Of a stretch of 64,000 nt of DNA, positions 1 to 64,000 are shown one piece after another. The stretch comes from Octopus sinensis (taxonomy: Eukaryota), in contig NC_043006.1 in assembly GCF_006345805.1 (NCBI RefSeq), positions 70,246,001-70,310,000 of the forward strand. Reading direction: 5' to 3'. Position 1 is the stretch's first letter. Every line of letters begins with the position of its first letter. A model generated the notes under the pieces. That model was given only the letters and a program-made list of their open reading frames with translations, made no database searches and was not told where the DNA came from. The translations under genes and the position numbers were made by a program.

Positions 1-1639
1 TTTATAGCGTGCTTTCACTTCATTACCGAGCGCAGCTCTGTGTGCCTTGGGTATGTGCTGTGATTTGTTGTGATGCTCTGTTGGTTATTGTATGGAAAGT
101 GTTCTGCGTAGGATGTGTGCAGTGCCCAGTAGTGCAATTTTCTGTATGTTATATGTGTTTGTAAGTCCTGGTGTTTTTGTTATGTATTTGTCCTATTATG
201 ATAGGAATTGTTTCTGTTTTTAGATTCCACATTCTGGTTACCTCTTTTTAGATTCCCCATTCTGGTTACCTCTATTTCCAGGTCTTTGTATTTTGAAAGT
301 TTCTCCATTTCTTTTAGAGACACGTTGTCATCCGCTGGTATTGATACATCAATTAGAAAACACTTTTTTTTTTTTCATGATCTCTGACAACTATATCTGG
401 TCTGTTGGCCTTAATTTCTCTATCTGTGTGTATTGGCATATCCCAGAGTATGGTTGCTTTCTCGTTTTCTGTGACCTTTTCTGGTGTGTGCCTATACCAT
501 CTTTTTTCTGTTGTTATTCCATAATGTTGGCATAGTTTCCAGTGTATATAGGTCCCAACTCTGTCGTGTCTGTGAATATATTCCAGGACTGGGCAGCCAG
601 AGATAATATGATTTATTGTTTCTTGTCCATCTCCACATATTCTGCAGTTACTTGTTATATTTCTTTTCATTACATGTTTTTGGTAATTTCTGGTGGCGAG
701 GCTTTGGTCTTGTGCTGCAATTAAAAATCCCTCTGTCTCTGCTTTGAGTCCTGAGCTTCTCAACCATTGTTGGGATTTTTCTTTGTCTATTTCTTTTGCA
801 TTTAGTTTAGTCCGGTATTTGCCATGAAGGGGCTTTTCTTGCCATCGTTTTATCATGGTTCGTTGCTGTTCTATTTTTAGTTTGGATTTCATTTGTTTTA
901 TAGCTTTTGTTGTTTCTTCATCTTCTTCTTCTTCTTCTTCATATTTGTTAGGTGGTATGATTTCTTGTTTGTATTTGTCAGCTTCCTTAAATACTGAGAA
1001 CAGTTTATTGTTTTGCTCGTGTTTTGCCGCTATTTGTATCAGTTTTCCTTCCTTCTGAAGTAGATATTTTTGCAGTCCTATGGTGGTTATTTTATAGTAG
1101 TTTTCCAGCTGTATAAGGCCTCTGCCACCATCAATACGTTGTATATATAGCCTTTCTATGTCAGATTTTGGGTGATGCATCCTAGATCCTGTCATTATTT
1201 TTCTTGTTTTCCTATCTATTTTGGTCAGTTCATTTAGTGTCCAGTTAAGGATATTGTAGCTGTAACTTATAACTGGGACGGCTAAAGTGTTGATACCTAT
1301 TATCTTGTTTTTAGCATTGAGCTCTGTTTTCAGTATTGATCTAACTCGTCTATAATATTCTTTTTTTATTTTCTCTTTCATTTATGTGTGTTGTGTCTTA
1401 TCTAGTTCATGGATTCCTAAGTATTTGTAAGTTTGGCTTTGGTCTAATTCTTTTATTTCATTGGTTTTATCTAGTGTGATGTTGCTACTCTTAATTAATT
1501 TTCTTCTTTTCAGGGTTACTTTGGCGCATTTCTCTAATCCAAATTTCATATCTATTTCTTTGGTAAATCCATGAACTGTCTTTAGTAGTGTTTCCAGCTG
1601 TTTGTCATTTGTAGCGTATAGTTTTAGGTCATCCATATA
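1..1639 (-). mobile_element. 5'-truncated R4/Dong-clade non-LTR retrotransposon (RT C-terminus, zinc knuckle, restriction-like endonuclease, 3' UTR)
   Basis: YMDDLKLY RT motif at 1639 downward. ORFs 1382-1636 and 353-1381 are in one frame, split by a single stop. CRICGDGQETINHIISGC knuckle, RPDIVV and (frameshifted) FLIDVSIP...KE.EKLSKYKDL REL motifs are present. Confidence 0.88.
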
Positions 1640-1641
1640 TA

Positions 1642-1716
<75 letters not shown>

Positions 1717-1717
1717 T
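1642..1717. repeat. (TTA)n microsatellite abutting the LINE 5' truncation
   Basis: Pure tta repeat read directly. Confidence 0.97.
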
Positions 1718-1895
1718 TGAAGGCAGCGAGCTGACAGAATCGTCAGCACGTTGGGCGAAATGCTTTGCGGTATTTCGTCCGTCGCTACCTTCTGAGTTCA
1801 ACTACCGCTGAGGTCAACTTTGCCTTTCATCCTTTCGGGATCGATAAATTCAGTGCCAGTGAAACACTGGGGTCGATGTAATCGACTCATCCCCT
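1718..1895 (+). mobile_element. tRNA-derived SINE family A (AAGGCGGCGAGCTGGCAGAA head); further copies near 2235-2530, 3951-4180(-), 14150-15055(-), 24535-24767(-), 29641-29868(-), 37222-37435(+)
   Basis: A-box/B-box-like head (GAGTTCAAATTCC) and many dispersed near-identical copies in the window. Confidence 0.85.
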
Positions 1896-1984
1896 CAAAA
1901 TTTTAAACATTATTATTTTATGAAAACCCACAGCTTATTTTGTTGGTTTGATGGAAAGTGTCAGCTGTCTACAGCCAGCAGTCT

Positions 1985-2217
1985 AAGGTGGGACTCGCTT
2001 TACTGATCATGCCTCAAGAACCCTTCGAAGTGTTCTTTCAGTTTCAAATAATGCTGGTTTTTGTAGGTGTTTTACCTTCATATTTACGCCTATCTTTTTC
2101 AGCCATACTGGTTGTTGGGTGCTGATACTTCTAAGTGCACCAATTACTACTGGTATCACGTCTAACTCTCTTCATTGACCACATACTTCGTATTTCCCAC
2201 TTTAAATCATCGTAGCT
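1985..2217 (-). mobile_element. Degenerate C-terminal REL-endonuclease fragment of a second R4-type LINE
   Basis: Manual translation gives YDDLKWEI...VIPVVIGAL...QKPAL...LRRVL. Confidence 0.6.
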
Positions 2218-3021
2218 TATTATCATAATAATTATTAATAATAAGGTGAGCTGGCAGAATTGTTTGCAGGTCGGGAAAATTGCTTACCAGCATTTCGTCC
2301 GCCTTTATGTTTTGAAATCAAATTCCGCCGAGATCGATAAATTAAGTACCAGTAAAACACCGGGATCGATATAATTGCCGTAATCCTCTCCCCCAATCTG
2401 CCCTTGTGGCAAAATTTGAAATCATTATTATTAGTAAGGCGAGCTGGCAGAATCGTTAGCACGCTGGGCAAATTGCTTAGCAACATTTCGTCTGTCTTCA
2501 CGCTCTGAGTTCAAATTCCGCCGACAAGTTCAAATTTCGCCCAGACTATCAGATGTTGTTATACGTCGCTGATCACAATGCGCTTCGCATCGTTTTAGCT
2601 TTCTAATGCTGACACCCCGTTTGCAAGGCGGGCAGGACAACATTTCCTCTGATCCGAAGGCTATTCTTTCGCAGGGTTTCCCATTGACAAGTTAAGTGGC
2701 CTGCAGCAACGTGGAATGAAGTGTTTTGCTCAAGAACACAATGCTCTGCCCAGTCCGGGCATCGAGCCCACAACCTAGCGATCGTGAGTGCAACACCCTT
2801 ACTACTAGGCCACGCGCCTACACAAATCAGATAGATATTATCAATAATAATAAAGAGTAAAATTGATTAATCAATTAATAATTAATAATTTTACCAAGTA
2901 GTTCGGTATCTTATGGCAGTGGAATAGTATTTAACTGCTATTTTCTAAATTTCAGTATGTGGTGAAGCAATTTTGCTGAACCTTTATTATAATTATGCTT
3001 ATAATTATAGAATTTTCATAT

Positions 3022-3022
3022 C

Positions 3023-3063
<41 letters not shown>

Positions 3064-3129
3064 CATACATACATACATACATACATACATACATACATAC
3101 ATACATACATACATACATACATACATACA
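3022..3129. repeat. Compound (GATA)n(CATA)n microsatellite; similar arrays at 3803-3950, 39460-40148 and 52905-53233
   Basis: Read directly. Confidence 0.95.
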
Positions 3130-3831
3130 TGATGGCTGCCCCCTCGTTATCGAGTATGGCCATTGCACGAAGCTTAACTGTTATTGGTGCTGTGATCGAA
3201 TGTGACTTTTATTTGCTTCTTAAGGCTACAATCAGCCATTCAGTTGAGACTCACAGCACCATCAACAATCATGAACAATGTTGTTATCGTGCAATGCCTG
3301 TGCAAGAAGATTTTTTTAAAGTGAGGAAAGGCTGTGCACTGAGTCAATCCCACTCACTAAGCAACAGTAGCCATAATCCGAAAAGAAGAACAAGTCAACA
3401 TCACCGGTAACCTCTGAGCCGCAGGTTTTATGTCGGAGTTATCCCAGTTACCTGAGTTACCTTCTCCTAGAAGGATGCCCTAACAAAGGCTAGGAGTCCT
3501 TCACTCCTAATGGTTTAACCGCGCGATCGGTTATTCAGTCCGATTATTTCTATGTCCCCGCGCATGATACAGCCTTAAGCCTTAAGAGAAAGAAAAATAC
3601 ACATTTATCGGATGGCCGTTGACTCAAAAGAGTTCCTCCGCCCTTTGACGAGTTTTGTTTTTCATCCCGCAGGATGTCCAATAATCATCCTCCTCACCAA
3701 GCAAGCTTGGTGGGGTTGCCGGTTTAGTCGCCGACGGCCCGACCACGCAACAGATTGTACTGGGTTACATGTTACCAGTAGCACTCGAAAGTGACCTGAC
3801 ATAACATACATACATACATACATACATACAT

Positions 3832-3950
<119 letters not shown>

Positions 3951-5028
3951 TTTCTTTACTGCCCACAATGAGCTAGACACAGAGGGGACAAACAAGGACA
4001 GACAAAGAGATTAAGTCGATTACATCGACCCCAGCGCGTAACTGGTTCTTAATTTATCGACCCCAAAAGGATGAAAGGTAAAGTCGACCTCGGCGTGATT
4101 TGAACTCAGAACGTAACGGCAGACGAAATACCGCTAAGCATTTCGCCCGGTGTGCTAACGTTTCTGCCAGCTCACCGCCTTTCAGTACAGTACTGTTTCT
4201 ACTTCACGGATTTTTACCTATCGCGGGAAGTTTTAGAACGTTACACCCGCGATAGTCGAGGGATTACTGCATACACATTAGCTTAAAAGCTGCACTCCGT
4301 GAGGACTTTAAGCTAACCGCTGCGCAGGGCTAATTGGGCCGGCAGCCCAAAGTTGAAGAGAGTTAAATATCATGACTATATGCCCCAGTGGTGTTTGATC
4401 AGGGGTTAAGGACGGATAAGAATTAGTTCTGTAATGCAATCATTCTATTCTTCCAATCCCAAGTTGAATTCCAACTGTTGGCCAATTTGTCCCAAAGTTC
4501 TTATCTCGACGTAAAATTAGCGACTGTCACTTATCTCCCCCTTGATCTCTGACGTCTGCAACCCAAATGCTAGATATTCAAGAACCAAATGAAGGGTAGA
4601 TTTGCAATTCCGGGATCATCCTGATTCCAAAAGGATATAAGATGCCTATGTGGAGCAAATATAGACTGAGATACAGGGGTCCCAGACGGTCAGACAGAAT
4701 TTCGTTTTTATTATACACACACACATGCGCGCGCGCGCGCACGCACACACATTATCCTTTCTTATAATAGATTTAATAGCTTCAGTCATTGGATTGTGGA
4801 ATGTACATTATTGTCGCTACTATGTAAAAGGCACATTTCTAATAGGTGTTAGATGCTCTTCTAAACCCACGAGGTGCATTTCTATGGGTACATTCCTATC
4901 GGTACCATATACCAAGGACTAGATGTAGATAGTGTGTTTCCTGAGATAATAGATATCAACCTTGTTGTTATTATTAATGGCACCGTGTAGGTATCACTAC
5001 AACAGGATTTATTCTGTCTGTATTTCAG

Positions 5029-5153
5029 ATATATATCAAAATATCGCCCTCAGGTGAAGGTTGAAAAGAAACGAACCCAAGAAATTGCCAAAACTATGGG
5101 CCCAGCCAAAGTGGAAATTCCAGACACGAAGAATTTTCTGAGGAAAAATTCAA
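5029..5153 (+). CDS. ENKUR: Enkurin, internal coding exon (RYISKYRPQVKVEKKRTQEIAKTMGPAKVEIPDTKNFLRKNS)
   Basis: tttcag acceptor and GTGAGT donor, phase 2 to 1. KTMGPAKVE is a recognisable enkurin motif. Confidence 0.88.
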
Positions 5154-6207
5154 GTGAGTGTCTCATTGTAAACTGTTATTCATGAGCTTCTTTATATCTC
5201 TATTTCTGTATGAGTGTTCCTTTAACTGCGTTGAGTATGTGTATATACGAATATATATATACACACACACACATACATGAGATAATTTATGTCTCCTTTT
5301 ATGGAGACAAAAGGGTTTATAAGACTGCCAAGATAAAGTGCTCAAATGTAATTGAGACTGAAATAAAAAAACAAAAAAGAAATATTGATCAGAGAACAAA
5401 ACATCAAATTCGAGTCAACGACTTTATACATAACACCACGCCTCCAAACATTTGATCATATATAAATATCATCATGGCCTTTCAACTTATAAAGAATACA
5501 TATATAAAAAAACACAGGAGTTAAAAATATATATATGCACAAAAAAAAGATACAGATATATAGAACGGCCTATCAAGAAGAAATGTGACTGTGTGATAAG
5601 TAGCTTGCTTACCAACCACATGGTTCCGGGTTCAGTCCCACTGCGTAGCACCTTGGGCAAGTGTCTTCTACTATAGCCTTGGGCCGACCAAAGCCTTGTG
5701 AGCGGTTTTGTTAGGCGGAAACTGAAAGAAGCCCGTCGTATATATGTATATGTGTGTGTATACGTTTGTGTGTCTGTGTTTGTCCCCCAACATCGCTTGA
5801 CAATCGATGCTAGTGTGTTTACGTCCCCGTCACTTAGTGGTTCGGCAAAAGAGACCTATAGAATAAGTACTAGGCTTACAAAGAATAAGTCGTGGGGTCG
5901 ATTTACTCGTCGTATATGTGTTTGTATGTATGTGTGTGTGTGTAAAAACACTAATGCTAACTAGTATAACCATTAAAAGTGAAGTAACATTTCTTCCCGA
6001 GTCATGTGGACTCAGAGAGCCGGGTTTCCGGGTTTCCCAGTTTCCATGTATTCTTTTTTATCTCTTTACTTGTTTCAGTCATTTGACTGTGGCCATGCTG
6101 GAACTTTTTAGTCGAGCAAATCGACCCCAGGACTTATTCTTTGTAAGCCTATTACTATTCTATCGGTCTCTTCATACACACACACACCACACACACACAC
6201 ACACACA

Positions 6208-6246
<39 letters not shown>

Positions 6247-6863
6247 GATATAATATATATACATATATACGACAGGTTCTTTCAGTTTCCGCCTACCAAA
6301 TCCACTCACAAGGCTTTGGTCGGCCTGAAGCTATAGTAGAAGACACTTGCCCAAGGTGCCACACGGTGCGATTGAACCCGGAACATGTGGTTGGTAAGCA
6401 AGCTACTTACCACACAGGCCCCCCTGCGCCCTCCACACAGCCGCTCCTGCGCTCGTCACACAGCCACTCCTGCGCCCTCTACACACCGCTCCTGTCATCG
6501 TTGCCGGTATCCTCTCATCATCATCATCATCATTAACATCAACATCAACATCACCACCACCGTCAACATTGTCGTCGTCGTCGTCGTCATTGTCAGCATC
6601 ACCATCACCACCACCACCACCACCGCTGTCACCATTAGCATCGTCATAGTCATCGTCGTCATAGTCGTCGTCGCCGACGCCGTCCTCCTCGTCGTCACCA
6701 CCACCACCACCATAACCGCCGTCATTGATCACCATCTCCACCATCACCCTCATCCTCACCATTAACGCTAAGACGCAAACACTTAACATTGTATTTTTTT
6801 TTATCCTTTCTTCTCTCATTTTCTCTTTGTTTCTTTGTTGTTGTTGCCGTTGATGTTGTCCAG

Positions 6864-7129
6864 AAAAAGCTGTCAATGTGAAGCCGGCGGCGGCAGAGAA
6901 GTCATCGCAGGACAGGACGACGTGTACGACCAAGAAGCCCAGCTTGCCTAGCAAAGACAATGTGCCCATGTGTGGAATGAAGACTACAAAGAACTTCATC
7001 ACAGAGAATGCCATTGAAATAATCACATCGCTGCCCAAGAAAGTCACCCAGAAGTACTGCGACACTCGAAATGGGGATAAACACCTCTTGCTGCCATCCG
7101 GTATCAAACCCCTTTTTATTCAGAAGAAG
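6864..7129 (+). CDS. ENKUR: Enkurin, internal coding exon (...KKPSLP...KNFITENA...DTRNGDKHLLLPSGIKPLFIQKK)
   Basis: ccag acceptor and GTAAGG donor, phase 1 to 0, compatible with both neighbours. KNFI..NA and GDKH.L.PSG are enkurin motifs. Confidence 0.9.
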
Positions 7130-8268
7130 GTAAGGATGAAATGAAAGGGTGTTTTTTGTTGCTGTTGTCTGTTCTTCTTTTCTTCTTCTCTTCTTTCTTT
7201 TCGTTCTTCTTCTTTTCTTCTTCTTATTCTCTTCTTTCTTCTTTCTTCTTCTTCTTCTTCTTCTTCTTCTTCTTTTTTCTTTTCTTCTTCTTCTTCTTCT
7301 TCTTCTTCTTCTCTTCTTTTCTTCTTCTTCTCTTCTTCTTCTCTTCTTCTTCTTCTTCCAATTGGACTCATGCCATTAGCCACGAAGAATAATCTCTAAT
7401 TCGAGCCTACTCTAAGCTACTAAGAATACGTGTGGCAACTTGAAGATCCACCCACCACGTGATAGACTGGCGGTTGCACGGGCGCGAAAGCTACGTTGTT
7501 ATCCTCATTCCGTAAACGGTGGCTTTTAACGGGTGGAGAGCTGAACCATCCTGGAGTACAGAGGATTCGCAATCTAGACTAGGGTCTGAAGGTTTACCAC
7601 ACAATAGTTCTTCTGCTTTCTGGCAGAAGTAGGAAGAAAGAGTGAGAGAAAGTTGTGGTGAAAGAGTACAGCGAGGTTCACCACCACCCCGCACCGGAGC
7701 CTCGTGGAGCTTAGGTGTTTTTGCTCTGTCATTTGACCGCGGACATGCTGGAGCACTGCCCTAGTACTTATTCTATCGGTCTCTTTTGCCGAACCGCTAA
7801 GTTACGGGGACGTAACCACACCAGTGAGTGAGTCCGGAAGTGAACACTATTAAATTTACAATTAATATAGGATAAAATTTTTCGAAAAAGATGTTTCGAA
7901 TCGCACGTGTCTCGAATGGGCTGGAGAATTTCTATTTTGGATATATTTGGGGTACTTAATTGTGCTCATGACTTAGTGTTTGCTTCTTCCATGGGTATAA
8001 GTAAGTATTTCATTTATTTCTTTGCCGCATTTATCACTGACGAAGGGAAGGTTCTTATGAACTAACTCTGAAATCGGGTCCGATATGGTAATAACGGATT
8101 TTTTTAGAAATTTCTGTCGACCTTTTTCGAGTAACGTGCTTATTGTGACAAAGTATATGGTTATGGACAATGTGTCTAGTTTCGGCATATTTGGCATTAG
8201 AAATTTTTTCTTTTGCCCTTGTTTATAAGTTATATATATATATAAAATATATATATATATATATATGT

Positions 8269-8314
<46 letters not shown>

Positions 8315-9274
8315 TATCTATGGATGAAAAGGAACACACGAGTTGATATATATGAAAAAATAAGTCAAAATAGAAAATGCTAAAATAATTTTATAAAGAA
8401 CATTTCAGTACCGGTTTCAGTCATTTTGAGACCTTTTCAACTGTAACGATTTAATAATTAAATTTAGAAAAATTAAAAGAAATGATTTTTAAAGGAATAT
8501 TTGTATAGTGTTCAAATGTAAGTGGCATTTTCCTTGTTTCTGCCTTGCTCTGTCTCTCTTGTTCACACTTGTGGGTTCGAGGTCGTTGTGAATTCAGTTT
8601 CCGTCTACCAAATCCACTTACAAGGCTTTGGTCGGCCCGAGGCTATAGTAGAAGATAGTTGCCCAAGGTGTCACACAGTGGAGCTGAACCCGGAACTATG
8701 TGGCTGGTAAGCAAGCTACTTACCACACAGCCACTCCTTTTTTTCTGAGGGCGGGGTTGTTTTTCTGAAGGGGGGATCCAGGATTATATTTTCCATTGTG
8801 TCCTTCCCTTCGTTTAAGAAAGCAGAGTGACATTATCCGGGGTGTTTGATTGTTGTTCCTTTACTGGCACTCGGTCTGTTAGGACGACAACGAGGGTTCC
8901 AGTTGATCCTATCAGCGAAACAGTCTGCTCATGAGATCAACACGAAAGTGGTCGGGTACTCCACAGACATGCGTGTCCTTAAATTAGTTCTCAGAGCGAC
9001 ACAGAATGGCACAGAATGTGACAAGGCTGGCCCTTTCTGGAATACGGGTACGACTCATTTTTATCAGCTGAGTTGACTGGAGCAACGTGACATGAAGTAT
9101 CTTGCTCAAGGAGATAACGCGTCGCCTGGAATCGAACTCACATTGTTACGATCGTGAGCCGAATTCCTTAACCACTAAGCCACAGGCCACTCACTTTCTT
9201 GTAGGTTAAGCGGCAAGCTTAATCTGTGAGTGCTAGGACAGGATCGACTGAGGTACTTGACGCCTGTGTGTGTG

Positions 9275-9305
<31 letters not shown>

Positions 9306-9684
9306 TGCCTCCGTATGTATGAGTATGAACGTGTGTGCGTCTGTCTGTGTCTGTGTGCGTGTCTGTGTGTGTGTGTGCGTGTGCGCGTGTGTGAATGCTA
9401 GGACAGGACCAACTGAGATACTTGATCTCTGCGTATGTTTGTGTGTGCGTGTGTGTGTCTGTGTGTGTGTATGTGCATGTGTCTGTGTATGTGTGTGTGC
9501 GCATGAGTATGAGTGTGTGTGTCTGCCCTTGCGTGTATGCGTGTGCTGTCTTTGTGTGTGCGTGTATATGTGTGTGCTGTCTTTGTGTATGTGTATGTAT
9601 GTGTGTATGTGTATGTGTGTATGTGTGTGTATGTATGTGTGTATGTGTGTGTATGTGTATGTGTGTGTGCGTATGTGTGTGTGT

Positions 9685-9960
9685 GAAGCCATGTGGATCA
9701 GTGGCCATGGTATTCAGCTCAAGATTGTAAGGCCGTGAGTTCGATTCCTGGCATCGCGTTCAGTTCTTGAGTTAATCATTTTACTTCACGTTGCTCCAGT
9801 GAACTCAGCTGGCAAAAATGAGTTCTAGCTTTATTTCAAAAAAGGGCTAACCTTGTCACATTCTGTGTCACGCCGAATCTCTCTGAGAACTACGTGATGG
9901 CTAAGCGTGTCTGTGGAGTACTCGGCCATTTGCGCATTAACTTCACGAGCAGGCTGTCGT
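9685..9960 (+). mobile_element. tRNA-derived SINE family C; other copies 8855-9185(-), 54305-54670(-), 59128-59440(-), 62955-63200(+)
   Basis: TGGCT.AGTGGTTAG...GTTCGATTCC head followed by a shared TTGAGCAA.ACACTT...TGCTCCAGT body in several copies. Confidence 0.75.
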
Positions 9961-10276
9961 CCAACCGAACAGAGTGCTAGTATGTTTTTTTTTTAATTAT
10001 GGAAGGAGGAATCAGTTTTACAAGACGAAAGAAGAGATTAGGTTAGAAAAAGGACAGCACACCATTTACTCTTTTACTTGTTTCAGTCATTTGACTGTGG
10101 CCATGCTGGAGCACCACCTTTAGTCGAGTAAATCGATCCCACGACTTATTCTTTGTAAGCCTAGTACTTATTCTGTCGGTTTCTTTTGCCGAACCGCTAA
10201 GTCACGGGGAAGTTAACACACCAGCATCAGTTGTCAAGCGATGTTGGGGGGGGGGGACAAACACAGACACACAAAC

Positions 10277-10307
<31 letters not shown>

Positions 10308-10569
10308 TAAACGACGAGCTTCTTTCAGTTTCCGTCTACCAAATCCACTCACAAGGCTTTGGTCGACCCGAGGCTATAGTAGAAGGCACTTGCCCAAGGT
10401 GCTACGCAGTGGGGCTGAACCCGGAACCATGTGGTTCGAAAGCAAGCTACTTACCACACAGCCACTCCTACGCCTATTTGAAGATTTTGGCGGGGGTGGG
10501 GGGTCTTACATGAGATAGTTCGTCGGTTGCCTATCCTAATATTTCTTTCTGTTTCATATCTGTTGGCAG

Positions 10570-10908
10570 GATTACGGCCAGATTCCAGCTTACCTGAAGA
10601 AACGACGGGAGGACGTGAAGATGCTACACGGGCGGTACGAAGCAGCTGTGAAGAAGCAGATCGAAGACAACACTATGAAACAGCTGAGCGAAGAAGAGCG
10701 AGAGGAGTTACTGAGTGGCTTGAAGAAGAATTGGGAAGCTGTGCACCACGACTTCCAGGGCCTCTCGGTTGTCATAGATACCATCCGAAAGAAGCACTTA
10801 AAAGAAAAACTGGAGATGTTGATGAAACAGCTTGAGCAAGATATAGCTTTGATTGAGAAACACAAGAGGATATATTTGGGAAACGATCCTGACGGCTGTC
10901 AATACTGA
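10570..10908 (+). CDS. ENKUR: Enkurin, terminal coding exon (DYGQIPAYL...LSEEEREELLSGLKKNWE...LEQDIALIEKHKRIYL)
   Basis: ggcag acceptor, phase 0, open to TGA at 10906-10908. Matches the enkurin C-terminal domain. Confidence 0.92.
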   Translation, partial: DYGQIPAYLKKRREDVKMLHGRYEAAVKKQIEDNTMKQLSEEEREELLSGLKKNWEAVHHDFQGLSVVIDTIRKKHLKEKLEMLMKQLEQDIALIEKHKRIYLGNDPDGCQY

Positions 10909-10938
10909 AAGATAAACATATCTGATTTTCTTCTGTGA

Positions 10939-10944
10939 AATAAA
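10939..10944 (+). promoter_or_regulatory. Candidate polyadenylation signal AATAAA of ENKUR
   Basis: AATAAA about 30 nt after the stop codon. Confidence 0.55.
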
Positions 10945-11262
10945 GTAGATGGAAATTAGAGAAAATGAGAGGTGTGTTTATATACGTCTGTATATATATA
11001 TATATAGGCACATGACTGGGTAGGCGCAGGAGTGGCTGTGTGGTAAGTAGCTTGCTTCCCAACCACATGGTTCCATAGCATGATTCCATAGCGTAGCATC
11101 TTGGTCCAGTGTCTTCTACTATACCCTAGGGCCGACCAAATCCTTGTGATTAGATTCGGTAGACGGAAACTGAAAGAAGCCCGTCTTATATATATATATA
11201 TATATAATAGAAATATTAAAATTACTAAGTCTCTCTAAAGGAGATTACGGCAGCGTTACTGG

Positions 11263-11414
11263 ATATTAATAGTTATCGCCATACTAATATGGCAGTCTAT
11301 AAATATAAGACTAAAGCTGTCGCTGGTTAGCTCCAAGTGATTAGCTCCAAGAGGCTACCGCTTTAGTCTTATATTTATAGACTGCCATATTAGTATGGCG
11401 ATAACTATTAATAT
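11263..11414. mobile_element. MITE-like foldback: perfect 55-bp inverted repeats (11263-11317 / 11360-11414) around a 42-bp spacer
   Basis: Arms are exact reverse complements by eye; the element sits in (AT)n. Confidence 0.7.
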
Positions 11415-11483
11415 ATATATATATATTATATATAATCTATATATATATTATAATAGATATATAGATATATATATATATATACA

Positions 11484-11519
<36 letters not shown>

Positions 11520-12356
11520 TGTATGTATGTATGTATGTATACGACGGGCTTCTTTCAGTTTCCGTCTACCAGATCCACTCACAAGGTTTTAATCGGCCCG
11601 AGTCTATAGCAGAAGACACTTACCCAAGGTGCCACGTAGTGGGACTGAACCCGGAACCATGTGGTTGGTAAGCAAGCTACTTAACACACAGCCACTCTTG
11701 CATATATATATGCATTTCATTGACGCTCTCACTGCTAGTTACTCCAGCCCATTTGCCCTACTCTGTCAGCCTATCAATAATTCCCCGGTATTTTATGCGC
11801 ATTCATATTCTACATTGGACATCTGTAAGTTTACACAACAAAAGTGTTCCCTCAATCTTTTCTTCCTGCCCAATATGGCCACTTGTCAAATGCCGCCATA
11901 ACTTTGTATTCTCCGTCGACATCCTTGACTTGTATTTTTACTACGCTTATTCCAGTGACTCAAAAGATCTTGTTATTTACCCAAAAGAAAGTGTGTCTAT
12001 GTTCCTTGTCTGTGAAACATCTGACTGAGACCCTCTCCCTCCATTTTACTTCTTGTACACGTTTCGATCGTAGAGATAACTGATGTGTGCTGTGACCTTG
12101 TATTTTATCACGTGACCTTTGATGATGGAAGCATTGAAGGGAAGTACTTGCTGTCCTGGACCTGTTAGATGGGTTACATAAGGTCCATCTACGGCAAACT
12201 GACAAAATCGTTAGCGCGTCTGTAAAATATAGAGTGGCATTACTTACGGTTCTTTATGTACCGAGTTCAAATTCCGCCACGATCGACTTTACCTTTCATC
12301 CTTTGGAGACCGATAAAATAAGTACCAGTTCTATATTTAAGGATGAGGAATTATGT

Positions 12357-12498
12357 ACATTATTTACATTTGACGGATATTTGTCCTCATCTTGTTTGTT
12401 AACACAACGTTTTGGCTGATATACCTTCTAGCCTTCATCGGGTGTCTTGGAGAAATTTCGAACCTGGGTTCTCATTCCTAAGGTATTTTTCGATGTTG

Positions 12499-12576
<78 letters not shown>

Positions 12577-12733
12577 TCATTGCCTGGAATCGAACTCGGA
12601 ATCTTGGGGTTAGTAGCCCTCGCTCTTAACTATTACGCCATATGCCTGATGAAGGCTGGAGAGTATATCAACCGAAACGTTGTGTTAACAACAAACAAGA
12701 TGAGGACAAATATCCGTCAAATGTAAATAATGA
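12357..12733 (-). mobile_element. tRNA-headed, (TAA)n-containing non-autonomous element with inverted PLE-type termini carrying hammerhead-like motifs
   Basis: tRNA-like head 12571-12642(-) with A/B boxes. About 90-bp inverted termini 12357-12442 / 12645-12733. Second copy at 38860-39273. Confidence 0.7.
12642..12686 (+). ncRNA. Minimal type-I hammerhead ribozyme-like motif
   Basis: AUGC-CUGAUGA-A-GGCUG(loop)CAACC-GAAA-CG-UU-GUGU. Core intact, one stem II mismatch, wobble-rich stem I. Confidence 0.6.
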
Positions 12734-12870
12734 AAATAAGTACCAGTTGAGTACTGGGGTCGATGTAATTGAATTCCCCCACCCCTGAAAATTGCTTGCC
12801 CTGTGTCAAAATTAGGAAGGATATTTTACAGCTCAAGGCTCTTCCTCTCATTAACTACAGCTTGGGTTAG

Positions 12871-13202
12871 GATACATTTTATAGTCCATTGGCACCAAAG
12901 TAACTCTATGTCATAAGTACCTCTTCTACACTATATCTACTCTCCTAAACAGGTTACCTCCTCCGCAACATGCAGTGTCCTTGTCTCTTCTGTGCAGTTA
13001 CCTTTCCATAAACCTCTGGGTTTGTTTGGATTTTGTCACTCTTAACTCCATACGACTTGGGATTGTCCTAGAAACTGCACAGAAGAGACAAGAGCTCTGC
13101 ATGTTACGGAGTGGGTAGCCTGTTTAGAAGGGTAGATGCAGTATAGAAGGGGTACTTATAACATAGGGTTACTTTAGTGCCAGTAGAATATAAAATGCAT
13201 AC
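12871..13202. repeat. Diverged inverted repeat, arms 12871-12999 / 13073-13202
   Basis: Arms align as reverse complements with scattered substitutions. Confidence 0.75.
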
Positions 13203-13953
13203 AATTTTTTTGACGTAACACTCAAATTAGGCACAAGTTCATGAGGACCCTACCGCAAACCAAACGAAAGGTTATTGCACGTCAACACCCCCTCTTGTCT
13301 GCTGTCTATAGTGTTTTAAAATCTTGTAAAGAGTGACAGTAGGATAGTTTCGAATCTACCCTCAAATAAATATGTTTTTCACGCAATTCCTCCTAATTGC
13401 AACGTGGGTCTTGCAGCCAGACGGTTTAAAGACTATATCACGTATATTTCCAGCATTAACATTCGCAAGAGAAAGTACCAAGAGAAAGGCCACTCTTAGA
13501 TGAGTGGACAAGCATCTTACATAGGTAAAAAATAAGCAGCTGATAACTTTAACAGATTGATAACATTAAGCAAAAAATTGAGGACCACGGATTGTAATAA
13601 TAATCACTAGTTAATATTATCCATCATTATAGTAAACAGCTTCCATTGTGTGTATGTGTGAATGTGTGCGTGTGTGAGTATGTGTGTGTGTATATATGTA
13701 GGGTGGTGTCTTTGTGTCTGCGTTTGTCTCCCACCACCACTTGACAACTGGTGTTGGTGTATTTACATCCTCGTAGCATAGAGGTTCGGCAAAAGAGACC
13801 GATAGAATAAGAACCGTGCTTTCAATGATAAATAGGTAATGGGGTCGATTCATAGAATTGAAAATTCTTCAAGGCAGTACCCCGGCATGGCTGCAGTCTA
13901 ATACCTGAAACAAGCACAAAAGCAAAAAAAAAAAGATATCACGGATATATATA

Positions 13954-14005
<52 letters not shown>

Positions 14006-14149
14006 TAAATTGACTCCCAAATGGATTATGGTTTAAAAAGCGATTCTGTAAGATTTGACTTAAAAACAGTAATGAATTTATTGTATGCAGTGCTCAGGTG
14101 CACTACAAACATTCAGAAAAAGTAACCAAAACTGCATGAACAGGACATA

Positions 14150-15055
14150 AAATAATCTTTTCTACTCTGGGCACAAGGCCCGAAGTTTTGTGGGGAAGGG
14201 GCCAGTCGATTAGATCGACCCCAGTACGCAACTGGTACCTAATTTATCAACCCCGAAAGGATGAAAGGCAAAGTCGACCTCGGCGGAATTTGAACTCAGA
14301 ACGTAGCGGCAGACGAAATACCTATTTATTTACTACCCACAAGGGGCTAAACACAGAGAGGACAAACAAGGACAGATAAACGGATTAAGTCGATTACATC
14401 GACCCCAGTGCGTAACTGGTAAATAATTTATCGACCCCGAAAGGATGAAAGGCAAAGTCGACATCGGTGGAATTTGAACTCAGAACGTAACGGCAGACGA
14501 AATACTGCTAAACATTTCGCCTGGTGTGCTAACGTTTCTGACAGCTCGCCTTTACTAAACATATTATACATTTCTGCTCTAGGCACAAGGCCCGAAATTT
14601 TGTGGAGAGGGGTCCAGTCGATTAGATCGATCTCAGTACGCAACTGGTGCCCTGAAAGGATGAAAGGCAAAGTCAACCTCGGCGGAATTTGTACTCAGAA
14701 CGTAAAGACAGACAAAATACTGCTAAGCATTTCGCCCGGCGTGCTAACGTTTCTTATTTCTTTACTTCCCACAAAGGGCTAAACATAGAGGGAACAAACA
14801 AGGACAGACATAGGTATTAAGTCGATTACATCGATCTCTGCGTAACTGGTACTTAATTTATCGACCCCGAAAGGATGAAAGGCAAAGTCGACCTCGGCGG
14901 AATTTGAACTCACAACGTAACGGCAGACGAATACTGCTAAGCATTTCGCCCGACGTGCTAACGTTTCTGCCAGCTCGCCGCCTTACAGAACATACAATAA
15001 TGCACAGATTATATCGACTCCAGTGCGTAATTGGTACTTATTTAATCGACCCCGC
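14150..15055 (-). mobile_element. Cluster of about five nested/tandem family-A SINE copies
   Basis: Repeated ggatgaaaggcaaagtcgacctcggcggaatttgaactc blocks. Confidence 0.85.
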
Positions 15056-15065
15056 AAGTTGTGGC

Positions 15066-16790
15066 AGAATGAGGTGGAGGAGTAGGAAGACGAGGAGGAA
15101 GAAAAGAAGTGGAGGAGGAGGAAGAAGAAGATGAAGATGAGTTGGAGGAGGAGGGAAGAAAAAGAGGGGGAGAGGGAAGAAAAGAAGAGGAGGGTGAAGG
15201 AGAGGAGGAGGTGGTGGAGGAGGAGGAAGAAGAGGAGGAGGAGGAGAAGGAGGAGGAGAAGGGGGAGAGGAGGAGGAGGAGGTGGTGGTGGAGGAGGAGG
15301 TGGTGGCGGAGGAGGAGGAGAGGAGGAGAAGGAGTAGGAGGAGGAGAGGTAGAAGTAGAAGAAGAAGAAGAAGAAGAGAGGAGGAGGAGGGAGGAGAAGA
15401 AGGAGAGGAGGAGGAGGAGGAGGAAGAAGAAGAAGAAGAAGAAGAGAGGAAGAGGAGGTGGAGAAGGAGAAGGAGGAAGAAGGGGATGATGATGTGGTAG
15501 ATGAAGAAGAAGAAGAAGGCGAGGAGGAGGTGAGGAGGAGGAAGAGGAAAAAGAAGAGGGGTGGAGGAGGTGGAGAAGATGGAGGAGGAGGAGGTGGTGG
15601 ATGAAGAAGAAGAAGAAGGGGGAGGAGTGGGAGGAGGAGAAAGAAGAAGAAGAAGAGGAAAAAGAAGAGGGGTGGAGGAGGTAGAGAAGATGGAGGAGGA
15701 GGAGGAGGAGGTGGAGAAGAAGGAGGAAGAGGAGGAGGTGGTGGTGGATGAAGAAGAAGAAGTGGAGGAGGAGGAGGAGGAGGAGAAGAAGGAGGAAGAG
15801 GAGGAGGTGGTGGTGGATGAAGAAGAAGAAGTGGTGGAGGAGGAGGAGGAGGAGAAGAAGGAGGAAGAGGAGGTGGTGGTGAATGAAGAAGAAGAAGTGG
15901 AGGAGGAGGAGAAGAAGGAGGAAGAGGAGGAGGTGGTGGTGGATGAAGAAGAAGTGGTGGAGGAGGAGGAGAAGAAGGAGGAAGAGGAGGAGGTGGTGGT
16001 GGATGAAGAAGAAGTGGTGGAGGAGGAGGAGGAGGAAAAGAAGGAGGAAGAGGAGGAGGTGGTGGTGGATGAAGAAGAAGTGGAGAAGTGGAGGAGGAGG
16101 AGGAGGAGGAAGAGGAGGTGGAAGAGGGGAGGGGTGGAAGAGGGAGGAGGAAGGGGAAGAGAAAGTGATGGGAGAGGGGAAGAGGAGGAATGGGAGGAAG
16201 AGGAGGGGAGGAAGAAGAAGGGAGGAAGAGAAGGAGGATTAAGAGGAGGGGGAGGAGAAGGAGGGAAGAAGAATAGGAGAAAGAGGAGGGAAGGGAGGGG
16301 GAAGAAGAAGAAGAAGAAGAAGAAGAAGAAGACGAGGAGGGGAGGAGGAAAAAGCGGAGGAAAGAAGGAGAGAGGAAGAAGGGAGGGAGGAGGAGAGGGG
16401 AAGCAGTGGAAGGAGAGAGAGAGAGGAAGAAGAAAAGAAGAAGTGGAGGAGGAGGAGGAGGAAGAAAGAAGAAGAAGAGAGAAAAAAGAAGAAGAGGAGG
16501 AAGAAGGGGAGGAGGAAGAACAGGAAGAAGGAGAGGAGGAAGAAGAATAGAAGGAACAGGAGGGAATGGAGGGGGAAGAAGAAGAAGAAGAAGAAGAAGA
16601 GGAGGAGGAGGAGGAGGAGGAGGACACAAACCTAGGTGGAAGAAGGAGAAGAAGATGAAGAGGGGGAAGAGGGGGAAGAGAGAGGTGGAGCGGAGGGGAG
16701 GAGAAGGATGAGATGTGGAGTGCGAAGATAATAAGTAAGGAGAGGAGGAGAAGGGAGAGGAGGAGAAGGGAGAGGAGGAGGAGGAGGGGG
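15066..16790. repeat. About 1.7-kb purine-rich (GGA/GAA/GGT) low-complexity tract
   Basis: Read directly; strongly G/A on the + strand. Confidence 0.95.
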
Positions 16791-17667
16791 AGGCAACGTT
16801 TCTGCCAACTCGCCGCCTTACAGAACATAGAATAATGCACAGGAAATGAACAGCGAACAAGTCGTTAAAAATAATAGAATAAAATAAAATGGAGGGGGTT
16901 GGCATCAGGTGTTCTGTTGGCGAATTTCAGGAAGCTTGGCAATTTTAACATCTAACAATTGATGTGGGTTGTTTACAACACATAGGGATAGAACTCGTTG
17001 CTTTAGTCTTCAGAAAGGCAAGGGTCTTTCTTCGGTTACGATCGTTTCAATAATAGAATTTTTTATCAATTAACAAGATGGGTTATACATATTCAGATAA
17101 TATAAACTCATACGATATTAATTTAAAGCCTTACTTATCTTCAGACCATTTACAAAGGGAATATCGACGAAGACATTGGTTTACTTATCAGATTGTAGTC
17201 TATTAAATATAATACCGTTGCCTTTGATCTCTGCCCTTAACGATAATGGCCCTTTCTACCATAGAGCAATCAACATAACACACATCAACAAACACACAAA
17301 GCTAATCGCCCTACGGAAAAAAATTTGGAGAAGAAAAAAAAACTGGAAATTTTTTCCAAATCAAAACAAAGAATTTTTGTATCAGTGCATTAGTGACTTA
17401 TGGTTTGTGTCGAACAGCAGCTGCCTCGTGTGACACAAACCTAGCCACATTTGTTTATTGTATTTAATAGACTACAATCGGATAATTAAACCAATATGTC
17501 TTCTTCGATATTCCCTTTGTAAATGGTCTGAAGAAATGATAAGTATGACTTTAAATTAATATCGTATGAGTTTATATCATCTAAATACGTATAACCCATC
17601 TTGTTAATTGATAAAATAATTCTATTATTGAAACGATCGTCATTAAAGAAAGACCCTTTAGTAACCT

Positions 17668-18650
17668 TCATTCCTTTCTTATTCTCATATGAATATCCAG
17701 CAATGGTAATTCGTTGCAACTGGATTCAGTCGTGAATTTGATGGATGGGTGAAGTGTGTTGAGGATATTATTAAATATTTGTAGGTCGTCATTTGATTTG
17801 ACCTCAAAAGATGAAGCAGTCATCGACGAAACATTTCCACTTTTTAATAATGTATTTCTTGCAGTCCTCATTAAAAGCTCTCTCTACATCCTCATAAAGA
17901 GTTTCTTCCAAGTATCCCATGACTAGGTTAGCATATGAGTGTGCAAACTGCGTCCCCATAGCTGTGCCCTTTATTCGTCGATATGTTTTATTATCGAATC
18001 TAAAAGTGTTTTCTTCTAGTACCAGGCGTGCGGCCTTGGTGGTGAAATCAGTTTTGAGGCGTTCTCTGTTTCTCTACTCAGTGTTTGACTGCTTCCAGGC
18101 CCAAAGTGTTAAGTATATTGGTATAAAGGTTGATAACATCAAAACTTGTAAGTGAGCTGAAACTAGAATCTATCAATCATAGTGCCTTTTGGGACAGTGG
18201 GTGGAATGTGCTGGAGGAAAGCTATGCTATCCCGTATACAACTGAGTATTAATGAGCATAAAGGTTTTATGAGTATGTCCAAAAAGTGATTCAGTTGTTG
18301 TGTTGGTGCTTAAGGTCCTGCAACTATTGGTCTCAGTTTGAGGCCAGTAGGTCTTAGTATTTTATGTATTGGTTCACCTGCTCATTTATGGCTCTCTGTA
18401 TTTCGGGGCTTTTGTGGATTTTGGGTAATCCGTACAAATTGCACTTTTTGATTACAGAACTGCAGAAACAATTTCCTTGTCTGTGAAAGAATCTTGGTAT
18501 TCATTAATTAGTGTTTTGATTTCATTCATTATCGTTTTTTCCGGGTGTCTTGGTTCTCCCTTGTACTCGGTTTGGTCAGTCAGAATTTCCAAATGACTTA
18601 AAATTTTACAAATGTTCAAGAGATGACCCAAAATTCGGAAAAGCAATGGA
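17668..18650 (-). mobile_element. Degenerate Penelope-like retroelement reverse transcriptase fragment
   Basis: Fragments LYGLPKIHK...LRPIVAGP, KGTAMGT...YANLVMGYLE and NILNTLHPSIKFTTE...LPLLDI, typical of PLE RT. Confidence 0.8.
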
Positions 18651-18721
18651 GCTACACTTCATCAAAAAATTTTCTCCAAAGTTAAATATTCGAAAGTGAA
18701 GCAGATGAACTACATTTTTTT

Positions 18722-18878
18722 AATGTAAAGTATAAAAGCCATCACAATATGGCTAACCACAAAGGGGGGGGGTTACTGTATCTTTTTAGCCCCAGGATCT
18801 CCTGGGGCTAAAAGCTAGCTACAGTAAACCCCTCCCTTTGTGGTTAGCCATATTGTGATGGCTTTTATACTTTACATT
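18722..18878. repeat. Near-perfect 157-bp palindrome (foldback/MITE-like)
   Basis: aatgtaaagtataaaagccatcacaatatggctaaccacaaaggg is mirrored; centre is ccccagga-tc-tcctgggg. Confidence 0.85.
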
Positions 18879-18990
18879 GTCGAGCGATTACTGTTTACAT
18901 CTCGTTCTGAGATTTAATAATGCTACATTTTTTTTATTATTTTTTAATAGCAATGATGATGATGGAGAAGAGAAAACATTTATATGATAA

Positions 18991-19028
<38 letters not shown>

Positions 19029-19102
19029 ATATATATATATATATATTACGGAGATGTACTGCATAGCGAGTGACTTGATCTGAGATCGTGTGCTGGAACG
19101 AA

Positions 19103-19377
19103 AACAATTGCAGCGAAGAAGGTGTTTATAAGCCATTTAAGAAACACACAAAAAACCGTTAGATTCACTTCAACATTTAAATTTAATTTGTCAAAATATT
19201 TTCATCGCTTTGAGACCGCGACCTATTCACTGCAGCACGAAGTTTTGTCAGTGAACAAGTCGCGGTCTCAAAGCGACGAAAATATTTTGACAAATTGAAT
19301 TTAAATGTTGAAGTGAATCTAACGGTTTTTGTGTGTTTCTTAAATGGCTTATAAACACCTTCCACGCTGCAATTGTT
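19103..19377. mobile_element. Foldback of two inverted PLE-type terminal repeats (AACAATTGCAGCG family)
   Basis: About 130-bp inverted arms; the same family recurs at 42960-43310. Confidence 0.7.
19244..19294 (+). ncRNA. Hammerhead-like motif with G3-C8 swapped core
   Basis: UUUGUCA-GUGAACA-A-GUCGC(GGUCUCAAA)GCGAC-GAA-AAUAUU-U-UGACAAA. Perfect 7-bp stem I, 5-bp stem II and palindromic stem III. Confidence 0.6.
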
Positions 19378-19566
19378 GTATATATATATATATATAAAGG
19401 GAAAGTTTACGAAAATAAACAAAAGACGAAGGTGGAGTACAAACAAACAAATGTATTAGTATAGCGCTCAGGAATAGAAAGAGTCTTTTACGTTTCGAGC
19501 CTACGATCTTCGACAGAAAGATACACAGAAAAAAACAAGGAGAGAAAAATATGTGTGTGTGTGTGT

Positions 19567-19621
<55 letters not shown>

Positions 19622-20294
19622 ATGTATGTATGTATGTATGTATAACATTGGGATTTTGACAACTGCTCTTCCTATGGAATATACATATACCCGAGAAAGA
19701 ACACTAGAACCATTTTACCACTGTTTAGGAGAGATATCTAATGTAGCTACTTGGCAAAGTAATTCGTGAAAAAGATCTCTTTGAATTATCTTATCCAAGC
19801 AAGCAAGAAAAAGAAATCCTATAAAAGGATAAGATATTCTCAAAAATATATTTAAGCAGGCCCTGTCTTATTATATGATTTATATCCTACAGCGTGGCTT
19901 CCAGCTAAATATACAATGTACATACAAAACTCATTGATAATGTTTGATTAAATATAAATAGAGAACAGATTGAATTATAAACAGTGCCAAATAATTTTTT
20001 GGTATTCTGACTTTATTTTCTTAATTGATGAATATTGTACTAATATTTAATGTTTGTTCATGCAAAACATGGTATTACACAGAATATGGGATTTGACTAT
20101 ACAAGTGTAAAGGAATATAAATTTCCATAGGACTGTGACTGTGAACTCTTTAATTTTTCAGTGATGACCGCACCCTCCCGTCTTTACTTGTTTTTTTTTC
20201 TACTTCCTAAAAGTGACATCTTTGAAAGATCAGCAACCCTTGTGAGAAAATGACTTTATTTACAAATATTTTGATAGGTCTACAATGGAAAAAT

Positions 20295-20341
<47 letters not shown>

Positions 20342-21544
20342 GAGAAAGAAAGGAGAAAGAAAAAAGAAAAATGCTTTGTAATGAAATTTCAATGAATTGA
20401 CTACATCAAATTGAAAAGAAACACCTCTCTCTTTCTCTTTATCTCTTTATCTCTGTCTATCTCCCTGTCTATCTATTTGCTTGTCTATCTCTCTATCTAT
20501 GTATCTAGTTATCTTGGCTTTTCCCGTTATTATTTTTTCTCCTCTTGCTTGATTATCCTGAAACTTATCTCTCACTCTGTTCCCCCTATCCTTACTTTTC
20601 TCTCTCTCATACGAGTTTACTTCAGATATTCTCATTTTCAAAATCATTTCCGGCTAATCGTTGAGAGGACGTTGTTGTTGCTTTGGCGGAGATTTGCGCT
20701 TACTGAGTGCTCTTGTTAGCCATGTTTTTGGTGTGGTCACGTGTTTTTGGTATGATATAGATTGAAAAATAACGTATTTAGCAATCAATGTTGATTGTTT
20801 AGTTTATATGCTTTAAGTTATATATATACAATTCCTTGAGCTGGCGTTACCATTTTGGGTGTCTGTGGTTGAGTAGTTCTTTTGTTTTTGTTTTTTCCGT
20901 AATATGTTTAGTTAACTTGTTCTTTTGTGTTATAATTTTAGCATCACAATGTTCTTTTTGGGAGCAAATTCTTTGTTTTATAGTTACTGTTTTGTAAGTA
21001 TAAGTTAATATTAATTGTTTAATTCTTAGCTACCAGTAATAATACAGTGTTGGCATAACTGAAATACTCGCTAATGATTCGCTCCTGCCGATTACTGATT
21101 CCCGGACAGAATTTATATATTTAACGCTGCTGACATCCCTGAATTGAATAGTATTACCCAGGTGTCGAAACTATAATGATATCCGTTTGGCATCTGATGA
21201 AAGTAACACATATTTGTTATGCTTCTTTGTGAATTCTTAATTTCTTAGTCTCGTTATTCTGAGTTGTTCAATCTAGTAAAGCAGAAAATGTTTGTAGATT
21301 CATGGTTTGTGGAGATTACTAACATTGATTTGGTTATTTTTCTTAAATAATTTCATTAAGCTTGGGTAATGCTTAGATACTGCTGTCAAGTTTTGGGAGA
21401 GAGAAAGAGAGAGAGAAAGAGACAAATGTATATGTATATATACGGTTATATATGCATACCGATGTATGTATATGTATGTGTATATGAATTCATATACATA
21501 CAAACATGTTAACACAAGAAAGAAGCTTTGATCGTATTTTGGAA

Positions 21545-21783
21545 TCAAAGACATGTGTAGTCACCTCGTGCCGTCGGTGAGACTAGCGTTTGGTTTTCAG
21601 GTTTAAAATGTGAAACCAACACAGTACATTCCTTCGTGGCTTTGTCATATGAGAAGGCAACGCAGTAAAACTCTCGGACACATTTAAGAGAGCACTCTAA
21701 AAGGGAATCTTTTATCAAATTCGCTTTTATCGTATATTGGGTATTGTCGTTTACTGGAGTTTTCTCGAAGTAACTGCTTTCTT
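21545..21783 (-). CDS. Secreted CTLD/PAN protein: probable last exon, PAN/apple domain (SLLECSLKCVREFYCVAFSYDKATKECTV)
   Basis: ttccgcag acceptor, phase 1, open 78 codons to TGA. Cys spacing and C.AFSY...C motif match PAN/apple. An alternative donor (GTGACT) lies near the end. Confidence 0.78.
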
Positions 21784-22048
21784 CTGCGGAAAGAAAAAAA
21801 AATGGATTAGAGAAAAAATACTGTATTGTACATTATGACGCATTAAATACAATTCTACCGAAACAGCTGTCGTAAATTTTAAACGCCATTCATGTTCATA
21901 TTTTTATACTTACCCCATACCAAAGGCTCATTGGTGAGTCGGATCTATGGTTATAAATTGGATTTGGTAGTTGCATATCTACGCTATCCTACCAACATCT
22001 GAAGCCTTCAATGATGTTTATTTCACTGTTAGCTCTATGTGATCTTAC

Positions 22049-22098
22049 CTAGCCATTTCCGGCGTCCTACAGGTTGATGTGCCTTAATTCTTGAGAAG
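22049..22098 (-). CDS. Same gene: candidate 50-nt exon (FSRIKAHQPVGRRKWL)
   Basis: Strong GTAAGA donor, phase 2 to 1, compatible with neighbours; weak AAG acceptor. Confidence 0.4.
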
Positions 22099-22250
22099 CT
22101 TCAAAATGGAATTATATATATATATTACAGAAAATAAAGTAAATCTCGAACGCAGGTTAGCTGTCAAAACAGCCTAAAAGATCAGGTAAATACTCTCAGA
22201 AGACGGAAGACAGTTGCGAGCAAGCTTCTACAGAGAATCGAAACCTGTAC

Positions 22251-22548
22251 CTCTCAAATTCTAGCTGAGAGATCTGTACCATTAATCTAAGCGAATTCTC
22301 ACAACTAATGTTGTCTATATAGCTCGTGGAAAAATCTATGCCATATGTAAGTTGATCAAAGAGATGCAACTTATGCGTAGCTGAAAGAAAGTACATTCTT
22401 TTTAGATTGAAAAATTCTGCCACACTTCTTAATTCCAAATCCGAAATTTTCAGCAAATGCAAGCACATGGACGAATTTCTTTTGTCAAACTGGAGGATAC
22501 CACCCCCTCCGAATTGAGCAACTATCCCGCAAGCTTTTGCTCTCCTCA
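22251..22548 (-). CDS. Same gene: candidate exon within the 117-aa non-repetitive ORF 22196-22549; boundaries uncertain
   Basis: Long open frame in unique sequence. caacag acceptor (alternative ctccag acceptor further in); AG|GT donors at 22251 or 22245. Confidence 0.45.
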
Positions 22549-23055
22549 CTGTTGAATTATTTTACGCAAAAAGGAGCGCAACTCTCAATTTTCTTTCTTT
22601 TTTCCTTTCTTTTTTTTTTTTGCCTTTATTCACTTTTTCTCTTCCCATTCCACATATTGCATCAAACTTCTCATTCTTTCTTGGGGTTTCCCATGTAGCA
22701 GCGTCCCAGTTTTTAAATAGAGGTAACCATGTGTGCCCTGAGCCCAAAGACTGTTTAAAACACTAGGCACGTTATATAAATCTAACTCTATGCCAGTGTC
22801 TCTATGACGACAAACTATTCGGAACACTTATTTTAAATCTGTGTACAATAAATGATATTTATCTCTCACCGGATGTAATTTTTTATTCTACTTTAACGGA
22901 AAAGTAAACTCTGTGTGTGTGAGTGTGTGTGTGCGTGTGTGCGTCCGTGTCCTGGATATTATATTAAACTGCATCCGATATTGGGAGACCAGTTCGGGAG
23001 TTATGGGGAGCGTGGTGACACGCCCGAATTACCGTTACTCCCGTGTCAGTCTCAC

Positions 23056-23232
23056 CTCGGAACGGCAGTACCTATCAGGGCCCCATCTATCGGTTAAATA
23101 GATTTCCCAGGAGTAGAAGAGGTTCCGGTTATCTTTGATAAAACCGCAAGGAAGGCAGCTCTTCCAGGAAAACGATACTCTGGCATAAATCTTGTTGTCA
23201 AAATAGTACCAGTCATCATGCAATGCGTGTTG
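23056..23232 (-). CDS. Same gene: exon QHALHDDWYYFDNKIYARVSFSWKSCLPCGF...DRYCRSE
   Basis: tttccag acceptor and GTGAGA donor, 177 nt, phase 0-0; only one frame is open. Confidence 0.6.
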
Positions 23233-23498
23233 CTGGAAACTACTATGGCGACAGAGAGAGTAACAAAAGTGTTGTACAAGCTCTCGTCACTTAAATCCAG
23301 TGGCGTACAGATGTGCCACTATCATTTCATTTCTTGATCTGTTTTGCATTTTATAAAGTTCTATGGTGATGGATGCATGGTAAAAAAAAAAACGCAAAAA
23401 ATGTATCTTTTCACTTGCAAATGAGAACAATCTGGCTAAATGCGAGACAACTATAAGCTGACAAGATGAAGCAATCATCATGTATGTATATACATGTG

Positions 23499-23583
<85 letters not shown>

Positions 23584-23791
23584 GTGTGTGTGTTTGCCCT
23601 GAATGTGCGATAGACACACGTGTGTTGTCTTCCACCATTTTTTCCCTTTCTTTATCCTTTCAGAAGAGCATATGCTCGAAACGTAGAAGACATTTCCTTC
23701 AGATTTTTCCCATTTCCTAAGCGTAAACATAAATCATTCTGCTTGTTACTTTTTCTTTTTTCTCGCCTTGTGCTATCTATATTTTTGCGCT

Positions 23792-23838
<47 letters not shown>

Positions 23839-24534
23839 ACACACACACACACACACATACACACACATATATATATATATACATACACGTTTTTGTTTTA
23901 GTCAGAATCTATATATTTAAACGTGTTTATGTATATGAATGTATGTATGCATACTTCTGTACATACATACACATATACATGATACATACATACACACATA
24001 CATGCATACATACATACACACACACGCGCACACACACGCGCACACATACATACATACATACACCACACATACATACACACATACATACATACATACATAC
24101 ATAGATACATACATACATACATACATACATACCTACATACATACATACATATATACATACATATATACATACATACATACATACACACACACATACACAC
24201 ACACATGCATACTTACAGACGTACATACGTACAAGCACACACACACACAATTTGACATATTCAGATTTGCGCACACACGTATATATTTTCCCATGTACAC
24301 GCGCCCATGTACATGCAAACACTCATACCCAATCAAGGATAAACACACACATACACAAACAAAGACAACATGTACCATTGTCATAGAATCACATGAAACA
24401 TCACCATACAATCACATGCTACATAGTCATACAACAGTATCAGACATCGTCGAACATGCAGTCATAACAAACATCGCCATGCAACAACCTCAAATAACCG
24501 CACCAAACATCATCACACAACCACATTAGATACC

Positions 24535-24767
24535 TATTTCTTTACTACCCACAAGGGGCTACACACAGAGGGGACAAACAAGGACAGACATAGGTATTAA
24601 GTCGATTACATCGACCCCAGTGCGTAACTGGTACTTAATTTATCGACCCCGAAAGGATGAAAGGCAAAGTCGACCTCGGCGGAATTTGAACTCACAACGT
24701 AACGCAGACGAAATACCGCTAAGCATTTCGCCCGGCGTGCTAACGTTTCTGCCAGCTCGCCGCCTTG
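24535..24767 (-). mobile_element. Family-A SINE with a 17-bp target-site duplication (CAACCACATTAGATACC)
   Basis: Identical 17-mers at 24518-24534 and 24768-24784. Confidence 0.88.
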
Positions 24768-25941
24768 CAACCACATTAGATACCATCAGACAGCCACAGC
24801 AAGCATTGTCACACAACTACATCAAACAAATTCACACAATTGCAATAAATATTGTTACGGAATCACCCGTCGTCGCCCGTCCCGAACGGCTCACACAAGT
24901 TCCGCCACGGAACCCAAAGAGGCGGAGAGAGGAGATACAGATAGATACTGCCACAACCTCAACAGCACAGAGATACAGAGGCACAACCCGAGATACAACC
25001 CAAAGAGGCACAGGCAACAGAGACACTGGCTTATATTCAACAACTACTAGTTTATATGACAATCAATTGCTACACATCAAATACATTTAAGGCAGACATT
25101 TAAAGGAAGACATGCACGTGACTACTCAATACATCATGCAACAGATCAACGCATAATACAACATCATTTCAAGAGTACACGTCCGAAGACAACAGTTCTT
25201 TAAAGTCTCTTTCTGAACATCACAGATAAAGTCACATCAACAAGTCCTTTACTCAATTCTGAACATAAATACCACAACTCGATAATCGACATATCGACAG
25301 AGTCCTTGACTGTTCTCTTCACTGTTCAATACACCGTGACACATATCAATGCACAACACATACCTCAATTCCTAATTGAATCTGCCAGTGTCCCATTCCT
25401 CTCAATCCTGCCAATCCTCTGAATACTGCCAAATCCTTCTGTACATATCCCTTCTGCATATTCCAATCGCTTGCTCCTCAAATCCCAAGATCCCTGCTGA
25501 TCTGTCCAAGATCCGTCTGTGTTCTTCCACGACCGCTCAACCGACCGCAAGATCCGTCTGTGTTCTTCGACGACCAACTACCAACTGCCCAGATCTCACT
25601 TCGTCTCTGTCCTTCTTCCACTCCCTCATCTCCCTCTGTCTATATCGCTCCTACCCTTTCTAACTGCTCTCTGATTCCTTACTCTATCTATATCGCCTCA
25701 ATCCCTTAGCCTCTCTATCTGTCCCTTACTGCTTATACTCTATCTCTATTTGCTCTCAGCCCTTAATCTGTCCCTTTTCTTTCACTTCTCACTGACCCTC
25801 TTATCAACCACACGAGGTCACAGGTCATTCCAAAACCCATTAGTCCTCCATTAGACAAAAGACTGTCACATTTCGCCCAGACATGCCGGAACCATAATTC
25901 TAATGTGGGTCACCAAGACTGCACTAGCTAAACTCATAACA

Positions 25942-25954
25942 CTACCCCCTACCT
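25942..25954 (-). promoter_or_regulatory. Polypurine tract AGGTAGGGGGTAG
   Basis: Immediately precedes the 3' LTR on the element strand. Confidence 0.8.
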
Positions 25955-25982
25955 AAGCTTTTGTCGACCCGACAAAAACATA

Positions 25983-27857
25983 CTAAACTTGCACCCCCGA
26001 GGGCGAGCTCCAGCAGACTCTCCAGGGGCTGGGGGTCCCCTTGTGTGGTTTCTCCTCCGGGGGTCTCACCTCCCACGGCCACCACTTCAGCACCAGCCAC
26101 AGGTTGGCACCTTCCCTCTGCGGCTTGGGCAATACCACCGCCAACGCCGCCAGGCTTCCTACTAGCCGCCTACAATAGGCGCACCGTCCGAGGAAGTTCC
26201 TCAAATCCCTCACACAGGAAGGGTCCGGCCAATCCTTCACAGTGGCCACCTTCCTCAGGGCTCTATAGCCGACGTAGCACCTTGCTGTACCATCCCCATT
26301 CCGCGCAACTATCGCCGACGACCAGGGACCATTCCGCTTTTCCACTGTTCCCCGTCGCCGATATCTCCTCTTGCGCTGCTGTACTGGGACCTTCCTCCGG
26401 CCTCGCTGCTTCCTCAAGCGACGACCGCCTTGGTCGACGAAACGTTCTGCCAGGTCCGTGCGACCAGCATCCAACAACCCTCGCGACCAACGTCCTGCAC
26501 TTTTCACCAACGGTTGCTTCTTCCGCAACTGCATCAGCGGACCACGATCTCCCTTAACTTCATCACTGCACCGGCAGAACTGACCCCGCCGCTGGTTTAC
26601 CGTCCGGCGCAGTTCCACGATTTGCCCTCTGCAAATCGCTTGCGCAGCCTTCAATAACTCGGCCGACCCAACCAGCGCTCTGTCAGCCTCTGCCTCCACC
26701 AGGGTCCAGCCGACCCTCAATTGAGCTCTTACTCCGCACTGCATGTCGGGCTCCACCGGCCCCACGCAACCATCAAATACAGAGCTCCCCCAAGTGCCAA
26801 CAAAGCACCAGCGACTCCTTGCGGACCGCTTCCTCAACTGCATCCGTGGGCCACCACCTCCTTCAACTGCGTTGCCGTATCGGCAGAACTGGCCCCAACA
26901 CTGGCCCGCCATCTGGCACGATTCCTCGATTTGCCTTCTGCAAATCGCCTGTGCCACTTCCAAAAGATCGGCCGACCCACCCAGCGCTCCACCAGCTTCT
27001 GCTTCCACTAGGGTCCACCCGACCCTCAATCGAGCTTTCACTAGGCACTGCCTGTCGGGCTCCACCGGCCCCAAGCAACCATCAACCACAAAGCTCACCC
27101 AACGCTGAAGCAGTCTTCCTGGTCTCGGTGGACCCACCACCGTTCGCAGCCGTCTCGCCTCGTCAACGGGCCTGGTCCTTTTCTTCACCAGCTTCCGTAC
27201 CGCAGGCCTCACAACACACACGCTCGGCCGCCAGTCCATCCACGCCTGTGGCCTCTCCACAGTGGGAACCATACAGTCCCTCTGGGCCCCAAGAGACAGG
27301 AGTCCAGACACCAAAGGACCCTCACACGGCACAACACCTGCCGCGACCATCACACACAGAGCCGGAACCTCGGATTCAGCGACATCCACCCCAGACCTCG
27401 CCAGCTCTTCGTCCCGAGCTCCGAGAGACAGGGGTCGAAATGCCAAGGGCCCCAGACACGGAACAACAGCATCAGCCATAACAACTTCAACAAGCCTTTT
27501 GGTTAATTCAACCTCTACGGGTTCCAAATCACAAGATTTCTTGGGTACAGCGTCACAAATTTCGGCAACCAACCCAGGTTCCGCCGATGCTTCGTTCGAC
27601 GAGCAATCTCTGTCCACAGGACCGTCGCTATCCCCGGTCCAACACCGATCCTCCAAAGCTGACCCATCCGCAACCTCAAGCTCCCGCTGATCTGCCCACA
27701 GGCCCCGTCGCCTCTTGTCCATCCTTTCCATGAACGCATCCGTCTGCGCCATCTGGCCCCTTAACATCTCCACAATCAGGGCAAGCGAAATCCCCTCGTC
27801 TCCGGTCTGACAGCCAGACAAATCCATAGCGAAAAAGAACCGATCGAAACGCAGCAA
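25983..27857 (-). CDS. 624-codon LTR-element ORF (first ATG at 27827), pol-derived chimera lacking the RT catalytic core
   Basis: PWSSAIV...DGTARCYVGYRAL (RT N-terminal-like) is joined directly to V.DWP.P..V.DLR.FLG.C.Y.RR (RT C-terminal-like). Internal duplications are present. Confidence 0.65.
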   Translation of the reverse strand: MLRFDRFFFAMDLSGCQTGDEGISLALIVEMLRGQMAQTDAFMERMDKRRRGLWADQRELEVADGSALEDRCWTGDSDGPVDRDCSSNEASAEPGLVAEICDAVPKKSCDLEPVEVELTKRLVEVVMADAVVPCLGPLAFRPLSLGARDEELARSGVDVAESEVPALCVMVAAGVVPCEGPLVSGLLSLGAQRDCMVPTVERPQAWMDWRPSVCVVRPAVRKLVKKRTRPVDEARRLRTVVGPPRPGRLLQRWVSFVVDGCLGPVEPDRQCLVKARLRVGWTLVEAEAGGALGGSADLLEVAQAICRRQIEESCQMAGQCWGQFCRYGNAVEGGGGPRMQLRKRSARSRWCFVGTWGSSVFDGCVGPVEPDMQCGVRAQLRVGWTLVEAEADRALVGSAELLKAAQAICRGQIVELRRTVNQRRGQFCRCSDEVKGDRGPLMQLRKKQPLVKSAGRWSRGLLDAGRTDLAERFVDQGGRRLRKQRGRRKVPVQQRKRRYRRRGTVEKRNGPWSSAIVARNGDGTARCYVGYRALRKVATVKDWPDPSCVRDLRNFLGRCAYCRRLVGSLAALAVVLPKPQREGANLWLVLKWWPWEVRPPEEKPHKGTPSPWRVCWSSPSGVQV

Positions 27858-27865
27858 TCAGGACA

Positions 27866-27883
27866 ATCCCACTTCTGACACCA
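27866..27883 (-). promoter_or_regulatory. Primer-binding site TGGTGTCAGAAGTGGGAT, complementary to the 3' end of tRNA-Leu(CAA)
   Basis: 18-mer starting 2 nt inside the 5' LTR; matches the known tRNA-Leu ...AUCCCACUUCUGACACCA end. Confidence 0.85.
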
Positions 27884-30015
27884 GTTGTTACGGAATCACC
27901 CGTCGTCGCCCGTCCCGAACGGCTCACACAAGTTCCGCCACGGAACCCAAAGAGGCGGAGAGAGGAGATACAGATAGATACTGCCACAACCTCAACAGCA
28001 CAGAGATACAGAGGCACAACCCGAGATACAACCCAAAGAGGCACAGAGGCAACAGAGACACTGGCTTATATTCAACAACTACTAGTTTATATGACAATCA
28101 ATTGCTACACATCAAATACATTTAAGGCAGACATTTAAAGGAAGACATGCACGTGACTACTCAATACATCATGCAACAGATCAACGCATAATACAACATC
28201 ATTTCAAGAGTACACGTCCGAAGACAACAGTTCTTTAAAGTCTCTTTCTGAACATCACAGATAAAGTCACATCAACAAGTCCTTTACTCAATTCTGAACA
28301 TAAATACCACAACTCGATAATCGACATATCGACAGAGTCCTTGACTGTTCTCTTCACTGTTCAATACACCGTGACACATATCAATGCACAACACATACCT
28401 CAATTCCTAATTGAATCTGCCAGTGTCCCATTCCTCTCAATCCTGCCAATTCCTCTGAATACTGCCAAATCCTTCTGTACATATCCCTTCTGCATATTCC
28501 AATCGCTTGCTCCTCAAATCCCAAGATCCCTGCTGATCTGTCCAAGATCCGTCTGTGTTCTTCCACGACCGCTCAACCGACCGCAAGATCCGTCTGTGTT
28601 CTTCGACGACCAACTACCAACTGCCCAGATCTCACTTCGTCTCTGTCCTTCTTCCACTCCCTCATCTCCCTCTGTCTATATCGCTCCTACCCTTTCTAAC
28701 TGCTCTCTGATTCCTTACTCTATCTATATCGCCTCAATCCCTTAGCCTCTCTATCTGTCCCTTACTGCTTATACTCTATCTCTATTTGCTCTCAGCCCTT
28801 AATCTGTCCCTTTTCTTTCACTTCTCACTGACCCTCTTATCAACCACACGAGGTCACAGGTCATTCCAAAACCCATTAGTCCTCCATTAGACAAAAGACT
28901 GTCACATTTCGCCCAGACATGCCGGAACCATAATTCCAATGTGGGTCACCAAGACTGCACTAGCTAAACTCATAACAATATCATCACAGAACCGCTTAAC
29001 CATTGTTCTTCCATATCAGTCATTATCACGCAGTCGTATCATACATCTCCACACAAGTATATCACATATCACCAGACAATAGCCTCAACCTCGCCACACA
29101 ACACCCTCACAGAACCACAACAAACGTCGTCACACAACAACATCAAACAGCATCACTCAATTTCAGTAAACATCACCTCACAACCGCGTACGATTTCATC
29201 ATGCGACAGTATCAGCCACCTTCATACAATTATATCATACAGATATATCAAACATCACCGGACAATCGTATCAATATCACCACGCAACTACTTCCCAGAA
29301 CAATATCAAACATCATAACACAACTACATCAGACATCATCACACAACCACACCAGGCATCATCACTCAACTACCTCAAATAACATCTCACAATTGCTATA
29401 AACATCACCACACAACCGTATGCGGTTTCATCATACGACTTTAACAATCATATCTTCGCGCAATCATATTCACTTATATCAAACATCACCAGAGAATCGC
29501 ATCAATACCACCACTCGGTTAACTCACAGAGGCACAACGAACATCATCACTCAACCATACGAAACTTCATCACACAGCTACATCGAACAGCATCACATAA
29601 TTACATTAAACATCATCACGCAACCATATCAAGCATTACCTATTTCTTTATTGCCCACAAGGGGCTAAACACAGAGGGGACAAACAAGGACAGACATAGG
29701 TATTAAGTCGATTACATCGACCCCAGTGCGTAACTGGTACTTAATTTATCGACCCCGAAAGGATGAAAGGCAAAGTCGACCTCGGCGGAATTTGAACTCA
29801 CAACGTAACGCAGACGAAATACCGCTAAGCATTTCGCCCGGCGTGCTAACGTTTCTGCCAGCTCGCCGCAACACCCACACAACCGTCACAAATAACTATA
29901 ACCATAGATACCAACCTGACTTTTGACAACAACACCGGCGTTTCCCTACCACAATACCATGTTTATTTGCATTGTAAATTGTGGCTTGTGCAGTTTTTGT
30001 TTCACAGTCACATAC

Positions 30016-30204
30016 ATCAGATCCTAAACAATAGAGATGTTGTCGGTTAATATTGTTTATATCAAAATATATAGTTAAAATTATACGTTTAAAAATGTCA
30101 TAATGAACAACAAGCAAACGGAGCTGTATATCTGATGTAGATCTGATGACCACATTAAGATCATACCAGAACACCTTAACAACTTCACTCATATCAATTA
30201 ATAC
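30016..30204 (-). CDS. Same gene: exon [19 protein letters not shown]...HLYCLGSD
   Basis: tttacag acceptor and GTATGT donor, 189 nt, phase 0-0, compatible with the 23232 exon. Confidence 0.55.
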
Positions 30205-30384
30205 CTGTAAATATTTTACTGGTTGAGCTAACTTTGTTTATATGGCAACGTATAATGTTTAAAAACGCATGTGTTTTCTTTATAGTTTGAATAATGAGTT
30301 TGTGAAGAGAAATTAAATTATTTTTTCGTACAAAATTTAGATACATACCTACTATAAGGTGAGCACAAGTGTGTACGTACGCTG

Positions 30385-30424
<40 letters not shown>

Positions 30425-30557
30425 AAGATGGAACAAAAACGCAATAAAGTACAATAAAACATTCGGACAGATAGACGATACAAGGCGGACAAGAGAAATA
30501 ACATTATATATATATATATATAGTATATATGTGTGTGTGTGGTGTGTGTGTGTGTGT

Positions 30558-30610
<53 letters not shown>

Positions 30611-30626
30611 TATGTGTGTGTATATA

Positions 30627-30707
<81 letters not shown>

Positions 30708-30808
30708 ATATATAAACACGTATATACATATATGAAATATATAAGTATATATATATACACGTATATATATATATATACACACGTATATACATATATGAAA
30801 TATATAAG

Positions 30809-30845
<37 letters not shown>

Positions 30846-30879
30846 ATATGTGTGTGTGTGTGTATATGTATATGTATAT

Positions 30880-31428
30880 GATAGATTGCTAGCCACTAAG
30901 CCTTTTTTTATTTTCTCTCCTTGTTTATTTCTGTGTTCCTTTCCGTCAAAGAGCGTAGACTCGAAGCGTAAAAGACTTTCTTACTTCCCAAGCGTTAAAC
31001 TAATACATCTGTTTGTTGTTTACACACCTGTCTTCGCTTGTTTTTTGTAAATTCTCACTATACATGTTTGTATGTATATATATATATATATATATATACA
31101 TATATATATGTATATATATATACATATATATTATATATACATATATATATGTATATATATATACATATATATATGTATATATATATATGCATGCATATAT
31201 ATATATATGTGTGTGTATGTATATGTACATATATATGTGTGTGTATATATATAGGAGGAATTCACACAAAAAACACAAGATGAAGACAGGTGGTGTAGAC
31301 AACAAACAAACAGATGTATTATTTTAACGCTCGGGAAGTGAAAAAGTTTTGAACGTTTCGAGCCTATGCTCTTCGACAGAAGGAAACAAGGAGAGAAAAT
31401 AAAGAATGTGTAGTGGCTAGCGATCTAT
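30880..31428. mobile_element. Inverted pair of PLE terminal repeats (30880-31062 + / 31255-31428 -) around an (AT)n spacer
   Basis: Family members recur near 19400-19550, 23640-23780, 44250-44400, 45280-45370 and 46300-46490. Confidence 0.7.
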
Positions 31429-32046
31429 CATGGCGAATGCCGGACAGAGGGGTCACACAGGAGAGCTAGGAAGGAGGGGAGATAATAAAGTAGTGGTGAT
31501 CCCAAAACGAAGGTGTGCGTGCGTGTGTGTAAGAGAGCATGTATATGCGTGTGGAAGAGGGTTGGTGACCTTGACGCGTGCGTGTATGTACGTGGAGGTG
31601 AGTGGAAGACAGTGTGGGGGCTGGGAAGTGGTCAGTGCTAGTGTGTGCGTGGTGGTGTGATGTGGTGTTGTGTGGTATGGTAGTGTTTGGTGTGGTGGTG
31701 TGTGGTGTGGTGGTGGTGGTGTTAGGATATGGGGAGGGCGAAAGTAGGGAAAGCAAGGGTGGGTGTGGGTTAGGCTGAGGGTGAGGTAGAAGTGGGGTAT
31801 GTGGGAAAGAGTGTAAGGGATGCGGTGGGGTGGGTGGAATGGATAGGGAAGGTGGGATTGGATTGTGTAGGGGTGGAGTTACGAGGGAGGGGTGACGATG
31901 AAAGAAGAGGGGGAAGGGAGAAGTTGGGTAGGAGTGAAGAGAAGAGAGAAGGAGAGTAGGAGTGAAGAGAAGTAGGAGTCAGAGCAAGAGAGGAGAGGTG
32001 GTGGGAGGAAGTAGGTGTGAGAGGGAGAGAGGAGATGGGAGGAGGG

Positions 32047-32268
32047 TTAGATGAAGAGGGGAGGAGAGTTGAGCCCATGTGACGCAAATGTGCGAAGAGA
32101 GAAGATCAATCCCTGTTCACGGCGCAAACGGGAGTCCGGATGGCCCCTGTGCAAGGAGAATCCGAACACAGACAGTTGTTGCAAAGAGTGGCCGGTTGAG
32201 CAGAAATGGCACGAGACCGGGGTGTCATTGCCGAGTCGGATGTCTCGTTCTGCGAACCGGTCAGCCAA
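32047..32268 (-). mobile_element. Penelope-like GIY-YIG endonuclease C-terminal fragment
   Basis: DRFAE...TPVSCHF...GHS...R..REQGLIFSLRT...GLN motif. Confidence 0.78.
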
Positions 32269-32639
32269 TCATAAAAACAAAAACATGGAAACGAACTTTT
32301 TTCAAACAACGAAAAAACAGAGTACAAGACATACAACACAAGGAATATTCCCCTTCTTCAGTTGTCCCTGTTTCGTCTACTCCGCGTGCCGAAGGTAAAG
32401 ACAAGACGCGACTTCGTTGAAACAGTCCTTCCCGCAAAGCAAATTAAATAAAATTTGGGATTTTTTGTGGTGGGGTAAAAGTGGTAACAAGAACTGGACA
32501 GTAAGAACAAAACAAGACAGTAAAAACAATAAAAGTACAAACATTAAAAGACAGAACAAAGAGAATAACACAGTAAAAACAAACGATGAGGGCTGTTAAG
32601 TCAAGACGAAGGAAAAATTATTCTGATCGGTAGCTTATT

Positions 32640-33490
32640 TACGCCGACAGCGATGAATTCTGGAGAGCAAGAAGTGATGAAATCACGAAAGATTTGAAGT
32701 TTTTTGCTTGCGAAAAGTTGTCTAATGCCTGGAAAACATGATAGTCAGTTGGTGCAAGGTCTGGTGAATATGGTGGATAACCGAGTACTTCCAAGTTAAG
32801 TTCTTGTATCTTGAGTAGCGTTCTTTATGCAACATGTGGTTGAGTATTGTCTTGTAAGAGAATTGGCCTATCTGTATTTACCAATCTCGGTTGTTTAATT
32901 GCAAGTTCACTCATCATTTCATCCAATTGGTTGGTGTATATATCCGCTGTAACTGACATACCAGGTTTTATGAAGCTGTAGTAGATGACGCCAGTGCTGG
33001 ACCACCAAACAGATACCAGAACGTTTGCTATTGTTGAAAAAAATCCATTTTTCACCCCACTTAACAATGCGATGCAAAAATGGTTCGCTTTTATGCTGTG
33101 ACAGCAAAGAACAGTAAGTTTCAAGACGACGTGTCATTTGATACTCGTTCAGTTCGTGTGGTACCCACTTTTCCGGCTTCTTTACCTTGCCAATTTGTTT
33201 CAGGTGGTCCAATACGGTTGGAATCGAAACATCGAACCTTGCTGCTAACTCACGCGTAGTTTGAGACGTATCCGCTTCCACTACAGTTTCCAGCTCATCA
33301 TTATCCACTTTGATATCGGGTCTACCACGGGGCTGATTTTCATGAGTGAAGTCACCAGACCGGAACTTCCCAAACCATCGACGTACAGTGCACTCATTCG
33401 CTACATCTTCAGCAAACACCTCATTGATGTTTCGAACTGTCTGAGATGCATTCGTAAACAACACGAAATTTTGATCTATCCATGGGTTCA
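32640..33490 (-). mobile_element. Degenerate mariner transposase
   Basis: TVRRWF.KFRSG, WVPHEL, VWWS..GVI, LLQDN..PH and YPPYSPDLAPTDYH motifs across frameshifts. Confidence 0.88.
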
Positions 33491-33803
33491 CAAAAATTGA
33501 TTGACAAGAGAAAACTCACAATAAAATCAGACACCATGAACTGCATTTCGAAAAGTGATGATGTAACTCTACCATGTTGTATGATGGGATTAAAAAGCTT
33601 GTAAATAGATGGAAGGAAGTCATAGATATTCAGGGAAAGTACATTGATGATTAAATTTCAATTAAATATAACATTTGATCACTTGTTTTCTTTATTCAAA
33701 ATTCGGACAGAACTTATGGGATGATCTTATATATATTTGTATGTATGTATGTTTGTATGTGTGTGTATGTAAGAGTGTGTGCATGTATGTATGTATGTTT
33801 ATA

Positions 33804-35154
33804 TAAGGGGTGTTCATTAAATATTTCCCCTGAGCCACTTTCCAAGGACTAGGATAAACGAAACTTGACATAATTATTAGTCCTTCTCTACAGAGCCACC
33901 ACCAATGGCGACACACTTCTCTCATCGCTTTATGCAGCTGTGAAGACCTTGTCTGTAAAAGTCGGTCGGTTGCGTCTGGAGCCAAGACTTCGAAAATAAT
34001 TTCATCATCATCCGAAAAATGCTTCCCCTTCAAAAAAGACTTCATGGTTGGAAAGAGGTGGAAGTCAGATGGTGCGAGGTCGGGCAAGTAAGGGGTATGA
34101 GGAAGAATTTCATAGCCGCAGAAGTGTGTTTTCATTGGGGCAACATGCGTATTGTTGCGTATTGTGAACTGAGGTTTTGTCTTGGAGGCAGCAGACTTCT
34201 TTGGTCAGCATGCCATGCCTCTCTGCTTTGATGGCGTCCCACAGTTTCTGCAACAGAGAAGCATAATATGCCCCGTTGATTGTGGTGCCCTTTGCCAAAA
34301 ATTCCATCATCACTATTCCGCGCTGGTCCCAAAAGATTGTGAGCATGATCTAGCCTGATGAGGGTTGGACACAAGCCTTCTTTTGAGGTAGTGAGTTATC
34401 AGGCTTCCATTACTTTGACTAGACTTTAGTCTCAGGATCAGAGTGATGGACCCATGTTTCATCCTGTGCGATAAGTCTGCCGAAAAAATCCTCCTCATTT
34501 TTTTTTTGGCACATTGCCAAAAGAGCCTGGGAGTAACTGACTCGTTCCTGTTTCTAAAAAGGTAAGAGCATCTGGGGAATCCATCGTGCAGACAACTTCC
34601 GCATATGCAAATGGGCGTGAATGATTTTTTCCACGAACTCTACACTTATCTTCACTTCTTGGGCCAATTGCAGCTTCTTGGGCCAGTTGCAGCTTCTTGG
34701 GCCAATTGCAGCTTCTTGGGCCAGTTGCAGCTTCTTGGGCCAGTTGCAGCTTCTTGGGCCAGTTGCAGCTTCTTGGGCCAATTGCAGCTTCTTGGGCCAA
34801 TTGCAGCTTCTTGGGCCAGTTGCATGGATGGTGTCGTTATCAATGGCGGAATGTGACCGTGCATGAATAGGAGCAGCTTCCACCGATGTCCGACCACATT
34901 TAAACAAGTGATGCCAGTGTTTGACCATGTCTCTTTTGATGTACGACCTTTCAAGTATAAGAACCTGATCACTGATCTGCATTTAACTGTCTTCATTACA
35001 ACACCCTAGTCCACTTCAGCAGCCGTAAAAGACAAACGAATATAAGTGGAGAGTTACAATTTACAGTGTGACACGTATGATTATACTTGTACAAGTTCGG
35101 TTTCCGGCAATAACCGGAAGTGTGTCAGGGGAAATTTTTAATGAACACCCCTCG
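33804..35154 (-). mobile_element. Full-length degenerate mariner element with about 30-bp TIRs and TA flanks
   Basis: TIR (CG)AGGGGTGTTCATTAAA.ATTTCCCCTGA at both ends; SARWIPQML, DETWVHH and PHTPYLPDLAPSDFHLFP motifs. Confidence 0.9.
34655..34824. repeat. 19-bp minisatellite (CTTCTTGGGCCARTTGCAG) x9 inside the mariner transposase
   Basis: Units counted directly. Confidence 0.95.
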
Positions 35155-35634
35155 TATATATGTATGTACGTGTGTATGTATGAGTATATATGTATTTGCG
35201 TATGTGTGTATGTATCTATGCATGTATGTATACATGTATGTATGCATGTATGTATGTTTGTGTGAATATATGTATATGTGTATGTATGTGTGAATATATG
35301 TATATGTGTATGTATGAAAGAATGTACGTATGCGTGTATGTATACATGCATGTATGTATATATCCATGTATGTGTCCATGTATGTATATATCCATGTATG
35401 TGTCCATGTATGTATATATCCATGTATGTGTGCATGTATGCACGTATGTATGCATGCATGTATATATGTATGCATGCATGCGTGTAGGTATGCATGCATG
35501 TATGTATGTATGTATGAATGTATGTATGTATGTACGTATGTATGTATGTATGTATATATGTATGGAAGTGGAGGATTCGTGAGTGGGAGAGAGTGAGAAA
35601 GGAAGAGAGAGACAGATTGATGAAACGAACATAC

Positions 35635-35843
35635 TTGATTCGCATGCAACTTCATAGGTTCTCGAACAACTTTGATCACTCCATGACAGACCAGAAACGA
35701 CTTTAGATGTGGCACATTTTTCGTTTTTAGAACTTGTAATCTGGCCAGAAATCCAGTTTGTCCAATTTGTGACGTCTTTTGTTATCCAAGTCCAACCACC
35801 GACATCTTGCGTTGTCAGCATACCCATCCAGAATTCAGTAAAC
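35635..35843 (-). CDS. Same gene: C-terminal half of the C-type lectin domain (FTEFWMGM...WTW...TNWISGQ...C...WSDQSC...ACES)
   Basis: cacag acceptor and GTATGT donor, phase 2 to 1. CTLD WxG, WxW, NW, WxDxxC and CE motifs. Confidence 0.85.
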
Positions 35844-35894
35844 CTGTGTGAAGGATTATGATGAAGATAATGTTGTTATTGTTGTTCTTGTTGT

Positions 35895-36490
35895 TGATAA
35901 CTATTATGACGATAACGATGATGATGACGATGACGATGATCATGACGACGATGATCATGACGACGATGATCATGACGACGATGATGATGATGATAATGAT
36001 GACGACGATGATGATGCCGATGATGATGATGATGATGATGATGATAACCATCTTGATGATGATTATGACCATGAGGATGACGTTGATGATCATGACGTTG
36101 AGGATGATGAGGATGATGAGGATGATGATGACGGTGATGACGATGATGGCGATGATGATGATGATGATGACGATGATGATGATGATGACGATGATGATGA
36201 CGATGACGATGATGATGACGACAACGACGAGGATGGATGACGATAATGATAATGATTGAGAGAAGGAGGGAATTAGGTGAAGGATGGATGAGAGGAGGTG
36301 AAAATCATGAGGATATTAATTGTAGTTATGATGATGATGATGACGGCAGTCGTGGCGGTGGTGGCGACGGTGGTGTTGGTGCTAGTGGTGGTGGTGGTGG
36401 TGGTGGTAGTGGCGGAGGTAGGGGCGGCGGTAGGGGCGGCGGTAGGGGCGGCGGTAGGGGCGGCGGTAGAGGCGGCGGTGGTGCTGGTGG
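35895..36490. repeat. (GAT/GAC)n and GGC/GGT-rich trinucleotide tracts
   Basis: Read directly. Confidence 0.9.
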
Positions 36491-37046
36491 TCGTTGTCGT
36501 AGCGAAATTGATGATAAGGAGGAGGAGGGGGAGGAGGAAGATGAAATGGCAACAAAAATTCTTACCACCAGATGTCTTACCCTAATAAAATGGAAGAGAA
36601 CATTGCAGGATAATATCGTCATAGTTGCCCAGGGTGGTCAAAATGGGAACGCCTTTCACCATACATATCAGCTCGGATGCTGCACGAGTTATCTTCAGCC
36701 AAATCCACTTCCAAGGCTTTGGTCGGCCCGAGGCTATAGTAAAAGACACTTGCCCAAAGTCCCACGCAGTGGGACTGAGCCCGGAACCATGTGGCTGGTA
36801 AGAAAGCTACTTACCACACAGCCACACCTGCGCCTAAGATAATTTTTTTTATTCCTTTGTGTAAACCCTCACCTCAACGTGGTGCAGATATTGGAAACGC
36901 TGGGTCAACTTCACAGTAGGCTTATGAAGGCTCTTGTGAAGATAGTCGGGCTAATCATTCACTATTGGATTCTTGCTGATTACGAAAAGAAAACAAGATG
37001 AGATCAACATTAGTGGTCGCATCGGAGTAGACATGAACTCGTCAAC

Positions 37047-38280
37047 ATGAAGCTATCACACCAAAGCCGTTTCGGACATGTTATTGCAGATGTATTCAGA
37101 AAGAAGCTACCCATACTTATCTTCTCTACTTACAATGTTCGAACACTACGGATGTGTAGTAAATATGATCAATTGGCACGCGAAGTGGAGAAGCAGTCGA
37201 TTGACGTTATAGATATCCAGGGAAGGCGGCGAGCCGGAAGAAAGGTTAGCACGCCGGGCGAAATGCTTAGCGGTATTTCGTTTGTCTTTATTTTCTGAGT
37301 TCAAATTCCATCGAGGTCGACTTTGCCTTTCATCCTTTCGGGTTCGATAAATTAAGTACCAGTTGTGTACTGGGGTAGATCTAATTGACTGCCTTTCCTC
37401 CCCCAAAATTTCGGGCTTTGTGCTTTGAGTAGAATTGGTTATAGGCATCCACGAACATAGATGAAAAGGGCCAGAATATTTTAAGATCCAGGACTGAATA
37501 TGGGTGTTGTGTTATCCTAATGCAGATGCAAGGTGTAATGGTGGAGTTGGAATTCTTGTCTATAAATGCCTTTATAAGTTTATATCATCAGTTAAAAACC
37601 ATTTTGGTCGAATTATTCAGAAATGGAATATATCTAAGGAAATATACGACTGCAAATGTTTGCAAGCCACGCCTCAACAGAAACTGGATGATGAAGATAA
37701 AGACTCATTCTATGACCAGCTTACAGAAGCGTGTAAGACCTGCCCCAAGCATGACCTAGTGATCCTCCTTGAGGATATGAATGCACAAATTGGCCACGGT
37801 AGTGAAGCTACAGAAGTCAGAAAATATAAATATCGTGAGGTCTGAAACGATAATGGAAGCAGATATGCTAAATGCTGTCTACTCAAAAACCTGAAGGATT
37901 TGCCATCCCATTTCAAACACACGAACAACGAAAAGTGGAGCTGGATGTATACCAATAGGCATAAAATGGACTTGGACCATATTGCAGTGACGGCAAAGTG
38001 GATGGGCTCATTCACTAACTGTCGCACCTGCTCAACAGTGGAGCAAAATTCTGACCATAAAATTGTTTCTTGCATCTTCCGATTGAAATTCAGTAGACAA
38101 GCACGGGAACTCAAGAAGTGTACGATATTTTACTGGATGATACTGCCAAATGACAATGAGAAAAGAACAAATTTCCAAACCAAACTAAATGCTGCTCTCA
38201 CTGAGAATACCCATCGCAATAATGGCATAAGAACTGACGAAATATTTCGTTTTGGGATTTGGTTTGCAAGATTCTTTATG
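37047..38280 (+). mobile_element. Degenerate RTE-type LINE AP-endonuclease region, interrupted by a family-A SINE (37222-37435)
   Basis: TYNVRTL, GGVGILV, KDSFYDQL...DMNAQIG and LDHIAV...SDH motifs. A degenerate duplication GTTATAG..ATCCA flanks the SINE. Confidence 0.8.
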
Positions 38281-38859
38281 TGAGTTCATGTGCTGAAGCA
38301 TATTCTGTTGTGTCTGGGGAGAGTCATTTTCTTTTTGTGTCTGGGGAGAGTCATTTTCTTTTTGTGTCTTATAACTGAACATACTTACCGGTAAAATTTT
38401 CCACTTATTTCTTATTTTTATTTCCCTAAAATTTTCGTTGCGTCTTGCAACCTTTTCAATAGTCTTGACTCTCACCGGTAAGTGTGTTAAATTATAAGGC
38501 ACAAAAAGAAAATGACTCTCCCCAAACACAACTGACGAAATGAACAATAGCTTAACATCAACCCTCACAAAAGCCGCTGAGGAACAATCGGCAAATGCAA
38601 TCCAAATAGTAAGAAACTCACCGTGAGTTTCAGAAGCCATATTGAAACTGATAGACAATCGCAATAATTTGAAGACGAAATACTTCAAACAGAATGAATC
38701 TCATAAAGACGTAATCAATGCCAATTATTTAGTTAACGAATCTGCAAAAAAAAATGAATTCTTTGACACGACCCGCCAACACAAAGAGGCTTATAGAGTG
38801 GTTAAGATGCTGAAGAAAGGAAACCGACAGCAAGACATTCAACAAGTATGTGACAAACA

Positions 38860-39273
<414 letters not shown>

Positions 39274-39561
39274 TCACAATCGTTGCTCCTGTCCACTCAG
39301 CTGGCAATAATGAGTTGTACCTGTAGTTCAAATGGGCCGTTAAGGGTGCGCGTGTTTATGGGGTGCTCAGCCACAGACTGTTACGTTGAACGGATCAAGT
39401 GGAACACTCGTCGTCGTTACCGACAGAGTACCATTGCATACAGATCAATAGAGAGAGAGAGAGAGAGAGAAAGAGGGAGAGACAGACAGACAGACAGACA
39501 GACAATCAAATAGACAGACAGACAGATAGACAGACAGATAGTCAGACAGACAGATGGAAAA

Positions 39562-39622
<61 letters not shown>

Positions 39623-39627
39623 CAAAC

Positions 39628-39667
<40 letters not shown>

Positions 39668-39808
39668 GGACGGACAGACGGACAGACGGACAGACGGGCA
39701 GACAGACGGACAGACAGACAGATAGACAGACAGACAAATAGATAGATAGACAGACATACAGACGGACAGACAGACAGACAGGCAGACAGACAGACAGAGA
39801 GACAAATG

Positions 39809-39870
<62 letters not shown>

Positions 39871-39879
39871 CAGACAGGC

Positions 39880-39911
<32 letters not shown>

Positions 39912-40067
39912 GACAGACAGACAGACGGACGGACGGACGGACGGACGGACAGACGGGCAGACAGACGGACAGACAGACAGATAGACAGACGGACAAATAG
40001 ATAGATAGACGGACATACAGACGGACAGACAGACAGACAGGCAGACAGACAGAGAGACAAATGGATG

Positions 40068-40149
<82 letters not shown>

Positions 40150-40346
40150 GTTCACGGAATGATTTTTACAAGTATCGCCTACAGCAGTATCACCGGACAT
40201 GCTGCTCACCAGATTAGCTGGAGACCTTGCAAGTGCATTTGTACTGCATTCTTTCCCCGTCTGACTTCTGACTGAGAGAGCAACAACATCAACAGTAATA
40301 GTGAGTGAAAAGAAAGAAAATATATTGAACAGGTTTTGCTATTTAC

Positions 40347-40506
40347 CTTGGAGCAAAGAGTGAATGGACGAATTTCTCTTCGGCTTTGGATCGAAGTATC
40401 ACCGGAACGCCGTTAGGTAGCTGCGAACAGAGACTGGCGGCTTTGCTGAATTTCACTTTCCCCACAGGAAAAACTGTGTAACATCTCCCTTTGTACATAG
40501 TGCAAT
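40347..40506 (-). CDS. Same gene: N-terminal half of the C-type lectin domain (CTMYKGRCYTVF...FSKAASLC...ILRSKAEEKFV)
   Basis: ctttag acceptor and GTAAAT donor, phase 1 to 2; joins the 35843 exon in frame. Confidence 0.85.
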
Positions 40507-40570
40507 CTAAAGACAAAAGATATATATACATACATTCATATATATATATATATATTATATATATATATAT

Positions 40571-40616
<46 letters not shown>

Positions 40617-40959
40617 TACAGTATATATTTTTATGAGCTACTATTAGTTTCATGTGGAGAGTACATGCCAAATAGTGTTTTTTAACACATCTGATGTCCT
40701 AGCACAATCATCAGACACTGCCCTCATGGCATAACAAACTTAAAATGGGACAAGAGAAAAAGCGAGAAAAGACCAGAAAAAAGTATATATAAAAGATAGA
40801 AGGTTGAAAAACCAGAAAACGAAAATGAAATCAGAAAGATGCAAAAGCGGAAATTAGTGTTATTTCCTTAAGACCGTAAATTATACGGCTGAAAAGATAG
40901 TCGCTTAGTGTTTGTGGTACAGTTATTCAATTTGGAGAAGAAGGCACTTTCCAATTCGT

Positions 40960-41300
40960 CTGCAGGAACTTAGCGATATGCTTACAACCGCTGAAAATTT
41001 CGGATCTAGAGTTCAGCAGTGAGTTTGAGATCTTAGTTCTAAAAAGGATCTGAGTTCTTTCAACTATGCATTGCTTACAATTTTGATCCGTTAACATATG
41101 GTTTGGATTTTTCGACTATTTTCCACTTTATCGTATATGATGTGGCGCTCGATTTCAAACCCAATACGTGGCTGGCTAAATTACGAGCTTTACTTTTGTC
41201 CCCGTGTCGGACGGAAGATATGTGATTAGCATAGCGATTTCTGAATTCTCCTTCACATAGGCCAATATAGCTCTCCTTATCGTTTGTGATAATAGTATAC
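40960..41300 (-). mobile_element. Degenerate Penelope-like GIY-YIG fragment (second lineage)
   Basis: YIGLCEGEFRNRYANH...IKWKIVEK...LLNSRSEIFSGCKH. Confidence 0.75.
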
Positions 41301-41362
41301 CAGTCATTGATTAGCGAACAGTTACTGGCTACTGAATGTCATTAGTATGTAGAGAGTTTATA

Positions 41363-41755
41363 GGCGTAGGAGTGGCTGTGTGGTAAGTAGCTTGCTTACC
41401 AACCACATGGTTCCGAGTTCAGTCCCACTGCGTGGCACCTTGGGCAAGTGTCTTCTACTATAGTCTTAGGTCGACCAAAGCCTTGTGAGTGGATTTGGTA
41501 GACGGAATCTGAACGAAGCATGTCGTATATATGTATATATACATATGTGTGTGTATATATATGTTTGTGTGCCTGTGCTTGTACCGCCAACATCACTTGA
41601 CAACCGATGCTGGTGTGTTTACGTCCCCGTAACTTAGCAAAAGAGACCGATAGAATCAGTACTAGGCTTACAAAGAATAAGTCCTGGAGTCGATTTGCTC
41701 GACTAAAGGCGCTGCTCCAGCATGGCCACTGTCAAATGACTGAGTAAAAGAGTAG
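41363..41755 (+). mobile_element. Full-length tRNA-derived SINE family B (GGCGCAGGAGTGGCTGTGTGG head, internal microsatellite); more than 15 copies or fragments, e.g. 6055-6420(-), 10075-10475(-), 46745-47130(-), 55391-55710(+), 61438-61855(+), 63395-63810(-)
   Basis: A/B boxes, conserved body and GGCGGTGCTCCAGCATGGCC...GACTGAAAC tail recur. Confidence 0.9.
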
Positions 41756-42061
41756 GAGAAAATGGATGGAAATGGATATAGGAGGAAATAGATTTATTCG
41801 ATCTTGCTACAGTTGTTTCCACACATCGCTACACCAGTTGTTGAGATGATATCTTTTACCTATTACTTGTTTCAGTCATTAAACTGCGGCCTTGTAGGGG
41901 CACCGCCTTGAATTTTTAGTCGAATGAATAGACACCAGGACTTATTTTTTATGCCTGATTCTTATTCAATCGGTCTCCTTTGCCGAATCGCTCAGTAACT
42001 GGAACGCAAACACACGAACACCGGTTGTCAGGCGGCGGTGGTGGGGACAAACACACACAGA

Positions 42062-42097
<36 letters not shown>

Positions 42098-42272
42098 TAC
42101 ACACACAAAGGTGAGCACATAAGTGTAAAACAAGATGGCAAAACTAGTACTCAAATACCAAAGATAGAGTGATATATTTTTTATTTAAATCTGCAAGGTT
42201 ATCACAGAACTGTTACTCAGAGTTTCACGTTCTAGTTCGTCGAATAACTGTCTTATGAAGCTTTACTAAAAT

Positions 42273-42356
<84 letters not shown>

Positions 42357-42444
42357 AAAAAACGAAGAACAAACACAAAAATACAACGCGAGGACGTGGT
42401 AGATGTAAAGTATTAGCAGACGCTCAAGGAAGGAAAGAAAGATG

Positions 42445-42479
42445 GTTTTACGTTTCGAGCAAAGCTCTTCTTCAGAAAC
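42445..42479 (-). ncRNA. Minimal hammerhead ribozyme-like motif with intact core
   Basis: GUUU-CUGAAGA-A-GAGC(UUU)GCUC-GAAA-CG-UA-AAAC. All stems pair; GUA cleavage triplet. Confidence 0.68.
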
Positions 42480-42804
42480 AGGAGACACGGGAAAGTACAA
42501 TAGAAAAGGAAGACAGATGGGAAAAAAATCACCAACGATTCACATGTGGTTATATATATACTGAGTAACAGTCATATATACAACTTGAACAGACACACAT
42601 ATCAGTACATGAACATACATTCACATGGACATACTCATATACACACGCACAGACACGGCTACACACCTACATACCTAAATACTCACATACATACATGCAT
42701 AAATACATAGATACATATGTACATACTACATACATACATGCGTATAGGCGTGCAGGCACATGCATACGCATGTACACATATGCATATGCACATTCATACA
42801 TGTA

Positions 42805-43100
42805 CATATATACAAACATACACACATACATACACACACACACACATACATACATACATACATGCATACATACATACATACATACATACATACATACATA
42901 CATACATACATACATACATAATACATGCATACATATGATGAACTAACTGTTTCTCAGATGCAGAACGGAATTTTGTCTGTGAACAGATTGCGGTTTGAAA
43001 GCGACGAAAATATTTTGGCTAATTAAATTTAAATGTTGAAGTGAATCTAACGGTTTTCTGTGTTTTTAAATGGCGAATAAACACCTTCCACGCTGCAATT

Positions 43101-43172
<72 letters not shown>

Positions 43173-43470
43173 AATTGCAGCGTGGAAGGTGTTTATTCGC
43201 CATTTAAAAACACAGAAAACCGTTAGATTCACTTCAACATTTAAATTTAATTAGCCAAAATATTTTCGTCGCTTTCAAACCGCAATCTGTTCACAGACAA
43301 AATTCCGTTCTGCATCTGAGAAACAGTTAGTTCATCATATGTATGCATGTATGTATGTATGTATGTATGTATGTATGTATGTATGTATGTATGTATGTAT
43401 GTATGTATGTATGTATGTATGTATGCATGTATGTATGTATGTATGTGTGTTTGTGTATGTATGTGTGTAT
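42805..43470. repeat. Large palindrome centred on (AT)n at about 43136; unique-sequence arms are exact mirrors
   Basis: Identical peptides from 43041-43226(+) and 43047-43232(-); the mirror continues into the flanking microsatellite. Confidence 0.9.
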
Positions 43471-43474
43471 GTAT

Positions 43475-43517
<43 letters not shown>

Positions 43518-43707
43518 TACTAATATAGGATGAAGTTTTTTTTTCCTACAGAAAAATATTCCATCAAAAAATGTGGCAGCATATTAAAATACCTTTACGG
43601 TTAAAATTATAAACAACTTATAAGTAAGGGCTAAAGAAAAGTTTATAGACATTGAAATAATTTCTTTGGCCCTTACTTATAAGTTATATATATATATATA
43701 TATATAT

Positions 43708-43783
<76 letters not shown>

Positions 43784-44064
43784 CTTGTAAGAGGATGCGT
43801 GGCGTCCAATCATATAATGATATAGATAATATATATATATATGTGACCGCATGTGTACCGTTGGCGATTTTTTTTTCCTCTGTCTTCCCTTCTCTGGATC
43901 TTTCCTTCTCCTATGTTTCCGACGAAGAGCTCCGCTTGAAACGTTAAATCCTCCTTCTTTCCTTCTTTCCTGAGCGTCCAATAATACTATATTTGTTCCA
44001 CGTCCTCGCGTTGTTGTGTTTTTTTGTGCTTTCTTGTTTGCATTAACTTTATATACATATATAT

Positions 44065-44097
<33 letters not shown>

Positions 44098-44119
44098 GCA
44101 CACATATATATATATATAC

Positions 44120-44164
<45 letters not shown>

Positions 44165-44187
44165 TATAAGTGTGTGTGTGTGTGTGT

Positions 44188-44234
<47 letters not shown>

Positions 44235-46266
44235 ACAGAGAGAGAGCTGAAATTTACAGAAACGAAGACAGGTGTAGGAACAACAAGCAGATGTATTAAT
44301 TTGACGCTCGGGAAAGTGAGAAAGTCTTCTACGTTTCGAACCTACGCTCTTCAACAGAAAGGAATATGAGAAAATAGACAGAGAGAGAAAAAGAAAAAAG
44401 AACTTCTGGATTTAGCGATCAAGAATGACGACTGGTTTGGAAAAAGGTATGACATCATGAGCTTCTTTCAGTTTCCGTCTACCAAATACACTCACAAGAC
44501 TTTGGTCGGCCCGAGACTATAGTAAAAAGCACTTGCCTCCAAGGTGGCACTGAACCCGGAACCATGTGTCAAGGACATTTATAAAGACAGAGGTAGTCTT
44601 ACAGCAGTTTCAGGGATATAAAAAATATCCCACCGTCAGAGACGGTATGAGAGAGTTAAACAGAAGGAAATAGTAGCGTTCAGTATAAGAAGTTATTTTG
44701 GAGAAGGAGAGATATAGGAAGTATAAAGGAAAATATGAGAATAAAAATAAAAATATATGTTCGATGTCACAGTTGCAGCTCCATTATCCAATGAATGTGC
44801 TGTGTAGAATGCGTAAAGAAGCGTCTATGTAAATTCCGATAAGAGTTCATATTTTGTTATTAAAAATGGATAGTGTGCAGATATTAATTCCATGTGCTAT
44901 TCATTCAAAGGGATCTTGTAGTGTAAATGAAATTTTGAGAATATACTGGTAGGGCGAAGTAGAGAGAGAGAGAGAGAAGAGAGAATAGGTAAGTGTGTTA
45001 TTCTGTTATTCTTTTATTCGTTTCAGTCATTTGACCGCGGCAATGCTGGAGCACCGCCTTTAGTCGAGCAAATCGACCCCAGGACTTATTGTTTATAAGC
45101 CTAGTACTTACTCTATCGATCTCTTTTACCGAACCGCTAAGTTACGGGGGGGCGTAATCATGTCAACAGCAGTTGTCAAGCGATGGTGGGATGGGACAAA
45201 CACAGACACACAGAGATATACACACACACACACACACATACACACACACACACATATATATAGGCAGACTTCAGAAAAAAAAAACAAAAGACGAAGAGAG
45301 GTAGTGTAGACAACAAACAGATGTATTAGCATAACGCTCGGGAATTGAAAAAGTCTTTAACGTTTCGAGCCTAAGTGGATCTATTGTTTAGGAAAATGCT
45401 ATTTACTTGTTTGAGCGTTGTGGTGGATAAATTACGAAAATAACTCAAATAGTTCAAATACCAAGAAATAAGCATACTCAATTTGATTTATACGAAACAA
45501 TTTACGAACATGAATGGGTTATTTCCTTTGACTATATATAAGAATCCCTTTCAGGAGCGAATGGGTTATTTCCCATGGATGTTTAAAAATAATATATTAG
45601 TTATATGTAGTAGATATAAGAATGCCTTCCAGGGACCCTAATATCGATTTTTTTTCAACAATCTAAGTATGCCACTAGTTTTTCGGACATGAGTTCTACT
45701 CAGGTGTCACGTTTCATCAAAATCGATAGAACAATTTAGGAGGAGTTAGATAGCAGTGCAACAAACAAACACACCCACAGATTTCCAGGTGTGTAGTAGA
45801 GATATACATATATATAAATGATTGCGTGTGTGTGTGTAGGTATGTATATGTATATATGTATGTGTGTATATATATATAGGTGCATGTGTGTGCGTGTGTG
45901 TGTATGCGTGTGTGTGTGTGCGCGTGTGTGTGTGAGTGTGTGTGTAAGTAGGTGCAGAAATGGAAAGACGTGACTGAGAGCAGAAAATAGCTAGATATAT
46001 AAGTCTTTGATCTCCTTATAATTAATTTGTTATTTCTTCTCTACCGACAACATGCAGTCTCTATAGAGACATATGGATTTACCTATGTGTGGATCCACTG
46101 AGGCTAGGAAATAAACAAACTGGAGTTTTTCTATACCCACGGAGGTCAGCCAGCATTGTTAACTGGCGAAAGAGAATACGGCACCCGCTAGGATTGTATA
46201 TACCTACCAACATAATTTTCAAACTTAACTTTATATATCATATGTGTGTGTGTGTGTGTGTGTGTT

Positions 46267-46307
<41 letters not shown>

Positions 46308-47153
46308 CGCTAACCACTACACATTCTTTATTTTCTCTCCTTGTTCCTTTCTGTGTTCCTTTCTCTGGAAGAGCGTAGACTCGAAACATTAAAGAATTTT
46401 TCACTTCCCGAGCATTATACTAATACATGTTTGTTGTCTACACCACCTGTTTTCGTCTTTTGTTGTTTTGTTTTGTTTTTTTGTTGTCAATTCTCCCCCT
46501 GACCGCATGTGTACCGTTGGCGATTTTTTTCCCTCTGTCTTCCCTTCTCTGGATCTTTCCTTCTCCTATGTTTCCGACGAAGAGCTCCGCTCGAAACGTT
46601 AAACCCTCCTTCTTTCCCTCTTTTCTGAGCGTCCAATAATACTATATTTGTTCCACGTCCTCGCGTTGCTGTGTTTTTTTTGTGTTTTCGTGTTTGGATT
46701 AACTTTATACATATATATATATATATGTTTCTCTTTCTCTTTTTCTCTTTTACTTGTTTCAGTCATTTGACTGCGGCCATGCTGGAGCACCGCCTTTAAT
46801 CGAGCAACTCGACCCCGGGACTTATTCTTTTGTAAGCCCAGTACTTATTCTATCGGTCTCTTTTTTGCCGAACCGCTAAGTGACGGGGACGTAAACACAC
46901 CAGCATCGGTTGTCAAGCAATGCTAGGGGGACAAACACAGACACACACATATATATATACATAAATCCGACAGGCTTCTTTCAGTTCCCGTCTACCAAAT
47001 CCACTCACAAGGCATTGGTCGGCCCGAGGCTATAGCAGAAGACACTTGCCCAAGATGCCACGCAGTGGGACTGAACCCGGAACCATGTGGTTGGTTAGCA
47101 AGCTACTTACCACACAGCCACTCCTGTGCCTATATATATATATGTCTTTTAGT

Positions 47154-47246
<93 letters not shown>

Positions 47247-47803
47247 CATGTGTGTGTGTGTGTGGTGTGTGTGTGTGTGTGTGTACATATACATATATGG
47301 AGAGAGACGATAAGAAATGGAACAATAATTAACAAATTAACAATGAGAAGTGGATCATTGGTGTTTTAAAGACATCGTTTAATTAAATTTTGTGTATGTT
47401 TACAGTTGTTTCTGTTTATTAAAATGGTGTAAATTTACATTTTCCTCGTTAGATTTAATAAACATCTTCAGAACGATTATATAGAAGAAGAAAGGCAAAG
47501 AGAAAGAGAAGGGAAAAGAAAGAAAAACGGGTTCGTTAAAGCAATAGTCATACATTTTAGTGACTTGCATATTTCCACGTGTCAGTAGATTCCTTCATTC
47601 GATGGCTATGGTGGTAAGTGAGGACAGAGGCCAATTGACGGGCGGTGTATGGCCGAAGGAGTTATACCTGGTGGGGATATCCGGTGTTGTTATTGGACTT
47701 AAGTAACGTTAATTACAGGGACTAACTGAGAAGCCACAAATTAACGTTATTTATGATCCACTTCCCATTGTTAATTATTGCTCCATTTCTTATCGTCTAT
47801 ATA

Positions 47804-50685
47804 TCTCTTATTATAAAAGGCAGATTTTATCTGCCTCCCTTTGGGAGTTATAGAAATCTACAATATAGGATTTCTTCAATTACAATTAACCTGGCATTTT
47901 TAAGAGTACAATGCACCGCGTCATGCCAGGTCCAGTTTTTAAAATTTAAACTCCAATTAAGCAAAATTTACAGAAAACTCACATTCTGGTGTGTGTGTCA
48001 AATGTTTTTCTTAATGTGGTTTACACCACACGCAAACGCACACACACACAAAGGGAGCGAATTGTTTCACTGACGCTATCACCCTTCTCCTCCTTTGTCT
48101 TTGCAAGTTGGCAGCTATTAAAGTGAAACCAGTGAATCCGACAGCGATTAAGAACACGAATTAGCACCTGAATGGAGTGAAAATTTAAAAACTGTTTCCT
48201 TCGGTGATTTTTCTGAATAAACTGGACCAAGCCACAGACTTTCCCAGAAGAGTAAAGCCTTAGACTATTTCTATTTACTTTTTAGAATGAGCCCATTTAA
48301 AATCATTACGGCAGAAACGAAACGTTACGCTAAACGTAAACAAAACGATGTTTGAACAAAATTTTAATAATTTTACAGAAAGTTACCCAGAATAACAAAT
48401 TCTATTGTAAAATTTTGTTGTATACCCAATTGAATATTAGCTAATAACCCATTTTCTATAGCGATGTTTGAACAAAATTTTAATAATTTTACAGAAAGTT
48501 ACCCAGAATAACACATTCTATCGTAAAATTTTGTTGTATACCCAATTGAATATTAGCTAATAACCCATTTTCTATAGCGATGTTTGAACAAAATTTTAAT
48601 AATTTTACAGAAAGTTACCCAGAATAACAAATTCTATTGTAAAATTTTGTTGTATACCCAATTGAATATTAGCTAATAACCCATTTTCTATAGCGATGTT
48701 TGAACAAAATTTTAATAATTTTACAGAAAGTTACCCAGAATAACAATTCTATTGTAAAATTTTGTTGTATACCCAATTGAATATTAGCTAATAACCCATT
48801 TTCTATAGCGATGTTTGAACAAAATTTTAATAATTTTACAGAAAGTTACCCAGAATAACAAATTCTATCGTAAAATTTTGTTGTATACCCAATTGAATAT
48901 TAGCTAATAACCCATTTTCTATAGCGATGTTTGAACAAAATTTTAATAATTTTACAGAAAGTTACCCAGAATAACAAATTCTATTGTAAAATTTTGTTGT
49001 ATACCCAATTGAATATTAGCTAATAACCCATTTTCTATAGCGATGTTTGAACAAAATTTTAATAATTTTACAGAAAGTTACCCAGAATAACACATTCTTT
49101 CGTAAAATTTTGTTGTATACCCAATTGAATATTAGCTAATAACCCATTTTCTATAGCGATGTTTGAACAAAATTTTAATAATTTTACAGAAAGTTACCCA
49201 GAATAACAAATTCTATTGTAAAATTTTGTTGTATACCTAATTGAATATTAGCTAATAACCCATTTTCTATAGCGATGTTTGAACAAAATTTTAATAATTT
49301 TACAGAAAGTTACCCAGAATAACACATTCTTTCGTAAAATTTTGTTGTATACCCAATTGAATATTAGCTAATAACCCATTTTCTATAGCGATGTTTGACA
49401 AAAATTTAATAATTTTACAGAAAGTTACCCAGAATAACAAATTCTATCGTAAAATTTTGTGGATACCCAATTGAATATTAGCTAATAACCCATTTTCTAT
49501 AGCGATGTTTGAACAAAATTTTAATAATTTTACAGAAAGTTACCCAGAATACACAATTCTATTGTAAAATTTTGTTGTATACCAAATGAATATTAGCTAA
49601 TAACCCATTTTCTATAGCGATGTTGAACAAAATTTTAATAATTTTACAGAAAGTTACCAGAATAACACATTCTTTCGTAAAATTTTGTTGTATACCCAAT
49701 TGAATATTAGCTAATAACCCATTTTCTATAGCGATGTTTGAACAAAATTTTAATAATTTTACAGAAAGTTACCCAGAATAACAAATTCTATCGTAAAATT
49801 TTGTTGTATACCCAATTGAATATTAGCTAATAACCCATTTTCTCTAGCGATGTTTGAACAAAATTTTAATAATTTTACAGAAAGTTACCCAGAATAAAAC
49901 ATTCTATCGTAAAATTTTGTTGTATACCCAATTGAATATTAGCTATAACCCATTTTCTAGCGATGTTGAACAAAATTTTAATAATTTTACAGAAAGTTAC
50001 CCAGAATAACAAATTCTATCGTAAAATTTTGTTGTATACCCAATTGAATATTAGCTAATAACCCATTTTCTATAGCGATGTTTGAACAAAATTTTAATAA
50101 TTTTACAGAAAGTTACCCAGAATAACAAATTCTATCGTAAAATTTGGTGGTATACCCAATTGAATATTAGCTAATAACCCATTTTCTATAGCGATTTGAA
50201 CAAAATTTTAATAATTTTACAGAAAGTTACCCAGAATAACAAATTCTATTGTAAAATTTTGTTGTATACCCAATTGAATATTAGCTAATAACCCATTTTC
50301 TATAGCGATGTTTGAACAAAATTTTAATAATTTTACAGAAAGTTACCCAGAATAACAAATTCTATCGTAAAATTTTGTTGTATACCCAATTGAATATTAG
50401 CTAATAACCCATTTTCTCTAGCGATGTTTGAACAAAATTTTAATAATTTTACAGAAGTTACCCAGAATAACAAATTCTATCGTAAAATTTTGTTGTATAC
50501 CCAATTGAATATTAGCTAATAACCCATTTTCTATAGCGATGTTTGAACAAAATTTTAATAATTTTACAGAAAGTTACCCAGAATAACAATTCTATCGTAA
50601 AATGTTGTGGGTATACCCCCAATTGAATATTAGCTAATAACCCATTTTCTATAGCGATGTTTGGACAAAATTTTAATAATTTTAT
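47804..50685 (+). mobile_element. Non-autonomous Helitron copy (5' A|TC end, no 3' end seen) with an expanded internal satellite
   Basis: First 545 bp match 51585 onward. Confidence 0.7.
48348..50685. repeat. 116-bp tandem satellite, about 20 copies
   Basis: Period measured from starts at 48348, 48464 and 48580; about three further units at 52205-52578. Confidence 0.95.
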
Positions 50686-51030
50686 ATATTGTTGAATTTA
50701 CCTGTATCTACCTGCAATTAGCGTCACTTTGTGACAAAAATTATAGTATAGAATTGGTTGAGGACATTTCATTAATTATCTTCCAAATCCACATTAGTAT
50801 ATTGATAAATAAAAAAGTTATAGTTGTTTAATGAAACCAGACTAAATTTATGATTACGTTAGAAATTATTGAAACACATAAGGGGTGTATTTTGGTCAGA
50901 AATATAGTAACGAAAGGATTAAGAAAAACCAAAAAATATTTTATTCTTTATAAATGTTGTATTCAAAATAACATTTTCTTTTAAGAATGCGTATATAACA
51001 AAGTATGTGTATATAACTACGTGGCTTATA

Positions 51031-51427
51031 TCTTTATATATAAGAGTGAAGTTGTGTGTCTGTCTCCTATGATTTAGATTCCTAACTACTCCCACATTTT
51101 GCGGTGCAGTGTAACCAAAACCGGGTATCTTATAGTCGTGATTCATATCGAGCCCTTCTGGGTATTAGCGCGCGTCTACGATGAGTCTACGATTTAAAAA
51201 AATTTACCATCATATTTTTCCATTTTAATGCATTTTTTTCGCTATTATATAAGGGAAGTAACTCTCTAAAAATATCTACGATGTGTCAACGATTTGAAAA
51301 GAAATTTACCTTAATTTTTTTTCCATTTTTTATGCATTTTTTGGCTATTTTTTGGCTATAACTCTCTAAAAATGCTTATATAGTTATTTCCCTTACAAAC
51401 CCGAGCAACGCCGGGCGATACTGCTAG
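51031..51427 (+). mobile_element. Short non-autonomous Helitron (A|TC...hairpin...CTAG|T)
   Basis: CCCGAGCAACGCCGGG hairpin at 51400-51415; CTAG at 51424-51427. Confidence 0.8.
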
Positions 51428-51584
51428 TATATATATAAAACCACGCTTTTACCTTTAAATTACCTACTACCGTATACGCTTTTAACGAGAACTATCTATA
51501 GTGAGGTAATACACCAAGAGTGCATAGGAATAAATATATCCCTTAGACGGTTACATAACCCATACCTTATATCTTACTTATGCA

Positions 51585-52857
51585 TCTCTTATTATAAAAG
51601 GCAGATTTTATCTGCCTCCCTTTGGGAGTTATAGAAATCTACAATATAGGATTTCTTCAATTACAATTTACCTAGCAATTTTAAGAGTACAATGCATCGC
51701 GTCATGCCAGGTCCAGTTTTTAAAATTTAAACTCCAATTAAGCAAAATTTACAGAAAACTCACATTCTGGTGTGTGTGTCAAACGCTTTTCTTAGTCTGG
51801 TTTACACCACACGCAAACGCACACACACACAAAGGGAGCGAATTGTTTCACTGACGCTATCACCTTTCTCCTCCTTTGTCTTTGCAAGTTGGCAGCTATT
51901 AAAGTGAAAACAGTGAATCCGACAGCGATTAAGAACACGAATTAGCACCTGAATGGAGTGAAAATTTAAAAACTGTTCTTTCGGTGATTTTTCTGAAGAA
52001 ACTGCACCAAGCCACAGACTTTCCCAGAAGAGTAAAGCCTTACACTATTTCTATTTACTTTTTCGAATGAGCCCATTTGAAATCATTACGGCAGAAACGA
52101 ACTGTTACGCTAAACGTAAACAAAACGAAAGAAACGATAGTTTGTTATTTCCCACAACCTTAAATGAAATTAAGGCCTATTTTACCATAAATATTATTAT
52201 GGGTATCAGAAAGTTACCCAGAATAACAAATTCTATCGTAAAATTTTGTTGTATACCCAATTGAATATTAGCTAATAACCCATTTTCTATAGCGATGTTT
52301 GAACAAAATTTTAATAATTTTACAGAAAGTTACCCAGAATAACAAATTCTATCGTAAAATTTTGTTGTATACCCAATTGAATATTAGCTAATAACCCATT
52401 TTCTATAGCGATGTTTGAACAAAATTTTAATAATTTTACAGAATGTTACCCAGAATAACAAATTCTATCGTAAAATTTTGTTGTATACCCAATTGAATAT
52501 TAGCTAATAACCCATTTTCTATAGCGATGTTTGAACAAAATTTTAATAATTTTACAGAAAGTTACCCAGAATAACAAACGAGCCTTCAGGGTATTAGCGC
52601 GCGTCTACGATGAGTCTACGATTTAAAAAAAAATTACGATCATATTTTTCCATTTTAATGCATTTTTTTCGCTTTTATATAAGGGAAGTAACTCTCTAAA
52701 AATATCTACGATGTGTCAACGATTTAAAGAAAAATTTACCTTAATTTTTTTTCAATTTTTAATGCATTTTTTTGCTATTTTTTGGCTATAACTCTCTAAA
52801 AATGCTTATATAGTTATTTCCCTTACAAACCCGAGCAACGCCGGGCGATACTGCTAG
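51585..52857 (+). mobile_element. Complete non-autonomous Helitron carrying a piggyBac transposase fragment and 116-bp repeats
   Basis: A|TC start, hairpin at 52830-52845, CTAG|T end. Confidence 0.82.
51990..52225 (+). pseudogene. piggyBac-like transposase N-terminal fragment inside the Helitron
   Basis: AL(D/H)YFYLLF...FEIITAETNCYA...PTTLNEIKAYF..NIIMGIRKLPRI. Confidence 0.7.
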
Positions 52858-52902
52858 TACATATATATATATACACGTACATAGATAAACACATATAAAC
52901 CC

Positions 52903-53106
<204 letters not shown>

Positions 53107-53719
53107 TCCAATTCATACATGCATGCATGTATACATGCATACATACATACATACATACATACATACATACATACATACATACATACATACATACATACAT
53201 ACATACATACATACATACATACATACATACATACAGAGAAAGAAGATAGTCATGGACGACTGCTTCAAAGCCTGTAGCTTCTGTATCTGGATTACAAATT
53301 TACATTTATACCAATAATAATTTGAGTGCTAGGTTTTGTAAGCAAATGCTTGACTAGCTGTCTGGATAAGCTTGGGTTTTCAGAAAAGGTAATCAACCAA
53401 CTGATTCGCACATTAGAAATACAATCTATAAGAGGAAAAGTAAAACAATACAAAACTTTTCTCTGGTTTAAAATGTGACATTGCCTTCGTTATTCACATT
53501 CCAATGATGGAGTTTTGTATCTTTGTTACAACCCAGCTCCTTATTCAGAGGAAGAATGTAAATGATTAAATACAGAAAAAAAACATACGTACGTACGTAC
53601 ATACATACATACATACATACATACACATACATACAACATACATACATACAATACATACATACATACATAGCCACTCATAGTAAAAAGGAATATTGATGGA
53701 ATGTCCCAGTGAAGACCTC

Positions 53720-54050
53720 AATAAAATGTGAGCGCAACAGACCTGATATAATGATTTGAAACTGTGCATAGTCGTGGAAATTAGCTGCCCACTGGATGTT
53801 AACATAAAGCTGAAGATCAGTGAAAAAGAGTAAACCTATGCTGAACTATTGAGAAATCTGCAGTTACTCTATCCAGATTACAAGTTCAGGTTTATACCTA
53901 TAATTATTGGGGCCCTAGGATATGTAGCAGTCTTGAGAAATTAGGCTTCTCAACACCAGAAAGGAGGAAGCTAATTCGAAGACTACAGATCCAGTTCATC
54001 ACTGGAACTGTAAAAATCTGTAAAACTTTCCAGAAGTTTATCATTTAAAT
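53720..54050 (+). mobile_element. REL-endonuclease LINE C-terminal fragment; related pieces at 53290-53470 and 63215-63375
   Basis: VVEISCP...EKE.TY..L...FIPIIIGALG motifs. Confidence 0.7.
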
Positions 54051-54712
54051 ATATATGAGCATGTCTAGATATGCAACTAGATGCATGAGAATTCATACAT
54101 AAAACATACAAATCTATAATACATACATACATACAGACAGACAGACATGCATGCATGCATACATACATACATATATACATACAAAAATACTCTGTTGGTG
54201 ATGTTGAAATTCGTATGAAGAAGCCTTGGATCTAGATTAGAAACCGGTTCATTCTCTAGTGGCAAGAAATCTTGAAACAAACTGAATAATGACATACATA
54301 CATACAGTGGAAGCACTCCGTCGGTTACGACGACGAGGGTTCCGGTTGATCCGAATAAACGGAACAGCCTGCTCGTGAAATTAACGTGTAAGTGGCTGAG
54401 CACTCCACAGACACGTGCACCCTTAACGTAGTTCTCGGGGATATTCAGCGTGACACAGAGAGTGACAAGGCCGGCCCCTTGAAATACAGGTACAACAGAA
54501 ACAGGAAGTAAGAGTGAGAGAAAGTTGTGGTGAAAGAGTACAGCAGGGATCACCACAGCTTTGTAGGTGTTTTCGCTCAATAAACACTCACAACGCCCGG
54601 TCTGGGAATCGAAACCGCGATCCTATGACCGCGAGTCCGCTGCCCTAACCACTGGGCCATTGCGCCTCCACCTACATACATACATACATACATATATAAG
54701 AAATACCCTTAC

Positions 54713-54785
54713 TTTGCGGCGTCCAGCTTGCAAATGCTGCCGTAGCCAATAGCAAAAACAACGGTATATAAGTCAATTGATGCAT
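54713..54785 (-). CDS. Same gene: first coding exon, signal peptide MHQLTYIPLFLLLATAAFA-SWTPQ
   Basis: ATG, hydrophobic core and AFA cleavage motif; GTAAGG donor in phase 1, matching the CTLD exon. Confidence 0.72.
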
Positions 54786-55353
54786 TGCTGTGGGTTATTG
54801 TTGTTGAAGTTGTTGTTGCTGTTATTCCGCTTGTTGTTGTTGTTACGGGTGCTAAAACATCCGGAGGGTTCTACTTCTTCGCCTTGTTCATTGTTTGTGA
54901 CATCTCAGTCTCGTTGATACAATAACGTCCTTCAGACTACCGTACAGCGTCGTCGTCGTCGCGGCGGCGGCGGCGGCGGCGGCGGTTTCGATTGGAAATC
55001 GATTTGGTTAATTGGCTTTCATCATTTCTGACACCGCTGTTCACTTTGTACCAGTTCACTTTGTTGTTATTTATGTTGTTTTTGTTTAGCTCTTGGTCAG
55101 ATAACACTGACAATAGTGGTGGTGGTGGTGGTGGTGGTGGTGGCGGCGTGGGTTTGGTGACGGTGGTGGTGGTGGTGGTGGTGGTGGTGGTGGTGGTGGT
55201 GGTAGTGGTGGCGTGGGTTTGGTGGCGGTGGTGGTGGTGGTGGTGGTGGTGGTGGTGGTAGTGGTGTGGTGGAGATAAGGATGGTGGTGATTGTGGTTGC
55301 TCAAGTTTTAATGAAAGTGATAGAAAAGTTTCACATTACATTCGATATATATA

Positions 55354-55393
<40 letters not shown>

Positions 55394-55796
55394 CGCAGGA
55401 GTGGCTGTGTGGTAAGTAGCTAGCTTACCAACCGGGTTCAGTCCCACGGCGTGACATATTGGGTAAGTGTCTTCTACTATAGCCTCGGGCCGACCAAAGT
55501 GTTGTGATTAGGTAGACGGAAACTGAAAGAAGCCCGTCGTATATGTATACATGTGTGTGTGTGTGTGTCTGTGTGTGTACCTTTGTGTGTCTGTGTTTGT
55601 CCCCCACCATCGCTCGACAACCGATGATGGTGTGTTTACGTCCCAGTAACTTAGCAATTCAGCAAGAAGAGACCGATAGAATAAGTACTAGGTTTAAAAG
55701 AATAAGTCCTGATGAGTAAGAGTATATAATATATAATATAATATATTATATATAGATATATATATATATATAGATATATATATATATATATATATA

Positions 55797-56129
55797 TAGG
55801 GTGATTCAAACGTCGCATCTTTTTTAAGGAACAGTTTATAAGAACAGTTTTTTTCTCTTTAACAGCCTCTATATGGTTACCATTGTTTTGAATACACATT
55901 GCAATACGTTTACTCCACTCATTGTGAACTTGTAATAGCACATCTGCTATTGGTGATGCTTTCCTTCAGATGTTTTGTCTTTTATCTTTCCGCGATACAC
56001 CATGCCGTTCGAATGCCCCTAAAGATAGAAATCAAGAGAGGTCAGATCAAGGAATCTAGGGAATCTTATAAACTGTTTCTTATAAAATATAAATTTTTCC
56101 CATGTACGGAGACTTTTGAATCACCCTGT
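55797..56129. mobile_element. Internally deleted Tc1/mariner-type element
   Basis: AGGGTGATTCAAA / TTTGAATCACCCT termini in TA context; transposase C-terminal remnant on - strand. Confidence 0.7.
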
Positions 56130-56132
56130 ATG

Positions 56133-56186
<54 letters not shown>

Positions 56187-56234
56187 ATATATATATATAT
56201 ATATATATCATATATATATATATATACATATAAT

Positions 56235-56276
<42 letters not shown>

Positions 56277-56308
56277 TTATATATATATATTATATATATA
56301 TAGATAGT

Positions 56309-56343
<35 letters not shown>

Positions 56344-56989
56344 GAGGGATAGCTAGAAGAGAGATAGATAGATAGATTAGATAGATAGATTAGATTATAT
56401 TAAATTAGAGACAAAACCACTATTATGCAAGCCAATATATATATATGCATATCCGGAAGCGTGCGTGTGCAGTAAGTAGCTTGCTTACCAACCATTTGGT
56501 TCCGGGTTCAGTCTTACTGCGTGGCACCTTGGACAAATATCTTATACTATAGCCTCGGGCCGACCAAAGCCTTGTGAGCGGATTTGATAGATGGAAACTG
56601 AAAGAGACCTGTCGTATATGTATGTGTGCGTGTGTGCGTGAGGGTAAATTTGTTTGTGTGTCTGTGTTTGTACCCGTACCATCGCTTGACAACCGATGTT
56701 TGTGTGTTTACGTTGCCCGTAACTCAGCGGTTCGGCAAAAAGTGACCGATAGAATAAGTACTGGGCTTACAAAGAATAAGTCCTGGAGTCGATTTGTTCG
56801 ATTAAAGGCGGTGCTCCAGCATCGCCGCGGTCAAATGACTGAAACAAATAAAAGAATATATATATGTACAGTGTGCGATGAGTAAATAGTCCACATTTTA
56901 TATTTTTTATTTCGCACGTGTCATGGTTTGTTTTTGATTTTGTCGACTACACAATATAGGAGGGTCAGTTGGGCACCGTCTCTGAGAAA

Positions 56990-57748
56990 AACAGCACCAT
57001 GACGCAATTCACTCTGCCAGAAACTTGGACACGACATGCTGTACTGCTTGGCATTCGCGCCGGAAGATTCAATACGAACATTTGAGAGTGTTTGGGTGTC
57101 AATCTGGGGACATGAAGCGAGAGTGATAAAAATCAAACATCCAGTCAACATCATGGTGTTTGGAGAGATCACTAGTGATGGCGTCGTTACGGCTCCATTT
57201 ATCTTCCCACACGGCCTCTGACTCAACACGGAGGCCTACATCAAGTACCTGGAGGAGGAGGTGCTGCCTTGGGTCAAGAGAGTGGCTACAGGAAGACCCA
57301 ATGTCTGACAACAGGACTCTGCACCATACCACACAAGCAGGAGAACCCAGTCATGGCTGTCATGCTGTCAGGGAATTCTTGTGACCACATCACCCCGAGC
57401 ATCTGACCACTTAACTCTCTAGACAGCAACTCCCTTCATTATTATGTTTGGGGCACAGTTGGGCGAGAGATCAACAAAACTCCTTGTACCACCAAAGATG
57501 AACTGAAGGCAAGGGTTATGGCAGTATTCACCAACTTAAACAAGGAGACTTTCCAGAAGAGTTGCAGGAAATTCCGAAGTCGTCTGGAGGCCGTGGTTGA
57601 AGCTAATGGCGATTTCATTGAAAATATGTACTCTTTAGTATTTCAATGCAATTTTATGCAATTTTCGTAAATATGTGTTAAAGTGAGATATCACTGTTAT
57701 TTTCATTTAAACAGATATTAGACTACAGTTTATTCATCGTACCCTGTG
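56990..57748 (+). mobile_element. Degenerate Tc1/mariner-superfamily transposase fragment
   Basis: KHPVNIMVFG, QQDSAP.H and DELKA...CRKFRSRLEAVVEANGDFIE. Confidence 0.78.
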
Positions 57749-57791
57749 TATTATATATATAGATATATATATATATATATATACATATATA

Positions 57792-57822
<31 letters not shown>

Positions 57823-58644
57823 TATATATATATATATATACATACATGAACGCATGCATGCATACGTTAATACATACATACATACAAAATGCTTCAATAT
57901 ATATACATGCATACATACACACACACACACACACTACGTATATATAAATGTTTGTGTGTATTTATATATATATATGCCCTGCGTAAGTGTATATGTATGT
58001 GTGTGTGTATGCATGTATGCATGCGTGCGTTTTGTGAGTCCGTATGTACATACACACACACACACACACACACACATACATAGCGGTGCATCGTCAATAT
58101 ATAGAGATATAAAATCAATTATAGATTTAATGGTATTTAATTACCTTCTTGAATATATCTACGTGTATGTATGTATGTATGTATGTATGTATGTATGTAT
58201 GTATGTATGTATGTATGTGCGTACGTATGTATGGATGGATGTATGTATGTGTGTGTGTGAGTATGTATGTATGTATAAATATGTATGCATGTATCTATGT
58301 ATCTATGTACACATGTATTCATGCATGCACGCATGTATGTATGGATGCATAAATATATGCATGTATATATGTAGCTATGTATGTATACAAGTAGCTATGT
58401 GTGTATGTATGTATCTATGTAACTATGTATTTATGTATGTATTTATGTATGTATGTATGTAGCTATGTATGTATGTATCATGTATGCACATATGTATCTA
58501 TGTATGAATGTAGCCATGCATGTATGTATGTAGCTGTGCATGTATCCATGTATGTATCTATATTTGTATATATGCATATATGTATCTATGTATGTATCTA
58601 TCTATCTATATATCCATATATGTATGTATCAATGTATGTACGCA

Positions 58645-58688
<44 letters not shown>

Positions 58689-58956
58689 ATGTATGTATGT
58701 ATGTATGTATGTATGTATGTATGTATGTATGTATGTATGTAGCTGTATATGTATGTATGTATGTATGTATGTATGCATGTATGCATCTATGTATAAAGGC
58801 TGTTAGGTCGATATGTAGATAGATAGGTACGTATGTTCTTCGGCAGGCTGGTATCAAGGGCAAATGTATCGTATCGTAGCGTCTGACCGATTAAAGCCTT
58901 CTGAGCGGACTTGGTAGAAGGAAACTAACTGAAGTCCATCATATATATGTATAAAT

Positions 58957-59015
<59 letters not shown>

Positions 59016-59504
59016 TGTGTGTGTGTGAATGTGTGTGTGTAGGTATGTATGAAACAATAAAAATACATATAGATTGTTGGATGTAGTTAAAATGTTACCT
59101 CATATATATATATATATATATACATAGGAGGAGCACTCCGTCGGTTACGACGACGAGGGTTCCGGCTGATACGATCAACGGAACAATTTGCTCGTGAAAT
59201 TAACGTGCAAGTGGCTGAGCACTCCACAGACACGTGCACCCATAACGTAGTTCTCAGGGAGATTCAGTGTGACACACAGGCACAACTCATTTTCCCCTGG
59301 TGAGTGGACTGGAGCAACGTGAAATAAAGTGTCTTGAATAAAGTGTCTTGCTCAAGGACACAATGCGTCGTTGGGAATTGAACCCACTACCTTACGATCA
59401 TCAGCCGAGTGCCCTAACCACTGAGCCACGCGCCTCCACATACATACATACAAACACATATATATGTATGTATATACAGACACACACACACACACACACA
59501 CATA

Positions 59505-59561
<57 letters not shown>

Positions 59562-60033
59562 TGCACCACGCTCGCGGGTACCGACTATTTCTCCTGTTCG
59601 TATCTGGGGCTGGCGCGCGTCTTTGGGTTCTCCCACGCCTGTCGCCGCGGGACCACTCTTCCATCTTTCTCTCAGCTGCAGTTTTTTTTTCTTTAATACC
59701 CCCCTTTGTTTTGTACATACACACACCCACCCACACACACACTTTTGCATACACACACGCACACACATACACACACCCACTCATAACACACCACATGCAT
59801 ATACATATACATTACACTTACACACACGTCAAAATTACTTGCCATACATACAACTACGCACACTGGACAACACACACTACCACTCAACACCACACACTGG
59901 CACGTTACATACGCCCCCACCTTTCCCTCCTTCCCTTTTCCTCCCTATTCCTATCTTATATCCTATATAATATGTATATATATATTATTTATATATATAT
60001 TTTATAGATATATATATTATATATATATATATA

Positions 60034-60077
<44 letters not shown>

Positions 60078-60433
60078 CGCATACATACACACACATACGC
60101 ACACACATATACAGAGGCTGAACAAAATAATGGAAACACCTTAAAATTTCAAACAAATTTATTTTAATATGGGGTAGGACCGCTTTAGACAGTAATTACA
60201 GCTTGAATTCTACGAGGATGGGCTCGTACAAAGTTTGCATTGTTTCCAAAGGAATTTTTGTCCATTCTTCAGCTAAGACAGTTTCCAGGTCTTGTACTGA
60301 TGATGGTGGAGGATATCAACTCCTAACTTGTCTTTCTAAAATGCACCATAAATGTTCAATAATATTGAGATCTGAGGACTGTGGTGGCTAGATATGATGT
60401 TCGACTTCACTAAAATGTTCCACTGCCATTCAG

Positions 60434-60533
60434 NNNNNNNNNNNNNNNNNNNNNNNNNNNNNNNNNNNNNNNNNNNNNNNNNNNNNNNNNNNNNNNNNNN
60501 NNNNNNNNNNNNNNNNNNNNNNNNNNNNNNNNN
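60434..60533. other. Assembly gap (100 N)
   Basis: Run of n. Confidence 0.99.
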
Positions 60534-61091
60534 TGTCTGGAGTAAAGTATGGCTAAACTTGGGATCTTGGTGATCTTATACCACAAATGATCGAATTATC
60601 TGGGACTATAGAAATCTGCAAGATTTTCTGAAGATTTAAAGAGATAGAAATAACGAAACATTTTTTCTGTGTACGTAAGATCTTTTATCTTCTATTTTTT
60701 ATTTGCTTCGGTCATTAGACTGCGGCCATGCAAGGGGCACCGCTTTTGAAGAATTTCAGTCGAACGAATCCACCCCGGTACATTTTGAAAGCCTGGTACT
60801 TATTCTATCGGTCTCTTTTGCTGAACCGCTAAGTTACGGGGACGTAAACATACCAACACCGGTTGCCAAGCGGTGGCGAGGAACAAACACAGGCATAAAG
60901 ACACCTAAACACACACACACAACACACACACACACATATATATATATTAATATTATAACTAAGGGTATCTAAAAGATACCATCATGCTAGAGATAGCAGT
61001 CAAAACTTGACAGTAAAACCACATCAAATATTCATACAGCACCAGGAGAGAAGACAAAGAAACAAAATAAACTAGCAAAAATTATTGGATA

Positions 61092-61149
61092 ATTCCAGAT
61101 CCCGGATTTCTAGCTTTGCATAAGAAATTCTTTGCCTCATCAGTGGAAT
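61092..61149 (-). ncRNA. Type-I hammerhead-like motif
   Basis: AUUCCA-CUGAUGA-(imperfect stem II)-GAAA-UCCGGGA-UC-UGGAAU; 6-bp stem I, intact core. Confidence 0.5.
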
Positions 61150-61364
61150 ATACATAAATACAAATATATACATATATACAACATACGAATACTTACATAT
61201 ACGCACATATACACACATATATAAGTACGTATGCACACAACCAGTTTAAATTGCCTGTCTACACTCCAAGTGCTATATGGTCAAAATACCACCGCAGTGA
61301 ATATAATGACGAAGTAAATATATAAATTAACCCTAACCCTAATTATATATTTACTTCATCATTA

Positions 61365-61439
<75 letters not shown>

Positions 61440-61619
61440 TGCAGGAGTGGCTGTATGATAAGATGCTTGCTTACCAGCCACATGGATCCAGGTTCAGTCT
61501 CACTGCGTGGCACTTTCGGCAAGTGTCTTCGACTATAGCCTCGGGCCGACCAAAGCCTTGTGAGTGGATTTGGTAGACGGAAACTGAAAGAAGCCCGTCG
61601 TATATGTGTGTGTGTGTGT

Positions 61620-61651
<32 letters not shown>

Positions 61652-62131
61652 CGTGTGTCTGTGTTTGTCCCCCCAACATCGCTTGACAACCGAGGCTGCT
61701 GTGTTTGCGTCCCCGTAACTTAGCGGTTCGGCAAAAGAGACCGATAGAATAAGTACTAGGCTTACAAAGAAGAAGTCCCGAGGTCGATTTGCCCGATTAA
61801 AGGCGGTGCTCCAGCATGACCGCAGTCAAATCACTGAAACAAGTAAAAGAGAGAGTATATATATATATATATACGACGGGCTTCTTTCAGTCTCCATCCA
61901 CCAAATCCCCTCACAAGGCTTTGGCCAGCTCGAGGTGATATAGTAAAAGACACTTCCCCAAGATGTCATGCAGTGGGAACCGAATCCAGAACCATGTGGC
62001 AGGGAGGCAAGCTTCTTTCCACGCAGCCACACCTTCACCTATGAGATGAGGAAAGAAAATTGAACCAAAACCGTAATCGATATTGTGCCTAAGCGAAACC
62101 GCGCAAAGCCAGTACCGTGTGAGTATAAGTG

Positions 62132-62261
<130 letters not shown>

Positions 62262-62825
62262 CCAATAAAGTTGCCGAGTAATGTATTCTGTTCAAGTCCG
62301 TTCATGATTAGCGCATTCCTTTCTCATATACCGTTGCATATAACATAGTACTTATACACACACGTATGTACACGATTATATCTATACACACTTTTGCACT
62401 TACTACATTAGGTACATTTTATATCTCCAACAAAAACCTGTAAATTATGCAAAAATCAAGATAGAAATCTACTTGCCCATATATCTACTAATTTATTTAT
62501 AATGATTCATCATACAGGGTCATCAGATATTTTGAAAACCCATTTAAGATGTATCAGTTGTTAAGCTTAGAATATTGGCGTCGCTGCGAAAAGAAAACGA
62601 TATGATTAATTAGCAAGTTTTATCAGAGAAAGCGGGACCAAACTAATTCTTTTATCTTCTTAGACCTCGATAAAATTGTATGTTCATAAAAAAGAGAACT
62701 TGCATTAAAATATACAAGCAAGTACATATATGCACACATACATACATACATACATACATACATACATACATACATACATACATACATACACACATACATA
62801 CATACATACATACATACATACAACA

Positions 62826-62856
<31 letters not shown>

Positions 62857-63613
62857 CTTTTTGAAAATCAAAGAAAAAGAGGATATCTATGGACAAACTG
62901 CTTCGAAACCCCTTGCTTCTATATCCAGATTATGAATTCATATTCATACCAATGTGGAAGCGCGTGGCTTAGTGGTTAGGGTGTCAGCATCATGATCGTA
63001 AGATTGTGGTTTCGATTCCTAGATCGGGCGACGCGTTGCGTTCTTGAGCAAAACACTTCATTTCACGCTGCTCCAGTCCACTCGGCTGGCAAAAATGACT
63101 AACGCTGCGATGGACTGGCGTCCCGTCCAGCTGGGGAAAACATACGCCATTGAAACGTGGAAACCGGGCCCATGAGTCTGGCCAGGCTTTAAAAGGGCGC
63201 ATTTATTTATATTTATTCATACCAATAATAATTGGAGCACTAGGTTTTGTTAGTAAATGCTTAAAAGAGAATCTAGATAAACTAGGATTTTCGGAAGAAT
63301 ATATTGACCAGCTAATTCGTACATTACAAGTGCAATCTGTGAGTGGAACAGTAAAGATATGAAAGACTTTTCACAAGTTCCAAATGTGAATTTATCTCTT
63401 TTACTTGTTTCAGTCATTTGACTGCGGCCATGCTGGAGCACCGCCTTTAATTTAACAAATCGACCCCAGGACTTATTCTTTGTAAGCCTAGTACTTATTC
63501 AATCGGTCTCTTTTGCCGAACCGCAAATTGACAGGGACGTAAACACACCACCATCGGTTGTCAAGAGATGTTGGGGGACAAACACAGACACACACACATA
63601 TACACACCCATGC

Positions 63614-63666
<53 letters not shown>

Positions 63667-64000
63667 GACGGGCTTCTTTCAGTTTCCGTCTACCAGATCC
63701 ACTCACAAGGCTTTGGGTGGCCCGAAGCTATAGTAGAAGACACTTGCCCAAGGTGCCACCATGTGATTGGTAAGCAAGCTACTTACCACACAGCCACTCC
63801 TGCGCCTAGCTACTTGCCACACAGCCACTCCTGTTAACTACATCCCAAAGATGGAGCCTTGTATCTTTGTTGGAAACCGGGGTCCCTCGTCAGTGGAAGA
63901 TTTATAATACTTAAAAAATAGAAGAGACATACATATACATACATACATATATACAGTGCCGGATTTAGGACAAATAAGACCCTGTGCTAGTTAAATTGTG

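What the first reader, a model, noticed from the sequence alone, without database searches (positions are those of the whole stretch)
25983..27857. Young LTR element whose whole internal region is one open, rearranged pol-derived ORF
Seen: the 1.94-kb internal region is almost fully occupied by a 624-codon stop-free frame starting 9 nt after the PBS. It has two in-frame internal duplications, of 132-bp period (LSLGA motif, 44 aa) and 309-bp period (GPVEPD...RVGWTLVEAEA, 103 aa). An RT N-terminal-like motif is fused straight to an RT C-terminal-like motif with no YxDD, and I see no recognisable gag knuckle, RNase H or integrase. Inference: a non-autonomous element still mobilised in trans. The frame survived a deletion and duplications, suggesting selection for translatability (for example RNA stability) or a new protein function.
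Basis: partly seen in the sequence, partly recalled or inferred. Interest (0 to 1): 0.8.

Follow-up and report, generated by a model that had tools for sequence, protein, structure and literature searches.

The report
Non-autonomous octopus retrotransposon with maintained ORF
This is a very recently inserted, enzyme-less "parasite" retrotransposon of an octopus whose interior is one reading frame built from leftovers of its ancestor's polymerase gene. Comparing a dozen copies shows that selection keeps this frame open, most clearly a 70-residue reverse-transcriptase leftover near its end.

Summary
Window 24853-28977 (minus strand) is a 4,125-bp LTR retrotransposon. It has 99.6-99.9% identical LTRs, a 4-bp ATAT target-site duplication, a PBS and a PPT. 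Its 1,944-bp interior is one stop-free frame of 624 codons (614 from the first ATG). The host is Octopus: related copies lie in O. vulgaris and O. sinensis assemblies.

The ORF has four parts:
- an Octopus-only N-terminal region;
- the tail of the protease;
- two degenerate copies of a dUTPase-like domain that sits between protease and RT in autonomous Ty3/gypsy relatives;
- RT fingers fused to the RT thumb, with about 140 residues (palm, YxDD) missing.

There is no protease active site, RNase H or integrase, so the element is non-autonomous.

Eleven further copies show that the frame is selected:
- no stops where about 6 are expected;
- 17 of 23 ORF indels are multiples of 3, against 9 of 58 in the LTRs;
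- every shared indel is in frame, and one frameshift is compensated;
- the leader is AUG-free in most copies, even where the LTR sequence is unrelated.

Amino-acid constraint is weak overall (omega 0.6-1.0) but clear in the RT fingers/thumb remnant (0.17-0.25). The closest analogue is the mouse IAP 1-delta-1 gag-pol fusion, which acts in cis. I rate this a new variant of a known kind.

The parts
24849..24852 (.). Target-site duplication ATAT (left copy)
   Evidence: Identical ATAT flanks both ends of the element.
24853..25941 (-). 3' LTR (in element sense), TG..CA, 1,089 bp
   Evidence: 99.6% identical to 27886-28977 by blastn; 1 substitution and 2 indels.
25942..25954 (-). Polypurine tract AGGTAGGGGGTAG, abutting the 3' LTR
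   Evidence: Read directly; conserved in all full copies.
25957..25980 (-). Conserved palindrome TTTGTCGGGTCGACAAA between the stop codon and the PPT
   Evidence: Read directly; nearly invariant in 8 copies including subfamilies with an unrelated LTR. Function not tested.
25983..27827 (-). ORF of 614 codons from the first ATG, plus stop. The stop-free frame extends up to 27857 (624 codons).
   Evidence: ATG context TTCGCTATGG is conserved in 9 of 10 copies checked (TTCGCCATGG in L007).
27648..27827 (-). N-terminal module, aa 1-60 (MDLSG..ISLALIVEMLRGQ..), the best conserved part of the Octopus-specific N-terminal region
   Evidence: Omega 0.37 pooled and 0.38-0.78 in three pairs. A profile of aa 1-200 finds only O. 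vulgaris proteins and no Gag.
27285..27467 (-). 44-aa (132-bp) in-frame duplication; recognisable cores are VVPCLGPLAFRPLSLGA and VVPCEGPLVSGLLSLGA
   Evidence: 38/51 nt identical at an offset of 132 nt; present in L005 and L007; single copy in L004/P0023.
27228..27281 (-). Remnant of the protease C-terminal tail (RDCMVPTVERPQAWMDWR)
   Evidence: My by-eye correspondence to ..DQCILSLDYLASMACQ.. of P0142, via P0010/P0023 (..DNCIVPIGKKPQASMACQ..). No protease active-site motif anywhere in the ORF.
26829..27102 (-). Repeat unit 1 (103-aa period): degenerate dUTPase-like domain
   Evidence: Homologous to the domain between protease and RT in about 100 of 151 gypsy pol hits. AlphaFold model has pLDDT 69; the top 50 PDB matches are all dUTPases, TM 0.48-0.66.
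26520..26793 (-). Repeat unit 2, 79% identical to unit 1 at an offset of 309 bp
   Evidence: Omega is about 0.9 here, i.e. free to vary. Copy number is 1 or 2 among copies.
26352..26444 (-). Arg/Lys-rich linker (16 R/K in 31 residues), derived from the segment just before RT
   Evidence: Aligned to ..TGxxRPxKQxPRRxP.. of gypsy pols; composition.
26118..26327 (-). Constrained RT remnant, aa 501-570: fingers hairpin fused to thumb helix
   Evidence: Omega 0.17-0.25 in three pairs with no copy in common (P=7e-4, 7e-4, 2e-3), and dS is not reduced. Matches Ty3 RT 4OL8 residues 97-135 and 274-312.
26217..26255 (-). Deletion junction RKVATVKDWPDPS. It matches both the ..LNxVTxKDxYPLP.. motif (fingers) and the ..KVxAVxEWPxP.. 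motif (thumb).
   Evidence: The two HMMER stretches overlap on query 525-537. 142-144 aa of P0027, P0030 and P0037, including RVT_1 and YxDD, are missing. The same junction appears in L004.
27865..27883 (-). Primer-binding site TGGTGTCAGAAGTGGGATT, 2 nt after the 5' LTR
   Evidence: The exact 19-mer is in 6 other copies and near-identical in the rest. The tRNA-Leu assignment is from memory.
27886..28977 (-). 5' LTR, 1,092 bp
28086..28091 (-). TATAAA in the 5' LTR, followed by a leader with no AUG
   Evidence: No ATG in the 282 nt between the last upstream ATG and the ORF ATG. My arithmetic from LTR composition expects about 7. Six of the nine other copies checked show the full pattern (an AUG-free stretch of 244-303 nt opening just upstream of a TATA), including L005, whose LTR is unrelated in sequence.
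28978..28981 (.). Target-site duplication ATAT (right copy)

Best explanation
What it is (shown). This is a young copy of a non-autonomous Ty3/gypsy-derived LTR retrotransposon family of Octopus. It kept the cis signals for replication: LTRs, PBS, PPT and an AUG-free leader. It lost every enzyme, so an autonomous Ty3-like element, not yet identified, must supply Gag, protease, RT/RNase H and integrase in trans.

What the ORF is (shown). The interior is one ORF assembled by in-frame deletions and duplications. It runs from an Octopus-specific N-terminal region through the protease tail, two degenerate dUTPase-like units and an Arg-rich linker to RT fingers fused directly to the RT thumb.

How it evolves (shown). 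In the lineages that keep copying themselves, the ORF stays open from the first AUG of the transcript almost to the PPT. Selection on the amino-acid sequence is concentrated in the 70-residue fingers/thumb remnant near the C-terminus and, more weakly, in the first 60 residues. The long middle evolves almost freely.

How it probably works (inferred). The element makes a protein that helps its own RNA get copied. Because the constrained module lies at codons 501-570, any stop or frameshift upstream would remove it. That explains why a poorly conserved 500-codon stretch is still kept in frame. The likeliest role is a cis-acting adaptor: the nascent protein binds the RNA that encodes it, through the Arg-rich linker and the nucleic-acid-contacting RT pieces, and carries it into the helper's particles or onto its polymerase. 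The gag-pol fusion protein of mouse IAP 1-delta-1 elements works in this way.
For: Identity:
- LTRs, TSD, PBS and PPT.
- Related copies in O. vulgaris and O. sinensis.
- Pol homology in two stretches that flank a palm deletion of about 140 aa.
- A dUTPase-like unit.
- No catalytic motifs.

The frame is under selection:
- 157 polarised substitutions among six close copies should have created 6.3 stops. None occurs in the first 605 codons (P about 0.001), while the other two frames show 18 and 13 polymorphic stops.
- 17 of 23 ORF indel events are multiples of 3, against 9 of 58 in the LTRs of the same copies (Fisher 1e-6). Leaving out the repetitive acidic region gives 9 of 15 (P=0.001).
- Every indel shared by two or more copies is in frame. 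Frame-breaking indels are private to single copies. L002 carries a +1/-1 pair about 24 nt apart that restores the frame.
- Unit gain and loss is always 309 nt.
- L005, whose LTR is unalignable with the window's (52% identity), keeps the same ORF, PBS, PPT and AUG-free leader. L010 has the same N-terminal type and keeps the ORF apart from one frameshift.
- Four of the copies that were found only through their N-terminal ~150 aa still have the remaining ~450 codons intact or nearly so (L003, L009, L008; L001 has one lesion).

Protein-level constraint:
- Omega is 0.59 between subfamilies (LRT P=9e-5).
- aa 501-570 has omega 0.17-0.25 in three pairs that share no copy (P=7e-4 to 2e-3), with dS 0.305, not lower than elsewhere. 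The constraint is therefore on the protein, not the RNA.

Translation start: the ORF's ATG is the first one after the TATA box, in a G at -3 / G at +4 context.

Precedent: the IAP 1-delta-1 gag-pol fusion acts in cis (PMC6466679, citing Saito et al. 2008).
Against: - Among the six closest copies omega is 0.82-1.07, not distinguishable from 1. Shared and singleton changes show the same S:N ratio.
- L006 is young (LTRs 99.1% identical) yet carries two frameshifts. At least one round of copying therefore does not need the intact ORF, or it decayed unusually fast.
- Only 12 copies were examined. All except the window were found through annotated gene models that needed an open N-terminal stretch.
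- The three pairs share deep branches, so their P values are not fully independent.
- No transcript, ribosome or peptide evidence was available.
- No helper element was found. The best pol matches are 35-46% identical and come from arthropods, amphioxus and nematodes.
- The N-terminal region has no recognisable Gag features.
- The cis-adaptor role is an analogy and was not tested.
Confidence: 0.6

Rival explanations
1. Translation itself is what is selected, not the product. A ribosome running almost to the PPT would keep the genomic RNA stable, for example by avoiding decay triggered by an early stop followed by a long 3' UTR, or would keep it in the cytoplasmic pool from which the helper packages RNA.
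For: Omega is close to 1 within the young subfamily while stops and frameshifts are still missing. The ORF ends only about 40 nt before the LTR. The only lesions seen in otherwise intact copies lie in the last 10-18 codons (L003, L008), where such a mechanism would tolerate them. The leader is AUG-free.
Against: This predicts omega close to 1 everywhere. Instead aa 501-570 has omega 0.17-0.25 with normal dS, and the whole ORF gives 0.59 between subfamilies. The two mechanisms could act together.
Confidence: 0.2
2. The frame is a passive relic. The copies descend recently from one master that happened to be open, and the G-rich, A/T-poor sense strand makes stops rare.
For: The sense strand is 39% G, and the opposite strand also has long open stretches of up to 307 codons. 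The closest copies differ by only about 5%. The window itself was picked because it has a long ORF.
Against: The other sense frames have 30 and 20 stops, and no shuffle reaches 624 codons. Stop deficit and in-frame indel excess are measured against the substitutions and LTR indels actually seen in the same copies. Subfamilies about 20% diverged, with unrelated LTRs, keep the frame. The fusion junction is shared with a lineage only 52% identical in protein (L004/P0010).
Confidence: 0.07
3. The constraint is on the RNA or DNA (packaging signal, structure, internal promoter) and the open frame is a by-product.
For: The interior diverges 2-4 times more slowly than the LTRs of the same copies (about 5% against 8-22%). 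dS (0.05-0.07) is below LTR divergence. Conserved non-coding blocks exist, namely the PBS and the palindrome plus PPT.
Against: An RNA constraint does not distinguish 3n from non-3n indels or stop-creating from other substitutions. In the most constrained segment dS is normal and only dN is low.
Confidence: 0.08
4. The ORF matters to the host. Copies serve as promoters and first coding exons of host genes, so the N-terminal coding part is kept by host-level selection.
For: At least 26 O. vulgaris gene models start inside this ORF. Nine of those inspected continue into unrelated sequence after GT donor sites in the ORF.
Against: The copies are young, dispersed, flanked by TSDs and polymorphic in structure. 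The chimeras use different donors and different downstream genes. Host selection on exon 1 would not keep the 450 codons downstream of the donors open.
Confidence: 0.05

Closest known systems
Mouse IAP 1-delta-1 (I-delta-1) elements
   Same: A non-autonomous LTR element created by an internal in-frame deletion. Its single fusion ORF is translated, and the product acts in cis to promote retrotransposition, while gag and pol come in trans from full-length relatives (PMC6466679, citing Saito et al. 2008, Genome Res 18:859).
   Different: The IAP fusion keeps a large, recognisable Gag part and more of pol. Its autonomous partner is known and nearly identical, and the cis effect was shown by experiment. 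Here no Gag domain is recognisable, the pol remnants are far more eroded, there are internal duplications, the partner is unknown and the cis action is only inferred. IAP is an endogenous retrovirus, not a Ty3/gypsy element.
TR-GAG elements of plants (terminal-repeat retrotransposons with a GAG domain)
   Same: Non-autonomous LTR elements that keep one ORF and lack the enzymes; described as semi-autonomous (PMC13570524).
   Different: TR-GAGs are defined by a GAG ORF. This ORF shows no Gag signature (no Pfam hit, no CCHC, no Gag homologue by profile search), and its recognisable parts come from pol.
Non-autonomous families with decayed POL remnants (sugar beet survey)
   Same: 15 of 115 sugar-beet families retain partly decayed RT, RNase H, INT or chromodomain remnants, often with no traceable autonomous partner (PMC13570524).
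   Different: Those remnants are described as decayed and patchy, and the passages I read do not mention an uninterrupted frame. Here the remnants form one open frame with evidence that the frame is selected.
LARD and TRIM elements
   Same: LTR, PBS and PPT structure without enzymes, mobilised in trans. At 4,125 bp this element just exceeds the >4 kb size used for LARDs (PMC13570524).
   Different: Both classes are defined as non-coding, whereas here the whole interior is an ORF.
Autonomous Ty3/gypsy (Metaviridae) elements, e.g. Ty3
   Same: The RT fingers and thumb segments align to Ty3 RT (4OL8, E=2.8e-4) and to gypsy-type pols that carry RVT_1, RNase H and integrase domains. The TSD is 4 bp.
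   Different: Protease core, RT palm, RNase H and integrase are all absent.

Membership tests
LTR retrotransposon (structural definition) | Two direct LTRs ending TG..CA, flanked by a short target-site duplication | tested here: met
   1,089 and 1,092-bp LTRs, 99.6% identical, TG..CA, ATAT/ATAT.
LTR retrotransposon (structural definition) | PBS next to the 5' LTR and PPT next to the 3' LTR | tested here: met
   TGG-starting 19-mer 2 nt after the 5' LTR; AGGTAGGGGGTAG abutting the 3' LTR; both conserved across copies. Complementarity to tRNA-Leu was not verified with a tRNA sequence.
Ty3/gypsy (Metaviridae) descent | RT sequence closest to the Ty3/gypsy type | tested here: met
   The best solved match is Ty3 RT 4OL8 (E=2.8e-4). 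Database hits are pols with RVT_1, RT_RNaseH, Integrase_H2C2 and rve domains.
Ty3/gypsy (Metaviridae) descent | Domain order PR-RT-RH-INT | tested here: inconclusive
   Only the protease tail, the dUTPase-like unit and RT pieces survive, in the expected order. RNase H and integrase are gone from this copy. L004 keeps a piece matching pol 760-877 after the thumb.
Autonomous LTR retrotransposon | Protease D[ST]G, RT YxDD, RNase H, integrase HHCC/DDE | tested here: not met
   No such motif in the ORF, no Pfam domain, and about 140 aa of RT palm are missing.
TR-GAG | The ORF encodes a GAG (capsid/nucleocapsid) domain | tested here: not met
   No Pfam hit at E=10, no CCHC, and the N-terminal profile finds only Octopus proteins. 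A Gag origin eroded beyond detection cannot be excluded.
TRIM | Element under about 1-1.5 kb with a non-coding interior | tested here: not met
   4,125 bp with a 614-codon ORF.
LARD | Over 4 kb with a non-coding interior | tested here: not met
   The size criterion is met (4,125 bp), but the interior is one ORF with signs of selection on the frame.
IAP 1-delta-1-like cis-acting fusion ORF | An in-frame internal deletion creates a fusion ORF in a non-autonomous element | tested here: met
   Fingers-thumb junction at aa 525-537; the frame is continuous from the first ATG.
IAP 1-delta-1-like cis-acting fusion ORF | The fusion protein is needed in cis for retrotransposition | not testable with these tools
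   Only indirect support: frame maintenance and omega 0.17-0.25 in the C-terminal module.
Domesticated (host-exapted) retroelement gene | Single fixed locus without LTRs and TSD, under purifying selection | tested here: not met
   Many dispersed copies with LTRs and a TSD, structural polymorphism, and several broken copies.

The most novel reading that the evidence does not exclude
The ORF would encode a minimal 'hitch-hiker' protein of a kind not described for Ty3/gypsy parasites. It has no capsid and no enzyme. Its only conserved parts are a short N-terminal module and a 70-residue clamp made of the RT fingers hairpin and thumb helix, the pieces that touch primer-template in a real RT. The two are joined by a long, freely evolving, Arg-rich and duplicated spacer. 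Acting in cis, the protein would dock the parasite's own RNA or its tRNA-primed PBS onto the helper's polymerase or particle. On this reading a non-autonomous LTR element competes for its helper with a protein as well as with RNA signals.
Probability: 0.3. Interest if true: 0.7.

Novelty: new variant of a known kind. Interest (0 to 1): 0.55.

Why it matters
Non-autonomous LTR retrotransposons are usually treated as non-coding RNA parasites (TRIM, LARD) or as Gag-only elements (TR-GAG). This animal family instead keeps one long frame made of enzyme leftovers, with measurable selection on the frame and on one small RT-derived module.

If the product acts in cis, the one experimentally known case (mouse IAP 1-delta-1) would extend to an invertebrate Ty3/gypsy lineage. 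It would also give a testable answer to how parasites of retrotransposons out-compete their helpers.

There is a practical consequence. At least 26 O. vulgaris 'hypothetical protein' models, including chimeras with real genes, begin in this element and should be flagged in annotations. The family may also account for much of the 'recently active Ty3-like' fraction reported for O. vulgaris: 147 copies averaging about 4 kb (PMC13282606).

Tried and rejected
- Pfam on the whole ORF returned nothing, even at E=10.
- The first word-indexed protein search found only one chimeric gene model. The exhaustive search was needed to see the family and the pol relatives.
- I first read LLDAGRTDL as a protease active site. 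Alignment shows it is the conserved ..DLGxTxxxxHxIxT.. segment just upstream of RT, so I dropped that reading.
- The profile search with the N-terminal 200 aa, meant to find a Gag origin, returned only Octopus proteins.
- The search for the autonomous partner failed. There are no pol-bearing relatives in the window or in 11 loci, and the best pol hits come from other phyla.
- No tRNA gene was found in the window or the loci to verify the PBS assignment.
- Within-subfamily dN/dS is uninformative, about 1 and no different from shifted-frame controls.
- A sense-strand A>G excess is significant in the ORF (P=2.5e-4) but not in the LTRs (P=0.09), so I report it only as something noticed.
- Literature searches found no description of this family.
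- Handling note: for BLAST and MAFFT I wrote the window's own element slice and the interiors and LTRs of other copies to scratch files as they stand.
Full report
**1. What is in the window**

The stop-free frame reported at 25983-27857 (minus strand, 624 codons) is real. It sits inside a complete LTR element at 24853-28977.
- The two LTRs (1,089 and 1,092 bp) differ by one substitution and two small indels. Both run TG..CA.
- The element is flanked by ATAT/ATAT.
- In element sense, the 5' LTR is followed after 2 nt by TGGTGTCAGAAGTGGGATT. I recognise this from memory as complementary to the 3' end of animal tRNA-Leu(CAA). No tRNA gene was at hand to verify it.
- The 3' LTR is preceded by AGGTAGGGGGTAG and a conserved palindrome.
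- The frame opens right after a TGA just past the PBS. The first ATG is at 27827, giving 614 codons, and the stop lies about 40 nt before the 3' LTR.

**2. Is the frame more than chance?**

The interior is 59% G+C with 39% G on the sense strand. Even so, the two other sense frames hold 30 and 20 stops. In 2000 dinucleotide-preserving shuffles the longest open frame in any of six frames averaged 238 codons and never exceeded 590. Composition alone does not explain it.

**3. Host and relatives**

The exhaustive protein search gave two classes of hits.
- The first class is short proteins 52-98% identical to parts of the ORF. All that I looked up are Octopus vulgaris 'hypothetical proteins', or come from the O. 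sinensis assembly.
- The second class is Ty3/gypsy pol polyproteins from many phyla. They match two stretches: query ~437-540 and ~525-568.

Fetching the contigs behind eleven of the Octopus proteins gave eleven more copies of the family, L001-L011.

**4. Anatomy of the ORF**

- *RT remnant.* Residues ~440-537 align to the linker and first fingers strands of gypsy RT (..SPWxSPxVLVxKKDGxxRFCVDYRxLNxVTxKD..). Residues 525-567 align to the thumb (..KVxAVxxWPxPxxxxxLRSFLGxxxYYRRF..).
- *Junction.* The two alignments overlap on RKVATVKDWPDPS, so the deletion joined two short similar motifs. It removed 142-144 residues, essentially all of Pfam RVT_1 including YxDD.
- *Solved structure.* Ty3 RT (4OL8) gives the same picture: residues 97-135 and 274-312 match, and what lies between is missing.
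- *Repeat unit.* The 103-aa unit (GPVEPD..RVGWTLVEAEA) is not RT. It is homologous to a ~95-aa domain found between protease and RT in about 100 of the 151 pol hits. An AlphaFold model of unit 1 built with that alignment has moderate confidence (pLDDT 69). Its 50 best PDB matches are all dUTPases, with TM 0.48-0.66 and weak E-values of 0.01-0.07. The window's units have lost the nearly invariant Asn and several hydrophobic positions.
- *Protease tail.* Just upstream, RDCMVPTVERPQAWMDWR appears to me to correspond to the last residues of the protease.
- *N-terminal region.* The first ~180 residues, including the 44-aa duplication, match only Octopus proteins, even in a profile search.
- *Catalytic motifs.* No CCHC, D[ST]G, YxDD or HHCC is present, and Pfam finds nothing. 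The element cannot copy itself.

**5. State of the other copies**

| Copy | LTR identity | ORF state |
|---|---|---|
| L003 | 99.5% | Intact (stop 9 codons early) |
| L009 | 98.4% | Intact |
| L002 (O. sinensis) | 97.5% | Intact |
| L008 | 99.8% | Open, except a 17-nt deletion at codon ~596 |
| L001 | 99.3% | One 14-nt deletion |
| L010 | 96.9% | One frameshift |
| L005 | 96.7% | Two stops, no frameshift |
| L006 | 99.1% | Two frameshifts |
| L007, L011, L004 | 94% (L007); none found (L004, L011) | Truncated or rearranged |

L005 has an LTR that cannot be aligned with the window's (52% identity, i.e. random). It still shares the PBS, the ORF (80-86% nt identity), the palindrome and the PPT. 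L010 carries the same N-terminal type. The repeat unit is present twice or once, and the difference is always 309 nt.

**6. Tests of selection on the frame**

- *Stops.* I polarised 157 substitutions among six close copies and replayed the same mutation types at random positions. That creates 6.3 stops on average. None is seen in the first 605 codons (P about 0.001), whereas the two other frames show 18 and 13 polymorphic stops.
- *Indels.* 17 of 23 events in the ORF are multiples of three, against 9 of 58 in the LTRs of the same copies (P=1e-6). Leaving out the slippage-prone acidic region gives 9 of 15 (P=0.001).
- *Shared versus private indels.* All indels shared by two or more copies are in frame. 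All frame-breaking ones are private.
- *Compensation.* L002 has a +1 and a -1 about 24 nt apart that cancel.
- *Leader.* In the window no ATG occurs in the 282 nt between the last upstream ATG (21 nt before the TATAAA) and the ORF's ATG. My arithmetic from the composition expects about 7. Six of the nine other copies checked, including L005, show the full pattern: an AUG-free stretch of 244-303 nt opening just upstream of a TATA. L007 has a 265-nt AUG-free stretch but its TATA lies upstream of the last ATG, and L006 and L010 have shorter stretches (184 and 64 nt). The ATG context TTCGCTATGG is kept in all but L007, which has TTCGCCATGG.
- *Ascertainment.* Most loci were found through gene models that contain only the first 120-170 residues. 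The state of the remaining ~450 codons is therefore not biased by how they were found. By my own rescaling and tally, restricting the tests to that part still gives about 4.5 stops expected against 0 seen, and 7 of 13 in-frame indels.

**7. Selection on the protein**

- Among the six close copies, pairwise maximum-likelihood omega is 0.82-1.07, not different from 1. Shifted-frame controls look similar.
- Between subfamilies omega is 0.59 (LRT P=9e-5).
- By segment, the signal is concentrated in aa 501-570, the fingers/thumb remnant. Omega there is 0.25, 0.25 and 0.17 in three pairs that share no copy (P=7e-4, 7e-4, 2e-3). dS is 0.305, no lower than elsewhere, so the constraint is on the protein rather than the RNA.
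- The first 60 residues give 0.38-0.78. Unit 2 and the Arg-rich linker give 0.86-1.8.

**8. Interpretation**

It is shown that this is a non-autonomous Ty3/gypsy derivative whose replicating lineages keep the frame open and keep one small C-terminal module conserved.

It is inferred that, because this module lies near the end, everything upstream must stay in frame for it to be made. That accounts for an open but poorly conserved 500-codon stretch.

The pieces retained are the fingers hairpin and the thumb helix. From my knowledge of RT structures, these are the parts that contact primer-template. Together with the Arg-rich linker, they suggest nucleic-acid binding.

The nearest documented mechanism is the gag-pol fusion protein of mouse IAP 1-delta-1 elements. 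It acts in cis, while gag and pol are supplied in trans (PMC6466679).

A pure 'translation protects the RNA' model fits the young-copy data but not the low omega of the RT remnant; both mechanisms may contribute.

L006, young but broken, shows that the ORF is not an absolute requirement for a single round of copying.

**9. Age**

The window's LTRs differ by 1 substitution in about 1,090 nt. On the scale used for O. vulgaris repeats (JC distance 0.09 for about 25 My; PMC13282606), this corresponds to roughly 10^5 years. That is a rough estimate of mine.

**10. Novelty**

Plant surveys describe TR-GAG elements and families with decayed POL remnants (PMC13570524). The O. vulgaris repeat paper lists nine recently active Ty3-like families averaging about 4 kb per copy, but does not describe this ORF. 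I found no description of the family. I file it as a new variant of a known kind.

**11. Handling note**

Broken copies were analysed as they are. A mobilisation assay that would need a reconstructed active element was left for a person to decide.

Noticed in passing
window 27338, 27369, 27397 (GT donor sites inside the ORF); L001, L003, L008-L011: At least 26 O. vulgaris gene models begin inside this element's ORF, often at Met26 (MAQTDAF..). Nine of those inspected then continue into unrelated host sequence after ..VMVAA, ..AESE or ..EELA, where the DNA reads CAG|GT, GAG|GT or GAG|GT. Examples include a RING/death-domain protein, and a choline-transporter-like protein that appears to be one from its cluster membership. 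These are either real LTR-driven chimeric transcripts or annotation artefacts.
   Followed up: partly
window 25983-27827 (ORF) and both LTRs; copies L001-L009: There is a sense-strand mutation asymmetry. A>G runs at 0.107 per A against T>C at 0.036 per T in the ORF (P=2.5e-4), while G>A and C>T are equal. The same direction in the LTRs is not significant (P=0.09). The sense strand is strongly G over C (39% vs 20% in the interior, 31% vs 14% in the LTR). This is the direction expected if A-to-I edited RNA is reverse-transcribed, which is notable in an octopus, but it is unproven.
   Followed up: partly
window 26829-27102; proteins P0016-P0151: A ~95-aa domain lying between protease and RT is present in about 100 of 151 Ty3/gypsy pol hits from many animal phyla. 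It has no Pfam hit in the three proteins tested that consist mainly of it (P0022, P0025, P0142) and is predicted to have a dUTPase-like fold. The usual dUTPase motifs were not checked.
   Followed up: partly
L005:6911-7947 versus window 27886-28977: L005 carries an LTR with no detectable similarity to the window's LTR (52% in a forced alignment). Its PBS, ORF, palindrome and PPT are nevertheless homologous, and a TATA box with an AUG-free leader sits at the same relative position. This points either to LTR replacement by recombination or to very fast LTR turnover. L010 has the same N-terminal type, but its LTR was not compared.
   Followed up: partly
L005:8764-9383; window 26520-27102; L006, L010, L004: The two 309-nt units are 87.8% identical in L005 but 79% in the window, and three copies have a single unit. 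This suggests repeated loss and gain, or conversion between units, probably by template switching.
   Followed up: no
L006:5977-9419: This copy has 99.1% identical LTRs with no LTR indels, yet two frameshifting deletions (16 nt and 1 nt) in the ORF. Either broken copies can still be mobilised, or this one decayed unusually fast.
   Followed up: partly
window 24359-24850 and 28982-29870: The element is inserted in an array built from a 23-nt CA-rich motif with higher-order periods of about 230 and 974 bp. After removing the element, 24505-24763 and 29608-29869 are 96.6% identical. (ACAT)n, (CA)n and (GT)n microsatellites lie just upstream at 23500-24250.
   Followed up: partly
window 5585-5909, 10064-10477, 41359-41743, 46745-47170, 55354-55762, 61403-61875 and others: A ~350-450-bp interspersed repeat occurs many times in the window on both strands. 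It matches a tandem cluster at L001:35260-36230 at 82-91% identity and is probably an abundant octopus SINE-like element.
   Followed up: no
window 25507-25585 and 28543-28621: Each LTR contains a 41-nt tandem duplication (2 copies, 84% matches).
   Followed up: no
L004:16768-17127: The oldest-looking relative, L004, keeps the same fingers-thumb junction. It also keeps a stretch matching pol residues 760-877 (between RNase H and integrase). The family may therefore have shrunk stepwise from a longer deletion derivative.
   Followed up: no
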